From the IMG/VR virus record IMGVR_UViG_3300035181_000377, positions 2,828-66,827 of that record: a stretch of DNA of 64,000 nt. The stretch is one strand, 5' to 3'. This DNA is from a virus. The translations under genes were made by a program, and so were the position numbers. Below are positions 1 to 64,000 of the stretch, one piece after another; the first letter of the stretch is position 1, and every line of letters begins with the position of its first letter. The notes below the pieces were generated by a model, which did no database searches, was not told the DNA's origin, and was given only the letters and a program-made list of their open reading frames with translations.

Positions 1-49
1 AAGCTCATACAATATTAAAAATTGTTAGAATATTAGTATTTTAAAATAT

Positions 50-136
50 TTGATTGCATTTTTTTTTAGTCATATATAGCTATATTGAACATTGTACAGT
101 ATGTGCAATAATCTTTTATTTTAAGGAGATTTTATT
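50..136 (+). promoter_or_regulatory. Repeated early promoter + 5' hairpin + RBS module
   Basis: T-tract, CATATATAGCTATATTG core, hairpin ATTGTACA-gta-TGTGCAAT, then TAAGGAG; matches about 10 other copies in the window. Confidence 0.75.
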
Positions 137-253
137 ATGCTTATTACGCAAAGTATGTCAGTATCACAAGCAAGCCTTGTGGTGATTTATTGGGTGGCAT
201 TATCATTAGCCATATGTGGTGTTTGTGATTTTATTAAAGAGGTAACAAAATGA
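137..253 (+). CDS. Small 38-aa hydrophobic protein (not in ORF track)
   Basis: AAGGAG RBS, ATG at 137, MLITQSMSVSQASLVVIYWVALSLAICGVCDFIKEVTK; stop overlaps the next start (ATGA). Confidence 0.65.
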   Translation: MLITQSMSVSQASLVVIYWVALSLAICGVCDFIKEVTK

Positions 254-465
254 GTACAGAATTCAAAAAGAAGCTTGCCGATATGCAGGCTGAGATAGCT
301 GCTAACGCAGCACGTATATCGGCACAGGCTACTATAGACCGATATGAGCTAATGGAGCGTATCAAAGCTGATACGAAAGCATTAGTAGAAAAACACACAG
401 CTGCTAATAATGCAGCGTGTGTTAGAATGTGTTCGAAGCTAGAGCACATGAAGCACTCGCTGTAG
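250..465 (+). CDS. Hypothetical coiled-coil protein, early cassette
   Basis: GAGGT RBS, coupled to upstream ORF, followed by a terminator. Confidence 0.7.
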   Translation: MSTEFKKKLADMQAEIAANAARISAQATIDRYELMERIKADTKALVEKHTAANNAACVRMCSKLEHMKHSL

Positions 466-470
466 AAAAA

Positions 471-501
471 ATAGAGAGGAGTTACCTCTCTATTTTTTTT
501 T
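471..501 (+). terminator. Intrinsic terminator
   Basis: ATAGAGAGG-agtta-CCTCTCTAT followed by T-tract. Confidence 0.85.
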
Positions 502-573
502 ATTTAAAATATTATTTTTAATAGATTACGTTATACTTTGTACACCTAACTAATATGTAAAGGATAAAATAAA

Positions 574-2025
574 ATGTTATTAAAGCAAGGTTTTGAACAA
601 TCACCAAACGTAAAAATATTAATTAATATTGGTGCACTTTTAGACATACCTACAGGCACATATATTACTGGCTTACATGGCGAGAGTATTCTTAATGGTG
701 GTTTAGGACAGATGACAGGTGTAGTAGGTATTGGTAACAACTTTAAATCAACAGTGATGCATTACATGATGCTATCAGCTATGAATAGAATATCATTTAC
801 TACGCCTACTAGTGCTAGTACATATGACACAGAAATTAACATACATGAATCACACCTCAGAGCTTTAACTAAACGCTTTGAAAACTTTAAGAGTAATGAT
901 GTTACTAATGATGGTACGTGGACATTTACAGATAAGACAGTTTACTATGCGAATGAATGGTATACGGTTTTAAAAGAATTCTTAAAATCTAAGAAATCAA
1001 ACTATAAACAAATTTCAGTAACTACACCATTTCCAGACAGAGATGGTAAAACATTATTGAGTATTGCTACGCCCACATTTAGTGAAATAGATTCATTCAG
1101 TGAATTTGAAACAGCGGACATTGCTAAGATGCAGAGTGAAAATGAATTAGGTGATTCAGGTGCTAACACTATGCACATGCGCCAAGGCTTAGCTAAGACA
1201 CGTTTCTTAATGGAGCTACCAGCTATCACAGCCTCAGTATATCATTTTGTATTGATGACTGCACACGTAGGTAAAGATATTGCAATGGCGTCTGGTCCTA
1301 TTCCTACTGCACCTGTTAAGAAACTACAGAATCTTAAAAATGGTGATAAGATTAAAGGCGTTACAGATAAGTTCTTCTTTCTTATGAGTAACTGTTGGCA
1401 CGCTTATAACGCAGCACCATTAATTAATCAAGGAACTAAAGGTCCAGAGTATCCTAGAAATCCTGATGATAATAATACTAATGACACAGATTTAAACGTA
1501 GTGAGTTTAAGACAGCTACGTAGTAAGTCTGGTCCAAGTGGTAATGTAATAGAACTACTCGTATCACAGTCAGAAGGCGTATTACCAGAACTATCAGAAT
1601 TCCATTTCTTAAAGAGTGCTGAGCGTTTTGGTATATCTGGTACACTACAACACTATGCTTTAGATCTTTTACCAGAAGTTAAGCTATCAAGAACTACTGT
1701 AAGATCTAAAATAGATACAATGCCAGAATTAAGAAGAGCATTAAATATTACAGCTGAACTTTGCCAGATGACTTTATTATGGAGAAGTTCAGATAGAGAT
1801 ATATTATGTACTCCTAAAGAGCTGTATGATGATTTGATTAAACTCGGTTATGACTGGGATATGATACTCAAAAATACACGTGGATGGTGGACGGTAGACA
1901 ATGATAAGTACTCACAACACTTCTTAAGCACAAAAGATCTACTATTATGTAGAGCAGGACTATACCACCCGTATTGGTTAGAGGCTGATAAGAAGACAAT
2001 TAAAAAACAATATTTAAAAAATTAA
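574..2025 (+). CDS. uvsX: UvsX/RecA-like recombinase (phiKZ-type)
   Basis: N-terminal NIGALLDIPTG, Walker A variant GIGNNFKS, YDTE and EIDSFSE motifs; size typical of the phiKZ-like family. Confidence 0.8.
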   Translation: MLLKQGFEQSPNVKILINIGALLDIPTGTYITGLHGESILNGGLGQMTGVVGIGNNFKSTVMHYMMLSAMNRISFTTPTSASTYDTEINIHESHLRALTKRFENFKSNDVTNDGTWTFTDKTVYYANEWYTVLKEFLKSKKSNYKQISVTTPFPDRDGKTLLSIATPTFSEIDSFSEFETADIAKMQSENELGDSGANTMHMRQGLAKTRFLMELPAITASVYHFVLMTAHVGKDIAMASGPIPTAPVKKLQNLKNGDKIKGVTDKFFFLMSNCWHAYNAAPLINQGTKGPEYPRNPDDNNTNDTDLNVVSLRQLRSKSGPSGNVIELLVSQSEGVLPELSEFHFLKSAERFGISGTLQHYALDLLPEVKLSRTTVRSKIDTMPELRRALNITAELCQMTLLWRSSDRDILCTPKELYDDLIKLGYDWDMILKNTRGWWTVDNDKYSQHFLSTKDLLLCRAGLYHPYWLEADKKTIKKQYLKN

Positions 2026-2044
2026 AATTAAGGATTTAAACAAA

Positions 2045-2401
2045 ATGAACGCTGTAGCAGACAAAGTTAAAGAATACACAGAACCACGACATCCAGAAGA
2101 TCGTGATTTAGTGGCTGAGGTACGTAATTTATTAGTGGCTAGTGGATTGGCTATGGAAGCTCAAAAAGCATATGACACGCACAACTATATTGTTGAGGCA
2201 TGTATCCGTAGACCACTCACACAGCGTTTCTTATTAAATAGATTCTGGAATCTACAATTAATCATGGCACCTAAACCTTCTATAGAAGAACGTTCATGTT
2301 TAATAGTGGATGGTAGTATTGATGAATGGTTACATTTATTTAAAGCAAAAATTCTACCATTCTTAATCGAGACTAGATTACCAGCAGTCGCTAAATTTTA
2401 A
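2045..2401 (+). CDS. Hypothetical protein
   Basis: 118-aa ORF with RBS between uvsX and an RNAP subunit. Confidence 0.75.
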   Translation: MNAVADKVKEYTEPRHPEDRDLVAEVRNLLVASGLAMEAQKAYDTHNYIVEACIRRPLTQRFLLNRFWNLQLIMAPKPSIEERSCLIVDGSIDEWLHLFKAKILPFLIETRLPAVAKF

Positions 2402-2412
2402 GGTAAACTAAA

Positions 2413-3081
2413 ATGGCCGGTAATAGGAAAGCTACGGAAGCGTATATATTAACTTGGTTACAAAAAATAACCAATGATGATAGTAATGCTGAGATATATA
2501 AAAACTTCTTTAAAACGATGAGTGATAGAGAATTTTTTGACTACATGGCTGATATAGAAAAAGGTACTAAGTTCTTAACTATCACTGCGCCAGTCTTTAA
2601 TAAAGCTGCGTTAAGTGTTGAGCGTAATATAAAACTTGGTAAAGAACTAGGTCATAGTTTCTTTCAAAAAATATGGATTGGTGCTAAGGAAGGTATGCCA
2701 GCATACTTAACACCTATTCCATATTTAGTAGTTGATCTACCTATACGTAGAGCCTCTCAGTTACTTACTAAAAAGATTAGTACACCTGAGCATAATAAAA
2801 CTGTTGACGTGCTCTCTGGTCAGCCCACAAGTGCTTCTAAAGGTAGTAAGATATCTTTCCCAGAAATACAAGTATTAGCTGCAATGGGTTTAGATGAAAG
2901 TGTGGTAGAATTAATTAAATATCGTGGTGGTGATAATAAAGGTTTTAGTGCCATGAACTCAATGATATCTAAATTAGGTTCTGCTAACATGAAAACATTA
3001 TCCGGTTATGCTAGTGGTGTTGAATCTACTAAGACACTTAAAACTTTTCTCACTGGGATGATGTTAAAGAATAACTTGTAA
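2413..3081 (+). CDS. Virion RNA polymerase beta subunit, C-terminal fragment (phiKZ gp149-like)
   Basis: LSGQPTSASKGSKISFPE resembles the beta C-terminal T.QP..G....GG.R.GEME region; ELIKYRGGD. Confidence 0.8.
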   Translation: MAGNRKATEAYILTWLQKITNDDSNAEIYKNFFKTMSDREFFDYMADIEKGTKFLTITAPVFNKAALSVERNIKLGKELGHSFFQKIWIGAKEGMPAYLTPIPYLVVDLPIRRASQLLTKKISTPEHNKTVDVLSGQPTSASKGSKISFPEIQVLAAMGLDESVVELIKYRGGDNKGFSAMNSMISKLGSANMKTLSGYASGVESTKTLKTFLTGMMLKNNL

Positions 3082-3129
3082 TGTAAAAAATACTATTTAA
3101 AGTAATGATGTGCAAGTATAATAATTAAT

Positions 3130-3218
3130 GCAAGAGTAGCCGAATTGGTCTAGGCAGCGGATTTAAAATCCGCCGAGTGGAAACACTCCTGTGGGTTCGA
3201 GTCCCATCTCTTGTACCA
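3130..3218 (+). tRNA. tRNA-Leu(TAA)
   Basis: Acceptor GCAAGAG/CTCTTGT-ACCA, anticodon arm GCGGA-tt TAA aa-TCCGC, long variable arm, GGTTCGAGTCC T-arm. Confidence 0.93.
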
Positions 3219-3253
3219 TTTATTAAAATATTTATTATATCCATAGGAACGTT

Positions 3254-3799
3254 ATGAATATTGATAATGTAGATCAAAAAATTATAGATACTTTTAATGA
3301 TTCTATAATTAAACGTTTTTTAAATAAAATAGAATTAGGTGAAAATGGCTGCATTGAATGGACAGATAGTTTAAGTGCTGGCGGTTATGGTAAATTATCA
3401 ATAGGTGGTAGAAGTGGATTTGAAGTAACGCCATCGCGGTGGGCAATGCAATTATCATTAGGTACTATTTTACCAAAAGAAATATTTGTATGCCATAAAT
3501 GCGATAATCCAGCGTGTGTAAATCCAGAGCATTTATTTATTGGTACACATGCGGATAATATGCGAGACATGCGTGAAAAAGGCAGAGCTGCTTTTAATTT
3601 TGGCAATGCTAAATTAGATTGGGATAAAGTAGACGATATTAGATCCTCTACTTTAAATGGAATTGAACTGGCTTCTAAGTATAACGTATCTAAATCTACC
3701 ATATCTGAAATAAGAAATAATCACATATGGAAAGAAGAACATAGAGAAAAAGCTATTATTCATACCACCAATTTATTTAAAAGAGTACATTATGTCTGA
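3254..3799 (+). CDS. HNH endonuclease with C-terminal HTH
   Basis: GCIEW..GYG and [27 protein letters not shown] motifs; C-terminal [15 protein letters not shown]. Confidence 0.9.
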
Positions 3800-4511
3800 A
3801 GAAATAATGCCTAGTAGATTACTGGTAGATTTAGATTCAATTTTTGATACTAGACTATCAGTATTATATTCAATTAGTCCTGATTTAGCTGAGCAAGCAA
3901 TTAAATCAGGTTACTTAAATAGAGTAAGTAATAAGTATCCAGATATTTCAATAGAAGCTTTTAATGAAAGATATAATGCTAGAACTAAAGCAGATTTAAA
4001 AAATGCATTAGTGACGCCTATAATTAAACTAGTTTCAGATTTTGCTTATACCACTATCAGTAACAGTTTATCTGGACCTATTAAAGAAAGACCAGTAATA
4101 GTACTAAATACATATCCGTATGTTTTATCTGAAGAAGAGAATAAATTATTTATTAATTTATTATTTACTACAACTAGAACTTATGCAGAAATAGAAATTA
4201 TTAATCTTAGTCCTGATGACATTACACCCAGATATCTTAAAGATAACTTTAACTTAGTGATAATGTATAATGGCTTAGATTGGTTGGAGTTACACGCGTC
4301 TAAAGAAAACTTTAAAAAGACTATATGTCCAGACATAGGTTTAATATCACCAGCTACCTTAGACCATTATCCTTCTGATACTAAATTAGTAGAATTAACT
4401 AGAATGGGTGTAGAGCTTTTTGAAGGTATAGAAAAAACAGCTTCTCCTTTAATAGCTTTATCATTAATCAACGCTAGTAATTTTTCAGCTTTAGCTTTAG
4501 AAAATATATAG
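3792..4511 (+). CDS. Conserved phiKZ-like hypothetical protein (HAD-like N-terminus)
   Basis: [13 protein letters not shown] and LNTYPY motifs. Confidence 0.65.
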
Positions 4512-4516
4512 TTTAA

Positions 4517-4552
4517 AATTATAGAGAGATGCTAATGCATCTCTCTATAATT
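4517..4552. terminator. Bidirectional terminator hairpin
   Basis: AATTATAGAGAGATGC-taat-GCATCTCTCTATAATT between convergent genes. Confidence 0.8.
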
Positions 4553-4566
4553 AAATATTTTAAATA

Positions 4567-4962
4567 TTACAGTTTTTGAAAAGTATCTAGGTCTAATGTT
4601 TGCATTCCGATATCAGTTTCACCAGGCACTAAATCTAGCTTATAATCACTTTCTAATAAGACCGGCATTTGCGTACGCTTATTTGAAGGAGAATTAACAC
4701 CACTCAAGCTAGACAATACTTTAGCAACAATGTCCGTAGCTTCTTGCTGAGACTTATTAGCTTGTTCGTCAGATTTAATTCTGGCTTTACCTAATACTGT
4801 TCTATCTATGCCATCCATCATTGATATTAGAAAACTACGATCTTCTTTATCATCAGGCACGCCTTCAGACATTAATTTATCTATAATAGTCTCACGTATT
4901 TTTAATGTTTTATTTAATCGCGCTGAGTCATCTAAATCAAATACATTACTATTTTCGCTCAT
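4567..4962 (-). CDS. Hypothetical protein
   Basis: 131-aa ORF with AAGGA RBS. Confidence 0.75.
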   Translation of the reverse strand: MSENSNVFDLDDSARLNKTLKIRETIIDKLMSEGVPDDKEDRSFLISMMDGIDRTVLGKARIKSDEQANKSQQEATDIVAKVLSSLSGVNSPSNKRTQMPVLLESDYKLDLVPGETDIGMQTLDLDTFQKL

Positions 4963-5025
4963 TTTGAAATCCTTTAAAATATTCTATTAATATTGGGTGA
5001 TATATAACTAATGTGAGGTATAACG

Positions 5026-5502
5026 ATGTTTAACATATTAAAACTTTTTAGAAGTAAAAAAGTATCATTAATAAAAACTACTATAGTCTTAGCTAATGAG
5101 ATTTATTTACCTTTCTTTAATGATGTATATTCAAATGATTTATCTTTAAAGACAGTAAGTGTTTTATTTGATAGCGTTGAAGAATATAATAAAAGATTAA
5201 TAATAGCTAATAATTCATTATTAGAAGCCACGTACTTACAGCCTCAACCGTATACAGGTACATCTAATGTTATTTTATTGCAAAGGTTTCTTTTAAGTAA
5301 AGATAAAATTTATTTAGATACTAACATAGTAATGAAAGAGTTTATTAACAATATTATTAATTTCTTAACTACATATGAGGAGTGCGAAAATGAAGTAGAA
5401 AAAGATTTAGTCATTAACCGTAACTTAATAAATTTAACGAGATTAGCTACTAATGCTATATCCATCATAGAAAACCTACATCAACTTAGTAGGGAGTATT
5501 AA
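5026..5502 (+). CDS. Hypothetical protein
   Basis: GAGGT RBS; TATATAAC promoter-like motif at 5001. Confidence 0.7.
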   Translation: MFNILKLFRSKKVSLIKTTIVLANEIYLPFFNDVYSNDLSLKTVSVLFDSVEEYNKRLIIANNSLLEATYLQPQPYTGTSNVILLQRFLLSKDKIYLDTNIVMKEFINNIINFLTTYEECENEVEKDLVINRNLINLTRLATNAISIIENLHQLSREY

Positions 5503-5513
5503 TATAAAGGTAT

Positions 5514-5978
5514 TTGTTTATGATATCTAGAAATAGAAATAATCAAAATAAATCACAAGTAGGTGCCGGTACTGAAAGTGCATTATTTGGTTTACTAAAT
5601 AGTATTATGGAAGACAAGAATGCTAAGTCTGTTGGTAACTGGAGTGACAATATGTACTATTTTATTAAAGATAGACGTAATGGCATACCTAGTAATATAA
5701 AAGACCAAGCTATAGCTCGCGGTAATCTAAAGAAAGAGTTCGAGAAAAATAGAATGTCTTGGAAAGTATTTTGTAAGGCTTTAAGATTTCTCAGAGTAGT
5801 AGAATTCAAAATTTCGATTACACTCACAGATAAGGATGGCGCATATAAAGAATATACACAACTAGTTAATTTAGGTGAACCAGTGTATACGCTCGATACA
5901 GTAATGGAACAATCTAATGATTCCAGTATTGTAAATAAATTTAATGTGCACATGTATGAAGAAGAAAAGGACGAATAG
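5514..5978 (+). CDS. Hypothetical protein, possibly HTH-like DNA binding
   Basis: RGNLKKEF..NRMSWKVFCKALRFL; start may be ATG at 5520. Confidence 0.65.
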   Translation: MFMISRNRNNQNKSQVGAGTESALFGLLNSIMEDKNAKSVGNWSDNMYYFIKDRRNGIPSNIKDQAIARGNLKKEFEKNRMSWKVFCKALRFLRVVEFKISITLTDKDGAYKEYTQLVNLGEPVYTLDTVMEQSNDSSIVNKFNVHMYEEEKDE

Positions 5979-6500
5979 ATGGAACAAGAAAAGCTCGATA
6001 AGTTAGTAGAAATCATTACTTCTACTTTCGATAAAGTATGCGGTAATATTAGTTCAGATACTATTTTAATGAATTTTAAAGAAGTGTTTTATAAATACTT
6101 TACATCAAATACATTATATCAACTATTTATAAATACGGAATTAGTTAACGTCACTGGTTCTTTATTTGAAGATAGTTATGTTGCTAATAATTTCTTAGCA
6201 CTTACATCTGAAGTAATAATACTTTTTAAATTAAGCGGTATAGACGAGAAAGCAATTATTAAAATGATTGCAGAGTCTAGATATCAGTTAACAGGAGAAA
6301 CTGGTAATGCTTTAGTGCCTGTTAATAATTTAATGCCTGTTAATATTAATAAAAGCCTTGAAGTTAGAGAAGGATTCTTATTAGAAGTATTAGAGGTAAA
6401 TACCTGGTTAGTTGTTTTCTATCTAACGGTACTATTCTTAGATAAAACAGAAACATACAGAGAAGACATAATAAAACTTATTAATAAAAAGGTGAAATAG
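5979..6500 (+). CDS. Hypothetical protein
   Basis: Abuts both neighbours in the operon. Confidence 0.7.
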   Translation: MEQEKLDKLVEIITSTFDKVCGNISSDTILMNFKEVFYKYFTSNTLYQLFINTELVNVTGSLFEDSYVANNFLALTSEVIILFKLSGIDEKAIIKMIAESRYQLTGETGNALVPVNNLMPVNINKSLEVREGFLLEVLEVNTWLVVFYLTVLFLDKTETYREDIIKLINKKVK

Positions 6501-7346
6501 ATGATTGATCGTAACTTTACTCCGACATTAGAAGGTAATCTACAATCTAAATTAAAAGCATTAGTTAATAGTGCTAATCAAAACGATAAAAAATCTTCTA
6601 AAGAAGAAATTAAAATTACTAGACATTTTGATTTAAAACCAATTGAAAATATTGGGGAAGATGGAGTAGACCATTTAAATATATGGAGTTTCGCAAAAAC
6701 TGAACTAGGTGTATTATTATCATTTAGCACAAACTTACGTTTTAACCACGAGCAGTTGTTTAACTTTTCAAGTATTGATTGTTTATGGCAGTATATTACT
6801 ATCATTGAACCATCAGAAAAAATACGTAACGTACCATCTAGAATACTACGGTCAATGGTGAAAGAATTACCAAAGCGGTCTGTAGTTAATTTTAGAGCAG
6901 TCATTATGGATGCTAACTGGCAAAAGATACAACAGTATCCGGATATTAAAGATGCTATTATTGAATCTACTCTACCGTTTGATTTTTATTATTTCATAAG
7001 AGCAACAGAAACACGAGTACGGTATAAAAACGCATTCTGGGTATTAAAAGGCTTTGAAGAAATTAGAAAAGCTTTGAAAGAAGCTAGAGATCCTAATTTT
7101 GATTTTCTTATAGACGATAAAGAAATTGGTATTTATGGTGATTTAATTATCCCCGTAATTCAAAAACCTAAGGCTAAAAAGAAAAAGAAAAAAGCTAAAG
7201 TTGCAGTTGTAGAACCTGATAATACTGAAACTGTATCTGGAGATGATATATTAAATCCGGTTGTAGAACCTGAACTAGCTGCATCAGTAACTGATTCCAG
7301 CGACATTCATAAAGCATCTGCACTACTTGCTAAAATTTATAAATAA
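6501..7346 (+). CDS. Conserved jumbo-phage protein, possibly divergent NADAR/YbiA-like
   Basis: LLSF..., FSSIDCLWQY and IMDANWQKIQQYPDIKDAIIES resemble the NADAR pattern; Lys-rich tail. Confidence 0.5.
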   Translation: MIDRNFTPTLEGNLQSKLKALVNSANQNDKKSSKEEIKITRHFDLKPIENIGEDGVDHLNIWSFAKTELGVLLSFSTNLRFNHEQLFNFSSIDCLWQYITIIEPSEKIRNVPSRILRSMVKELPKRSVVNFRAVIMDANWQKIQQYPDIKDAIIESTLPFDFYYFIRATETRVRYKNAFWVLKGFEEIRKALKEARDPNFDFLIDDKEIGIYGDLIIPVIQKPKAKKKKKKAKVAVVEPDNTETVSGDDILNPVVEPELAASVTDSSDIHKASALLAKIYK

Positions 7347-7350
7347 TAAA

Positions 7351-7382
7351 AATAGAGGAGCATTAGCTCCTCTATTTTTTTT
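7351..7382 (+). terminator. Intrinsic terminator
   Basis: AATAGAGGAGC-atta-GCTCCTCTATT followed by T-tract. Confidence 0.85.
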
Positions 7383-7434
7383 TATTTAATACTTAAAGGC
7401 TATGATATGATTAATATAAACGGAGCATTATATC

Positions 7435-9048
7435 TTGGCCATTAAAGCAAAAAGATTTGATAATTTAGATCAAGAGACTAATATAGCAACAACAGATTTT
7501 GCTAGCGCAGTATCATCAAGTGTTATGAATTCACCTTTAAATGGCGGTGGACCAATCACACCTACAGACATGGATAGTCTGAGTAACTTTATAGCAAATA
7601 ATAATGTACCAGACTTAGCTGGGTTAAATAATTTATCCACGGTAGGTGATTTAACTGATGCTAGTAGTGTATCTAATGCAGTCCCAACTTTAACAGACTT
7701 AATTAGTAAGAGTCCTAGTATATCGTCCGTAATATCTAATAGTAATTTTAGTACAGGTGTTGCTGACTTAGAAAATAATTTATCTAGCATTGTTGGTCAG
7801 ATAACAGATGGTTCCGCTATAAGTAAAGTACAGACAACTTTAGCAAATAGTGTTAGTTCATTTGACTTAGGTGATATTACTAAAGTACCTGGTTTATCTA
7901 ATTTACCTCAAAGCACTATTAATAGTTATAGCCAATCTTCTAATACCTTAAACATTGCTGGTGCATTAAAGAATGTGCCTGGTATTGGTTCTTTAACAAG
8001 TAATATAGGTGGTGGTTTACCATCTATTACTAGCAGGTTAACTAAGGATAGTTCTTTATCTACTATACTACCTGCTGTACTGAATGCAGTTGATGTTAAT
8101 AAAATAACTAATATATTAATGCCTACTGGTGGTAATGTGGCAAATACTGTAAAACTATTAGCTGGTGCATTAAAGAATAGTGCGCTGACTAACATGATAC
8201 CCGCTAATAATACTGCTACAGTTTTAATTAATGGTGTATCTACACGTATTAACAACACATCTGGAAATGCTGGTTCATTAATAAGTTCTATAGGAAGTTT
8301 AACGGGTGGTAGTTATTCACCTAATATTAGTAACCCTTATTTATTAAGTCAAACTACTACTAACTTACAATCCCAAGCATCAAAGTTGGGGTTACCATCT
8401 ATATTTAGTTACGTATCAAGAATATTCCCTAATAGTTCAGCTATGGTTACGGCTGGTAAAAATATTTTATCTTCAGCTATCCATACTGGAGATTTTAATA
8501 CTATCTTGGATGTGGGTAAATCTGAATTAGGGGCTATCCTAAACAATTCTATGCCATCGGCTGTCTCAGGTATAGGAAGTAGTTTTAAATTGCCTGTAGG
8601 TCTTCCTAGCAGTAATTTGAGTGGGTCTTTCACTGACTTTACAACCCAGATGAGTTCTATGTCGCCAACATGGAACACTTATAATGGAATGTCTAGTATT
8701 AGTGCATTACCTAGTAATAATGAAGATTTAAATTCCATCTTTGCTTCTGCTTCATTAAGTACACCGGTAACTATACCTGATTTTAGTGTAGATCCTAAAT
8801 TTGATACTAGCATCAGTGATTCACAACTGATGTACGGTGCATTAGTAACTAAAGGTAGTATGCCAGCATCTAATGTTAGTGATACTTTGTTAGCTAGTTT
8901 ACCAAATGTACCACTACTACCAGATAACTCAATATCGAGTACTAGTTATGTACAGCCTGAGGTATACAGTACTAATTATGACATTGGTCTAGGTATTAAT
9001 ACTAATCCTAGTTATGATTTTAGTACATCACCAAGCATATATGCTTAA
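7435..9048 (+). CDS. Ser/Asn/Thr-rich putative virion structural protein
   Basis: 537 aa, TTG start after GGAG, convergent with the tail genes. Confidence 0.55.
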   Translation: MAIKAKRFDNLDQETNIATTDFASAVSSSVMNSPLNGGGPITPTDMDSLSNFIANNNVPDLAGLNNLSTVGDLTDASSVSNAVPTLTDLISKSPSISSVISNSNFSTGVADLENNLSSIVGQITDGSAISKVQTTLANSVSSFDLGDITKVPGLSNLPQSTINSYSQSSNTLNIAGALKNVPGIGSLTSNIGGGLPSITSRLTKDSSLSTILPAVLNAVDVNKITNILMPTGGNVANTVKLLAGALKNSALTNMIPANNTATVLINGVSTRINNTSGNAGSLISSIGSLTGGSYSPNISNPYLLSQTTTNLQSQASKLGLPSIFSYVSRIFPNSSAMVTAGKNILSSAIHTGDFNTILDVGKSELGAILNNSMPSAVSGIGSSFKLPVGLPSSNLSGSFTDFTTQMSSMSPTWNTYNGMSSISALPSNNEDLNSIFASASLSTPVTIPDFSVDPKFDTSISDSQLMYGALVTKGSMPASNVSDTLLASLPNVPLLPDNSISSTSYVQPEVYSTNYDIGLGINTNPSYDFSTSPSIYA

Positions 9049-9052
9049 ACAT

Positions 9053-9090
9053 AAATTATACACAGAGGTATCAGCCTCTGTGTATAATTT
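9053..9090. terminator. Bidirectional terminator
   Basis: AAATTATACACAGAGG-tatcag-CCTCTGTGTATAATTT. Confidence 0.8.
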
Positions 9091-9097
9091 ATCATTA

Positions 9098-11395
9098 CTA
9101 ATTTCCTTCTGTAGCATTAGAACCATGGAATGGCCCAGTCATCAATCTAAATAAGCCAGTATTACTTAACATACTACTCCACTTAGCTGACGATGTCATT
9201 TCATCTAATCTCTTCTTATACTTAGCCATTTTCAATCTAGCTTTAGGCCACCAATATATTTGTGAATATACGTCTTGCCCAGCTAACACAGCTAAGTAAT
9301 CATAAAGAATATTATCTTCGTCAATAGCAGCATTAAAGTTAAACATACCGCCTGATGAAATAGGCATGTGCATTATGGAAGATAAGTCAACAATGCTAAA
9401 CGATACATCAATAGCCATCGCATTACCTGTCCTAGTGAATCCTAAGTTACTAGTACCGCGAGTAATAGAAACAGACTCGATCATACCAGTTTGAATTTGA
9501 CATCTACCTCTATCAAATAACTGTACTATGAATGGACTAGTATAGGAAGATCTACCTGTAGACAATGGTAATGAACCTGCCATAATCATACATAACGGTA
9601 TATAGATATTTTGTAATTGTGATATAGCATTACCATATGGACTAATTAACTGAATATTATAATTAGCTCTAGGTAGTGTAGCGTTAGAACTTTGCCAGTG
9701 TTTAGGTATGTCAATAAAGCCTTCACCTAACAAACCTTTAATAGCATCTGATACACCCATTGTTAAACCAGATAATGCACCTGTTAATACATCGGCACCA
9801 AGATCAAGAGCTGCGCCAGCTACTGCACCAACTGCACCACCTACTAAGTTACCATTAGCAAAAGTAAATCTAGCTTCTCTAGCAGTAGAACTTAATCCAT
9901 TTAGGTTAGTAGATATATCGCTCTCTACTACAGAGTTACCAAAAGCTTCAGATACAGATCCTGTACTATCTACTCTAAAAGTGGCAAACATAGAACCATC
10001 GCTTAATTCAGCTTCTAAGAATATCTTTAAGTTAGAATAGAACTCACCTAATCCAGTTGCAGCATTTTTAGCAGCTGCTGCAGCAGCATCTGCTGGGTTA
10101 GCGACTATATCATCGTAACTAAGTCCATTAGCTACGTTAGATCTTTGAGTACCATCGGCATTAAAGAATATACCTTGAGCACCTTGTATAGTTGTAGCAG
10201 TATCAGTAGGAGTAGCTGTTTTAGCTGGTGTAGTTGGTGCTGCCGTTCCACCTTCAGCTGGTGGAGCTGATTCTATAGGTAATGGTGGTCTAGGCTCAGC
10301 AGCACTATTATCATTATAATACAAAGTACTCTTACCAAGTCTCTGAATTATATTTGCTAACGAGTGCTCACCTCTAGGGTCTGCTAATGAATCACTAGTT
10401 GTTTTAAAGTCTACACCTAATTGACTTTTTTTAGACACTTCATCAAAGTTATCATAGTCCTGCGTAAATAAGACGTTAGCCATACGTTGCGCTCTATTAG
10501 CTATGGCATAAACATCTATCGCTCTATCAGCAGTAAATAAATCTGGCATCATTTCTGATAATGTGTCTAAACTATCTTGATCTAGATTTAATTTAGTATT
10601 TATTTTTTGATCAGCTGGTATGCTAGGATCAGAATTAGGATTTGAAAATATCCTAGGTAATATACCCATATTCACTGCTAAGTTATTTACTAATGAGTTT
10701 ACTGTGGACCAATATAAAGGCATCGTTGGTTTAAGTTTATAAAATTTAGAATTAGCGCCAGTTACAAACTGTGATAAAAACTGTCCACCGATTAGCATCA
10801 TACTGGCAATAGGAAATGCACTAAAAGATACCGCTGCACCTATTCCTTCTGCTATTTTATAAATTAAACCATTACCACTACCTGTTCTAGCTAATGAACT
10901 TACACCAGAATCAAATGCACCCATTAAGAAGTTACTTAAAGAGTTATATTCAGGTACACCAAATCTTAAGAAAATAGTTTGTGCATTATCGTCTATAGAT
11001 TCACTATAGTATCTACCCATACCGTAATCGCCATTACCTTGATCTAAAGTTACATCTGAACGATTAGATATTCTACCTTTTACACGAATATCGCTATATG
11101 GGCAAAACTGTGGTCTAGCATTAATGCCTATACTACCACCCATACGTGTATCTGTAAACTTATCATTAGCACTTGACCATGTTCTATTTAAAATCAAGTT
11201 AGGGTCTGCTAATGTAATATCGCTAATCATGAACGCCTGCTGTAACCATTTATTATCTAAAGTTACGTCGATATTTTCTACTACCAAAGAGCTATTAGTT
11301 TTTACTAATGGTGGTTGATCATTAGCTATTGCACTTTGTGCATTACCACTAATAACTTGTGTACCGTGAAATGTATCTAATGCTATACCAGCCAT
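9098..11395 (-). CDS. Virion tail/baseplate protein (phiKZ gp182-like)
   Basis: KFTDTRMGG, GMGRYYSE, LRFGVPEYNSL, IDIPKHW, SITRGTSN motifs; lies next to the gp181-like gene. Confidence 0.7.
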   Translation of the reverse strand: MAGIALDTFHGTQVISGNAQSAIANDQPPLVKTNSSLVVENIDVTLDNKWLQQAFMISDITLADPNLILNRTWSSANDKFTDTRMGGSIGINARPQFCPYSDIRVKGRISNRSDVTLDQGNGDYGMGRYYSESIDDNAQTIFLRFGVPEYNSLSNFLMGAFDSGVSSLARTGSGNGLIYKIAEGIGAAVSFSAFPIASMMLIGGQFLSQFVTGANSKFYKLKPTMPLYWSTVNSLVNNLAVNMGILPRIFSNPNSDPSIPADQKINTKLNLDQDSLDTLSEMMPDLFTADRAIDVYAIANRAQRMANVLFTQDYDNFDEVSKKSQLGVDFKTTSDSLADPRGEHSLANIIQRLGKSTLYYNDNSAAEPRPPLPIESAPPAEGGTAAPTTPAKTATPTDTATTIQGAQGIFFNADGTQRSNVANGLSYDDIVANPADAAAAAAKNAATGLGEFYSNLKIFLEAELSDGSMFATFRVDSTGSVSEAFGNSVVESDISTNLNGLSSTAREARFTFANGNLVGGAVGAVAGAALDLGADVLTGALSGLTMGVSDAIKGLLGEGFIDIPKHWQSSNATLPRANYNIQLISPYGNAISQLQNIYIPLCMIMAGSLPLSTGRSSYTSPFIVQLFDRGRCQIQTGMIESVSITRGTSNLGFTRTGNAMAIDVSFSIVDLSSIMHMPISSGGMFNFNAAIDEDNILYDYLAVLAGQDVYSQIYWWPKARLKMAKYKKRLDEMTSSAKWSSMLSNTGLFRLMTGPFHGSNATEGN

Positions 11396-11451
11396 AATTA
11401 ATTTCCTTTTAAATTGTTATTACTCAAATCATATCCATTTATAAAACTTAT

Positions 11452-11483
11452 TACATAGACAGTGATTGCTCACTGTCTATGTA
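11452..11483 (-). terminator. Terminator hairpin
   Basis: TACATAGACAGTGA-ttgc-TCACTGTCTATGTA just after the large tail gene. Confidence 0.7.
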
Positions 11484-11490
11484 GTTTTTA

Positions 11491-14400
11491 TTATGTCATC
11501 ACTCTTCTCATACTTACTGCTGAGTTTGGAACACTACTAGGCGCAGCTTTAGGTGTTTGTGGTACACTAGGTTGCGGTGCAACTGAACCACCTACTGCTT
11601 TTTTAATAGCGTCTCCAATAGAGGCTAAATTCTCAGGACTAACATTGGTTAATATCTTATTAAGAACACCAAGTATCTGAGTTTGTATATTTAGAGAGTC
11701 TCCTAATACTTTATCTACATTACCTAAACCATTATTACCACTTTGGTTTGGAGTAGGTGTAGATGCAGCAACAGGTGCAGCAGTACTTGCCACGCTAACA
11801 TTACTATTTTTAGTAGTAAGTCCCATTGAAGGCGGTTTAGATAAATCACCACCTTTCGTAGGCGCAGCTACTGTTCCTGGTATTCTAGGAGAAGCAGCAG
11901 CAATACCACCAGCATTATTACCTTTAGTATCTTTAGATGCAGTAGTAGCGCTTACAGCGTTTCCTGACTGTACATTAACACCAAAGGCTCTAGACTTAAC
12001 CTGTATTCTATTATTAATCAATGAATATATCTCACCAATAGTTCTAGCTCGAGTACCTTCAAAGAAAATTTCTCTATTAGCAGACGCTGCCTTAGGAAAT
12101 AAATTAGCGCCTATTCCATCCGAAGGAGCTTTCAAGAAAGCTTTGGCACCACTAGGTCCTAAGAAATGCGCTAAGTATAAATCGGTTACAGTAGGATTAT
12201 CTACACTACCTCTTAGCGCATTAGCATTAGCTTTCATATATTCACCAGCTATTAACGTACTAGCCATTGGATCTAAAGGAGAAGCATTTTTATCTAGTCC
12301 ATGTTTAGGACCATACTTACTTAGCATTTCATCCCATGTACCGTTGGTGAACTGATATAATCCACTAGCACTACTACCACCAGCTCTAGCATTAGGATTC
12401 ATACTAGATTCTACAGCAGCGAATGCTTGCATAGCTTGAGGATCAAAACCAGCTTTATCTGATACCTTAGTAATTAATGATTTTACTTCAGTAGGACTAT
12501 TTACTGTTCCTACCGCACTCATATTTTCTAATTTACCTAAACCACCTGGCTCAGCTTCTTTAAAGTCTACAACTTTAGAAGACGCTCTATTAGCAGCGAT
12601 ATTAGCACCAATAGTGGCTTTTTGTGCAGCGGGTAAAGCACCAACATTAGCAACGGTAGTACTTTTAAATACTGGAGTATTTTCATTACTTGTTGATGAA
12701 TTAGTAGTGGTGCCTGGTATAGTAGATGGTTTTAAATTATCTGGTTTAGAATGTTCAACTGCAATAGCACTAAATTCTTCATCCCACAATGATACAGCTA
12801 GTGGCATATTTCTATGTCCTTTAGCTGTGCCAGGTATGGAACCAAATCCACCACCACCTTTACCTATTGAGCTAGCAATAAGTTCACTAGCTAAGTTAGC
12901 ATCTTTTTTAGCACCTTCTACGTTACCCTGCATGGCAGCTGCTTCCATATGCCAAGTTTCTCCACCAACGGGTCTAGTGAAACCATACTTACGCATTAAT
13001 CCCATTTTATCTAAAGCATCTAAGTCAGAACTATTTATATCTAAAGCTAAACCAAACTCATGTGGAGAGTTACCAGGAGCTGCAGCACCTGCACCAAGTT
13101 TGGATTTCAAGGCTTTCTGTTGCTCTAAAGTTCTAAAGCCATCAGTAACTAAAATAGACTTACCTGTAGTAGTACCATACTCTTCAGCCATAGCTTTAAA
13201 GTTCTGTAAGAAAGCAGGATTTAACTGATCTATACTTACACCTTTAGCTAAACTAATATACTGGCTACCATTATTTCCACTAGCCATAGCACCTGTAGCT
13301 AATGGTATCTTACCACCAGTCATTCTAGTGCTAGCACCAGCTGCTCCACCAGCCATTCCTGCAGCTGGTTTACCTTCAGAATCAGTTGGTTTATTAACGT
13401 CACCATTAGCTGCTTTATTAGCAGCCGCTGTAGCTGCTGCAGCTGCACCAGCAGCGGGTAATTTAGGCGACAGAGCTTTATCTAATTTACCAGCGTTCTT
13501 ATCTATAGACGCTAATGGCACATTTAATTTCTTAGCTAAAGATTTTTCATCATCTAAATTTTTCTTTAATGGACCTAATACTTTATCTATCGCTACCTGA
13601 ACATCACTCTTATCAGCGAATAACTTAGGTACATCTACGAAAGGTGAATTCCGTATATCGTAAGGACCATCAGGAAATGAAATAGCTTTTACGTATTCTG
13701 CTTTTTGATCATTAGGTAATTTATCTACGTCTTTTAATTTAGCTTTAGGATCAATTCCATTCAACACAGTTAAGTGAGTAAAGAATATTCTTCTAAAACG
13801 TTGATTATACCAGTTACCAAAGTTTAATACTTGTTCAGCATTATCTTTATCTATACCAAATATATCGTACCATTCTTGGAAATTAACTTTAGGTTGATCG
13901 AGCTGTACAAGCTTATTAACAACTTTAGTAGTTTCCATTAATTTATCTTCGAAAGCAAAAATTAAATGATACTGGCTTTTATTTTTTTCTGTTAAACCAT
14001 ATTGTCTTAGGCGGATGTCCGTAGTATCGTCGGTGTTATTACGCATTAAGTATTTACCAGCGTACCAAAGAGCAGTACCTGCTAGTAGTAAACCTCCTAT
14101 AGGTGCTGTCGCTATACCTAATAATCCAGCAGCAGCTATACCCAATACTCTCATACCTACTTGTAAACCTATTCTAGTAGCTAATTTAGTAGCGCCCCAA
14201 ACAGCAGCACGTACACCGGCTTTTTCAGCAGCTTGTACGGCTACTTTTTCACCAGCTACTTGAGCACCTTTAGCTAAAGCTCTACTAGCTAATTTCTCAG
14301 TAGCATATGCCATAACGCCATTAACCAAACCACCTAAGGCGCCTTTAATACCACCGAGTATACCTTTAGCTTTATCTAATAAAGTATCTACCACATTTTT

Positions 14401-17400
14401 ACTGCCCTTATACTTAGCAGATAAATCAGCAGTAGCTCTTTTCTTACTATCTTCTATTTTCTTACGTTCAGCTAATTGAGCTAATAAGCTACTAGCATTA
14501 CCAATTCTAGTACCGTCTTTATTTTTATGCGTAGACGCATCTTCATTAGCTAAATTATTACTACCTCTTGATACTTGGTTATAAGTGTATTTGCCTTCAT
14601 CGGCGTGTGCGGCTTCTTGTTCACCGTGGTCTGTAGTATGAACGTCTTTCTCTTCACCATCCTGACCGCCACCAAACATTCCACCCAACATACCCATACC
14701 AGCGCTAGCAATACCTTTGAATTTACCGCCAAGCATTCCTACAAGTTTTCCACCTCTAGAATTACTTAACCAAGATGCAGCTCTACCTATTTTACCATTA
14801 CCTAACCACCCACCAGCTGTAGTTGGTGCAGAAGCTGGACCATATGTAGCATCAATGCGTTTAGAGAAAGCACCGAAGCCACCATCTTGTTGACGCTGAT
14901 ACACACCAGTATTAGGATTAAATACTGGAGCGTTAGGATTGTTAGGAGTACCATTAAACATATTCTTTAAAGAATTAAATGCACTTCCACCAGCACCTTT
15001 AAGAGATGATAATATACCTTTCTTCTTAATGCCTTCAGCAATGCTTTTGGCTTTATCTTTAAGTTTAGCTTTCTTAAGTTTCTCTTTACCTTGAGCCATG
15101 ACCTTTTTAAGTTTGTCTTTGCCTTTAGTAACAATCTCAGAATTAAGAACCGATTTACCACTACCAGAAACAGCATGAGCTATACTAGACATGGCAGAAG
15201 AAGGACCAGGTCCTATATCGGCATATTCAGTAGGCTCACCTTCTAATCTAGTATTTAAAGTATCTCTAATCTGTATTAAAAGATTTACTACTCGCTCATC
15301 TTTACCACTACCACCAATGCCGCTGGCAATATCTTTAAAGAAATTTCTGAATGATTCAAATAAAGGTTTCTCTTTACCTTTAACAGAATTAAATAACTTA
15401 ATGGCGGAATCTTTTACAAAGTTAAAACCCACTACAGTCTTAGCTACCATGAATCTAGCTAGCTTACTTAAGTTAGATCTTATCTCATCACCATTTTTAT
15501 CTACTAGACCTTTATTTAAACCATCTTGGGATAATACTACGTTTCCTTCATGATCAATTACAGGACCTTTAATGTCAGTACCTTTCTTAAGTATCTTTCC
15601 AGTTAACTGATCAGCATATCCACCAGCTTTTAATACGGTGGCGTATAACACTGGTGTAGTTTCACCTTTGATATAAACATCGGTTACTGGATTAATTAAA
15701 TCAGATACTAAATCTTTAGCTGCACCTAATTGTTTATGTGCAAAGTCAGATAGTCCAGGTATTTTATTATCTAATAAATCATTAGCTGCGCGTTTAGCTA
15801 AGTCATAAGTCTTTCCTAATAGTTCAGAACCATCAGCAAATAACTTTCCACCTAATTCTTTAACAGCATCTTTATGGTCGTTTATAAAGTCTTTAGCTTT
15901 ATCAAAACCAGTAGAAGCTTTACCTTTAGCAGCGTGAACAGTATCTAATATAAAAGCAGTAGCTCTAGCAGCTAAAGCAGCAGCATTACCTGCCATAGTT
16001 TTATGTCCACGGTTAGCAAATGCTCTAAGCTTTCTACCAGTTCTAGAACCTTTAGCTTTATCTTTTAAATGAATAGCTTTACTTTTTAATTTTGAAAAGC
16101 CTGATTCTTGATGAGGTCCTACAAAAGAGTCTGGATCAAAATCTTCACCTTCTTCTTCAGTGTGTTTTCTAGTGAAGAAAGATTTTAGTGTGTCACTTAA
16201 ACTCATTTTAGATAACTTGTTCTTTAACTTACCAGCAATAGAACCAAATAAACCTGATCTAATTTCTTCAAGTTTATCTACAATTCTATCAGCAGCAGTT
16301 TTTATATCAGAACTCTTACCACCTTTACCGCGCTTCTTTAATTTATCTTGTTCTTTAGCTAACTCTCCAATGGCTGCCATGTTAGTACCGTTTAAACTAA
16401 CTAGGTCTATCTTTTTACCATCTGGAGCAACATCGTCACCAAAACTCTTTTGTAAGTCTTGAGCCATAGGTCCAATATGCTTATCGTCATCTTCATTTCT
16501 AGATTTCTTATAGCCCCATTTAGTGACAGCTAATTTCTTCATCTTACCTAGAATACCTCTAGGATCAAATTTAGAAAAGTTCTCTTTAGCTTCTCTATCA
16601 GAAGTAGCATAACCAGACTTAGATATACCATAGCTACCTTCAGATACGTCTCTGTAGGCATCTTTGTATTTGCTATCAGAAGGTCTACCGCCACTAGCAT
16701 ACATTTTACCAATAGCGTCAGTATCTACAGATAAACTACCATCTCTACCAATCTTAACAAATCCTGAATTAATAGCAGCTTCTCTATCTCCAGTATCTAT
16801 TAATTTTTGTATTTTAGCTTGCAGGTTATTAATCTTACTTCTTACTTCATTGTGACTTTCCTGCACTTTTCTATTATAGCGAATGTCATTAGCAGTACCA
16901 TCTTCATGTTTACCACCACCTGCTTTTGTTAATAACTTTCTAATTTTATCAACAGCTGTTTTATCTAAACCTTTATGGTACTTAGAATTAGTATAATCTT
17001 CTAAAGTACCTAATGAGTCAGGGTCTCGTAATATTTGTTCTTGTATATCGGATAGTGTTTGTTTTTCAGAAGTAGATAATTTACCTTTAATTTTAGTTTC
17101 TACAGTTTTAAAAAAATCTTTTCTAGCACGACCATAGCTACCAATATCCATTTCTTTAGTTAGCTGTCTTTTAATGGTTTTATCGTGCTCCTTACTAGGT
17201 ATAAATTTATTACCAGTATGATTAAATGCTAGCAATTCTGGCATAGCACCATTTACCTTTGGAGACACGGCTTGTAAAATTCTAGCTAAATATCCAGGGA
17301 TTATAGTAGTAATACTTTTCTTTGTTAGATTATCAAACACAGCATTTTGATTTAGATCTGATAATGCACCATTTAAAGTAGTGGTAGATTCTAAGCTAGT

Positions 17401-18699
17401 TTTGGTTTTATCATCTTTAGCATTCTCTAAAAAGAATCTAGCAAAACCTTTAAACATATTAGCAAACATGCTATTGCCATCTTCTAATTTATCTGACTTA
17501 GCCCACTTAGCAGCAGTGCCTTGCACGTTATTAGCCGCCATAGTAGCTTTATTAAAAAATCTATCAGTCTTACTACCTTTAACTACAAATTTATCTACTA
17601 GCTTCTTCATAGCTTTATTGAGTAGATATTCACCACCCATATTACCAGCTATTTCCGATCCAAACGCTAGTTTACCTTCACCACCATTTTCTGGATCAGC
17701 CATAGAGTTCATCATTTCAAAGCCTGATAAACCTTGCATGGCAGCGTCTTTATATCTATCTATTTTTTCTTTAACTGCAGCACCAACTTTTTTAAAGGCA
17801 TTATTAATTGCGCTACCATTACCAAATAACTTAGCATTGGCTTTTTCAATTAGATTAGTTCTTGCCATTTCTTTAAAACGTTCAGAATCTCTTAATTTTA
17901 AGAAGTCGGGTAATCCAGTATTTTTAGCTATTGCATCCTGTTGTAGTTTAAATATCTCTGAATATTTTTTAGTTGTCTCTAATAAATCAGACTGAACATA
18001 ATAACTTCTTAATTGTAGCTCTAAAGATTTCTTTTGATACGCGGCATTAACTCTATCATTATACTGCGATAGTCTATTTAAACTTAAATTAATAGAACTC
18101 AATATAGCAGTGGATTCTTGATGCCTATTGGCGCCTAGTTTATCTCTAATAGAATCAGCAGCTCTATCACGCGCTTTTTCATTATTATCATTCTCAGCAG
18201 TAGCTGTAAAAATTTCTGCTAATGTGCTTTGAATACCACCTTCTCTTAATTGTTCTGCACTAGGTCCAGTAGTATCGTCAGAAGAAGATAAATCTTTTAA
18301 TCTTTTAACAAAACCTTTAGTACGTTTTAATTCTTCAGGTACTAGCTTATCTATTTCTTTAAATACTTTGTGTGCCGTAGGTTTTATTGATTTTACAGAG
18401 TCATTGTATAGTGTGGATACATTACTTGTTATGTCATCAACAGCATCAAAAGCTACACCGTATTCAGAAGGGAGTGCTTTCTTTACAGCGCTAGTGATGG
18501 ACCTTGGATTAGTCGTCGTGCTGGCTACACCACCTACTACACCTTTAAATACAGTAGATACTGGTTTTCTATCTTTCTTTTTGACGCTTTCATCAGCCAT
18601 GCTATCAATATCGTCAAAATTAAACTCATCCATATCAACTATATCTAAGTCATTTTTACTCTTAGATTCTAGTTTTGTACTTTTACCTTTTGTCGCCAT
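11491..18699 (-). CDS. Tape measure / tail-associated lysin (phiKZ gp181-like) with S74 chaperone, M15 peptidase and lytic transglycosylase domains
   Basis: 2402 aa; YQKKSLELQ and ITTIIPGYLARIL N-terminal motifs; SPHEFGLALD...ETWHME (M15); VESSMNPNA...SASGLYQF...YLAHFLG (SLT); SDREAKEN...HIGPMAQD (S74). Confidence 0.85.
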   Translation of the reverse strand: MATKGKSTKLESKSKNDLDIVDMDEFNFDDIDSMADESVKKKDRKPVSTVFKGVVGGVASTTTNPRSITSAVKKALPSEYGVAFDAVDDITSNVSTLYNDSVKSIKPTAHKVFKEIDKLVPEELKRTKGFVKRLKDLSSSDDTTGPSAEQLREGGIQSTLAEIFTATAENDNNEKARDRAADSIRDKLGANRHQESTAILSSINLSLNRLSQYNDRVNAAYQKKSLELQLRSYYVQSDLLETTKKYSEIFKLQQDAIAKNTGLPDFLKLRDSERFKEMARTNLIEKANAKLFGNGSAINNAFKKVGAAVKEKIDRYKDAAMQGLSGFEMMNSMADPENGGEGKLAFGSEIAGNMGGEYLLNKAMKKLVDKFVVKGSKTDRFFNKATMAANNVQGTAAKWAKSDKLEDGNSMFANMFKGFARFFLENAKDDKTKTSLESTTTLNGALSDLNQNAVFDNLTKKSITTIIPGYLARILQAVSPKVNGAMPELLAFNHTGNKFIPSKEHDKTIKRQLTKEMDIGSYGRARKDFFKTVETKIKGKLSTSEKQTLSDIQEQILRDPDSLGTLEDYTNSKYHKGLDKTAVDKIRKLLTKAGGGKHEDGTANDIRYNRKVQESHNEVRSKINNLQAKIQKLIDTGDREAAINSGFVKIGRDGSLSVDTDAIGKMYASGGRPSDSKYKDAYRDVSEGSYGISKSGYATSDREAKENFSKFDPRGILGKMKKLAVTKWGYKKSRNEDDDKHIGPMAQDLQKSFGDDVAPDGKKIDLVSLNGTNMAAIGELAKEQDKLKKRGKGGKSSDIKTAADRIVDKLEEIRSGLFGSIAGKLKNKLSKMSLSDTLKSFFTRKHTEEEGEDFDPDSFVGPHQESGFSKLKSKAIHLKDKAKGSRTGRKLRAFANRGHKTMAGNAAALAARATAFILDTVHAAKGKASTGFDKAKDFINDHKDAVKELGGKLFADGSELLGKTYDLAKRAANDLLDNKIPGLSDFAHKQLGAAKDLVSDLINPVTDVYIKGETTPVLYATVLKAGGYADQLTGKILKKGTDIKGPVIDHEGNVVLSQDGLNKGLVDKNGDEIRSNLSKLARFMVAKTVVGFNFVKDSAIKLFNSVKGKEKPLFESFRNFFKDIASGIGGSGKDERVVNLLIQIRDTLNTRLEGEPTEYADIGPGPSSAMSSIAHAVSGSGKSVLNSEIVTKGKDKLKKVMAQGKEKLKKAKLKDKAKSIAEGIKKKGILSSLKGAGGSAFNSLKNMFNGTPNNPNAPVFNPNTGVYQRQQDGGFGAFSKRIDATYGPASAPTTAGGWLGNGKIGRAASWLSNSRGGKLVGMLGGKFKGIASAGMGMLGGMFGGGQDGEEKDVHTTDHGEQEAAHADEGKYTYNQVSRGSNNLANEDASTHKNKDGTRIGNASSLLAQLAERKKIEDSKKRATADLSAKYKGSKNVVDTLLDKAKGILGGIKGALGGLVNGVMAYATEKLASRALAKGAQVAGEKVAVQAAEKAGVRAAVWGATKLATRIGLQVGMRVLGIAAAGLLGIATAPIGGLLLAGTALWYAGKYLMRNNTDDTTDIRLRQYGLTEKNKSQYHLIFAFEDKLMETTKVVNKLVQLDQPKVNFQEWYDIFGIDKDNAEQVLNFGNWYNQRFRRIFFTHLTVLNGIDPKAKLKDVDKLPNDQKAEYVKAISFPDGPYDIRNSPFVDVPKLFADKSDVQVAIDKVLGPLKKNLDDEKSLAKKLNVPLASIDKNAGKLDKALSPKLPAAGAAAAATAAANKAANGDVNKPTDSEGKPAAGMAGGAAGASTRMTGGKIPLATGAMASGNNGSQYISLAKGVSIDQLNPAFLQNFKAMAEEYGTTTGKSILVTDGFRTLEQQKALKSKLGAGAAAPGNSPHEFGLALDINSSDLDALDKMGLMRKYGFTRPVGGETWHMEAAAMQGNVEGAKKDANLASELIASSIGKGGGGFGSIPGTAKGHRNMPLAVSLWDEEFSAIAVEHSKPDNLKPSTIPGTTTNSSTSNENTPVFKSTTVANVGALPAAQKATIGANIAANRASSKVVDFKEAEPGGLGKLENMSAVGTVNSPTEVKSLITKVSDKAGFDPQAMQAFAAVESSMNPNARAGGSSASGLYQFTNGTWDEMLSKYGPKHGLDKNASPLDPMASTLIAGEYMKANANALRGSVDNPTVTDLYLAHFLGPSGAKAFLKAPSDGIGANLFPKAASANREIFFEGTRARTIGEIYSLINNRIQVKSRAFGVNVQSGNAVSATTASKDTKGNNAGGIAAASPRIPGTVAAPTKGGDLSKPPSMGLTTKNSNVSVASTAAPVAASTPTPNQSGNNGLGNVDKVLGDSLNIQTQILGVLNKILTNVSPENLASIGDAIKKAVGGSVAPQPSVPQTPKAAPSSVPNSAVSMRRVMT

Positions 18700-18760
18700 G
18701 GTAACTTCCTCTTAACATTTGTTTAGTCATAGAATTGGCTTATATGGAGTTATAAACACA

Positions 18761-20374
18761 ATGAATGAAAATATTATACCTTTTAATATTGACCTTTTAA
18801 TACTAACGCCAGAAAATACTAAGTTACTAAGACCAGTTACTGTATTAGATATTTTCGATGGCGCTACTAAAAACTTTCACAATGACGGTCTATTTAGTAC
18901 AGCTATATTTGGCCGATATGGTGAAGAAGTTAGGAATAGAACTTTTTCTTATATAGATTTAAAAATAGATATCTTTCATCCAGTTATATTTAAAGCACTC
19001 TGTGATTTAAAAGAACTTTACCATGAAATAATGGCTGGTAAAGGTTATGCTATCTGGGACGATAAGCTTAAAGATTTTGAACGGTCTACACCATTGGATG
19101 GTGAGACTGGATTTAGTTTCTTTATAAAACACTTTAAAGAAATGCAGTTTGAAAAACGACCAAGTACTAAACGCGAATACAATATTAAATTAATTGAAAA
19201 ATTTAAAGATAAATGTTTTATAAGTAAAATAGTTGTATTACCTGCTGGTCTTAGAGATTTTGAAATTGATGATACTGGTAAACCTTCTAAAGATGAAGTA
19301 AATACATTCTATATTAAAGCACTCGCATACAGTAACTTAATCACGCCGGCCTCAATTAAAATTAATCCAGAGTCTATAGATACCACTCGATATAATTTAC
19401 AAGCTAATGTAATGGATTTATTTAATTATATTAAGAATTTATTAGAAGGTAAAAAGAAATTAATTTTAGATAAGTGGGCTGGTCGTAAAATTTTTAATGG
19501 TACGCGAAATGTTATAACTAGCTTAAATAATGATACGACATCTTTAGGTTCAAAAAGAACTGTTAGTTATAATCAAACAGTGATAGGGTTATATCAATAT
19601 TTAAAAGCTAGTTTACCTATAAGTATGTATAAAATAAAAACTGGTTTTATATCTAATGTTTTTATTGGACCCACAGCACCAGCTATGTTGGTTAATAAGA
19701 AAACATTAAAGAAAGAACAAGTAGAAATAAATTCAGATTATTTTGATGACTGGATGTCTGATGAAGGTTTAGAAAAAACAATAACTAGCTTTTCTGAAGA
19801 AACTGATAGACACGCTTATATAACGATAGGTAATCATTACTTAGGATTGATTTATAAAGGTCCTGATATGACTTATAAATTATTTCAAGACATAGATGAT
19901 TTACCATCAACCTTATCTAGAGAATATGTTACACCAATTACTTATGCTGAGTTATTTTACTTATCAGTATTTGATGGATCTGAAAAAAATCCTTTATTGG
20001 TTACACGTTATCCTATCACAGGTTTTGGTAGTATTTATCCTAGTTTCGCATGTATGAAGTCTACAGTAGAATCTGAAACTAGAACTATGTTAGATGATAA
20101 TTGGGTAGAGACAGGGATAGTCGCTATTTCTTTTCCAATTAAAGATGTGCAGTTTGTAAATTCAATCTCACCTCACGCTAGTCATCTTAAAAAATTGGGT
20201 GCTGACTTCGACGGAGATACCGTATCTGCAAATATCTTATTTACAGAAGAGTCAAAAGCTGAAGTTACAAAGTTATTAAAAAGCAAAATTTATTATGTAA
20301 ATGCTTCTAACGAAATGAATTTTAGTGCTAGTTCAGATACAATTAACTATGTATTAAAAAATATAACTGGGTAA
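18761..20374 (+). CDS. Virion RNA polymerase beta' subunit with catalytic motif (phiKZ gp180-like)
   Basis: DGLFSTAIFG, VLPAGLRD, TRYP, GADFDGD; ATG 18761 follows GGAG. Confidence 0.92.
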   Translation: MNENIIPFNIDLLILTPENTKLLRPVTVLDIFDGATKNFHNDGLFSTAIFGRYGEEVRNRTFSYIDLKIDIFHPVIFKALCDLKELYHEIMAGKGYAIWDDKLKDFERSTPLDGETGFSFFIKHFKEMQFEKRPSTKREYNIKLIEKFKDKCFISKIVVLPAGLRDFEIDDTGKPSKDEVNTFYIKALAYSNLITPASIKINPESIDTTRYNLQANVMDLFNYIKNLLEGKKKLILDKWAGRKIFNGTRNVITSLNNDTTSLGSKRTVSYNQTVIGLYQYLKASLPISMYKIKTGFISNVFIGPTAPAMLVNKKTLKKEQVEINSDYFDDWMSDEGLEKTITSFSEETDRHAYITIGNHYLGLIYKGPDMTYKLFQDIDDLPSTLSREYVTPITYAELFYLSVFDGSEKNPLLVTRYPITGFGSIYPSFACMKSTVESETRTMLDDNWVETGIVAISFPIKDVQFVNSISPHASHLKKLGADFDGDTVSANILFTEESKAEVTKLLKSKIYYVNASNEMNFSASSDTINYVLKNITG

Positions 20375-20388
20375 AGGAATATTAAGTT

Positions 20389-23300
20389 ATGATGCAAATT
20401 TATGAAATTTTTTATAAACGGTTTGGTATACGCCGATTACAAAGCCTATTATCACCACGTGTATTTGAATTAGAAGAGTTTAACTTTACTAGAAGCTGTG
20501 CTTACCATTATGTTACTCATGCAGAAGGTAATCATTATCCAGATCCTAATATGGGATATTTTACTAGTTTATCTAAACGCATATATACAGAACATGTCAG
20601 TGAGTTGACTAGTTACAAAGGTATGCCTAAGAGAAATAGTAAAATGATAAATCTCTTAGCTAGACCTTTTCACGTAGAGCACAAGCACTTTAAATTCTTA
20701 AAAGAAGCGCATATATTTAATAAAGATCAATTAGCTCTGACTTTAATTAACTATGGTTATCTGGATGAACTTTATAGATATCAACCAGTTATTTTAAGTG
20801 ATTATTTTAAATGGTTTAATATTGAAAAGACTGCTTGGGACTTTGGTAAGAAAGTATTAGATGAATGCGATAGACAAAACTTTTACTTTATTAACTTACC
20901 AGATATTTTACCAAGCGTTTCTTTACTTAAAATATTCTCAACAAGAACCAATACTGCTTTATTAAAAGTATTTAATAGTCCTGAAAAATTAGGAATACTG
21001 GAATTATGGAAATGGATAGATCCTGATACTAGACCTACAAGTACACTAGGTAACTTTACCGATGAACAACTCCATAGAACAAATTTAGTATTTATCGCTA
21101 ATACTAAATGGACTATTCTAAATTTAGGGTTATTTAATAGCTGGATTAAAAAAGAAAATAACGATGCTAGTGTGGATGAAAATGTTTTAAGTTTCTCTGC
21201 ACACACGATGCAAAAATACTTTCTTAAATATTTAATCAGCTTACAAGGCTCTGGCGTAACTGTAGATAGTGAAGAGAATGAAAATGACGGAGATAGCGAA
21301 TATGAACTTAACGATAGTAGCGATAGTGATGATGCTACTGATAATAGCAATAACAACACCACGACTGTAAATTTAAACGCTGCTAAATTAAATAATAACG
21401 TCGCTAGTTTACAGACTGATTTAAAAGAAGCTGATGAAATTGAAGAAGTTAATGAAGATGCCGTAGACTTTAGTAAAGCACTTAAAGCCCTAGATGATGA
21501 TTTAGAAATATTGGATAGAATTAATAATCAAATTTTATTAGCGCGTGGTATCAAAGCTAATGCGGATAGTAACGATGATGCACATGAAGAAACTACTGTT
21601 GCGGAAGTACCAAAAGCAACAGCTGCAGATATTAGTGCAATCATACATAAAGAATTAACACCTAATGAAAAGTTAGTAGAGAGTATTAAAGACTATGCTA
21701 CGTTTGGTGTGTTAAGTCCAAGTGAAATAAAAAGTACATTAAAGTTAGCAGAATCTTTTCACGCTATTAAAGATCCATATGGGACTTATAAACCTATTGA
21801 AGAATTTATTAAGATAGAGCACGAAGATTTAAAAATAGATCATGAAGCTAGTAAATTAAAAGATTCACCAACCATCATAGATAAAACTATGCTAGAATCT
21901 AGACTAAGCGTGTTCGATAAAGATTACATTAAAAAAGTAATGCATAAAGATATTGCTGGTATGGTAGTAGGTGTACAAAGTGCAGGCATTATATTACAGA
22001 GCTACGATGTTGAAACTGAGGCTAGTGTATTAGGTTCTTTTGACGTACATACTTTAAAACTAAAACCTATTGATGGTGTTAGTTCTATTGTTCGTTTTAA
22101 ATTACCAGTAGTAGATACTAATGGCGAATTTAAGATGTCTGGTAATAAATACAGATCTAGGAAACAAAGATCAGATTTACCAATTCGTAAAATAAATAAT
22201 AGCAGTGTATCGTTGACTAGTTATTATGGTAAAGTATTTGTTAACCGTAGTGTAAAGGTAGCTGATGATAGCACTGCATGGTTAGTTAAACGTTTATATG
22301 AATTAGGATTAAGTCCTGAAAAAACTCACGTATCTAATTTAGGTGCTAGTAACGTATTTAATAATTTATTTAAAGCACCAAAAATCTATTCTGCATTATC
22401 AATGCATTTTAAATCTATTACTATTAGTGGATATGATTTTTACTTAGATTATAGAGATAGATTAAAATTAATGGAAGAAGCTCCATTAAAAGCATTAGAA
22501 GGCGATGCTTATAGATTAATAGCTATTAGTCCCAATAAAGAACCAGTCGTTGTAGACTATGAAAATAACTTCTTTATTTATAAAAATAAAGAATTAATAC
22601 CAATTGGTAGTATTTACGACATAGCTAACTTAGATCAAACTAAAGTACCTGTTGACTATAGTGTTTTAAAAGTATTCTCTAAAGATATTCCTTTAGGGTT
22701 AGTATTGGGATATATGTTAGGATTTAATAATCTCTTAACATTATTAGATGTACAATACGACACCATAGAATCTGGTAAACGCGTTAGTCTAAATAAAGAT
22801 CAATGGGTATTAGCATTTAAAAATATTAAATATATCTTTAATAGAAAAGATGTAGCAGCTAATTTAATATTAGGTGGTTTAAACAATTATGATAAATTAA
22901 TTAAAAGCTTTGATGTAGAAGAGTTTAATTCTAAGGACGTTTATTTTAACTTACTAGATAGTAGTAAAGTAGGTAGTAGATATCTGAGAGAGATAGATTT
23001 ATTAGATCAAATGTTTATTGATCCAATTACTAAGAGTATATTAGAAGACATGAAGGAACCAGTAACGTTTAAAGGTCTCCTATTGCGCGCTAGTGGATTA
23101 TTAATGAATGAGTATCACCCTGATGCCCAAGACATGCGATACATGCGTATAAAGGGTTATGAGCGTTTCTCTGGTGCCGTATATAGAGAGCTAGTAGCTA
23201 GTATCAGAGATTATAAAGGTCGGCATATTAGAGGTAGAGCAGCTATTGAATTAAATCCATACGCAGTGTGGAAAAATATAGCACAGGATTCTTCTAACAT

Positions 23301-24729
23301 GTTGGTTGCTGATATTAACCCTATAGAAAATTTAAAGCAGACAGAAGCCGTGACCTATACTGGTGAAGGTGGTAGAAATAAAGATGCGATGACAAAAGAT
23401 TCTCGAGTCTATCACGAGAATGACATGGGTACTATATCTGAGTCAACTGTAGATAGTTCTGACGTCGCTATTAATACTTTCTTGTCAGCTAATCCATTAT
23501 TTACTTCTATTCGTGGAACTACTGAGAAGTATGACTTTGATAAGAACGGCGCTACAAGTTTATTATCTACTAGTGCAATATTATCACCTGGTTCTGCTAA
23601 TGACGATAGTAAACGAGTTAATTTCATATCGGTGCAGCAATCACACACAATTTCGTGCGATGGTTATACTCAACCAATGGTTAGAACAGGTTATGAAGAA
23701 ATAGTTCCTCAGCGTACTAGTGCTATGTTTGCATTTGCTGCTGAAGACGATGGTGTAGTAACGTCATTATCGGATAAAGGAATTATTGTTACTTATAAAG
23801 ATGGTACAAAAAGAGGCGTAAATTTAGGTAGGCAGTATGGTAGTGCTGAAGGTTCTAATTACCCACACGACATAGCTACTCTATTAAAAATGGGTAGTAA
23901 GTTTAATAAGGGTGATAACTTAGCTTATAATACTGGGTTCTTTGAACCAGATTTCTTAAATCCAAAAGCAGTTATTTGGAGAAATTCTTTAACAGTTAAA
24001 ACTGTACTATTTGAATCTAGTCAAACACACGAAGATTCATCTTCTATTACAGCAGCATTAGCACAGAAACTAAATTCAAAAACAACTAAGATAAGATCTG
24101 TAGTGGTTAATTTTAATCAAGGTGTAGGTAGATGTGTAACACCTGGTACTCAATTAACACCTAAAGATTACTTATGCGTTATTGAAGATGAAGTAACTAA
24201 TGCTGGTGGATTAATGGATGATGACGTTTTAGAAACTTTAAAGCGTTTAGGTAATAAAGCACCTAAAGCTAAATATAAAGGAACGCTAGATAAAATCGAA
24301 GTTTATTACCACGGTGATAAAGATGATATGTCTACTGCTCTTAGAAAATTAGCTGATAAAAGTGATAAGGATTTAATTGAATCTGCTAAAGCATCGAATC
24401 GAATTCCTTATACTGGTGAAGTAAATGACGACTATAGAGTATCAGGTACTGCATTAATGTTAGATAGTGCCGAAATACGTTTCTATATCACTGTTGAGAA
24501 TCTTCCAGGTGTTGGAGATAAAGGTGTGTTTGGTAATCAATTGAAGTCAACATTTGGTGAAGTTATTAATTATGAGTTAAGTACAGAAGATGGTACACCT
24601 ATTGATGCTATATTCGGTCAATTATCTGTTGCTGCTCGAATAGTACTATCCCCAGAGTTAATCGGTACGACTAGTACACTTCTAAAGATAATTGGTAAAA
24701 ATGCTGTTAACATTTATAAAGGAAAATAG
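20389..24729 (+). CDS. Virion RNA polymerase beta subunit, large part (phiKZ gp178-like)
   Basis: KQRSDLPIRKI, NPIENLK, GEGGR, DDSKRVNF, THEDSS, GDKGVFGNQLKS motifs. Confidence 0.9.
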   Translation: MMQIYEIFYKRFGIRRLQSLLSPRVFELEEFNFTRSCAYHYVTHAEGNHYPDPNMGYFTSLSKRIYTEHVSELTSYKGMPKRNSKMINLLARPFHVEHKHFKFLKEAHIFNKDQLALTLINYGYLDELYRYQPVILSDYFKWFNIEKTAWDFGKKVLDECDRQNFYFINLPDILPSVSLLKIFSTRTNTALLKVFNSPEKLGILELWKWIDPDTRPTSTLGNFTDEQLHRTNLVFIANTKWTILNLGLFNSWIKKENNDASVDENVLSFSAHTMQKYFLKYLISLQGSGVTVDSEENENDGDSEYELNDSSDSDDATDNSNNNTTTVNLNAAKLNNNVASLQTDLKEADEIEEVNEDAVDFSKALKALDDDLEILDRINNQILLARGIKANADSNDDAHEETTVAEVPKATAADISAIIHKELTPNEKLVESIKDYATFGVLSPSEIKSTLKLAESFHAIKDPYGTYKPIEEFIKIEHEDLKIDHEASKLKDSPTIIDKTMLESRLSVFDKDYIKKVMHKDIAGMVVGVQSAGIILQSYDVETEASVLGSFDVHTLKLKPIDGVSSIVRFKLPVVDTNGEFKMSGNKYRSRKQRSDLPIRKINNSSVSLTSYYGKVFVNRSVKVADDSTAWLVKRLYELGLSPEKTHVSNLGASNVFNNLFKAPKIYSALSMHFKSITISGYDFYLDYRDRLKLMEEAPLKALEGDAYRLIAISPNKEPVVVDYENNFFIYKNKELIPIGSIYDIANLDQTKVPVDYSVLKVFSKDIPLGLVLGYMLGFNNLLTLLDVQYDTIESGKRVSLNKDQWVLAFKNIKYIFNRKDVAANLILGGLNNYDKLIKSFDVEEFNSKDVYFNLLDSSKVGSRYLREIDLLDQMFIDPITKSILEDMKEPVTFKGLLLRASGLLMNEYHPDAQDMRYMRIKGYERFSGAVYRELVASIRDYKGRHIRGRAAIELNPYAVWKNIAQDSSNMLVADINPIENLKQTEAVTYTGEGGRNKDAMTKDSRVYHENDMGTISESTVDSSDVAINTFLSANPLFTSIRGTTEKYDFDKNGATSLLSTSAILSPGSANDDSKRVNFISVQQSHTISCDGYTQPMVRTGYEEIVPQRTSAMFAFAAEDDGVVTSLSDKGIIVTYKDGTKRGVNLGRQYGSAEGSNYPHDIATLLKMGSKFNKGDNLAYNTGFFEPDFLNPKAVIWRNSLTVKTVLFESSQTHEDSSSITAALAQKLNSKTTKIRSVVVNFNQGVGRCVTPGTQLTPKDYLCVIEDEVTNAGGLMDDDVLETLKRLGNKAPKAKYKGTLDKIEVYYHGDKDDMSTALRKLADKSDKDLIESAKASNRIPYTGEVNDDYRVSGTALMLDSAEIRFYITVENLPGVGDKGVFGNQLKSTFGEVINYELSTEDGTPIDAIFGQLSVAARIVLSPELIGTTSTLLKIIGKNAVNIYKGK

Positions 24730-24731
24730 TA

Positions 24732-24947
24732 ATGGAAATAATTCAAACAGATCCAGCTCTGAAAGAGAGAATACTTAAATCTAACGTCACGCTAGCTTGT
24801 GCTGCTGAATTAGTATTAAGTACAATATCGCAAATAGCTGGTAATGATATCGCTACCAGTATTAATGGTAAGACAGCTACTACTGGTATTGTGTCTTCTA
24901 TTGTGCGGGCTAGATTTCAGAACGCTCTTAAACAAAACTCTAACTAA
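24732..24947 (+). CDS. Hypothetical protein
   Basis: 71-aa ORF in the operon. Confidence 0.65.
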   Translation: MEIIQTDPALKERILKSNVTLACAAELVLSTISQIAGNDIATSINGKTATTGIVSSIVRARFQNALKQNSN

Positions 24948-24959
24948 AGGACTAGTAAA

Positions 24960-26387
24960 ATGATAAGATCTAATACTACTCTGAGCATGACGCCATTAGC
25001 AGATTTCTTTGCTACTAAGTCGTTAACAGTATTACCTAAACAGAATACTGTTATTTATAAACTGCTTGGATATATTGACCAATTAGGACCTGCATTAACT
25101 TCTTCACCTGAAGCTTTAGCTGAATACTTAGAAGTATTAACTACAAGTGAAACTAATCCATTTACAAATGAATTAGACGATGTTGTTGGTATTTTAAAAC
25201 AATCGGTTTCAGCTCATTTAAGCTTTGCTAAAAATATCGTAAAGCCTTTAGTTGTAGACTATGTTAAGTTAGTTCAAGAGTATTTAGCAACTACTGATAC
25301 TGAAACACCTATGTCTAAATTCAATATAGATGTAGTTACAGAACCTACTTTGTTTAATGATGTTTCCTTTATGGATTCAATATCATTTTATAAATCTAAG
25401 TCTGTATTAATTCCGGATGATGTTATTGGTTTAGGTCCACGTTCTGGTAGAGATATCCTAGATCTAATGCTTACTCGCGACCAAGACACCGATCAGCAGA
25501 TTATTGCATGGTATACAGTGATTGGTGAAGACTTCTTTGTTCAATTATGGAATGGGTTGTTTACTAAGAATTTAGATAGCAATACTACGTTTGAAAAAGT
25601 ACGTACTGCTAATGTAGCTGATAAGGCTAACTATGCTTTGGCTATCTACCTAATTTCTAGAAATATTGTTAATGGTGCTGATGGCGATACACCAGTTATT
25701 AATTTAGCCGGCATGACTAAATTGGCTGAGCAATATAAAGATTTTGCTGGTTCTTTAATAATGGAAGCTAAAGCAAAATTTGAGACGCTGCTTAAATCTA
25801 AAATCATGATTTTAGGTATGGGTTCTGATGGTTATACTGCTAGCGTTTATGCTCCGGTGTATGTAGAGTGGTTGGGTAATGGCGGTTCACCTGAACTTAT
25901 ATTCAGTATGATCTCGATTAATTCTCCACAAATCACCGTTAAAGATATTACAGAACAGACCGAATCTCTTAAAAAGAATTGGACTAGTTACTGCGCATAT
26001 CACTCAGCAGCTAAAGCTAATAACTCTTTAAACTATTTTAAAACTGGTATGGCTATTTCTTTTAGTACTTTGCTAAAAACATTGTCAGAAACAGAGTTAG
26101 AATATATCAACACTGACGTAGATTACAATGGTAAAGTAACAACACTATTTAATCAACAAATTGAAGATTTAAAGTTATCTGATGTTAATAATATATTTGA
26201 TACTTGCTTACGTGTAATCTGTCGTTCGCGCTTCTTCTATACAGATGCTGAAAAGATTTTAGTAGGTATTAACCGCGCAGCTGAAGCTAATCCAGGTATT
26301 GATCCACGTGAAGCTGCTTTGATTTCTACCATTGAATACATTGCAGATTTCTTAGCTGATCAAATGTATTTAGAAAGCAAAATGTAA
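24960..26387 (+). CDS. Putative virion structural protein
   Basis: 475 aa, position downstream of the vRNAP genes as in phiKZ-like phages. Confidence 0.6.
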   Translation: MIRSNTTLSMTPLADFFATKSLTVLPKQNTVIYKLLGYIDQLGPALTSSPEALAEYLEVLTTSETNPFTNELDDVVGILKQSVSAHLSFAKNIVKPLVVDYVKLVQEYLATTDTETPMSKFNIDVVTEPTLFNDVSFMDSISFYKSKSVLIPDDVIGLGPRSGRDILDLMLTRDQDTDQQIIAWYTVIGEDFFVQLWNGLFTKNLDSNTTFEKVRTANVADKANYALAIYLISRNIVNGADGDTPVINLAGMTKLAEQYKDFAGSLIMEAKAKFETLLKSKIMILGMGSDGYTASVYAPVYVEWLGNGGSPELIFSMISINSPQITVKDITEQTESLKKNWTSYCAYHSAAKANNSLNYFKTGMAISFSTLLKTLSETELEYINTDVDYNGKVTTLFNQQIEDLKLSDVNNIFDTCLRVICRSRFFYTDAEKILVGINRAAEANPGIDPREAALISTIEYIADFLADQMYLESKM

Positions 26388-26390
26388 GAT

Positions 26391-27116
26391 ATGGATATTA
26401 GCAACTTAACCAGAGATGCTAAATCTGTTTTAAGTGCGTTAAAAGAATTGCCAAATAACAGCGTAGTGACTACTAAGGCTTGTAAGATACAAATCCCAAA
26501 AAGATTTGCTAGTAGAAACTTAGCTGTGATTGGTATTGATATTTATATACCTGGTATATACGTGTTGATAATGGAAGATAATAAATATGCAGTATCTACT
26601 ATTACTTCTCAAATAAAAATTAACCCATTTAAAACATTAGAAACAACTATAGAAGATGTAGATTATTATGAATTCTATTTTGAAGCTGGGCAAGTATTAT
26701 TCGAGAATATTAACTTAGTTAAAAAAGATACATTATTCTACTACATATTTGATGAAATTATTACCAAAGCTAATGTTCCGTGGTTTTTAGAATATGAAGA
26801 TTTAGGTAAGATATTTGACTATGCCGCTTTTTATGCAGGTAGTAATATTGGTGAGAATCCAGAAGTAACTGAATTAATTATTTCTTTAACTTCTAGGGAT
26901 GCAATAAATAAGATGAATTTTTACAGACATACTGTGAAGAATCGTTCTTATTTAAAAACTAATCCACCTGAATATGTAGCGCTGAATAGTGTTATATATT
27001 CCGCATCAAGTACATTAAATAAAATAGCAGGGTCATATGTTAGCGATGGTATTGTGTCTGCTTTAGTTGACACTACTACCGAAGCAAGCAAGATAGAGAA
27101 ATTATTAAGAGCATAA
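26391..27116 (+). CDS. Putative virion structural protein
   Basis: 241 aa, VPWFLEYEDL and KIEKLLR motifs, synteny. Confidence 0.6.
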   Translation: MDISNLTRDAKSVLSALKELPNNSVVTTKACKIQIPKRFASRNLAVIGIDIYIPGIYVLIMEDNKYAVSTITSQIKINPFKTLETTIEDVDYYEFYFEAGQVLFENINLVKKDTLFYYIFDEIITKANVPWFLEYEDLGKIFDYAAFYAGSNIGENPEVTELIISLTSRDAINKMNFYRHTVKNRSYLKTNPPEYVALNSVIYSASSTLNKIAGSYVSDGIVSALVDTTTEASKIEKLLRA

Positions 27117-27118
27117 CT

Positions 27119-27162
27119 AATTAAATACAGATAGCTGTGAGGCTATCTGTATTTAATTTTAT
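27119..27162 (+). terminator. Intrinsic terminator
   Basis: AATTAAATACAGATAGC-tgtgag-GCTATCTGTATTTAATT. Confidence 0.8.
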
Positions 27163-27248
27163 TTGAATGCATTTTTTTTCAGTCATATATAACATAATTG
27201 AACGTTATACGCTGTGTATAACAAAACCTTTTTTTAAGGAGATTTATC
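27163..27248 (+). promoter_or_regulatory. Repeated early promoter + hairpin + RBS module
   Basis: TTGAATGCA-T8-CAGTCATATATAACATAATTGAAC GTTATAC-gctgt-GTATAAC AAAACC-Tn-AAGGAGA. Confidence 0.8.
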
Positions 27249-27662
27249 ATGAATAATAAATACATCGCGTTCGTGTTATCTAGCGAATCACGGGCAGAGT
27301 TACTGGCTGCATATAATCCTGCGTATGGCAGGGTCATAGCACATCATGTCACGCTAGCATTTAATGGCGTGAACGAAGGGCTCTTTAAAGAGCTAAGTGA
27401 TGAATGCACTAGCCATCTAGGGATGCAATGCATGGAAGCTGTTACGGAGTACGATGATGGCGCTGGCGTACAGTGTGTGAAAGTTATTCCTGCATCGGCA
27501 GGGTCATCAGTTCGCCGAGATGGCGGTACTTACCATATCACCCTTTCATTGGGTGAAGGTAGACGGCCAGTAGAGTCTAACAACATCCTGAAAGAGGGTG
27601 GTGTTAAAATAAAGTCGACTCACTTACGCCTATATGGCTCGGTTCAACTTTTAGATAAATAA
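27249..27662 (+). CDS. 2H phosphoesterase
   Basis: Two HxT motifs (AHHVTLAF, TYHITLS), 137 aa. Confidence 0.85.
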   Translation: MNNKYIAFVLSSESRAELLAAYNPAYGRVIAHHVTLAFNGVNEGLFKELSDECTSHLGMQCMEAVTEYDDGAGVQCVKVIPASAGSSVRRDGGTYHITLSLGEGRRPVESNNILKEGGVKIKSTHLRLYGSVQLLDK

Positions 27663-27683
27663 GTTGGCGTGGGTGATATTTGT

Positions 27684-27723
27684 TAGAGAGGATTGGTAAT
27701 TACCAATCCTCTCTATTTTTTTT
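27684..27723 (+). terminator. Intrinsic terminator
   Basis: TAGAGAGGATTGGT-aatt-ACCAATCCTCTCTA followed by T-tract. Confidence 0.85.
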
Positions 27724-27769
27724 ATATTAATTTGATATAATTATTTTAATAGGTATCTATTTTTATTTT

Positions 27770-27856
27770 ATTTGAATGCATTTTTTTTCAGTCATATATA
27801 ACATAATTGAACGTTATACGCTGTGTATAACAAAACCTTTTTTAAGGAGATTCAAA
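27770..27856 (+). promoter_or_regulatory. Repeated early promoter + hairpin + RBS module
   Basis: Near-identical to the copy at 27163. Confidence 0.8.
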
Positions 27857-28111
27857 ATGGACATTTTATTAGAAGAGGCCAGTGCTACTTTAGTAGCGCT
27901 TGGATTTGTACCAGTCGTTGGGAATCCAGAATTCCTGGATTCACCAGGAAAAGACTGGTTTGGACCAGTTGTACAAGTCTACATCTACAAAAACATGTGC
28001 GGAACATGTTCAATAGATGTAGATGGTGGCTATAAGGCCACTTGTAATGGTCCAGATATGGAAAATTTTCTGTATCATCTTGACAAATATCACCCAGGTT
28101 GGCGTGGGTGA
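27857..28111 (+). CDS. Hypothetical protein (84 aa), early cassette
   Basis: True start after AAGGAG; the ORF-track extension is promoter sequence. Confidence 0.75.
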   Translation: MDILLEEASATLVALGFVPVVGNPEFLDSPGKDWFGPVVQVYIYKNMCGTCSIDVDGGYKATCNGPDMENFLYHLDKYHPGWRG

Positions 28112-28119
28112 TTAAGTTT

Positions 28120-28154
28120 ATAGAGGATGGAATTACCCATCCTCTATTTTTTTT
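28120..28154 (+). terminator. Intrinsic terminator
   Basis: ATAGAGGATGG-aattac-CCATCCTCTAT followed by T-tract. Confidence 0.85.
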
Positions 28155-28203
28155 ATTTTAATTTGATATAATTATTTTAATATCTGCGTGTATTTAATTT
28201 TAT

Positions 28204-28294
28204 TTGATTCCATTTTTTTTTCAGCCATATATAACATAATTGAATATTGTACATTCCGTACAATAATTTTTATTAATTTTTAAGGAGATTTATA
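28204..28294 (+). promoter_or_regulatory. Repeated early promoter + hairpin + RBS module
   Basis: CATATATAACATAATTG; hairpin TATTGTAC-attcc-GTACAATA; AAGGAG. Confidence 0.8.
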
Positions 28295-28636
28295 ATGTCT
28301 ACATTCAGTTTTAACTCATACGCGTTGGTTGGGCAGCTTATGGTGATGAGAGAAATGAAGGCACGAAATGTGTCTGATGAAGAAGGTATGGATTTTGTGC
28401 TGCATTCACCTGAAATGCTGTTGCTTTTCATGTCTTCTGACGAAACAGAGGACAAGAAGAATAAAGTATTGAGTTATTACAAAGCATCTTCACATCCTAA
28501 TAAAGAGCTTGTCTCTGTTTTAGAGGACGCGTTATTTCTTTCGTCTTCTAGAAAAGAAACAATCCCACTATTTGATATGCTGAAAGAAGAAGCAGATAAA
28601 TTCATAAAAATGATAAATTTAGAAAACATGCTTTAA
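28295..28636 (+). CDS. Hypothetical protein, paralog family A (copy 1)
   Basis: VGQL and SPEMLLLFMS shared with the genes at 28827 and 63814. Confidence 0.8.
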   Translation: MSTFSFNSYALVGQLMVMREMKARNVSDEEGMDFVLHSPEMLLLFMSSDETEDKKNKVLSYYKASSHPNKELVSVLEDALFLSSSRKETIPLFDMLKEEADKFIKMINLENML

Positions 28637-28656
28637 AAAGCCACTATAACAAATTT

Positions 28657-28687
28657 AAAATAGGAGCGAATGCTCCTATTTTTTTTT
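28657..28687 (+). terminator. Intrinsic terminator
   Basis: AAAATAGGAGC-gaat-GCTCCTATTTT. Confidence 0.85.
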
Positions 28688-28741
28688 ATTTTAATTTGAT
28701 ATAATTATTTTAATATGTATCTGTATGTATATTTTTTATCT

Positions 28742-28826
28742 TTGATTGCATTTTTTTTCAGTCATATATAGCTATATTGAACGTTGTACATTCCGTATAA
28801 CAAAACCTTTTTTAAGGAGATTCAAA
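28742..28826 (+). promoter_or_regulatory. Repeated early promoter + hairpin + RBS module
   Basis: CATATATAGCTATATTG; hairpin GTTGTAC-attcc-GTATAAC; AAGGAG. Confidence 0.8.
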
Positions 28827-29168
28827 ATGTTTTCATTCAACTTCAATGCATTCTCGTTTGTTGGTCAGTTATTGGTAATCAAACACATGAAGGCGCGTTC
28901 TGTATCCGATGCGGAGTCCATGGAGTTCGTTGTAAATTCGCCTGAACTAATGTTATTCTTTTTGTCTTCTAAAGAAGATGTAATGAAGAAGAACAAGATA
29001 TTGGAACTTTACAAAGCATCTTCACACCATAATAAAGAGCTTGTCTCTGTTTTAGAGGACGCGGCATTCTTTTCATCCAATAGAAATGAAACAATTCATT
29101 TCTATGACATTATGGTTGAAGAAGCGAATAAATTTATTGTTACAGCAGATATAGAAAATCTGCTGTAA
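28827..29168 (+). CDS. Hypothetical protein, paralog family A (copy 2)
   Basis: 113 aa, aligns end to end with 28295..28636. Confidence 0.8.
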   Translation: MFSFNFNAFSFVGQLLVIKHMKARSVSDAESMEFVVNSPELMLFFLSSKEDVMKKNKILELYKASSHHNKELVSVLEDAAFFSSNRNETIHFYDIMVEEANKFIVTADIENLL

Positions 29169-29180
29169 TGGTGAATAAAA

Positions 29181-29212
29181 AAAATAGGAGCATTCGCTCC
29201 TATTTTTTTTTT
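29181..29212 (+). terminator. Intrinsic terminator
   Basis: AAAATAGGAGC-attc-GCTCCTATTTT. Confidence 0.85.
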
Positions 29213-29285
29213 ATTTTAATTTGATATAATTATTTTAATAGGCCGTTGTATTTTATAGTAAAACTATTTTATAAAGGAAACTTGT

Positions 29286-29897
29286 ATGACATTATCTATG
29301 TTAGTTGCTGGCCTAATGAAAGCTAATGAATTAGTTGAAGTAGAAGCTAAAGATTATTCAATAATAAATGCCACATATGGAGCTTACTCTGACGCGCGTG
29401 ATGATGTATTTATAGAATACATTAATGCTAAAAAAGAATTTACTGGTATATCTGTAAATAGAAATGGAGAATTTAAGGACACTGCTACTTCTGAACCTCT
29501 TAAGCTTTATAGTTATAAAGATGGAACTTTAAAAATTTGGCGTGATCAAAAAGATCAATATAAGGCAGCTAGATTAGTGTGTGAACTATTTGTTAAAGTA
29601 CCAGAAGACTTAATGAATAATTCTCCAATACTATCTTATATAGATGGAAATAAAAGTAATATTAAAGCTTCTAACCTAGCATGGCGAAATAAAAATAACG
29701 CACAGAACAGACATACTACTACTTTATTAGTAACTGATCCAGATGGTAATGAAGAAACTTATTTTAGTATTGTTTCCTGTGCTAAAGCGATCGGGATACT
29801 TAAACAATATTTATATAATAGATTTAAAAAAGATGATTCAGATATTGGTAAGATTATTACATTAGAAAATGGGACTACCATTAAAAAAATAAAATAA
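29286..29897 (+). CDS. Degenerate HNH/NUMOD-type endonuclease-like protein
   Basis: ARLVCELFV...YIDGNKSNIKASNLAW with the catalytic His positions substituted; C-terminal YFSIVSCAKAIGI. Confidence 0.65.
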   Translation: MTLSMLVAGLMKANELVEVEAKDYSIINATYGAYSDARDDVFIEYINAKKEFTGISVNRNGEFKDTATSEPLKLYSYKDGTLKIWRDQKDQYKAARLVCELFVKVPEDLMNNSPILSYIDGNKSNIKASNLAWRNKNNAQNRHTTTLLVTDPDGNEETYFSIVSCAKAIGILKQYLYNRFKKDDSDIGKIITLENGTTIKKIK

Positions 29898-29965
29898 CCT
29901 TGATCAGTATATAGTATTTTAATACATCATATGTTTGATACAATATACTAACTAAGGATAGAATC

Positions 29966-30721
29966 ATGGCAAATACAATAAAGTTTACAAATACAAGAAT
30001 TTTAAATAGTAAAGAAAATATTTTAACACCAGATCAAGACGGTTACTATACCTTAGTTATAGGTGGTCTTAACATTTATAACACTGCTGGTGATTACTAC
30101 GAATATGAGGGCTCTAGAGAGTTATTTGAAAAATCTAGTGCATTCATGCGCCGAGTTCAACGCGGCGCTTTACGTGGCGAAGTAGGGCATCCTAAGTATA
30201 CTCCTGGTATGCATAACGACGAATATGTAAACCGCATTATGAATATTGATGAAACTAACGTATGCGCTCACTTTAGTGATGTCTGGTTAGATTTTGATAA
30301 AGTAAAAAATAAAGATGGTACACCTACTATCGCCATTATGGGTAAAGTAAAACCTAGCGGCCCTAAGGCAAATGTATTAGAATCATCTTTAAAGAATCCA
30401 AAAGAAAATGTTTGCTTTTCTATTAGAGCAATTAGTGCTGAGTTTTATGAACGCGGTGAAACTATACGTGTATTAAAAACTATTGTTACTTTTGATTATG
30501 TTAATGAACCAGGTATTTCTATCGCTGAAAAATATAATTCACCTGCTTTAGAAAATCTATCAGAACATATTGTTTTGAAAGCTGACTTTATTCGCGCTAT
30601 GGATTCAACAAAGAACTCCTTAGTAGCTACAGAATCATCTAAAGAGATTGCTAGTGACATATTTAAAGTAATGGGGTGGGATATACCTGATGGTATTGTA
30701 CCTGCTTATACTAAGTGGTAA
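29966..30721 (+). CDS. Prohead (head maturation) protease (phiKZ gp175-like)
   Basis: LRGEVGHP (His), NVCFSIRA (Ser), IVTFDYVNEPGI (Asp). Confidence 0.9.
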   Translation: MANTIKFTNTRILNSKENILTPDQDGYYTLVIGGLNIYNTAGDYYEYEGSRELFEKSSAFMRRVQRGALRGEVGHPKYTPGMHNDEYVNRIMNIDETNVCAHFSDVWLDFDKVKNKDGTPTIAIMGKVKPSGPKANVLESSLKNPKENVCFSIRAISAEFYERGETIRVLKTIVTFDYVNEPGISIAEKYNSPALENLSEHIVLKADFIRAMDSTKNSLVATESSKEIASDIFKVMGWDIPDGIVPAYTKW

Positions 30722-31116
30722 ATAGCTATTGTAAAGAAATCAAAGATTACGTTATTAATAATTTACGTAATATTGATTTTGATGTAGAAATATATATATT
30801 TGGTAGTGTAGCGAAAGAAACTTGTAATGTAAACTCTGATTTAGATATATTGATTAAGTTTAAATCTTTTGATATTGGTGATATTCATAACTCTGTTTTT
30901 TATAATAAAAACCCAATTATTGAAACTAAAGTTAAAACTTTAATTAGTTCTAAATTAGGTTTAAATCCAATAACTAAATCTAAATTTGATATACAATTAG
31001 TTGGAGCTTATGAACTTAGATTTTTTCCTAAACATGAAATTGAACAAATATTAGGAAATGCTATTATGGTCATTGGTAATAAAAAACATCCGCCCGCTTA
31101 TACTAAGTGGTAAATA
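30704..31116 (+). repeat. 21-bp direct repeat flanking the nucleotidyltransferase gene
   Basis: GCTTATACTAAGTGGTAAATA at 30704-30724 and 31096-31116. Confidence 0.95.
30715..31113 (+). CDS. Minimal nucleotidyltransferase (Pol beta superfamily)
   Basis: IYIFGSVAK...NSDLDILI and a third Asp in KFDIQL. Confidence 0.85.
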   Translation: MVNSYCKEIKDYVINNLRNIDFDVEIYIFGSVAKETCNVNSDLDILIKFKSFDIGDIHNSVFYNKNPIIETKVKTLISSKLGLNPITKSKFDIQLVGAYELRFFPKHEIEQILGNAIMVIGNKKHPPAYTKW

Positions 31117-31267
31117 TCTAAACTATAAATACTCATTAGGTGTTAGCCTAATGAGTATTTAAACTAGGTTCTAATATATTTTAATAATATATAACTTTAA
31201 TGAAGCTAGTACGTTAATGTATTAATTCATTTACTTTTTATTTACTTTTTGTGATAAAGGAAATACC

Positions 31268-31450
31268 ATGTCTAGTCAAGAAATTTGTTTAAATAATGAA
31301 CCAGTTAAAGTATCTAACGCTGGTTTTCTTTCTGTATTTAGAGATGGTAAATGGCGGAACTTAACCGCCAAAGAAGAACACGACCTAGCGATGTCAAAAG
31401 ATCGTGAAAGTTATGAGAACTTATTAAGTAGATTAATATCTGGAGATTAA
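31268..31450 (+). CDS. Hypothetical protein
   Basis: AAGG RBS; TATATAACTTTAATG promoter motif near 31188. Confidence 0.65.
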   Translation: MSSQEICLNNEPVKVSNAGFLSVFRDGKWRNLTAKEEHDLAMSKDRESYENLLSRLISGD

Positions 31451-31451
31451 T

Positions 31452-32036
31452 TTGGATTCAGAAACATACTTGTCAGAATTTAAAACATATATGTTATCCA
31501 CTAAGGTGGATAACATATTTTTAGTCAATAGATTAGGAAAGGTTAAAAATAAAATAACTGGCACTATATACTCTTCAACAAGTAATGGTAAATATATTAA
31601 AATAACTTTACCTTATAAGTACATAGATGCTTTAGAAGATGCTAAAGAGGTAGCTCCACGTGGTTTATTAGTGCACCGGATGGTAGCAGAAACGTTTATC
31701 CCTGTTGATAGAAAATTACTAGAACTTACTGGTAGAGATACTCCTTTAAATAACCGTAGACTAAATGTACTTTTTAAAGACGGTGATACGCATAATCTAC
31801 ACTATAAAAATCTATACTGGACTAGTATGTCTGATATAGCTAAACATAGAGCACGTACTAAAACACACACTGATAAAAAAGTAATTCTAAGTTCACGTGG
31901 TATGGATGATTTAGAATTTACATCTATTTTAAAAGCTACTGAATACATGGGGGTGAAATATAGCACTATACTTACTGGATTAAATAGAAATAATGGTACC
32001 TATGTTTATAATGGGTGGCTTATAAAAGTCACTTAA
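31452..32036 (+). CDS. Degenerate HNH/NUMOD-type endonuclease-like protein
   Basis: LVHRMVAETFIP...LFKDGDTHNLHYKNLYW; C-terminal FTSILKATEYMGV. Confidence 0.7.
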   Translation: MDSETYLSEFKTYMLSTKVDNIFLVNRLGKVKNKITGTIYSSTSNGKYIKITLPYKYIDALEDAKEVAPRGLLVHRMVAETFIPVDRKLLELTGRDTPLNNRRLNVLFKDGDTHNLHYKNLYWTSMSDIAKHRARTKTHTDKKVILSSRGMDDLEFTSILKATEYMGVKYSTILTGLNRNNGTYVYNGWLIKVT

Positions 32037-32111
32037 TCGTAGTAAAATTTTAATGTAGTGGTTGTATATATTGTACATGTCGTACAATATAATTTTCAAA
32101 GGAGTTGTAAA

Positions 32112-32582
32112 ATGAGTGAAGTTAAAAAAGAATTAAAACCAGAAGTATTGGAAATGTCTAAAAAATTGTCAAGTGGTTTTTCAGTTGATAAAAATTCTGG
32201 TGCTGGTACGGCTGAGCCAGATATGTACAAAGCCAATCTACCAAAAGAATTGACAATGGATGTTGTTAAAGCTGTTAGCGATTATAACGGTGTGTTTATT
32301 GCTGGTGCAACCCACGCATTCGCAGAACTCGCCGTAGACGCTATGAAAGGCACTAAACTACCTTCGGCTAACGTGACTATCCCAATGGGTCATAAAGATG
32401 CACTGACGGTCAACGTAGACCGTGAGAAGCACTACGTGAATCACTTGGGTGGCGGTGAACAAACTACCAAGTATGGTGTAGTGTCCGCTACATATGAAGT
32501 TCAAGTTGGTAAGAATAAAGGTCAGTTGAAAGCCGTTCGTTCAGTAATTCAAGAGCTAGCTTTGGCTGCACTCGCTAAGTAA
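32112..32582 (+). CDS. Hypothetical protein, probably highly expressed
   Basis: AAGGAG RBS before ATG 32112; upstream hairpin ATATTGTAC-atgtc-GTACAATAT. Confidence 0.75.
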   Translation: MSEVKKELKPEVLEMSKKLSSGFSVDKNSGAGTAEPDMYKANLPKELTMDVVKAVSDYNGVFIAGATHAFAELAVDAMKGTKLPSANVTIPMGHKDALTVNVDREKHYVNHLGGGEQTTKYGVVSATYEVQVGKNKGQLKAVRSVIQELALAALAK

Positions 32583-32600
32583 GAAATAAACTTTGGTGTC

Positions 32601-32643
32601 ATATATTGCACGCTCATTAAGAGCGTGCAATATATTTTTTTTT
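32601..32643. terminator. Terminator between convergent genes
   Basis: ATATATTGCACGCTC-attaa-GAGCGTGCAATATAT followed by T-tract. Confidence 0.85.
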
Positions 32644-33506
32644 TATTTAACGATTGCTGTTGAGCCAATATTTTCAGCTTCTGACTTATAACCAATTGTA
32701 GCTGAGCCAGACAATGCATCAATACCTTGAACAAATGATGGACGTAAGTTAGGGTTAGCGTTAGTAATGTTAATAGTATCCAAGATATTCTGAGCAAATA
32801 CTTTAGTACCCAGGTTATATTGAGCAATACCAGTAAATTCAATTGTCAAGTTAGACAATTCACTAGCACTAGTCAAATCACGTTTACCAATAACTTCACC
32901 ATCGCTCTTAGGCATCATGTTAGTAATAACCCAAGCTTTAACTACGCGTTGATGTGTAGGATCTGGTTCAATGAATAAACACGTCATTGAATACCAGTCA
33001 GCCAACATATCTGCAGGTTTAGAACCAGGTAATGTACCAGCCATTGCAAACTTAGTATCTGGGTCCATCATACCGTAGATAATCCAGTTCTGCAAGAAAG
33101 TATTGATAGGCATACCATACTTTTCAACAAAACCAAATGATGGTTCACTACGAGCACGTTTGCTGTCTGTGATCTCTTGTTGCATTTCACCCGCACCGCC
33201 TACTGGATGCTCATCAAATTCAACTGTCAAACCAGCATTCAGACCTTCAATAGTTTTTGCATGAAGCTCAACTAATGATTTTAATGCCTGTACCCACTTA
33301 TCTGGATTAGGCATTAATGTAAAGAATCGTGGAGATTCTAACAATATACAAAATAGATTCTTACGAACATATGCTTGGTTGCTCACCCATTCATTTAGAT
33401 TAGGTGCCCAGCCTTGTTGACCACCAAAAGATAAATCTAAGATTGGTTGGTTAACATAGTTAGCATATGCACTATTGGTTAAAATTGCATCTGTTATACG
33501 AGCCAT
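32643..33506 (-). CDS. Tail tube protein (phiKZ gp30-like)
   Basis: 287 aa, directly downstream of the sheath; WIIYGMMDPDTK and LFIEPDPT motifs. Confidence 0.82.
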   Translation of the reverse strand: MARITDAILTNSAYANYVNQPILDLSFGGQQGWAPNLNEWVSNQAYVRKNLFCILLESPRFFTLMPNPDKWVQALKSLVELHAKTIEGLNAGLTVEFDEHPVGGAGEMQQEITDSKRARSEPSFGFVEKYGMPINTFLQNWIIYGMMDPDTKFAMAGTLPGSKPADMLADWYSMTCLFIEPDPTHQRVVKAWVITNMMPKSDGEVIGKRDLTSASELSNLTIEFTGIAQYNLGTKVFAQNILDTINITNANPNLRPSFVQGIDALSGSATIGYKSEAENIGSTAIVK

Positions 33507-33540
33507 TTTAATATTACCTTTCTTTTAAAAAATTAAGAGT

Positions 33541-35622
33541 TTACTTAGCAGTTAAAGCAGACATACGGTAAGCTTTTACGTATGTTGTCATTACAGTCTT
33601 CATGTTGTTTGCATACAACTTGATAGGTAATGTCCAGCTATAACCACGTAATACGTCCATATCTGTAAACAATGTATCTGGGATAATAACAAAACGACCA
33701 TCAAATCTACCGCTAACTTTATCATTAACAAACTTGTTAACTTTGTCTGCTAGAACAGCATTAGTATATTTAGACACACCACTAAATTCTCTCCACGCGG
33801 CATTAGAGATTTTGTTTAATTGGCAAATACACATAGCAGTAAAGTAGCTATTCAGTACAGATGTATCATCACTGTAGATGGTTTTGAAAGCTGGGAAGAA
33901 GAATGATCTACGATCATAACGTTGTACCCAATTTAAACCAGCATCCCAGTTTTTATTACGAACAGTAGTAGGAACCCAAGTAATACTAACATCACTCATG
34001 TAATCTAATACAGAACCAGGAGCACCATCAAAGTCCTTACCATTCTTCCAAACACCGTTAGATGCGCCCATGTAGTTAGCTGACTTAATTAAAAGTTCAG
34101 CAGTTAAAGGTAGACGACCTTTGTATTGTGAATTACGCAACACGCCGCTATAACCAATAATCATACCACGCATAACTGGAGTACCGAAATAATCAGACTC
34201 TGGGAACATTTGTAAACGCGTACGCAAAGCAATAGCTAATGAATATTCTTCAGAAGCTTGTAATACTGGACCACCAACAGTATATGTTGAAAGTGCTACA
34301 AAAGTATCTTTACGAACTGATACTAAGTTACACATAGCTTTTTTGGTATCCATAGGGAAACCACTGTCATACATAATTGATTCTACGTTCAAGGCAATTT
34401 CTTGCACAGGGTCATTAGGATCTAAATATGCTGCCATTTCATTCGTTACTAATGTAGCGAAAGCAGTATCATTCATAGTACCATCAGAACCACCAGCACT
34501 GAAAATATTAGTATACTGCGTTAATCTAATAGACGAACTATCATCAACAAATTGGAAACTTTGGTATGGTACGCTCATTGAAGAAACGCCTGATACAAAG
34601 TTAAACAAATACTTATCAGCTGGATCTGAAGTGAAGTCAGAATTAGAATCAATGTATGGTGCTTCAGCTGCTAAGAATTTACCTAGCAATAAATCAATGT
34701 TAGACTGATAAACGTGCATTGAATCGTAGTTACCATAAATGGTTGGATACAATGGATCATTCAGGTTTTGGTAAGCATCTAACAATACATCGCCAATATA
34801 TAATTGGCTGTCTGTAGTAGGGTCAATTACACCTGGTTTAACAACGGTCTGAACGTACAAATCACCAAAGTTACTAGCCATGATAGAAGGTGATGTATTA
34901 ACATCGGGTCTAGTAATCATGTTGACGAAATATGGATAAGCGCGTTCACTAGCCATCATAGCAGTAGGCATAGTGCCATTAGATGCTAATGTAGGTGCGT
35001 ATAAACGAATACCAGCATTATTACCCCATTCACCTAAAGACGATGCTTTAAATTGGAAAATAGGATATAGTGTAGATTGTGTACCAGTACCAACATCAAT
35101 CTGTGAACCATGTGATTGAGTCTCTTGACCGAATAATTGTAAATCAGAAACACTGGTTTTATTACTTAAAACCCATTTTACTTTATATCCAGCAATAGTA
35201 CCAGTTACTGTAGGTTGACCTAATGAATCTAGTGCAATTGAACCATCACTATTACGGGCATAGGTATTTACCATTGTAGATAATACATCTAAGCTTAATA
35301 ACATGTTAGCTTCAGGACCAGCATCGTTAGGAACTACACGTTTAATAATACATGCATTACCAGCAGCATTAGCTAGGTTAGCAAATACTGTAGCGTGGTT
35401 AGCCCACTTTTTACGCAAATCAAAAGAATCAATACCGAACATATTAGCCATTTCAGCACCACTAACTAATTCTGCATTGGTTTTACCTTTCTGTGTATAA
35501 AGGTAAAATTTAGGTAGGTGTGTAGGTACTGCATCTGGTGTGCGTGGTAGTTGAGTTGTACTTAAATCTTGTGTGCCGTACTGTATAGTCATTGGTGCGG
35601 CATTAATTATAGAAGCTACCAT
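33541..35622 (-). CDS. Contractile tail sheath protein (phiKZ gp29-like)
   Basis: About 693 aa; PTHLP, GGSDGT, YDSGF, PESDYFGTP, YSDDTSVLNS motifs; start after GAGG. Confidence 0.88.
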   Translation of the reverse strand: MVASIINAAPMTIQYGTQDLSTTQLPRTPDAVPTHLPKFYLYTQKGKTNAELVSGAEMANMFGIDSFDLRKKWANHATVFANLANAAGNACIIKRVVPNDAGPEANMLLSLDVLSTMVNTYARNSDGSIALDSLGQPTVTGTIAGYKVKWVLSNKTSVSDLQLFGQETQSHGSQIDVGTGTQSTLYPIFQFKASSLGEWGNNAGIRLYAPTLASNGTMPTAMMASERAYPYFVNMITRPDVNTSPSIMASNFGDLYVQTVVKPGVIDPTTDSQLYIGDVLLDAYQNLNDPLYPTIYGNYDSMHVYQSNIDLLLGKFLAAEAPYIDSNSDFTSDPADKYLFNFVSGVSSMSVPYQSFQFVDDSSSIRLTQYTNIFSAGGSDGTMNDTAFATLVTNEMAAYLDPNDPVQEIALNVESIMYDSGFPMDTKKAMCNLVSVRKDTFVALSTYTVGGPVLQASEEYSLAIALRTRLQMFPESDYFGTPVMRGMIIGYSGVLRNSQYKGRLPLTAELLIKSANYMGASNGVWKNGKDFDGAPGSVLDYMSDVSITWVPTTVRNKNWDAGLNWVQRYDRRSFFFPAFKTIYSDDTSVLNSYFTAMCICQLNKISNAAWREFSGVSKYTNAVLADKVNKFVNDKVSGRFDGRFVIIPDTLFTDMDVLRGYSWTLPIKLYANNMKTVMTTYVKAYRMSALTAK

Positions 35623-35723
35623 AATTTTTTCCTCTTTTAAAAAATAAATATTAAAAAACACATAAAGCTTAAATCATTTGAAGATTGAAACATTTTAACT
35701 AACTTAAACCGAGGTAATACAAA

Positions 35724-36713
35724 ATGAGTATTTTTAAAACAGCATATGACACAACTGTCGGATCAAACATTAATACCGGCGATATTAAAAAACATATAGC
35801 ATTAGAATTAGTTCAGGGTTTTTCTCATTTAAAAACACTCAATCTCATAACATCACTAAATTATAAACCTATGTTTATTGCTAATGGTAATTCTGCATCA
35901 GAATCAATACCATTCTTTACACATCCTTTAGTGCTTTCTGCACACGAGACAGCTGATAAAACAGCTTACTTAGTTACAGATATTAGACCATATGTTAAAC
36001 CCGCTACATTTGATAGTAACGATGTTGTCGCTAGAAATCAAACAGAATTAGATTTTGCTAAATCTCGCACTATTTTAAATCTAGCTTGGATTACTGGTGG
36101 TGAGGCATCAATGCGTAACGATTTAATGTTTGCAGCAAATGTATTTTCTGAATGGTTAAGTAATGGTATTACCACTAGATTTGCATTAGATCCTAAAGAT
36201 GCTTTAACATTAAAAGTAATAGCACATTTTTATTATCAAACGTTATTTTTTGATCAATCTGAATTTGATGAAAACTTTAAACAAAAGTTTGCAATTCATA
36301 CCATAACAGCAACTAATGCACCATCTAAACTAGTATTTGAAATTTTTGATAAAATTGGCGTGATGAATAATATTGATGATTTTTGCTTTAATGCTATTAA
36401 GATATTAGAAAACGTTAGACTCAGAGATTTAAACACTGGTCTATTAATAACTGTTATTGGTAATTCATGGTTCGGTTTAAACAGTAAAGAAATATTAGCC
36501 GTTGCTTTAGAACATCCTCCTACTTGGGCTGCTATCGTTTATATGTCTTTAGTAGAACGCACATTTAAAAATTCTACAATAGCTAGACTAACAGAGCGCT
36601 TAGCTAAACGCGGTGCTGGTGATAATTTCTTAAAATCTTATACTTATTTAGTTAAGAGTTATACAGAAGAAAAAGTAACTAACGAAGAAATATCATTTAA
36701 ACCTTTTGAATAA
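35724..36713 (+). CDS. Virion structural protein (phiKZ gp28-like)
   Basis: Divergent from the sheath; AYDTT and ALEHPPTW motifs. Confidence 0.7.
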   Translation: MSIFKTAYDTTVGSNINTGDIKKHIALELVQGFSHLKTLNLITSLNYKPMFIANGNSASESIPFFTHPLVLSAHETADKTAYLVTDIRPYVKPATFDSNDVVARNQTELDFAKSRTILNLAWITGGEASMRNDLMFAANVFSEWLSNGITTRFALDPKDALTLKVIAHFYYQTLFFDQSEFDENFKQKFAIHTITATNAPSKLVFEIFDKIGVMNNIDDFCFNAIKILENVRLRDLNTGLLITVIGNSWFGLNSKEILAVALEHPPTWAAIVYMSLVERTFKNSTIARLTERLAKRGAGDNFLKSYTYLVKSYTEEKVTNEEISFKPFE

Positions 36714-36724
36714 AGGGAACGTTT

Positions 36725-39328
36725 ATGTACGACTACTTAGTAGATCACGCTATTAAAAATGTGTGGTGTAATCCTGAACAAGATAGACAGTATATATTTA
36801 AACCTAAAAGAATTACTCCACCTTCAGGTGCATTAAATTATTATAAGGTTATGTGGCGTAGTTATGCTTTGCCTGAGAAAGGTGTAAATTATCATATATT
36901 TCAAATAGGTAATTTACATCCTTTATTTATTAATTTATTTAATACAGCCGATACCACAATAAATTCTACATGGGTTCCATTATCAGAAGCCTGTAATACA
37001 AACAAGATGTTAGTAAACATCTATAATGACGCTGGTGTATCTATACCTTTACACACTGTATTTTATATGTTTGATAATACCAGTAATTTAATTATCGGTA
37101 TTAGAGAGAATAGTTTAATACCGGCTGACTTTTCTAATGATTCTTTTTATATGCGCGTATACTCTAACGCGTATTTTAACTCTATTAGATCAGATGCAGA
37201 AGTAGACGGTGTCTACGTAGCTGGTGGTACATTTACTACTGTTAACGATATAGTAAGATTTCAAAATGCTTATAATGCTTATCTAGCTAAAGATGGATTA
37301 GTCACCGCATATGTGAATGGTTTACTAGTTGCAAATATTAGTTTAACTACTGTAGCAATTGGTGACGTAGCTGAATTTATTTATGATAGTTCTGTAATTA
37401 AAACTATTGTATTTAAACTAAATAACTTAGATACTTTCCAAAGTACGCTAGATTTATCAATGAAGTATATTCTTCATTATTCAGATACAGATATTTCTGA
37501 TATCCTGTATTTTGATGATAACGATATATTCTTGACTTACTCTGATAGTGGTAGCCTGTTTAAAGGATTGTATTATCATAAGAACCAAGTGTCTAGTGTA
37601 AGAATGTTAACACATCGCGATTACAGTATAAGTGTGCCTAACGTTGTTTATTTTTCGAATGAGTTAGCTGCTATTAAAAATGTTACACCTGTAGATCCTA
37701 CTTTAATTAGTATTGTTTTAGTTGTAAGAAAATCAGGTTATAATAGATCTTTAATTTATGATAATAATAGAATATTTGAATTATATAAATTAAACAATGA
37801 ACAAATTATTCAAGCTATGACTGGTCTAAATTCTAATAACATTTACTGGTCTGCCAATAATTTAGAATCTAGTGCTTATACTAAAATAATGCGCGATGAA
37901 TATAGAGACATAACTAAGCAAGATGTTCAAGATGCATATGGGTATAATAGCGTAAGTAAGTTATTAGCTGATACACCATCTGTACCTGTTATGATATCTT
38001 CATTACCTGCTGTTAATTTACCATATGGTTTAATAAACAAGTCAACTGGGTATGAGTATGATGCTGAAGGTAAGTTGTTAGAATATCACCCACATACATA
38101 CGGTAGCGTTTATAATGTTACTAACCAAACAACTGCTTTAGTTGAAATGATAACTGGTACTGGCGATTATTATCCAGATGTAGTTTTTGGAACTGACAAT
38201 ATACCGCTACCTACTGACTTTGATTATCGTGTATATAAGTCTCACTTAACTGCAGAAAATGTATCTGATAATATTTGGACTGACATTACAGGTACGACTG
38301 AATATACCGTAGTAGATAATAAATTAGTTTGGGCTAATCAAGACTTTAACCAGTTTTTAATGGTTAGAACTAATTCTAAATTCTTAGCCTATGATTTAGA
38401 TATATTTTTGTTAGACGGTAATTTTAAATTTGCACTATCTGAAATGGAAGATAGAGGAACTGGTTTTCATAACTATGTTATGCCAGTACCTATGGGTGAG
38501 TTAGATTTATTTATGAATGGTTATTCGTTAATAAATGGTTTAGATTATATCTTTAATTTTCCAGAGATCACTATTTTAAATAAACGATTTTTAATAGATC
38601 AAGCTAATTCAGCTCAGCACTTCCATATTAGATTTAGTAATTTCTGTAATAAAGACTTATCAATAAATTCGGCTAGTGATTATGGTTATGTTATTGATGG
38701 GTTGCTATCTGTAAATAATAGGTTTGATTTACGTGATGATAAAGTATTAAGGATAGTGGTAAATGGTAAATTACAAACTAAGACTAGTTTTAACTTTGGT
38801 GAGAATACTACCGGCGTAAACATTACGGATGTTAATAATGGGTCACCATATTCCATTAGAGATATCGTAGTGCCTGTAAATAATTTAGTTAATGATAATA
38901 CCTATACTTACAGAGCTAAATCATTAGCAGTAGATAAAGTGGTTAGTGACTATATGACGCTTTACTATCAGGAACCAACAATCAGTACACCTAGTGCTAT
39001 TCCTAGTAGGTATGAAATTGTTAGTCCATTTATAGCTGCTGTTATAGATGCTTTAGTAAATCATGAGATACCTGATTCAGCTATAAGTAAAACATTGTCC
39101 GACAATGCTGTAATTAAAATTTGCAAACCTTATGAGGACTGGTTAAAGTTTGACACCATTACAGATATAAATAAAGTAGATAGTAATTACGTAATAGTAC
39201 ATCCAACTGTCTTTCAGACTACGATAGGTTTAAATTTATATCAGTATCGCTTCTTAACGAAAGTAGTTAAGATATACTCGAAAGATACTGTAAGTTTATC
39301 ACCTTTTGTAATTTTAAATAATGTTTAA
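36725..39328 (+). CDS. Virion structural/baseplate protein (phiKZ gp27-like)
   Basis: NVWCNPEQDRQ and RMLTHRDYS motifs; synteny. Confidence 0.72.
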   Translation: MYDYLVDHAIKNVWCNPEQDRQYIFKPKRITPPSGALNYYKVMWRSYALPEKGVNYHIFQIGNLHPLFINLFNTADTTINSTWVPLSEACNTNKMLVNIYNDAGVSIPLHTVFYMFDNTSNLIIGIRENSLIPADFSNDSFYMRVYSNAYFNSIRSDAEVDGVYVAGGTFTTVNDIVRFQNAYNAYLAKDGLVTAYVNGLLVANISLTTVAIGDVAEFIYDSSVIKTIVFKLNNLDTFQSTLDLSMKYILHYSDTDISDILYFDDNDIFLTYSDSGSLFKGLYYHKNQVSSVRMLTHRDYSISVPNVVYFSNELAAIKNVTPVDPTLISIVLVVRKSGYNRSLIYDNNRIFELYKLNNEQIIQAMTGLNSNNIYWSANNLESSAYTKIMRDEYRDITKQDVQDAYGYNSVSKLLADTPSVPVMISSLPAVNLPYGLINKSTGYEYDAEGKLLEYHPHTYGSVYNVTNQTTALVEMITGTGDYYPDVVFGTDNIPLPTDFDYRVYKSHLTAENVSDNIWTDITGTTEYTVVDNKLVWANQDFNQFLMVRTNSKFLAYDLDIFLLDGNFKFALSEMEDRGTGFHNYVMPVPMGELDLFMNGYSLINGLDYIFNFPEITILNKRFLIDQANSAQHFHIRFSNFCNKDLSINSASDYGYVIDGLLSVNNRFDLRDDKVLRIVVNGKLQTKTSFNFGENTTGVNITDVNNGSPYSIRDIVVPVNNLVNDNTYTYRAKSLAVDKVVSDYMTLYYQEPTISTPSAIPSRYEIVSPFIAAVIDALVNHEIPDSAISKTLSDNAVIKICKPYEDWLKFDTITDINKVDSNYVIVHPTVFQTTIGLNLYQYRFLTKVVKIYSKDTVSLSPFVILNNV

Positions 39329-39340
39329 GGGAGTTTATAT

Positions 39341-41041
39341 ATGAGTACTAACCCAGCAAACATCAGTACGATAGGAGTATCAGGTACTGATGGAGTTACG
39401 CCTGTATATCAGCCAGAGGCACGTTGGTGCTTCTGGGCACTGAGTGAGATATATAATGGCACAGCAGGAACTAATAGATATGTTCCTAAACTAAAAGACT
39501 ATGTAATTGATCCAGATACTTTCACTACCTGGATTGTTTCAGAAATTGATCCAGTTACTTTGATTCCTACACTTACAGAAATTAGACCTGTAAATATGTC
39601 ATATAGTTTTAGTACTACCGACATTTTATTTGGTGTAGGTCCTGGTACACAGTCTGATACTTATCGCGTGTATGTGGATGCTTCTGTTACTCCATCTATT
39701 ATGGCAGTAGATGTTAGGTTAAAAGTAGCAGGTAGTATGTGTAATTATTGTGTAATTTATAAAGGATCTGATCTTAGTTCTACTGGTCACATTCTTTCTA
39801 AGCTGTATGATGCGAGTGGTAACTTTGTCACTAATAACATACCGTTAGAATTAGTTGAAATAGATACACACACAAATTACTCTGTTAAGACTGTTTCTGT
39901 TTGTTATACTAATGAAACGCTTACTGATGGTGAAGTGGTTACTGCAGTCTTTTATAGTGCAGGTGGTCACGTAGTTTCTAAACGTCAGTTATTGGTAGAG
40001 AATACTTCATTTATTAGAGATGTAAATGCTTCTCAGAAATATGTATCTAGCATTAATTTGAAGTCTCCATTTATTTCACCTACCTTTGATAATGTAATTA
40101 ACTTTCCATTAAACATGCCAGTAAATGCACTGAATATTACTGGCGTAGTTAATTACTCAGATGGTAGTAGTTTAGAAATGCCGGTAGATGGAAATAAATT
40201 TAAGATATTTGGCTTAGAACAATATGTGTCTACTATTGTTGGTCAAGAAATTAACTTAGTATTAAGTTATGCTTTAGGTGCTAATGAAATAGGTTATGGT
40301 TTAGTAAGTGGTGATGGTAAGTATGCTACTGCTGGATATAAGTTAGTTACTTCCGACGTTAATAACTCATATACTGTAAAACTCTTTGGTTATCCTGTCT
40401 GGCAGAATGATACGATTGGGTATTACATGCAATGGTATCTATTTAACTTAGATCGTAATGTTTATTTCGACGTTACTCCATTTGTTAGGTTTGCTGATAA
40501 TACTGGTATATTTAATCCTAAAGGTTATGGTTACATGCAGCAAAAAGATGTCACTATAAACCTAGCAGATGTATCAGGTGCATTTAAACCATACATCCAT
40601 ACACAGACTATGGATATTGTTCTTAAATCACCACCCAATAGCTTACAGACGCCGTGGTTAGTATCTAGCGAGAACACCACTATATCACCATACTACGGCG
40701 ATAAGATGTTAGCTATTTATAACTATAACCAAATGAATTCTACTATTAATTTAAATATCGCCGCTACTCAAACTACTTTAGATGATTGGTTAAATCATAT
40801 TTACTATAGTACTAAACCACTGACTAATCCAGATATAGAAATAGCACCACCTGTTCCAACACACTTCCAAATCATCCAAGGTGGTAACGAAGTAGAGTTC
40901 ACAATAGACCAATGGAATGCTTCTTTAAATATACCATTTGTTGTTGCATTGTATTCAACTGTATTTGTTAAGTTTATTAAACGTACCGGTAATGGTGATT
41001 TAGAATTATCAATAGCAGGTATGTTAGTAACCATACCTTAA
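39341..41041 (+). CDS. Virion structural/baseplate protein (phiKZ gp26-like)
   Basis: 566 aa, beta-rich; synteny next to terminase. Confidence 0.7.
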   Translation: MSTNPANISTIGVSGTDGVTPVYQPEARWCFWALSEIYNGTAGTNRYVPKLKDYVIDPDTFTTWIVSEIDPVTLIPTLTEIRPVNMSYSFSTTDILFGVGPGTQSDTYRVYVDASVTPSIMAVDVRLKVAGSMCNYCVIYKGSDLSSTGHILSKLYDASGNFVTNNIPLELVEIDTHTNYSVKTVSVCYTNETLTDGEVVTAVFYSAGGHVVSKRQLLVENTSFIRDVNASQKYVSSINLKSPFISPTFDNVINFPLNMPVNALNITGVVNYSDGSSLEMPVDGNKFKIFGLEQYVSTIVGQEINLVLSYALGANEIGYGLVSGDGKYATAGYKLVTSDVNNSYTVKLFGYPVWQNDTIGYYMQWYLFNLDRNVYFDVTPFVRFADNTGIFNPKGYGYMQQKDVTINLADVSGAFKPYIHTQTMDIVLKSPPNSLQTPWLVSSENTTISPYYGDKMLAIYNYNQMNSTINLNIAATQTTLDDWLNHIYYSTKPLTNPDIEIAPPVPTHFQIIQGGNEVEFTIDQWNASLNIPFVVALYSTVFVKFIKRTGNGDLELSIAGMLVTIP

Positions 41042-41054
41042 TAAGGATTAATAT

Positions 41055-42041
41055 ATGTTTAAAAATGACGCGTGTAGCAATACTTGTATTCCAACAAGTA
41101 CTGTAGAATTAAAATTATGGGAAGAAGAGGAAGGTGTTTTAGGATACTTAGATTTTAGTTCTAATCAACGTATATTAAAAACTGAAAAAGGTATCTTTAT
41201 CATTGGTGGTAGAGTAAATGGTAAGATATCTAATTCAGTAGTATATGCTAAAGATATTGGTGCTAGTAAATATGAAAATGCTAAAAAACAATATGACTTA
41301 CCAGAAGCATTAGAAAACTTTTCAGTAGTAGGTTCTGGTGATTATATATTTGTTATTGGTGGAGCTACTGTAAGTGGTATCTCTGATAAAATTTATAGAA
41401 GTAAAATAGATGAGTTTGAAGTGCTAGGTGAATGGAAAATGGTAGGTACTTTACCTAAACCTTTAGCTAATGCCTCAATTATTAAAGTTGATACTACCTT
41501 ACTTATCGTAGGTGGTGATGATGAAGAATCTGTTAGTAATCAAATATACATAACTACTTTATTAGATAATGGTACTATTGGTTCTGTAATTTCTTATGCA
41601 GAAATGCCTTTAGCTTTAACTAATTGTAAACTAGTTTTAACAAAAAACAAACTTTACATTATGAGTGGTATTAAAGAAGATGGTTTTGAGAATGAAGATA
41701 TCTATTCTTCTCTATTTACTAGTAAATTTGGTAGTTTATCTACGTCTTTTAATAAAGAAGGTAAAATACCTTGTACATTCTTAGGCGCTAACTTAGTTTA
41801 TGCTGCTAATAATGTTTTTGTTATTGGTGGTATTAAAAATGGTAGAACTAGTGCCTTAATATATCGTGCTGGGATTGATACTAGTGGTAACATATGGTCT
41901 TGGTATAAAGGCGGTTCTTTACCACGCCCTAACGCTAATAGCGCTGCATTAGTAACGACTAATAAGTTATATCTATTTGGTGGTTACAACGATAGAGACT
42001 TATCAGACACTTTAATATGTAGCTTTGATGGTTGGTTGTAA
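41055..42041 (+). CDS. Kelch-repeat beta-propeller protein
   Basis: Six ~52-aa repeats with FIIGG, FVIGG, LIVGG, YIMSG, FVIGG, YLFGG and W....LP motifs. Confidence 0.85.
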   Translation: MFKNDACSNTCIPTSTVELKLWEEEEGVLGYLDFSSNQRILKTEKGIFIIGGRVNGKISNSVVYAKDIGASKYENAKKQYDLPEALENFSVVGSGDYIFVIGGATVSGISDKIYRSKIDEFEVLGEWKMVGTLPKPLANASIIKVDTTLLIVGGDDEESVSNQIYITTLLDNGTIGSVISYAEMPLALTNCKLVLTKNKLYIMSGIKEDGFENEDIYSSLFTSKFGSLSTSFNKEGKIPCTFLGANLVYAANNVFVIGGIKNGRTSALIYRAGIDTSGNIWSWYKGGSLPRPNANSAALVTTNKLYLFGGYNDRDLSDTLICSFDGWL

Positions 42042-42053
42042 ATAGTGATTATA

Positions 42054-42085
42054 AATAGAGTAGCTATTGCTACTCTATTTTTTTT
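42054..42085 (+). terminator. Intrinsic terminator
   Basis: AAATAGAGTAGC-tatt-GCTACTCTATTT. Confidence 0.85.
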
Positions 42086-42169
42086 TGAATGCATTTTTTT
42101 TCAGTCATATATAACTTTAATGAGAGTTGTACAATGTGTATAACAAAACCTTTTTTAAGGAGATTTATC
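42084..42169 (+). promoter_or_regulatory. Repeated early promoter + hairpin + RBS module
   Basis: CATATATAACTTTAATG; hairpin GTTGTACA-atg-TGTATAAC; AAGGAG. Confidence 0.8.
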
Positions 42170-42433
42170 ATGAAAGTTTCTAAAACAAAAAACTATGGCG
42201 TGGATAATACAGTTGTATTATCCACCCCTTCACAAAAGAAGTACAATGATAAAGTGCGCGCATACGCCGCGCGAGGAAAGCGCTTCATGGAAACCTGCCG
42301 CAAGGGTAACGGCAAGGTCAGTATACGAGTATGGAACGGAGCATATAAATACTTGAAGTGGTTGGAATCTTATAAAAAAGGGGTTAGAGGTAATAAGCTC
42401 CCTTATAATAAGATGTTACCACCAACACGATGA
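42170..42433 (+). CDS. Small, highly basic hypothetical protein (87 aa)
   Basis: Start after AAGGAG; K/R-rich. Confidence 0.7.
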   Translation: MKVSKTKNYGVDNTVVLSTPSQKKYNDKVRAYAARGKRFMETCRKGNGKVSIRVWNGAYKYLKWLESYKKGVRGNKLPYNKMLPPTR

Positions 42434-42434
42434 T

Positions 42435-42481
42435 TGTAGACATGTGGATTACTCCACATGTCTACAGTTTTATTTTTTTTT
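42435..42481. terminator. Terminator between convergent genes
   Basis: TGTAGACATGTGGA-ttac-TCCACATGTCTACA followed by T-tract. Confidence 0.8.
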
Positions 42482-42483
42482 AT

Positions 42484-44685
42484 TTAATTATCACCAAATA
42501 CAAAGCTACTACTATTAGTGGTTATCCCACGAGCATTATCCACTAGTTGTCTTTGTGGACCTCTATTCATAGTTCTATTAAATCTCTTTTCTTTTCTAAG
42601 AGAATATAATAATTCATCTACAGAGAACTGCTCACCTTCTTTTAATATTAACTTACTATTGAGTTGTTTCATTCTAGATTCTAACTTATAGTAAATTACC
42701 TCATCTCGTTCAGTACGCAATTGTTCATAGATGTGCTCTATTTCTTCACGTACTTTACGTTGCATATGTTCTACATATGGGTCAAAGTTTTCTACTTCTC
42801 TTTTTCTATTAGAATTATTAATCAAAATGTCTGAACTATTAATTCCATAGAAAATAAGATTCTTAGCTTGTGTTAAAAACCAGAAGCATAATAAGAAAGC
42901 AATTACCATATCGTCATGACCGCCTTCAGGATGATCTACTCTACCGTTACGAGTAGTTAAACTTGTAATCTGGTCAATAGTCATTCCATCATGCACTCTA
43001 TCACCCACCATCTTACCAGCAGCTTGTAAAGTAACTGAATATAAGTCTGTTCTTGAAGTTATGCCTACGCCAGATGTAGAGAAACCAAAATGCTTTTTAT
43101 ACTTAACAAAAGTATCTGTAGATTTTCTACCTAAAGGTATAGCACATTCATCAAACCGTTCTCTAAATTCATCGCTATCGTTTACACATCTATTAAATAA
43201 ACGTTTAAACGGATCTATATTTTTAGCAGGTAGCATTAATGTTAGGTAGTCTATAATCATTCCGCCTGTAGATCTACGTTCTATCACACAAGTTAAATTA
43301 TCAAACCTAACAAAGAATGTAACTAACCATTGTGCAAATGTAATTAAGTTAGTTTCATTATAGTTACCAGCAGCCACTACATCGCCCGTCAGTGCATCCA
43401 TTATTAATAATGATATATCATCACCACCACCAGCTTCGCTCGAATCTATACCCATTATAAAGTGTCCTTGGGCCATTCTAAATTCAATATCTGTTTCATC
43501 TATATACCATCTAGTAATATAGCCATAGTTAGGTGATATTTCTGAATAGAAATCAGATTTTTGAGAGTTTCTAATTTTCTCTAGTATCTGTATAGATAGT
43601 GGAGATGATAATGTGCCTGATGTCCATACGTTAAAGAAATCTCGGTCAGCATCTTCACCAGTGGCTAACGAATCTTCAATAGTGCGTCTTAACCATTCAT
43701 CACTATAACCTAACTGCCTGTGATTAAAAGTACAATTTACACGTAAACTATCAGTGCGTGAATTCTTTCTAATGATTAATTCTAAATTTTCTAAATTATC
43801 GGCATCATAAAAACCTTCAGTCCAGACAGCACTATCCATTAATAGATTATACATGTATCGACCATCTCTATCGTCTTTTTTACCAGCGGTAGTAGTAATC
43901 ATAGTACCATAAGGTTCGCCAGCGCGCCTAGCATTATCTCTAGCGGCAGTACCGGCAGCCAATGCAGCTGGCAAAGATATACCTACGTTAGATAAGAATG
44001 CAGCTTCATCGAACTGGAAAATAGGACTAGTCAAACCACGACCTACGTTCAAAGCCATCTTAGGAGACTTATTAGGTAAGTGTGCTTTGTAAGCGTTGTT
44101 TAAAGACTTGACTGTTATTTGTTCAGTATTGTTTAAGTCATGCCTAGTCTTTTGATTTAAGTAAAAAGGTAATAAGTCTCTAATTTCTTTTACTTTCTCA
44201 ATAGTTTCTGCACGTAGTGTATCATCCTTAGTTAATAAGTTAATATTAGTACCTGTACAACCTATGTTTAATAAATAAACGTTTAGAGTATTAGCTGAGA
44301 ATGATTTACCTGTTTGACGAATCTGAATTAATAGTGTTGTAATGTGGTTAAAGAATAACCAATACAATGCCATGTTACCACGGTTAGCAATAAACTTACT
44401 AGTCCTGGTACCAGCCATACCAGGTACTCTAGCGACTTCACGTATGTAATACCAAAAGTTTTGTTTACATTCAGCAGCTATTAAAACTATTTGATCTATA
44501 GTTAAGTTAGGATCAAAAGGATCTACACCTTGTAATTCTGGATTTAATAATGCTAATGGGAATAAATGATTTTTAATACCCATGTGTTTAAATAAAGCAG
44601 CCACTTTTAAAAATGATTCATTTGTTGTTTTAGTATCAGCTATGGCATTAGGATAATTTTGCCAATCAGATTCGAATAGTATAAT
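42484..44685 (-). CDS. terL: Terminase large subunit (phiKZ gp25-like)
   Basis: Walker A IRQTGKS, Walker B FQFDEAAF, TTTAG, nuclease motifs MGIDSSE and GGHDDMVIA; frame stays open upstream to an ATT at 44685 after AAGGAG. Confidence 0.92.
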   Translation of the reverse strand: MILFESDWQNYPNAIADTKTTNESFLKVAALFKHMGIKNHLFPLALLNPELQGVDPFDPNLTIDQIVLIAAECKQNFWYYIREVARVPGMAGTRTSKFIANRGNMALYWLFFNHITTLLIQIRQTGKSFSANTLNVYLLNIGCTGTNINLLTKDDTLRAETIEKVKEIRDLLPFYLNQKTRHDLNNTEQITVKSLNNAYKAHLPNKSPKMALNVGRGLTSPIFQFDEAAFLSNVGISLPAALAAGTAARDNARRAGEPYGTMITTTAGKKDDRDGRYMYNLLMDSAVWTEGFYDADNLENLELIIRKNSRTDSLRVNCTFNHRQLGYSDEWLRRTIEDSLATGEDADRDFFNVWTSGTLSSPLSIQILEKIRNSQKSDFYSEISPNYGYITRWYIDETDIEFRMAQGHFIMGIDSSEAGGGDDISLLIMDALTGDVVAAGNYNETNLITFAQWLVTFFVRFDNLTCVIERRSTGGMIIDYLTLMLPAKNIDPFKRLFNRCVNDSDEFRERFDECAIPLGRKSTDTFVKYKKHFGFSTSGVGITSRTDLYSVTLQAAGKMVGDRVHDGMTIDQITSLTTRNGRVDHPEGGHDDMVIAFLLCFWFLTQAKNLIFYGINSSDILINNSNRKREVENFDPYVEHMQRKVREEIEHIYEQLRTERDEVIYYKLESRMKQLNSKLILKEGEQFSVDELLYSLRKEKRFNRTMNRGPQRQLVDNARGITTNSSSFVFGDN

Positions 44686-44735
44686 TTTAATTCTCCTTTA
44701 ATATGTTCATTATTATTAATAGTATTTTAAAATAT

Positions 44736-44823
44736 TTGATTTCATTTTATTTCAATCGCATATAACTTTAATGAAGATTGTATAATCCTATACAATTTCT
44801 TTACTTATATTAGGAGAAACAAA
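44736..44823 (+). promoter_or_regulatory. Early promoter + hairpin + RBS module (variant)
   Basis: CATATAACTTTAATG; hairpin ATTGTATA-atcc-TATACAAT; leader shared with the copy at 62823. Confidence 0.75.
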
Positions 44824-45297
44824 ATGATTAAGATTGATAATGTAGAATATGCGGAATTTAATGATGAGGCTATAGCTGCAGCAGCTATAGGTAAAAAAAT
44901 AGAGTATATTGATTTACTATTAGTAGAAGTATTACCAGAAGCGCCTCTAGCTAAAGACATTCGGTATTTTGGTTTACCAAAGGTAAAAGTATTACCAAAT
45001 ACTCCTTTAGTTGAAAGAGTACGGTATCAAATTTTACCTATGGTAGAAATATTACCAGAAACACCATTAGTTGAAAAAATAGAGTATTATAATTTACCAA
45101 ATGTAAAAGTATTACCAAATACTCCATTAGCTAAGGAAGTAGGGTATTATAATTTACCACTGGTAAAAGTGTTACCAAAAACACCCTTAGTTGAAAAGGC
45201 ATGGTATGTTAGTTTACCGTTAGTAGAATCATTACCATCCACACCTTTAGCTAAAGACATTTGGTATTTTGGTTTACCATTGTTAAATATTGGTTAG
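44824..45297 (+). CDS. 20-aa tandem-repeat (LRR-like) protein, 6 repeats
   Basis: 27-aa cap + 6 x YxxLPxVxxLPxTPLxxxxx + YFGLPLLNIG. Confidence 0.85.
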   Translation: MIKIDNVEYAEFNDEAIAAAAIGKKIEYIDLLLVEVLPEAPLAKDIRYFGLPKVKVLPNTPLVERVRYQILPMVEILPETPLVEKIEYYNLPNVKVLPNTPLAKEVGYYNLPLVKVLPKTPLVEKAWYVSLPLVESLPSTPLAKDIWYFGLPLLNIG

Positions 45298-45304
45298 AAA
45301 TTAT

Positions 45305-45337
45305 AAATAGAGTAGCATTAGCTACTCTATTTTTTTT
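45305..45337 (+). terminator. Intrinsic terminator
   Basis: AAATAGAGTAGC-atta-GCTACTCTATTT. Confidence 0.85.
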
Positions 45338-45427
45338 GATTCCATTTTTTTTTCAGTCATATATAACATAATTGAACGTTGTACATAATGTACAACAATT
45401 TCTTTATTTTTTAAAAGGAGATTTATC
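45336..45427 (+). promoter_or_regulatory. Repeated early promoter + hairpin + RBS module
   Basis: CATATATAACATAATTG; hairpin GTTGTACA-taa-TGTACAAC; AAGGAG. Confidence 0.8.
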
Positions 45428-45721
45428 ATGTCACATTCAGACAACCTTTCTGTTTTATCATCCACGTTCGGCGCGGAGTTTTATAAACTTTATAAAAGCT
45501 TGCCAGACAACAGCCTTATTGCTATATGGTTGCAGTTTGGAAGCCCAGAACCAGAGTTAGTTTATTGTCTTCCAGAGGAGTCATGCATGACTCCTCTGGA
45601 GGTACGAAGTCTTGACGGAGTCCGTAAAGGTATCCGTATATACAGTTATGATGTACTACGGGCGATAAAAAGCGCACTGCCATTTACTTGTGGGGCGTTT
45701 ATAAACGCATTTCACAAATGA
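45428..45721 (+). CDS. Hypothetical protein, early cassette
   Basis: 97 aa between promoter module and terminator (45725-45762). Confidence 0.75.
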   Translation: MSHSDNLSVLSSTFGAEFYKLYKSLPDNSLIAIWLQFGSPEPELVYCLPEESCMTPLEVRSLDGVRKGIRIYSYDVLRAIKSALPFTCGAFINAFHK

Positions 45722-45760
45722 TTAAAATAGAGAGGGGCTGATGCCCCTCTCTATTTTTTT

Positions 45761-46150
45761 TTATTTCAATAATTCTTTTTTAAGACAATCTAAATAAAAG
45801 CAAACTAATATTTCATATATTTCTTTGTCTTTATTAATCATCCTAAAAACAGACCCTTTTGCGTAGAGTCTAGATTCTTTCAATAATTTTAATTTCTCTG
45901 GTACATTGTCGCTATATTCAGCAGATACAATATAAATTACTTTATCTTTGTAGTACAACTTATTAAAAATATAATAACATACTTTAATAGTTTCTTTATG
46001 AAAATAAAAGTTAATCTCTAAACCTTCAACATATTTAACACAAAGTATGGCAGGAACACTTTTACCTGTAATCAAATTCGACATATAAAAACTAACGCCA
46101 TTAAAGTACATGTATGTTTTTAATAAGACTTTTTTTATATTATTAAACAT
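45761..46150 (-). CDS. Hypothetical protein
   Basis: 129-aa ORF downstream of the tRNA cluster; weak RBS. Confidence 0.55.
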   Translation of the reverse strand: MFNNIKKVLLKTYMYFNGVSFYMSNLITGKSVPAILCVKYVEGLEINFYFHKETIKVCYYIFNKLYYKDKVIYIVSAEYSDNVPEKLKLLKESRLYAKGSVFRMINKDKEIYEILVCFYLDCLKKELLK

Positions 46151-46213
46151 ATTGATGGTCCCATGGGTGGTTACATAGGATTACAGTAACAATAATATAA
46201 ACAAACATTTGGG

Positions 46214-46298
46214 CTGAAAAAGTGGGATTCGAACCCACGGACACTTTCGCGTCGGCAGTTTTCAAGACTGCTGCCTTAAACCACTCGGCCATTTTTCA
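46214..46298 (-). tRNA. tRNA-Ser(TGA)
   Basis: Acceptor TGAAAAA/TTTTTCA-G, GGCCGAGTGGTTTAAGGC D-arm, GCAGT-ct TGA aa-ACTGC, long variable arm, GGTTCGAATCC. Confidence 0.9.
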
Positions 46299-46299
46299 A

Positions 46300-46361
46300 T
46301 GGTGCCCTCTATCTGACCCGAATAGACACACCACTGCTCTACCAGGATGAGCTAAGAGGGC
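46300..46361 (-). pseudogene. tRNA-like element lacking the anticodon arm
   Basis: GCCCTCT/AGAGGGC-ACCA acceptor, GCTC/GAGC D-arm, short linker, imperfect T-arm. Confidence 0.8.
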
Positions 46362-46367
46362 GTACTA

Positions 46368-46583
46368 CTAAGCTTTATTTTTCTTTGTTACTGCAAATGC
46401 GACCATACCAATACCAACACACATTAATGCAAGGTTACTAGGTTCAGGTACAGGTGGAGTAACTCTAGCTACTATTCTTTTTTTAAAATTACTATGCAAA
46501 TTACCGGCATTAAACGTAATTGCGTGTGCAGATAATGAAAAAAATAAGCATGAAATAACTATTGCGAATTTACTTTTTGTCAT
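46368..46583 (-). CDS. Small secreted PEP-CTERM protein
   Basis: Signal peptide ending SAHA; C-terminal PVPEPSNLALMCVGIGMVAFAVTKKNKA; AGGAG RBS. Confidence 0.88.
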   Translation of the reverse strand: MTKSKFAIVISCLFFSLSAHAITFNAGNLHSNFKKRIVARVTPPVPEPSNLALMCVGIGMVAFAVTKKNKA

Positions 46584-46622
46584 GACGTTTCTCCTAAAGA
46601 ATTAAACCTACAAAAAAAATTA

Positions 46623-46698
46623 TGGCTGGAAAGACAGGTCTCGAACCTGTGACCGACGGATTAACGGTCCGTTACTCTACCAACTGAGTTACTTTCCA
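46623..46698 (-). tRNA. tRNA-Asn(GTT)
   Basis: TGGAAAG/CTTTCCA-GCCA acceptor, ACGGA-cc GTT aa-TCCGT, GGTTCGAGACC. Confidence 0.9.
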
Positions 46699-46741
46699 AT
46701 ATTTTTAATCTTTACATATAAATAGTAATCAAAGTAAAGTT

Positions 46742-47968
46742 TTAACTATAATGTTGTTTAGTGAATGCACGTAACACTATATACAAATAAATACTAGTAC
46801 GTATAGATGACATAGCATTTTCATTTGTAGTGCCTGTTGCTTTCTTAACTATCTCTTCACCAATGTCCCGCATCTTCATAAGTGTAGGATCGGTACTTCT
46901 AGAACTTAAATAGACACCTCTAATTCTAGATAAAAACCCAGGTAAATCTTTAGTGTCTGAAAGTGTAGTAGATTCAGTATTTAAGTAATCGTAACTATGA
47001 ACCATTACTAACTTAACAAAATCTTCTACTTCAGTACTATGTTTATTATTAATATTTATATTTAGCCACTCTAAACTTTTTATAAAGTTTTTTTCTTGAG
47101 TAGTAAACATTAATTTTAATATCACTTCTACTAACTCTTTTTTAATAAAAGAATTCTTATCAGACATTACACTAAGGATATATCTAGTATAGTTTTCTAA
47201 TCCGTGAGATTTATCTTTGAAAGCTTCTACACCATCAGTATCTATTACTGTCCCTGAAGTAGTAGAAATTCTATCACCACGATCATGTATCTTTTTAAAT
47301 TCAGAATAAATATTTTTTAACATATCACGAATACGACCTTGTGAATCTGTCACTGCGTAAATAATGCTTAAATCATCATTAAATTTAATAAATGTTTTAT
47401 AATGAATACCATGCTTATTAATCATTTCTTCAGCGCGGAATAATAATACACCAGACCAACTACCAATCTTCTTTAATAGAAATTTATAACTTAAATTAGC
47501 ATAGGTTGCTTGAGCAGTACTCTCTAATGCAGGATATCTAAAATAACTAGTATGCAGACCGCAGAGTATTCTGTAATTAAATATCAAAGCCACATCAGTA
47601 GCAGCTCTAATTTTTTTATCATCAGCTAAATATTCACTAGTTAAGAATTTATGTATTAGATACATAAATGTTAAGTTAAAAGTATCACTACCAACTATGT
47701 GGTCAGTATTAACATCTTTAACATTCTTTAAGTCTTCAGATATATCGTCTATATCTGTATCTAATATTTCATTAAATATTTTATTAGTATCTGTAGGTGT
47801 AAATCTAATTACATTTACACCTGTTAAATTACCACCAAAGAAAGACATATGTTCTTCATTTTTACTAATGAAGCCAGATTGAAATATATAAAACTTATCG
47901 GCTAAAGATTTATTAAACTTTAGGTGACCTAAGTGTTTTTCAAATACCTCTAATAAAGATAAACTCAT
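46742..47968 (-). CDS. Conserved phiKZ-like protein, probably virion-associated
   Basis: KNEEHMSFFGGNLTGV, DSQGRIRD, YLSSRS motifs. Confidence 0.65.
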   Translation of the reverse strand: MSLSLLEVFEKHLGHLKFNKSLADKFYIFQSGFISKNEEHMSFFGGNLTGVNVIRFTPTDTNKIFNEILDTDIDDISEDLKNVKDVNTDHIVGSDTFNLTFMYLIHKFLTSEYLADDKKIRAATDVALIFNYRILCGLHTSYFRYPALESTAQATYANLSYKFLLKKIGSWSGVLLFRAEEMINKHGIHYKTFIKFNDDLSIIYAVTDSQGRIRDMLKNIYSEFKKIHDRGDRISTTSGTVIDTDGVEAFKDKSHGLENYTRYILSVMSDKNSFIKKELVEVILKLMFTTQEKNFIKSLEWLNININNKHSTEVEDFVKLVMVHSYDYLNTESTTLSDTKDLPGFLSRIRGVYLSSRSTDPTLMKMRDIGEEIVKKATGTTNENAMSSIRTSIYLYIVLRAFTKQHYS

Positions 47969-47972
47969 TTTA

Positions 47973-48497
47973 CTACTTCTTTAATAAATGATTAATTAAA
48001 CTTTCACGTGTATAGAAAACTCTAATATTTGATTTAGTTAAAAACTCTTCTAAAATAACAACGCTATTATTAATAGGTTTTTGATTAGTCTCTATACAAA
48101 CTGAAGTAGAACTAAATTTAGGATTCTTAGTTGCTTTTAAGATACTTTCAAATGTAGCATTAATAGTACTACTATTTAGCTTATCCGAGTTAGTTACATA
48201 AATGTAGTCTGCTGGAGCATCATCTTCGTAATCATTAATTTCAGAATAATCTAACTCTGCGTCTTCTTCTTCACTTTCAGTAATGACGTCTGGTCTATCT
48301 TTACCATAGATTATATCTAGTGCTTTAGTATAAACATTACTTAACGGACCATCGAATAAAACTGTAGGTGACTTTTCATCATAAGGTGTTGTTGTCTGTG
48401 TAGTTTGTTCTGTTCCTGAGTCTTCAGTTTGCTTCTCAGGTATTTTTTCTTCTGGTGCTACAGGTAAAGTTGTTGGTCCTAAATCTAATACACTCAT
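47973..48497 (-). CDS. Hypothetical protein
   Basis: DGPLSNVYTKALD; AGGAG RBS. Confidence 0.7.
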   Translation of the reverse strand: MSVLDLGPTTLPVAPEEKIPEKQTEDSGTEQTTQTTTPYDEKSPTVLFDGPLSNVYTKALDIIYGKDRPDVITESEEEDAELDYSEINDYEDDAPADYIYVTNSDKLNSSTINATFESILKATKNPKFSSTSVCIETNQKPINNSVVILEEFLTKSNIRVFYTRESLINHLLKK

Positions 48498-48774
48498 TAT
48501 TAACTCCTATTTGTTTAAGTAGTCTTTCAAAGGATTGAATGTTAAAATACTTTTTTTAATGTTGAGTGTGTATGATATAGAAAAACCGGCAGGATTTTTC
48601 TAGGTGCCAGAGCATATCTTTGGGGATAAAGGGGCAGAACGAAGAGAGAGCCCCAAGAGTGAGAGAGGTAGAGAGTGTGTACTATACACACAGATACCCA
48701 CGATACATCGTGTCATTATTTTAATAGAATGCAATATTCATTATAGAGCATATGTTAATACTAGGATAAGTAAA

Positions 48775-49623
48775 ATGAACGATAAAAAATATTATATAAG
48801 TTTAGAAGAATTCAATAGTAATTTAGAACAAAGAATAAATAAAGATATAAATGACTTAGAAGTAATAACACCAGCGATGGACCCAACTCGTAATAACTTT
48901 TATATCTATCCTTTAATTACTGATTTATTAATTAATAGAAACGGTGTTATTATTAGAAAGAGCACAGATAGGATATTATTAAGTTATCCTAAAGGTAGAG
49001 GCTATCTTACTGTAAAGCATCCTGAAGGTGGTAAGTTACGTGATTGTAGAGTTCATAGACTACTTGCTATTACTTTCATTGGTAGACCGTCTAGACATGC
49101 AAACACACCGTATAATAGATTACATGTCAACCATATTAACGGTAAACATTCAGATAACCGATTAGTTAATTTAGAGTGGTGTGATTATAAAGAGAATATA
49201 CAACATGCTTCTGATAATTGTTTATTACATACTGTCGCTATTTTAGCTAAACACCTTATTACAAATACTATAATTAAATTTAAGAGTATTAAATCATGCA
49301 GCAGCTATTTTAATATTAATGCCAATACTTTTCAAAATATGTTTAGTAGAAATGGTGAGTGTAGAGGGTTTAAAGATAATTATATATTTAAGCGCGACGA
49401 TGATAAGGATTGGAGAATTTTTCCTAATGAAGAAATGTATGAGTTAGGTAAAAATAATTACCATGAAGTAATGTTAGTAGATATAAATACTAATTATAAA
49501 ATAATATTTGGAACTATTGTAGAAGCAGCTAATTACATAAATATATCTAATAGTGCGTTAGGTGGTTATGTAGATGCTGATAAGATAATTCCAGGAACTA
49601 ATTATAAATGTGTTAGTATTTAA
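48775..49623 (+). CDS. HNH homing endonuclease with NUMOD-like C-terminal repeats
   Basis: GYLTV...RVHRLLAITFI...HVNHINGKHSDNRLVNLEWC..KENIQHA; start at ATG 48775 after AGGA. Confidence 0.88.
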   Translation: MNDKKYYISLEEFNSNLEQRINKDINDLEVITPAMDPTRNNFYIYPLITDLLINRNGVIIRKSTDRILLSYPKGRGYLTVKHPEGGKLRDCRVHRLLAITFIGRPSRHANTPYNRLHVNHINGKHSDNRLVNLEWCDYKENIQHASDNCLLHTVAILAKHLITNTIIKFKSIKSCSSYFNINANTFQNMFSRNGECRGFKDNYIFKRDDDKDWRIFPNEEMYELGKNNYHEVMLVDINTNYKIIFGTIVEAANYINISNSALGGYVDADKIIPGTNYKCVSI

Positions 49624-49627
49624 TAGT

Positions 49628-49726
49628 TGATTCCAAAATTAATTAACCATATATAACTTTAATGAGTCTAGTACAATCCTGTAATAGATAATCATTTTGT
49701 TTAATTAATTTTTTAGGAGATTTATC
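49628..49726 (+). promoter_or_regulatory. Early promoter module (divergent copy)
   Basis: CATATATAACTTTAATG; hairpin TCTAGTACA-atcc-TGTAATAGA; AGGAGATTTATC. Confidence 0.7.
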
Positions 49727-50344
49727 ATGGCTATAATCGAAGGTAAACCATCACGTAGCAATCGTAACAAAACACCGGCAAAAGGTTTAGGTTCACTTGG
49801 TGAAGCTTTAACCAAGGCAGCTGAAGCATTACCCACACCGCCTATGAATGAGCAACCAGCACAGGCATCAACAGAAACAGAAGTATTGAAAGAAGAAGCG
49901 GCTAAGCCATTTCTTCAATCACTGGGTGAGTTAAATCCTGGCCCAACACGCCGTATCTTTATTAATGACGTTGAAGTCACCGCATCTGTGATTAAACAAC
50001 ATGACGAAGATGCAAAAAAGTCGGAATCTAAAGAAGAACTTCGGAAAGAGTGTTTAGGACTACTCGATAAAACTTATGATGAAATTGATTCAGCAAAAGA
50101 AAAACTTCGTCAAGCAGATGAAGTAATGGAAATACAAGCTTATGCAGCTCAACTAGGTAAGCTAGAAGCAATAAAGAATGATTTGTATAATGCTGGTATA
50201 GTAACGCCAAATGAATATAATGCTCATTATAAAGCATCATCTGTTAAACATGAAAAAGAATTAACAGCAGACGAAATTGTTTTACGTGCTGCCAGTGCAT
50301 TTGGTAGATCTTCTGTTCAAGAATGTTTTGGTGTGTATCCTTAA
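49727..50344 (+). CDS. Hypothetical protein
   Basis: 205 aa, followed by a terminator at 50353-50386. Confidence 0.75.
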   Translation: MAIIEGKPSRSNRNKTPAKGLGSLGEALTKAAEALPTPPMNEQPAQASTETEVLKEEAAKPFLQSLGELNPGPTRRIFINDVEVTASVIKQHDEDAKKSESKEELRKECLGLLDKTYDEIDSAKEKLRQADEVMEIQAYAAQLGKLEAIKNDLYNAGIVTPNEYNAHYKASSVKHEKELTADEIVLRAASAFGRSSVQECFGVYP

Positions 50345-50461
50345 GTAATTTGATAGACAGAGCTAAATACTCTGTCTATTTTTTTTTATTTCTAATTAAT
50401 CTTAGCGACATATTACTATTATGAGTACAGTAATATTGTTTATTAGTTTATAGGAGAAAGT

Positions 50462-50938
50462 ATGAAAAGATTTATCATTATAATTTTATTAGTAATATCT
50501 AGTAATGCTTTAGCTAACATAGAAACACTAAAGACTACAATTATAAATAGCGACACTAAAGGAAATAAGAATGATATAATAGCTATTATAGATTATATCT
50601 TTTCTAATAAAGGTATAGACCCATTATTAGTATTGAGTGTAGTAGATGTGGAATCTAATTTTAATAAGTATGCTAAATCTAAAAGTGGTGCTGTAGGATT
50701 GATGCAGGTGGTCCCTAGATGGCATAAAAAGAAAATACATGGTAGGAGCATGTATAGAATTAAAGTAGCGTTAGAAGTAGGTACTAAGGTATTAAAAGAG
50801 TGTAGTATAAAGTATCACGGTAACATAAATAAAGTCCTGAATTGTTATTCTGGATATAGAGGAAAAGGAGCCAGTAAATATCGACATGATGTATTAGTGG
50901 AGTATAGACGATATAAACGAATTACTTTAAAAGGATAG
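50462..50938 (+). CDS. Secreted soluble lytic transglycosylase (SLT domain)
   Basis: Signal peptide; VVDVESNFNKYAKSKSGAVGLMQV; promoter motif CATATTAC at 50409. Confidence 0.88.
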   Translation: MKRFIIIILLVISSNALANIETLKTTIINSDTKGNKNDIIAIIDYIFSNKGIDPLLVLSVVDVESNFNKYAKSKSGAVGLMQVVPRWHKKKIHGRSMYRIKVALEVGTKVLKECSIKYHGNINKVLNCYSGYRGKGASKYRHDVLVEYRRYKRITLKG

Positions 50939-50996
50939 TATATACGTACTAAAACAAAATACGTATACTGATAGTTATTAATAAAGGAGAATAGAA

Positions 50997-51290
50997 ATGA
51001 ATGTAGAAGAATATCTTTTGACGTGTTTAAATGAGGAATCTTTAGAAATAGCCCATGCTGTTAATAAGGCAAAAAGATTTGGTTTAGATGACATTAATCC
51101 AGATAATGGTTTAACTAATCGTGAACATATCCTTAAAGAGTTTAATGATCAGATGGGTGTATTTGATATGTTAATAGAACTTGGTGTATTTGAAACACCA
51201 TTAATACGTACAGAACTAGTAGTAAAAAAACGTGAGAAGTTAAATATATGGATGACATATTCTAGAAGCAAAGGTACGTTGGTGAATTAA
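50997..51290 (+). CDS. MazG-like nucleotide pyrophosphohydrolase
   Basis: LNEESLE...KAKRFG...KEFND (EExxE / ExxD). Confidence 0.7.
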   Translation: MNVEEYLLTCLNEESLEIAHAVNKAKRFGLDDINPDNGLTNREHILKEFNDQMGVFDMLIELGVFETPLIRTELVVKKREKLNIWMTYSRSKGTLVN

Positions 51291-51315
51291 TTATATTATT
51301 TATTAAGGAAATTTA

Positions 51316-51513
51316 ATGAGTCGTAAAAATAATACTATGGGTCGTAAAAATATTATTACTACTACCTTTACGAAAGATGAGTTATCTGATTATAGGTTTT
51401 CAATTATTGTTATTAAACCCACATATTCAGATGAAGTAAGAAATAAATTAATAGAACATTCAAAAAAGTATAACGTCGCTATTTATGAAGATGGTGTGTT
51501 GTATGATGTTTAA
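51316..51513 (+). CDS. Hypothetical protein
   Basis: AAGGA RBS. Confidence 0.6.
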   Translation: MSRKNNTMGRKNIITTTFTKDELSDYRFSIIVIKPTYSDEVRNKLIEHSKKYNVAIYEDGVLYDV

Positions 51514-51531
51514 ATATAAAGGAGCAGTGTA

Positions 51532-52014
51532 ATGTCTGAATTAAAATTAAGTAATGAACAAACTATCGAAGCTGTTTTATTTATGCGACTAATAGCTGAT
51601 GCTAATTTATTTTTCGATGATAATGAACATTTAGTAATAGACAATGTTATTATTAAGTTAAAATCAGCTACGCCAACTGAAACTGTAGCTAAGTTATTTT
51701 TAAGTAGTGACTTGTATGAGAAAATAGTTGGTATGTATCCTCTAATGCTAAATAAAGTTACTGAGATTGTTATTAATTGTTCTAAAGATGGTACTCTAGA
51801 TAAAAAATTATTCTTTATTTTACTAGAGACTACTTATAGAATGTTTGTTTCACAACGTGAATTATTAAATAATTTAGTTATAAAGAGTGTTGGAGAAGAT
51901 ATAAATAATGTATTAGAAATGCTACATAGTAGTATTAGTAATATTATCAATACTACTATGGTTGAAAAAGAAGATGGTAAAAAACTAAATAATAATCTCA
52001 CAGTTGTAAAATAG
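51532..52014 (+). CDS. Hypothetical protein, paralog family B (copy 1)
   Basis: LSN, LDKKLFF.L and C-terminal L.VVK shared with the next gene. Confidence 0.75.
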   Translation: MSELKLSNEQTIEAVLFMRLIADANLFFDDNEHLVIDNVIIKLKSATPTETVAKLFLSSDLYEKIVGMYPLMLNKVTEIVINCSKDGTLDKKLFFILLETTYRMFVSQRELLNNLVIKSVGEDINNVLEMLHSSISNIINTTMVEKEDGKKLNNNLTVVK

Positions 52015-52056
52015 TTATTTAGTTTTATCAGAGTTTAAATATAAAGGAGTTTTAAA

Positions 52057-52542
52057 ATGACTGAGTTTGAATTAAGTAATAAATTGACTACTGACGCTAT
52101 TAAATATATTAAAGAATGTGCTGAAGAAAATGGCGTGATATTTAGTAAAGATGAAGTAATGGTAATTGATAAGTTTATTAGTAAATTAGATTTACTTATA
52201 CCAGGTGAAGTAATCAGTAAGGTATTTATAAATACAGATGAATATACTAGCGTAGTTACAATGCACGCAACAATGATAGAGGCTGTTAAAAGATTAGCAC
52301 ATACATCTATGTGTGATAAATCTCTAGATAAAAAATTATTTTTTGTTTTAATAAATTACTGTAATAAATTATTTATGTCGCATGATGAAGCTTGTACTAT
52401 TTTAATAAAGCAAAATATTGACACTGAAATTAATAATAAGATGTATAAACTACAGGAGAGTATTAATTCAATTGCTCTTGGTAATACCGAAAATACTGCA
52501 CCAAACACTGTTACTAGAAATGGTTTACATGTAGTTAAGTAA
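52057..52542 (+). CDS. Hypothetical protein, paralog family B (copy 2)
   Basis: Tandem paralog of 51532..52014. Confidence 0.75.
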   Translation: MTEFELSNKLTTDAIKYIKECAEENGVIFSKDEVMVIDKFISKLDLLIPGEVISKVFINTDEYTSVVTMHATMIEAVKRLAHTSMCDKSLDKKLFFVLINYCNKLFMSHDEACTILIKQNIDTEINNKMYKLQESINSIALGNTENTAPNTVTRNGLHVVK

Positions 52543-52669
52543 TTGTTCCAAATAATCTTAGACACATATTACTAACATGGAGTGCCGAGAGCACTTTACA
52601 CTTATATGTTTATAGACGTGTTTAAGATTATAAAATTTGTTGTAATTTTCTTTTAACTTAGGAGTATTA

Positions 52670-53647
52670 ATGATGGGCAATGTCGTAAATTTATATGCAT
52701 GTGGTGGCGCAGGCCTTAATATAGCATCAAGTTTAGAAAAGTTTCGCGGTACCACTGAAGAAGGTTTTGCTACTGTCGATACTTTCTACATAGATACGTC
52801 TAAAAGTAATTTGAAATTTAATCCACCTGAAGACAGTGTATTTTTAATTGAAGGTGTAGATGGTAGTGGTAAAAAACGTGACCAGAATTATGAATTAATT
52901 TACGAACGCAGTAAAGAAATGCTACAACAGTTTAAACCAGCTGATGTAAATATTGTATTACATTCGGCATCTGGTGGCTCTGGTTCCGTTATTGGTCCAG
53001 TACTAGTATCAGAGTTATTAAACCGTGGTGAAAATGTAATTGTAATTATGGTTGGTTCTCGTGATTCACGTATTGAAATTAATAATACAATTAAAACAAT
53101 CATGTCTTATGAAATGATTTCTAATAAACGTGAACTACCAGTAATTGCTACCTATTACGAAAACTCAAATGAAGAGCCACGTAGTTCAGTTGACGCTAGC
53201 GTATTAAACGCTATTACGCTATTATCAGCAATCTTCTCTAAAGATAATGCTGAACTAGATAGTAGTGACTTGAATAACTTCTTGAACTATCACAATGTTA
53301 CTAGTTATTCTCCACGCCTAGCGTTCTTAGATTTTTACTCTAAGGATATCGCGTTAGTAAAAGGTCAGACTGTTATTTCTGTAGTAACGTTGGGTGAAGA
53401 AGGTTCTCCTACCTCACTTAAAGATCCTGTAGAATATCAAGCTGCTGGATTCATGTGTGAGTCTGCTATTAAGCGCGTAGACTTACATTTACCAATTCAC
53501 ACTGCTGTAATTAATGGTACTTTCAATATTATTATTAAGCGCCTAAATGACGTAATTCAAGAACTCGATACTGCTCGTTCAGCGGTGGTTGAGAAACCAT
53601 TGTTAAAAGGCAATGAGAAGGCTACCAATGACGGTCTAATGCTTTAA
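52670..53647 (+). CDS. phuZ: PhuZ phage tubulin
   Basis: YACGGAGLNI, IDTSKSN, DGSGKKR, tubulin signature SASGGSGS, ELDSSD, C-terminal DGLML; CATATTAC promoter at 52565. Confidence 0.93.
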   Translation: MMGNVVNLYACGGAGLNIASSLEKFRGTTEEGFATVDTFYIDTSKSNLKFNPPEDSVFLIEGVDGSGKKRDQNYELIYERSKEMLQQFKPADVNIVLHSASGGSGSVIGPVLVSELLNRGENVIVIMVGSRDSRIEINNTIKTIMSYEMISNKRELPVIATYYENSNEEPRSSVDASVLNAITLLSAIFSKDNAELDSSDLNNFLNYHNVTSYSPRLAFLDFYSKDIALVKGQTVISVVTLGEEGSPTSLKDPVEYQAAGFMCESAIKRVDLHLPIHTAVINGTFNIIIKRLNDVIQELDTARSAVVEKPLLKGNEKATNDGLML

Positions 53648-53656
53648 GTTATGTAA

Positions 53657-53701
53657 AATATACTACTCCCGATAATAATCTGGGAGTAGTATATTTTTTT
53701 T
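53657..53701 (+). terminator. Intrinsic terminator
   Basis: AATATACTACTCCC...GGGAGTAGTATATT followed by T-tract. Confidence 0.85.
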
Positions 53702-53773
53702 GTTTCTATTAAGTGTTGGTGATATATTACCTTATTGATAATATAAACTGTTTTTATTAATAAGGGATTAAAG

Positions 53774-54139
53774 ATGAATCAAGTTTTAATGTTATTTGAT
53801 ATATCTAACATATCTGGTCAAATTATTAATTTACTTAGATTACCTATGTTTGAGTATAGAATATCTGAAGCGGAGTTAGAAGAATTATTTGACTACGTTA
53901 TTAAAAAAGGAGTAGTAGATTTATTTAATGATAATAGTTATCCATATAACACGCATACTTTAAATGGTGAGCATAGGCGTGATTTATATTTATGTGTTTA
54001 TGACTCAGTTCGTGTAGATGTGGCTAATTTATTATTTACCGTTTTAGAACATTATCTACATAAACCTTTACCTGTAAAACTTAAAATATTGGTAACAGTT
54101 AGAGACTTAGTAATATGTAAGTCTAATTATAGAATTTAA
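53774..54139 (+). CDS. Hypothetical protein
   Basis: TATATTAC promoter motif at 53722. Confidence 0.7.
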   Translation: MNQVLMLFDISNISGQIINLLRLPMFEYRISEAELEELFDYVIKKGVVDLFNDNSYPYNTHTLNGEHRRDLYLCVYDSVRVDVANLLFTVLEHYLHKPLPVKLKILVTVRDLVICKSNYRI

Positions 54140-54152
54140 AAGGAGTTTTAAA

Positions 54153-54812
54153 ATGATAAAAAAACATGACAATGATAAAGTACTAAGTCTAGAAACAACA
54201 AGTTCATTAATACTTGGTCTAAGTGATAGTATGTACTTAGTAGAAGGCCTGATAAATTTAACAGGTGCAATTAGAAATGAATTTAAAGGCATTTATTTAT
54301 TTAACTCCTCTACACCTTTAATAAAAGAGAACACCAAGTATTATGCAAATTTTGCATTATTGGAAGACCCCATTAATCAAATACCTGATTTACGCTGTGC
54401 TATTACTGATGATGAAAATAACGTTGTCATTCCTGAGTTCGTTATGTTAAATCAGAGTAAGTTTTTAAGAGGTTATCCAAAACATAACCTACATGCTTTG
54501 ATGTTAATTATTAAATTAATAGAAGATGAGCTAGTGCGTGTATGTCCATTTGCTATTAATGATGAGAGTAGAGTAGATCCTACTATCATAGATTATTATT
54601 TTAATCCACGTGTACAAGAGATAATTGCTTCGGGTAAATTAGAAGATATTTGTCATCCGATTATTTCAATCATGAGTGAATTTATAGGTAACGATAACTA
54701 TCACATTTATTTTGTTAAAGTAAATGAAGATGAAGCAACGTTAACTATTAATAAAACAATTGATCACAGAATATATGAATGGACTAAACAACAGTATGAC
54801 ATCAAAATATGA
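54153..54812 (+). CDS. Conserved phiKZ-like hypothetical protein
   Basis: AAGGAG RBS; C-terminal IDHRIYEW. Confidence 0.7.
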   Translation: MIKKHDNDKVLSLETTSSLILGLSDSMYLVEGLINLTGAIRNEFKGIYLFNSSTPLIKENTKYYANFALLEDPINQIPDLRCAITDDENNVVIPEFVMLNQSKFLRGYPKHNLHALMLIIKLIEDELVRVCPFAINDESRVDPTIIDYYFNPRVQEIIASGKLEDICHPIISIMSEFIGNDNYHIYFVKVNEDEATLTINKTIDHRIYEWTKQQYDIKI

Positions 54813-55170
54813 GACCATAGCTTTTGACATATCCTGCATTAAGAGTAGGTTTGATTTAATAATTGCTAATATTTTTTATGGTAAAATTAGTGTAGAAACT
54901 TTAATAGAGTTATTCACTAGTATACCCATAGAGGTTCAGTATAACGAGATAATATGGTATAAAATAGAGGAATTATTAGGTCCTGCTGAGTATGAGAATT
55001 TAAATCTTGAAGATGCAGAGATAATTATTGAATCTTTAATTGAAAATTTTTATAGTGAATTAGGGGTATTAATAATACCATTCTGCGATCCTATGGATAA
55101 TTATACTTTCTTTAAATGGATTGATAGAACTTCCATTATGTTAATTAATGAAAAAAAAGTATTTAGTTAA
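54796..55170 (+). CDS. Hypothetical protein, related to 62357..62767
   Basis: C-terminal YTFFKWIDRTSIML; start uncertain. Confidence 0.65.
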   Translation: MTSKYETIAFDISCIKSRFDLIIANIFYGKISVETLIELFTSIPIEVQYNEIIWYKIEELLGPAEYENLNLEDAEIIIESLIENFYSELGVLIIPFCDPMDNYTFFKWIDRTSIMLINEKKVFS

Positions 55171-55181
55171 AGGACATTATA

Positions 55182-55517
55182 ATGATTGAGCATGACTTAG
55201 AGTATAATACAGTTGACGAATATTCAGAAAATGAGTTGGAAGAGGATGATTTATATTTTTACAATAAGATGTTTGATTTTGATGTAGATGAAGCCGATAT
55301 AACTGAGATGTTGTCCGACTGTATAGATAAGACATATAAGTGTCAGGTTAGCTCACCAAATGTTAAATCAGTTCCATATGCATATATGACAGATAAGACT
55401 TTAGGTACTGTGATAATATTAGACGATAACTTAGAAGGTTTTATTTCTAAATTCGGTAGCACTGAAAAAGTAATCACGCATCCGGTGTATCGTTTAATTA
55501 AATTTATTTCACACTGA
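55182..55517 (+). CDS. Acidic hypothetical protein
   Basis: AAGGA RBS. Confidence 0.7.
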   Translation: MIEHDLEYNTVDEYSENELEEDDLYFYNKMFDFDVDEADITEMLSDCIDKTYKCQVSSPNVKSVPYAYMTDKTLGTVIILDDNLEGFISKFGSTEKVITHPVYRLIKFISH

Positions 55518-55524
55518 GAAGAGT

Positions 55525-55926
55525 ATGAGTAATTTTATCCAGCAGCAAAATAACTTTAATGAGGCCAATGTAATTTTAGATACTTCTAAAGAATATGCAT
55601 TAGCTTTTTCAGTATTAGATCATTTATCTCTACATAGCACAAATGTATATAATGAGATGATAAACCAAATATTCCAAAGTATGACGACAGATATAAAATT
55701 ATTTACTAGCGCCTTGATGAGAGGTCCTAACTATAATTTATTTAATATTAATTATTTTACTGTTAAAAAAGATTCATTAAAAGAAAATTTAGATAATTTA
55801 TTTAAAGAATTAGGAATAAGTATTTGGTTTAATTTACAACATTATGGTTTATTTAATAATCCGTATGCTGATTTAATTTTAACCGATATTAACAAAGACT
55901 ATATTAAAGTTTCAGTGTATGTATAA
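55525..55926 (+). CDS. Hypothetical protein
   Basis: In operon. Confidence 0.7.
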   Translation: MSNFIQQQNNFNEANVILDTSKEYALAFSVLDHLSLHSTNVYNEMINQIFQSMTTDIKLFTSALMRGPNYNLFNINYFTVKKDSLKENLDNLFKELGISIWFNLQHYGLFNNPYADLILTDINKDYIKVSVYV

Positions 55927-55940
55927 TTTAGGAGTAGTAA

Positions 55941-56336
55941 ATGAGTGATTTTAATTTAGGCTTTAGATATAACTTTAATACTTTAGCACCAGCTATATTA
56001 GGTGCTACGTTTACTAATGCAAAGGTACTGGCGCTATTAAACTATGATACTGCAACTATGTTTGGTAATATTGCTGCCACGGCAGTAGCTGTATATCCTT
56101 TGTTGCCTGCTGGTACGCCTAGTGATCCTACGGCATATAAGTATGTAATCATAGAAACAGAAAATAAGAGTAAAGTAGTATTAGCATTAAACTGGATAGA
56201 TACAAATAGTATTGTTTCAGTAGAATCAGTCAATGCTAACTTTAAGATTAGTAATATTACTTTGGATGATATAAATAAAATTACAACTGCTTTAGTAGCT
56301 ATGGGTTATACTCAGATAACTACTTCAACGATGTAA
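55941..56336 (+). CDS. Conserved phiKZ-like hypothetical protein (SH3-like beta-barrel type)
   Basis: YNFNTLAPAILG, VYPLLPAGTP, LALNWID motifs. Confidence 0.7.
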   Translation: MSDFNLGFRYNFNTLAPAILGATFTNAKVLALLNYDTATMFGNIAATAVAVYPLLPAGTPSDPTAYKYVIIETENKSKVVLALNWIDTNSIVSVESVNANFKISNITLDDINKITTALVAMGYTQITTSTM

Positions 56337-56361
56337 ATAAAAATTATTATACCTATTATAT

Positions 56362-56745
56362 GTAGAAAATACAGTTTAAGTTCTGTAAGATGTTAGTGCG
56401 TTTTGCTCCAAAACATTTTAAGCTCTCCTCATGAGGGCTGACACAGCAATCCACTTATCTTACAGAACACCCTCACTACTGATAAACAATACTATATTGA
56501 TACCTTACATGCACTAGCTCGCAACTTAAAATATTAGGTTATAGTAAATGCGTTTATCAGTTCTTTAATTACAGCAATAGCCATCTTTAAGCGCCCCCTC
56601 GATGTAAAGATGATTTTTCATGGTTTAACTCCTTTTCTCCGTGATATGTTGCAATTGTAATTAAAGTTGTTGCGAGCAGCATGTTATAATTAAAAACATT
56701 AGTTTTTAGTATCCACTGAGGTTTTCCTCAGTGGATACTTTTTTT
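56362..56745 (+). ncRNA. Candidate large structured non-coding RNA
   Basis: No ORF of 60 aa or more; four perfect 9-12 bp helices plus smaller hairpins; ends in a strong terminator. Confidence 0.65.
56708..56745 (+). terminator. Intrinsic terminator
   Basis: AGTATCCACTGAGG-tttt-CCTCAGTGGATACT followed by T-tract. Confidence 0.88.
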
Positions 56746-56822
56746 GTTTCTATTTATAATTAAACATATATAACTAATATGAAGTTAATGTAATTAATCT
56801 TTTTAAAAGGAGTTTTAAAAAA

Positions 56823-57161
56823 ATGGTAATAGTTAAAGCAGAATGTGAACTTACGATGGAATATTGGTTAGTATTAAATCCAATGCAAGGTAATACAGAG
56901 GATGGTGTAAAGTTTGGACCTTATACTTCTAAAGAAGAAGCTAGAACAGTATATAACTCACAATTATGCGAACCATATAAAGATGAAGGTATGGATACTT
57001 TTAATGGCGGTACTAAACAATACCATAAGAGTTTTATTAAAGGTGGTCCAATGGAATGGATGAACCGAATAGATGAGAATGACTGGACCACGCCTAACCG
57101 TTATGGTCACGGACTGCATAAAATAATTGCTGATGTGAAGGTATTGCGAGTTATTGGATAA
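56823..57161 (+). CDS. Hypothetical protein
   Basis: CATATATAACTAATATG promoter near 56765; AAGGAG RBS. Confidence 0.75.
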   Translation: MVIVKAECELTMEYWLVLNPMQGNTEDGVKFGPYTSKEEARTVYNSQLCEPYKDEGMDTFNGGTKQYHKSFIKGGPMEWMNRIDENDWTTPNRYGHGLHKIIADVKVLRVIG

Positions 57162-57216
57162 CTAAGTGGATGGACATTAATAGAGAGTAGTGTATTTTTA
57201 TTTTTAAGGATTAATT

Positions 57217-57588
57217 ATGAATATCCAATTAAAGAGTCGCACTAGAAAATCCGGTATAATACCGGTTACGTGTTTAGACTCCATTATGGCGGAGATGTTA
57301 AATGTATCACCTGATGCATTTCAGTTGTATAATGGTGAGTTTACTACTTTTGATAGGTTTAGTAATCAACTACAAGTGTTTACATTCTTTAGTGGCGCTG
57401 GTTTATTTACGAGTAATAAGAAGAATGAGTTTTATATAGTTTTTCAAGGTTTACCAGAAGTAGCTGGTATGTCGGCTGCTGAAGAATTAGAAATGTTAGA
57501 TCATTTACGACTAGCTAAAAATCATTTCTTAAAAATAAGAAGTATGATTGATTTAGGACAAATGAGTTTACGAATAACTAGATTTTAG
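57217..57588 (+). CDS. Hypothetical protein
   Basis: AAGGA RBS. Confidence 0.7.
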   Translation: MNIQLKSRTRKSGIIPVTCLDSIMAEMLNVSPDAFQLYNGEFTTFDRFSNQLQVFTFFSGAGLFTSNKKNEFYIVFQGLPEVAGMSAAEELEMLDHLRLAKNHFLKIRSMIDLGQMSLRITRF

Positions 57589-57602
57589 ATAGGAGCAGTA
57601 TT

Positions 57603-57857
57603 ATGAATTTATTTGAATTTTTATTAACTTTGTATTTAGTATCTGTGGTGCTAACTATTTTATTTATAGTTAAGCATTCAGTATCCGTACACGATGTAAT
57701 TAAAAGCTGGCTTAATGTAAGTACTTTAAATAAGAAAATTAAGGCTAGTAAATTAACATATATAGGTCTTATACTTTATATGATTTTATTTCCAATTTTA
57801 AATACTTATTTAGCTGTAATGTATTTGAAAATTAAAAAAGAAGAGTTATTATTTTAA
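57603..57857 (+). CDS. Small two-TM membrane protein
   Basis: Two hydrophobic segments; AGGAG RBS. Confidence 0.7.
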   Translation: MNLFEFLLTLYLVSVVLTILFIVKHSVSVHDVIKSWLNVSTLNKKIKASKLTYIGLILYMILFPILNTYLAVMYLKIKKEELLF

Positions 57858-57883
57858 TGTAGTATTTTAAAGGAGTAGTAAAA

Positions 57884-59200
57884 ATGGCTATAGTTGATAA
57901 TGTAACAGGGGCACCTTTTAACGATAAATTAGATATAAAATTAAATGAAGTTACTAGAAATGTAATCATTTCAATAAATGATGCTATTGAAATGATTACT
58001 AACATCTATAGTAAAATTAATGCTTTTAATTCTACTAGAGAAGTTCTTATTAGCGATTTATCAATAATAAAAGGTTTAGTAAAAACTTTACTTAAGGATG
58101 CTTTAAATAATAAAGAAGATATAGATTTTATAGAATCTTTTTTACGACCACGCGCTGATGAATTAAGTGCAATTAGTGATAGACTAAGAGATAATTTAGA
58201 TTCTGTTTTAAATCGCGATGGACGTAGTAAAAAAGTAGTAAGTATTATTACTAGTGAAATAAATGATGTAGTTACGGATGTTAATATTCTATTAACCAAA
58301 ATTAAAGAAAGTTATCAACCTAAAGAAATTAATGAAGAACAACCTAAAGGAGAAACAAAAATGAAAGAAAATATTAATTTATCAGCGATGCTTAATGAAA
58401 TTGCGAATGTTATGTCTTTTAATGTTTATGAAGTTAATATTAAAGAACTTGTATATGACACTAGTTCAAAAATGGCGTTTAGATGTTTAGAAGGTAAAGA
58501 GTCGCGTTCTAAAAAGATACTGAAAGCAAATAATAAATTACTAAAAAAATTATTAGATATTTCAAAACATGGGAGTTTTATCCATGTTAGTGTTAAATTT
58601 CTAGATGATCTACTAGGTAAGTATAAAGTATTCTTTAGAATTATTGTTGAATTAATTAAGGATGATGGTAGTTTATCAGAAGTTGATTTTCAATCTTTGT
58701 TAGAAGGTAATATTTCTGATAAGTTAAAACAAAATCAAACTTATGGATTCTATCAACCAGACTTTAATCCAGGTAAGCAGATTGGTGGGTTTACGCAAGC
58801 AACTTATCAGCGACAGCCTCAACCATTTGTTGCACCAGAATCCATCCCACCATTCGCTAGACATAATCAATTTACTGGACAACATTTCGCACCACAACAA
58901 ATAGATCATAGAACTTTAGATAAAATAAAAGTTGAAATGAATGTGTTTATGAGTACTATTCAACACGGAGCTGATTTAAAGTTGGCTGTTTCTACACATA
59001 TTCAGAATATGGCTAATATAGCAGACTTACCAAAATACGAATTGATGCATAAAGATCTTTTAAGTCGTATAAGGAATGAAGCTCGACAATTTAATAACGT
59101 TGTCACTAAAGGCGGTGATTTAGAATTAGCATTATCTATGCATATACAAAATATGTATAATATAGCTGCATATGTGCCACCTCCAGCTTCTCGTTTTTAA
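57884..59200 (+). CDS. Hypothetical protein with internal start and duplicated C-terminal motif
   Basis: AAGGAG RBS; second in-frame RBS+ATG at 58361; DL.LA.S.HIQNM.NIA occurs twice. Confidence 0.7.
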   Translation: MAIVDNVTGAPFNDKLDIKLNEVTRNVIISINDAIEMITNIYSKINAFNSTREVLISDLSIIKGLVKTLLKDALNNKEDIDFIESFLRPRADELSAISDRLRDNLDSVLNRDGRSKKVVSIITSEINDVVTDVNILLTKIKESYQPKEINEEQPKGETKMKENINLSAMLNEIANVMSFNVYEVNIKELVYDTSSKMAFRCLEGKESRSKKILKANNKLLKKLLDISKHGSFIHVSVKFLDDLLGKYKVFFRIIVELIKDDGSLSEVDFQSLLEGNISDKLKQNQTYGFYQPDFNPGKQIGGFTQATYQRQPQPFVAPESIPPFARHNQFTGQHFAPQQIDHRTLDKIKVEMNVFMSTIQHGADLKLAVSTHIQNMANIADLPKYELMHKDLLSRIRNEARQFNNVVTKGGDLELALSMHIQNMYNIAAYVPPPASRF

Positions 59201-59209
59201 ATAACGTTT

Positions 59210-59248
59210 TAAATACACACTGGATAAAACCAGTGTGTATTTTTTTTT
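59210..59248. terminator. Terminator between convergent genes
   Basis: AAATACACACTGG-ataaaa-CCAGTGTGTATTT. Confidence 0.85.
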
Positions 59249-59250
59249 AA

Positions 59251-64000: not shown

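What the first reader, a model, noticed from the sequence alone, without database searches (positions are those of the whole stretch)
56362..56745. Large pseudoknotted non-coding RNA candidate with anti-Shine-Dalgarno-like loops
Seen: a ~400-bp gap with no long ORF in an otherwise dense genome, where nearly every segment has a partner. Helix 56380-91 pairs with 56457-68 (12 bp perfect) and encloses the hairpins GTTTTG/CAAAAC and AGCTCTC/GAGGGCT. Helix 56478-87 pairs with 56552-61 (10 bp) and continues as TACTATA/TATAGTA. Helix 56563-73 pairs with 56656-66 (11 bp) and encloses CATCTTTA/TAAAGATG and TCATGG/CCGTGA. GCTCGCAAC (56517-25) and ACATGC (56507-12), inside the second domain, pair with 56669-77 and 56679-84 outside it, which makes a long-range pseudoknot or a switch. 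G-U pairs and the terminator T-tract favour the + strand. Loops are C-rich (CTCC, CTCCTC, CCCCCTC, AACTCCTTTTCTCC), and AACTCCTTTT is the exact complement of this phage's RBS AAAAGGAGTT (e.g. before 54153 and 56823). Inference: an undescribed jumbo-phage RNA acting as a translational regulator, scaffold or packaging/nucleus-associated RNA. The 5' end is a guess from a TATG motif at 56359.
Basis: partly seen in the sequence, partly recalled or inferred. Interest (0 to 1): 0.85.

Follow-up and report, generated by a model that had tools for sequence, protein, structure and literature searches.

The report
Folded jumbo-phage RNA with anti-ribosome-site loops
The largest gene-free gap in this giant-phage fragment most likely encodes a folded non-coding RNA of about 385 bases whose exposed loops mirror ribosome-binding sites; related uncultured phages, and in miniature the cultured E. 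coli phage Goslar, carry similar RNAs at the same place, but no transcript or target has been seen.

Summary
All five long helices are perfect Watson-Crick. The 486-nt gap is the largest of 12 in the window. The + strand folds far better than shuffles, z -8.9 against -4.6 for the - strand, and it ends in a + strand terminator. No Rfam family or tmRNA matches.

Fold statistics alone are not exceptional. The core gives z -4.3, and 2 of 26 random native windows are more extreme.

The stronger support is comparative. The upstream gene is a phiKZ gp49-like SH3DP gene. In 58 of 67 related uncultured phage loci, 400 nt or more separate it from the gp50-like DNA polymerase gene. Two subfamilies of these gaps show covarying helices. 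In 37 gaps, 50 of 170 hairpin loops carry CUCC/UCCU-type motifs, against 4 of 191 in coding controls.

The window's RNA shares the synteny, terminator and loops, but no sequence or covariance-model homology. Its polymerase gene is inverted 2.5 kb away.

Most likely it is a fast-evolving riboregulator that pairs with Shine-Dalgarno sites. Lineage-specific matching to its own ribosome-binding sites (RBSs) was not found. This scan has noted the same class before on other DNA.

The parts
55941..56336 (+). Upstream neighbour: SH3DP gene (131 aa), homologue of phiKZ gp49
   Evidence: Pfam PF20287, E 2.7e-29. tblastn finds homologues in 142 phage records, including PHIKZ049.
56345..56365 (+). Possible promoter and 5' boundary; the 11-mer ATTATATGTAG (56355-65) is shared with relative L020 at the same offset after the stop codon
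   Evidence: window 19-29 matches L020 23-33. It is only a degenerate match to the window's recurrent ATAT(A/T)ACT..ATG motif. Inferred, not shown.
56380..56468 (+). Domain 1: 12-bp closing helix P1 and hairpin 56421-56439 (stem AGCTCTC/GAGGGCT, loop CTCAT)
   Evidence: Perfect pairing. Mean pair probability is 0.996 for P1 and 0.986 for the hairpin.
56469..56477 (+). C-rich single-stranded linker ACCCTCACT
   Evidence: Strain variants add CC and change T to C here.
56478..56561 (+). Domain 2: 10-bp helix P2, competing with or pseudoknotted to the long-range helix
   Evidence: Perfect pairing. Mean pair probability 0.36.
56507..56525 (+). 5' strand of the long-range helix (ACATGC..GCTCGCAAC), which pairs with 56669-56684
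   Evidence: Duplex energy -21.4 kcal/mol, mean pair probability 0.61.
56563..56666 (+). Domain 3: three-way junction. Hairpin 56582-56612 has a C-rich loop (GCGCCCCCTCG). Hairpin 56618-56644 has the 15-nt loop TTTAACTCCTTTTCT.
   Evidence: Pair probabilities: 0.80 (P3), 0.95 and 0.92.
56669..56684 (+). 3' strand of the long-range helix
56708..56745 (+). Intrinsic terminator: 14-bp stem with 7 G-C pairs, 4-nt loop and a T-run
   Evidence: The - strand has no T-run after it.
56768..56784 (+). Promoter-type motif ATATAACTAATATGAAG for the next gene, downstream of the terminator
   Evidence: Matches the motif found in front of genes at 31189, 42109, 44760, 49651, 50410, 52566 and 62307.
56805..56814 (+). 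RBS AAAAGGAGTT of the next gene, the exact 10-nt complement of loop 56627-56636
56823..57161 (+). 112-aa ORF of no known family; largely missing in some strains
   Evidence: No Pfam or PHROG hit. Contigs of runs X3 and X4 skip 56868-57190.
59251..61374 (-). gp50-like DNA polymerase gene (707 aa), inverted relative to its position in relatives
   Evidence: It aligns at 34-52% identity with the genes that follow SH3DP in relatives. PHIKZ050 is annotated as DNA polymerase.

Best explanation
The interval from about 56360 to 56745 (+ strand) is a real, structured non-coding RNA element of about 385 nt. It has three helical domains plus a long-range helix and ends at an intrinsic terminator. It may be made from a weak promoter just after the SH3DP gene, or as the 3' tail of that operon.

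It is a lineage-specific, fast-evolving representative of a class of RNAs that uncultured phiKZ-like (nucleus-forming type) jumbo phages keep between the gp49-like SH3DP gene and the gp50-like DNA polymerase gene. Phage Goslar has a miniature form. The hallmark of the class is hairpins with covarying stems that display conserved C/U-rich loops (CUCC, UCCUU). These loops resemble the 3' tail of 16S rRNA.

The most likely mechanism is inferred, not shown. The loops and the C-rich linker pair with Shine-Dalgarno regions of messages and so damp their translation. The first candidate target is the gene just downstream, whose RBS is a perfect 10-nt match. Because in this phage the polymerase gene has moved away and been inverted while the RNA stayed, action in trans is favoured over a purely cis-acting polymerase leader.
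For: The structure is real and strand-specific.
- 5 of 5 helices are perfect.
- z is -8.9 on the + strand against -4.6 on the - strand; the core gives z -4.3.
- 8 of 101 MFE pairs are G-U.
- The terminator is on the + strand only.

It is not coding.
- The longest ORF in the gap is 32 aa.
- Strains X2-X4 carry a 1-nt insertion at 56593, inside both - strand small ORFs.

Strain variation avoids the helices.
- In the core 56370-56690, 0 of 7 listed variant events fall in the 164 of 321 nt that form the main helices.
- The 812 nt of coding sequence upstream carry 22 listed substitutions in the most divergent strain.

C-rich motifs are enriched.
- The target holds 4 CTCC against a mean of 0.29 per 330 nt; 0.57% of windows reach that.

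The class is real.
- 58 of 67 polymerase loci with an SH3DP gene have at least 400 nt between the two genes.
- Alignment A3 (5 sequences) has 93.6% of cells paired and 29 pairs changed on both sides, against 14.2 +/- 2.5 in shuffles (0 of 500 reach it) and 2-8 in slid controls.
- Alignment A4 (3 sequences) has 21 of 118 pairs with compensatory changes, with conserved UUCCUUCUU-type loops on covarying stems.
- 50 of 170 + strand hairpin loops in 37 gaps carry the C motif and 1 of 170 the G motif. On the - strand the figures are 3 of 206 and 30 of 206.
- Polymerase-coding controls give 4 of 191. At least one such loop is found in 27 of 37 gaps against 4 of 35 controls.
- Goslar's 298-nt gap has the same kind of hairpin loop, and shares a 26-nt post-terminator block with L078.
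Against: - No RNA run holds the stretch, so expression, ends and abundance are unknown.
- No homologue of this particular RNA was found. blastn clusters exclude it. A covariance model of domain 3 found 1 match in 71 loci at E 2.2, which is not credible. Its membership of the class therefore rests on synteny and shared features, and none of its own helices has covariation.
- Fold statistics are not unique in this genome: 2 of 26 random windows have a lower z, and the core is about -1.2 sd after GC regression.
- A loose hairpin search finds 34 (+) and 46 (-) pyrimidine-loop hairpins in the window, so one such hairpin is not diagnostic.
- The RNAs are no more complementary to their own downstream translation start region than to those of other loci: mean longest match 7.25 against about 7.0, with 3 of 32 at or below the 10% tail. 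The same holds for all RBSs in their own locus: difference -0.29, Wilcoxon p 0.30, 32 loci.
- The motif TTTATGCC, present in 19 of 37 gaps, is absent here.
- The promoter match is weak.
Confidence: 0.55

Rival explanations
1. It is a cis-acting leader or operator rather than an RNA gene. The structured region and its terminator attenuate or insulate read-through from the SH3DP operon. In read-through transcripts the anti-SD loop sequesters the RBS of the next gene: the DNA polymerase in relatives, the 112-aa ORF here.
For: - In relatives the element lies directly in front of the polymerase gene.
- In the window the loop matches the next RBS perfectly over 10 nt, at a distance of 170 nt.
- In A3 the invariant loop CUCCUUGU and the invariant block UUGUAACGACCUG are complementary to the polymerase leader UAGGUCGACAAGGAG.
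- Short RNAs ending by premature termination in 5'UTRs are reported for 201phi2-1 and other Pseudomonas phages (passages read in PMC11512511, and PMC10914365).
Against: - Complementarity to the locus's own downstream start region is not better than to those of other loci.
- The A3 pairing has no covariation, because both sides are invariant.
- Here, and in L022, no polymerase gene follows.
- Here a good promoter-type motif lies between the terminator and the next gene.
- Some strains lack most of the 112-aa gene while keeping the RNA.
Confidence: 0.2
2. It is a protein sponge or scaffold. The repeated pyrimidine-rich loops are binding sites for a protein, and base pairing with RBSs is incidental. 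Candidates are ribosomal protein S1, Hfq, a phage RNA-binding protein, the adjacent SH3-fold protein or the polymerase.
For: - Several similar loops per molecule, with conserved loops on covarying stems, is the architecture of known protein-titrating RNAs. That comparison is recalled knowledge, not a call.
- The element is constantly linked to the SH3DP gene even when the polymerase has moved.
- The loops show no lineage-specific tuning to RBSs.
Against: No protein partner was tested or predicted here. The loop cores are specifically CUCC/UCCU rather than merely U-rich.
Confidence: 0.12
3. It is a spacer without a function of its own. It would be a variable intergenic region left by rearrangement, holding a terminator and chance inverted repeats.
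For: - The region lies at a rearrangement point: the polymerase is inverted and four ORFs are inserted, and there are strain-level deletions just downstream.
- Comparable z-scores occur elsewhere in the window.
- Short terminator-bearing gaps of phiKZ and pVa-21 also give z of -7.1 and -6.6.
Against: - The core carries fewer listed changes than the coding flank, and none is in a helix.
- The enrichment of C motifs is strand-specific.
- Relatives show covariation at the same locus.
Confidence: 0.08
4. It is a minus-strand product or a DNA-level element. Options are an 18-aa peptide behind the perfect - strand RBS (AAAAGGAGTT, 7 nt, ATG at 56621), a - strand RNA with GGA-type loops, or a replication origin next to the polymerase gene.
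For: - The anti-SD loop read on the - strand is a perfect RBS at ideal spacing from an ATG.
- - strand loops carry GGAG-type motifs in 30 of 206 cases.
- The helices are inverted repeats in DNA too.
Against: - All three strain variants have a 1-nt insertion at 56593, inside the small ORF.
- The RBS-ATG arrangement is not seen in L020, L021 or L022 (read by eye).
- The terminator, the G-U pairs and the better fold are on the + strand.
- In A3 several pairs are G-U in all 5 sequences, for example columns 192-214. Those would be C-A on the other strand.
- GC skew simply follows gene orientation.
Confidence: 0.05

Closest known systems
Unpublished class noted by this scan: structured RNA with anti-Shine-Dalgarno loops in front of the DNA polymerase gene of nucleus-forming jumbo phages (earlier AI notes); re-derived here from loci L020-L106
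   Same: It follows the gp49-like SH3DP gene. It is several hundred nt long with no ORF, has multiple hairpins with C/U-rich loops, ends in a + strand intrinsic terminator, and has no Rfam match.
   Different: The window's RNA is not alignable to any member. It lacks the TTTATGCC block found in 19 of 37 gaps. It is no longer next to the polymerase gene, which is inverted 2.5 kb downstream.
Staphylococcus aureus RNAIII (Rfam RF00503) and the C-rich-region sRNAs RsaE/RoxS of Firmicutes
   Same: It works like them in principle: a multi-hairpin RNA that shows C-rich apical loops complementary to Shine-Dalgarno sequences. The properties of RNAIII and RsaE/RoxS are recalled knowledge; no paper on them was read here.
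   Different: There is no sequence or structure homology: no such family appears even at E up to 10. The RNA is phage-encoded, has a different size and architecture, and its targets and any chaperone dependence are unknown.
5'UTR-derived short RNAs of giant and other virulent Pseudomonas phages (201phi2-1 sRNA005, phiKZ sRNA upstream of gp182, PAK_P3 RNA upstream of the primase/helicase gene)
   Same: These are phage non-coding units made of a promoter, a short structured RNA and a terminator in front of a conserved gene. They are conserved by position among related phages (passages read in PMC11512511, and PMC10914365).
   Different: Those RNAs were selected as shorter than 250 nt and lie in front of other genes. 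No anti-SD loops are described in the passages read. None is reported between gp49 and gp50. The supplementary tables were closed, so a listed RNA at that position cannot be excluded.
Translational operators of phage replication genes (T4 gp43 autoregulation, RegA)
   Same: Translation control acting at the RBS of a DNA polymerase gene. This is recalled knowledge, not a call.
   Different: Those are short protein-bound operators within the mRNA, not a terminator-bounded RNA of several hundred nt. No protein binding was tested here.

Membership tests
Any Rfam 15 family (including tmRNA, RNase P, 6S, group I intron, GOLLD, ROOL, HEARO, RNAIII) | Covariance-model score at or above the family's gathering threshold | tested here: not met
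   Whole window: only 3 tRNAs. Region at E up to 10: 10 weak hits, the best at E 0.11 on the terminator hairpin. ARAGORN finds no tmRNA. 17 related loci give 0 hits.
Polymerase-upstream anti-SD-loop RNA of phiKZ-like jumbo phages (class defined here and in earlier notes of this scan) | Lies directly after the gp49-like SH3DP gene, on the same strand | tested here: met
   The SH3DP gene ends at 56336 and the RNA starts within about 25-45 nt. The same is seen in L003, L020, L021 and L022 and in 58 of 67 polymerase loci.
Polymerase-upstream anti-SD-loop RNA of phiKZ-like jumbo phages | Lies directly in front of the gp50-like DNA polymerase gene | tested here: not met
   The polymerase gene is at 59251-61374 on the - strand, with four ORFs between it and the RNA.
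Polymerase-upstream anti-SD-loop RNA of phiKZ-like jumbo phages | Hairpin loops of 6 nt or more with CUCC/UCCU/CCUC/CCCC on the + strand, and a + strand intrinsic terminator | tested here: met
   2 of 4 large MFE loops of the window's gap carry the motif. There are 4 CTCC in 330 nt. The terminator is at 56708-56745.
Polymerase-upstream anti-SD-loop RNA of phiKZ-like jumbo phages | Detectable homology to other members (sequence, covariance model or the TTTATGCC block) | tested here: not met
   No blastn link at E 1e-3. Model R1 found no credible hit in 71 loci. TTTATGCC is absent. The subfamilies themselves share little beyond the terminator-proximal block.
Polymerase-upstream anti-SD-loop RNA of phiKZ-like jumbo phages | Covarying helices | tested here: inconclusive
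   Shown for relatives (A3; A4). For the window's own RNA there are only strain variants, 0 of 7 of which fall in helices; there are no compensatory changes.
C-rich-loop, SD-targeting riboregulators (RNAIII, RsaE/RoxS type) | Demonstrated base pairing of the loops with the RBS of target mRNAs, and repression of translation | not testable with these tools
   Only complementarity is seen: 10 of 10 nt to the RBSs at 56805 and 54139. There is no excess for the phage's own RBSs over those of other phages.
Riboswitch or transcription-attenuation leader | Mutually exclusive terminator and antiterminator pairing, and a conserved ligand- or protein-binding core | not tested
   Only an eye check was made for segments complementary to the terminator arms, and none was convincing. 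The competing pair P2 and the long-range helix does not involve the terminator.

The most novel reading that the evidence does not exclude
Many nucleus-forming-type jumbo phages, this one included, make an abundant RNA that mimics the 3' tail of 16S rRNA several times over. In trans it competes with ribosomes for Shine-Dalgarno sequences. That would make it a global RNA-based switch of translation, serving host shut-off or the early-to-late transition, rather than a regulator of one gene. Its retention here after the polymerase gene moved away would then reflect an autonomous RNA gene.
Probability: 0.15. Interest if true: 0.85.

Novelty: new variant of a known kind. Interest (0 to 1): 0.68.

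Why it matters
Non-coding RNAs of virulent jumbo phages are almost unexplored. The papers read here report only short candidates of unknown function. The reviews and searches found no RNA at this locus.

This element belongs to a recurrent feature of dozens of uncultured phiKZ-like phages. It is strand-specific and supported by covariation. It sits beside the replication genes and carries a simple, testable hallmark: loops that mirror ribosome-binding sites.

Because the cultured E. coli phage Goslar has a miniature version, the idea can be tested at the bench. The window adds a natural experiment: the RNA stayed with the SH3DP gene when the polymerase gene was inverted and moved. This argues against a purely cis-acting polymerase leader.

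Tried and rejected
Known RNA families. Rfam at gathering and at E up to 10, and ARAGORN, gave nothing.

Close relatives in the phage collection. blastn and megablast found no match.

Protein-anchored searches with single proteins in IMG/VR found nothing.

DNA pattern scans.
- The 9+9-nt long-range helix pattern gave 12 loci, all chance hits.
- A 19-mer gave one unrelated high-GC contig.

Shared k-mers among five gaps: none of note. The 12-nt match TTACAGCAATAG with L021 lies in the opposite helix strand and is not significant after 15 comparisons.

Covariance model of the window's domain 3: no credible hit in 71 loci.

Locus-specific complementarity to the phage's own RBSs: not found.

A loose hairpin regex is not specific.

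GC skew gives no hint of an origin.

RNA evidence. No RNA holder was listed for the stretch, so expression could not be examined. The four runs that were laid are DNA contigs, and 17 listed differences were not shown in that output.

Literature. Searches and passages of PMC11512511, PMC10914365, PMC8244752 and PMC12908238 mention no RNA between gp49 and gp50. (a motif word) was useless. Supplementary tables of these papers were closed and may list such a transcript. The 'TATG' late-promoter motif of phiKZ is recalled and was not confirmed in any text I read.

Rows dropped. For some searches, 30 of the 67 gap sequences written to file were left out, either as near-duplicates or because they hold an ORF of about 100 aa or more; 37 were used. 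Searches used 32 loci.
Full report
**What is there**

The window is 64 kb of a 66.8-kb IMG/VR virus record estimated at 25% complete. It has 32% G+C and a coding density of about 0.92.

The interval 56337-56822 is the largest of 12 gaps of at least 120 nt; the next is 249 nt. It holds no ORF longer than 32 aa.

The loop AACTCCTTTT (56627-36) is the exact complement of AAAAGGAGTT. That sequence occurs twice on the + strand, as the RBS of the genes starting at 54153 and 56823.

A 14-bp hairpin with a T-run at 56708-56745 is a terminator on the + strand only. A good copy of the window's recurrent promoter-type motif, ATAT(A/T)ACT..ATG, follows it at 56768. In front of the structure there is only a degenerate copy. 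However, the 11-mer ATTATATGTAG (56355-65) recurs at the same offset after the stop codon in relative L020.

**Is the structure more than chance?**

The + strand of 56337-56750 folds at -112.4 kcal/mol with z -8.89. The - strand gives z -4.61.

These numbers need discounting.
- Without the flanks and terminator the 316-nt core has z -4.3.
- Among 26 random native windows (mean z -0.97, sd 1.8), two are more extreme.
- After regression on G+C across the window, the core is only about 1.2 sd more stable than average.
- Several other regions hold 4-5 perfect inverted repeats per 330 nt.
- Short terminator-bearing gaps of phiKZ and pVa-21 also reach z of about -7.

In the ensemble, P1, P3 and three hairpins are robust (pair probabilities 0.80-0.996). 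The GTTTTG/CAAAAC hairpin is not (0.08). P2 (0.36) competes with the long-range helix (0.61, duplex -21.4 kcal/mol), so a pseudoknot and a two-state switch are both possible.

8 of 101 MFE pairs are G-U, which fits an RNA of the + strand.

CTCC is rare on the + strand: 57 copies in 64 kb. It occurs 4 times in the 330-nt target, a count reached by 0.57% of windows. CTCCT occurs 2 times there out of 23 in the window.

**Known families**

Rfam finds only three tRNAs in the window and nothing credible in the region at E up to 10. ARAGORN finds no tmRNA.

**Strain-level variation**

No RNA run holds the stretch. Contigs of three DNA runs from other studies cover it.

In the most divergent strain the 812 nt of coding sequence upstream carry 22 listed substitutions. 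The core 56370-56690 carries 4 substitutions and 3 indels. None of these 7 events lies in the 164 of 321 nt that form the main helices. They fall in the C-rich linker (+CC, T>C), the C-rich loop (G>A, +C), a junction and the 3' spacer.

If the events are independent this has a probability of about 0.007. If neighbouring events are merged it is about 0.06. 17 differences were not shown in that output.

The +C at 56593 falls inside an 18-aa - strand ORF that has a perfect RBS, and also inside the 31-aa - strand ORF. This argues against a peptide.

Some strains lack 56868-57190, that is most of the 112-aa gene, but keep the RNA.

**Context**

The upstream gene is an SH3DP protein (PF20287, E 2.7e-29). 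It has homologues in 142 phage records, all phiKZ-like jumbo phages and all below 60% identity.

In phiKZ the homologue is PHIKZ049, followed after 201 nt by PHIKZ050, annotated as DNA polymerase. The window's homologue of that polymerase (707 aa) lies inverted at 59251-61374. Four ORFs without family matches lie in between.

**Relatives**

Searches anchored on SH3DP gave 8 loci. In L003, L020, L021 and L022 the gene is followed by 340-770 nt without a credible ORF, strongly folded (z -5.7 to -8.6) and ending in a terminator-like hairpin with a T-run (sequences).

A search anchored on the polymerase gave 80 IMG/VR loci.
- 67 have SH3DP upstream.
- In 58 of those 67 the two genes are at least 400 nt apart.
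- Many of these gaps have no ORF above 60-80 aa.

Cultured phages have short gaps:

| Phage | Gap (nt) |
|---|---|
| RSL2 | 110 |
| Moabite | 116 |
| RAY | 124 |
| PCH45 | 130 |
| phiKZ | 201 |
| pVa-21 | 247 |
| Goslar | 298 |

**The relatives' gaps are structured RNAs**

Alignment A3 holds five sequences at 69-98% identity.
- RNAalifold predicts 124 pairs, 29 of them with compensatory changes.
- On the 105 local pairs, 93.6% of cells pair.
- 29 pairs change on both sides, against 14.2 +/- 2.5 in shuffles (0 of 500 reach it) and 2-8 when partners are slid.
- The hairpin GGGG-UUUCCUCCUUGUUU-CCCC has an invariant loop.

The structure was derived from the same five sequences, so the slid control is somewhat favourable to it.

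Alignment A4 holds three sequences. It has 21 of 118 pairs with compensatory changes, and three hairpins whose stems covary under conserved pyrimidine loops such as AUUCCUUCUUC.

17 related loci have no Rfam hit.

**A shared hallmark**

In 37 non-redundant gaps, 50 of 170 + strand MFE hairpin loops of at least 6 nt contain CUCC, UCCU, CCUC or CCCC, and 1 of 170 contains the purine mirror. On the - strand the figures are 3 of 206 and 30 of 206.

Equal-length polymerase-coding controls from the same loci give 4 of 191. At least one such loop is found in 27 of 37 gaps against 4 of 35 controls.

The window's loop UUUAACUCCUUUUCU sits beside UACUCCUUUU (L021), AUUUUCAUUCCUUUUG (L022), UCUUUCUUCCUUUCUAC (L020), UUUUUCUCCUUUUU (L033) and others.

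A strict rule finds + strand terminators in 18 of 37 gaps and - strand ones in 2 of 37. The block TTTATGCC follows the terminator in 19 of 37 gaps.

Goslar has a miniature version:
- a closed domain with the loop UUUUUAUUCCUUCUUUGG;
- a terminator;
- the same post-terminator block, with 26 nt at 96% identity to L078.

**Is the window's RNA a member?**

Met: position after SH3DP, strand, size, absence of ORFs, C/U-rich loops, terminator.

Not met: it is not in front of the polymerase, it lacks TTTATGCC, and it has no detectable homology. blastn puts it in no cluster. A covariance model of its domain 3 finds one match at E 2.2 in 71 loci.

The subfamilies themselves share little beyond the terminator-proximal block, so the class evolves fast. 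I therefore file the window's RNA as a syntenic, probably very divergent representative, not as a proven homologue.

**Mechanism**

Shown:
- a structured, + strand, non-coding element whose helices are spared by strain variation;
- enrichment of anti-SD-like motifs;
- a covarying class at the same locus.

Inferred: the loops pair with Shine-Dalgarno regions.

For cis control of the next gene:
- the perfect 10-nt match in the window;
- in A3, complementarity of two invariant blocks to the polymerase leader.

Against cis control:
- these RNAs match their own downstream start region no better than those of other loci (own mean 7.25 nt, others about 7.0; 3 of 32 loci in the 10% tail);
- they match their own locus's RBSs no better than those of others (difference -0.29, p 0.30, 32 loci).

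So the loops are generic anti-SD sequences, not tuned ones. My crude test does not reproduce that, but it used few genes per locus and rough start calls.

That the RNA stayed with SH3DP when the polymerase moved (this window; L022) favours action in trans or a link with the SH3DP operon. A protein-binding role of the loops cannot be excluded.

**What is known**

The closest functional analogy is the C-rich-loop riboregulators of Firmicutes (RNAIII, RsaE/RoxS). This is recalled knowledge; there is no homology.

Short 5'UTR-derived RNAs conserved by position are reported in 201phi2-1, phiKZ and other Pseudomonas phages. They are under 250 nt, lie at other genes and have no described function (passages read). 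A phiKZ dRNA-seq study predicted one 75-nt sRNA that a northern blot did not confirm (passage read).

Three literature searches and a review found no RNA at the gp49-gp50 locus. Supplementary tables were closed.

This scan's own earlier notes describe the same class upstream of the polymerase gene in at least five other genomes. These are unchecked AI notes. I reached the class independently before reading them.

**Verdict**

The element is most likely a new, fast-evolving phage riboregulator with anti-SD loops. This copy has been displaced from the polymerase gene.

Confidence is about 0.85 that it is a functional structured RNA element and about 0.4-0.45 that it acts by SD pairing, giving 0.55 for the combined statement. 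Interest is 0.68.

Noticed in passing
window 56868-57190: Contigs of two other runs (X3, X4) join 56868 to 57190 with 4 other letters in between. Some strains therefore lack most of the 112-aa ORF just downstream of the RNA. A second variant joint runs from 56885 to 57197.
   Followed up: partly
window 59251-61374 (-) and 56823-59200 (+): The gp50-like DNA polymerase gene is inverted relative to its usual place right after the SH3DP gene. Four ORFs (112, 123, 84 and 438 aa) without Pfam hits lie in between; of these, only the 84-aa ORF has a PHROG hit, a weak one (phrog_5087, E 0.0055). This looks like a local rearrangement or insertion.
   Followed up: partly
window 31189, 42109, 44760, 49651, 50410, 52566, 53724, 56768, 62307 (+): A recurrent promoter-type motif, ATAT(A/T)ACT(3-4 nt)(A/T)TG(A/G), lies in intergenic regions in front of + strand genes. 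Four copies read ATATAACTTTAATGA exactly.
   Followed up: partly
window 8968-9283 and 45412-45727: Random 316-nt control windows fold unusually well: z -6.8 and -5.5. The second overlaps the gap 45298-45427. The first was not examined.
   Followed up: no
window 7361-7376, 28133-28150, 29191-29207, 45738-45753, 483-491 (+): Hairpins with long stems (9-14 bp) have loops containing CUCCU or CCUCU followed by UAUUUU.
   Followed up: no
window 19471-19800 and 28891-29400: These regions hold the highest density of perfect inverted repeats of at least 9 bp in the window, 4-5 per 330 nt. That equals or exceeds the target region.
   Followed up: no
L046 cols 463-474 and 566-580 of alignment A3: In the A3 subfamily the invariant block UUGUAACGACCUG, just before the terminator, is complementary to the invariant UAGGUCGACAA directly upstream of the polymerase SD AAGGAG. 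Because both sides are invariant there is no covariation.
   Followed up: partly
L107 (Escherichia phage Goslar) 1891-2190: The cultured phage Goslar has a 298-nt gap between its SH3DP-like gene and its polymerase-like gene. The gap holds a closed domain, a pyrimidine-loop hairpin, an annotated terminator and the conserved TTTTTTATGCCGTC block.
   Followed up: partly
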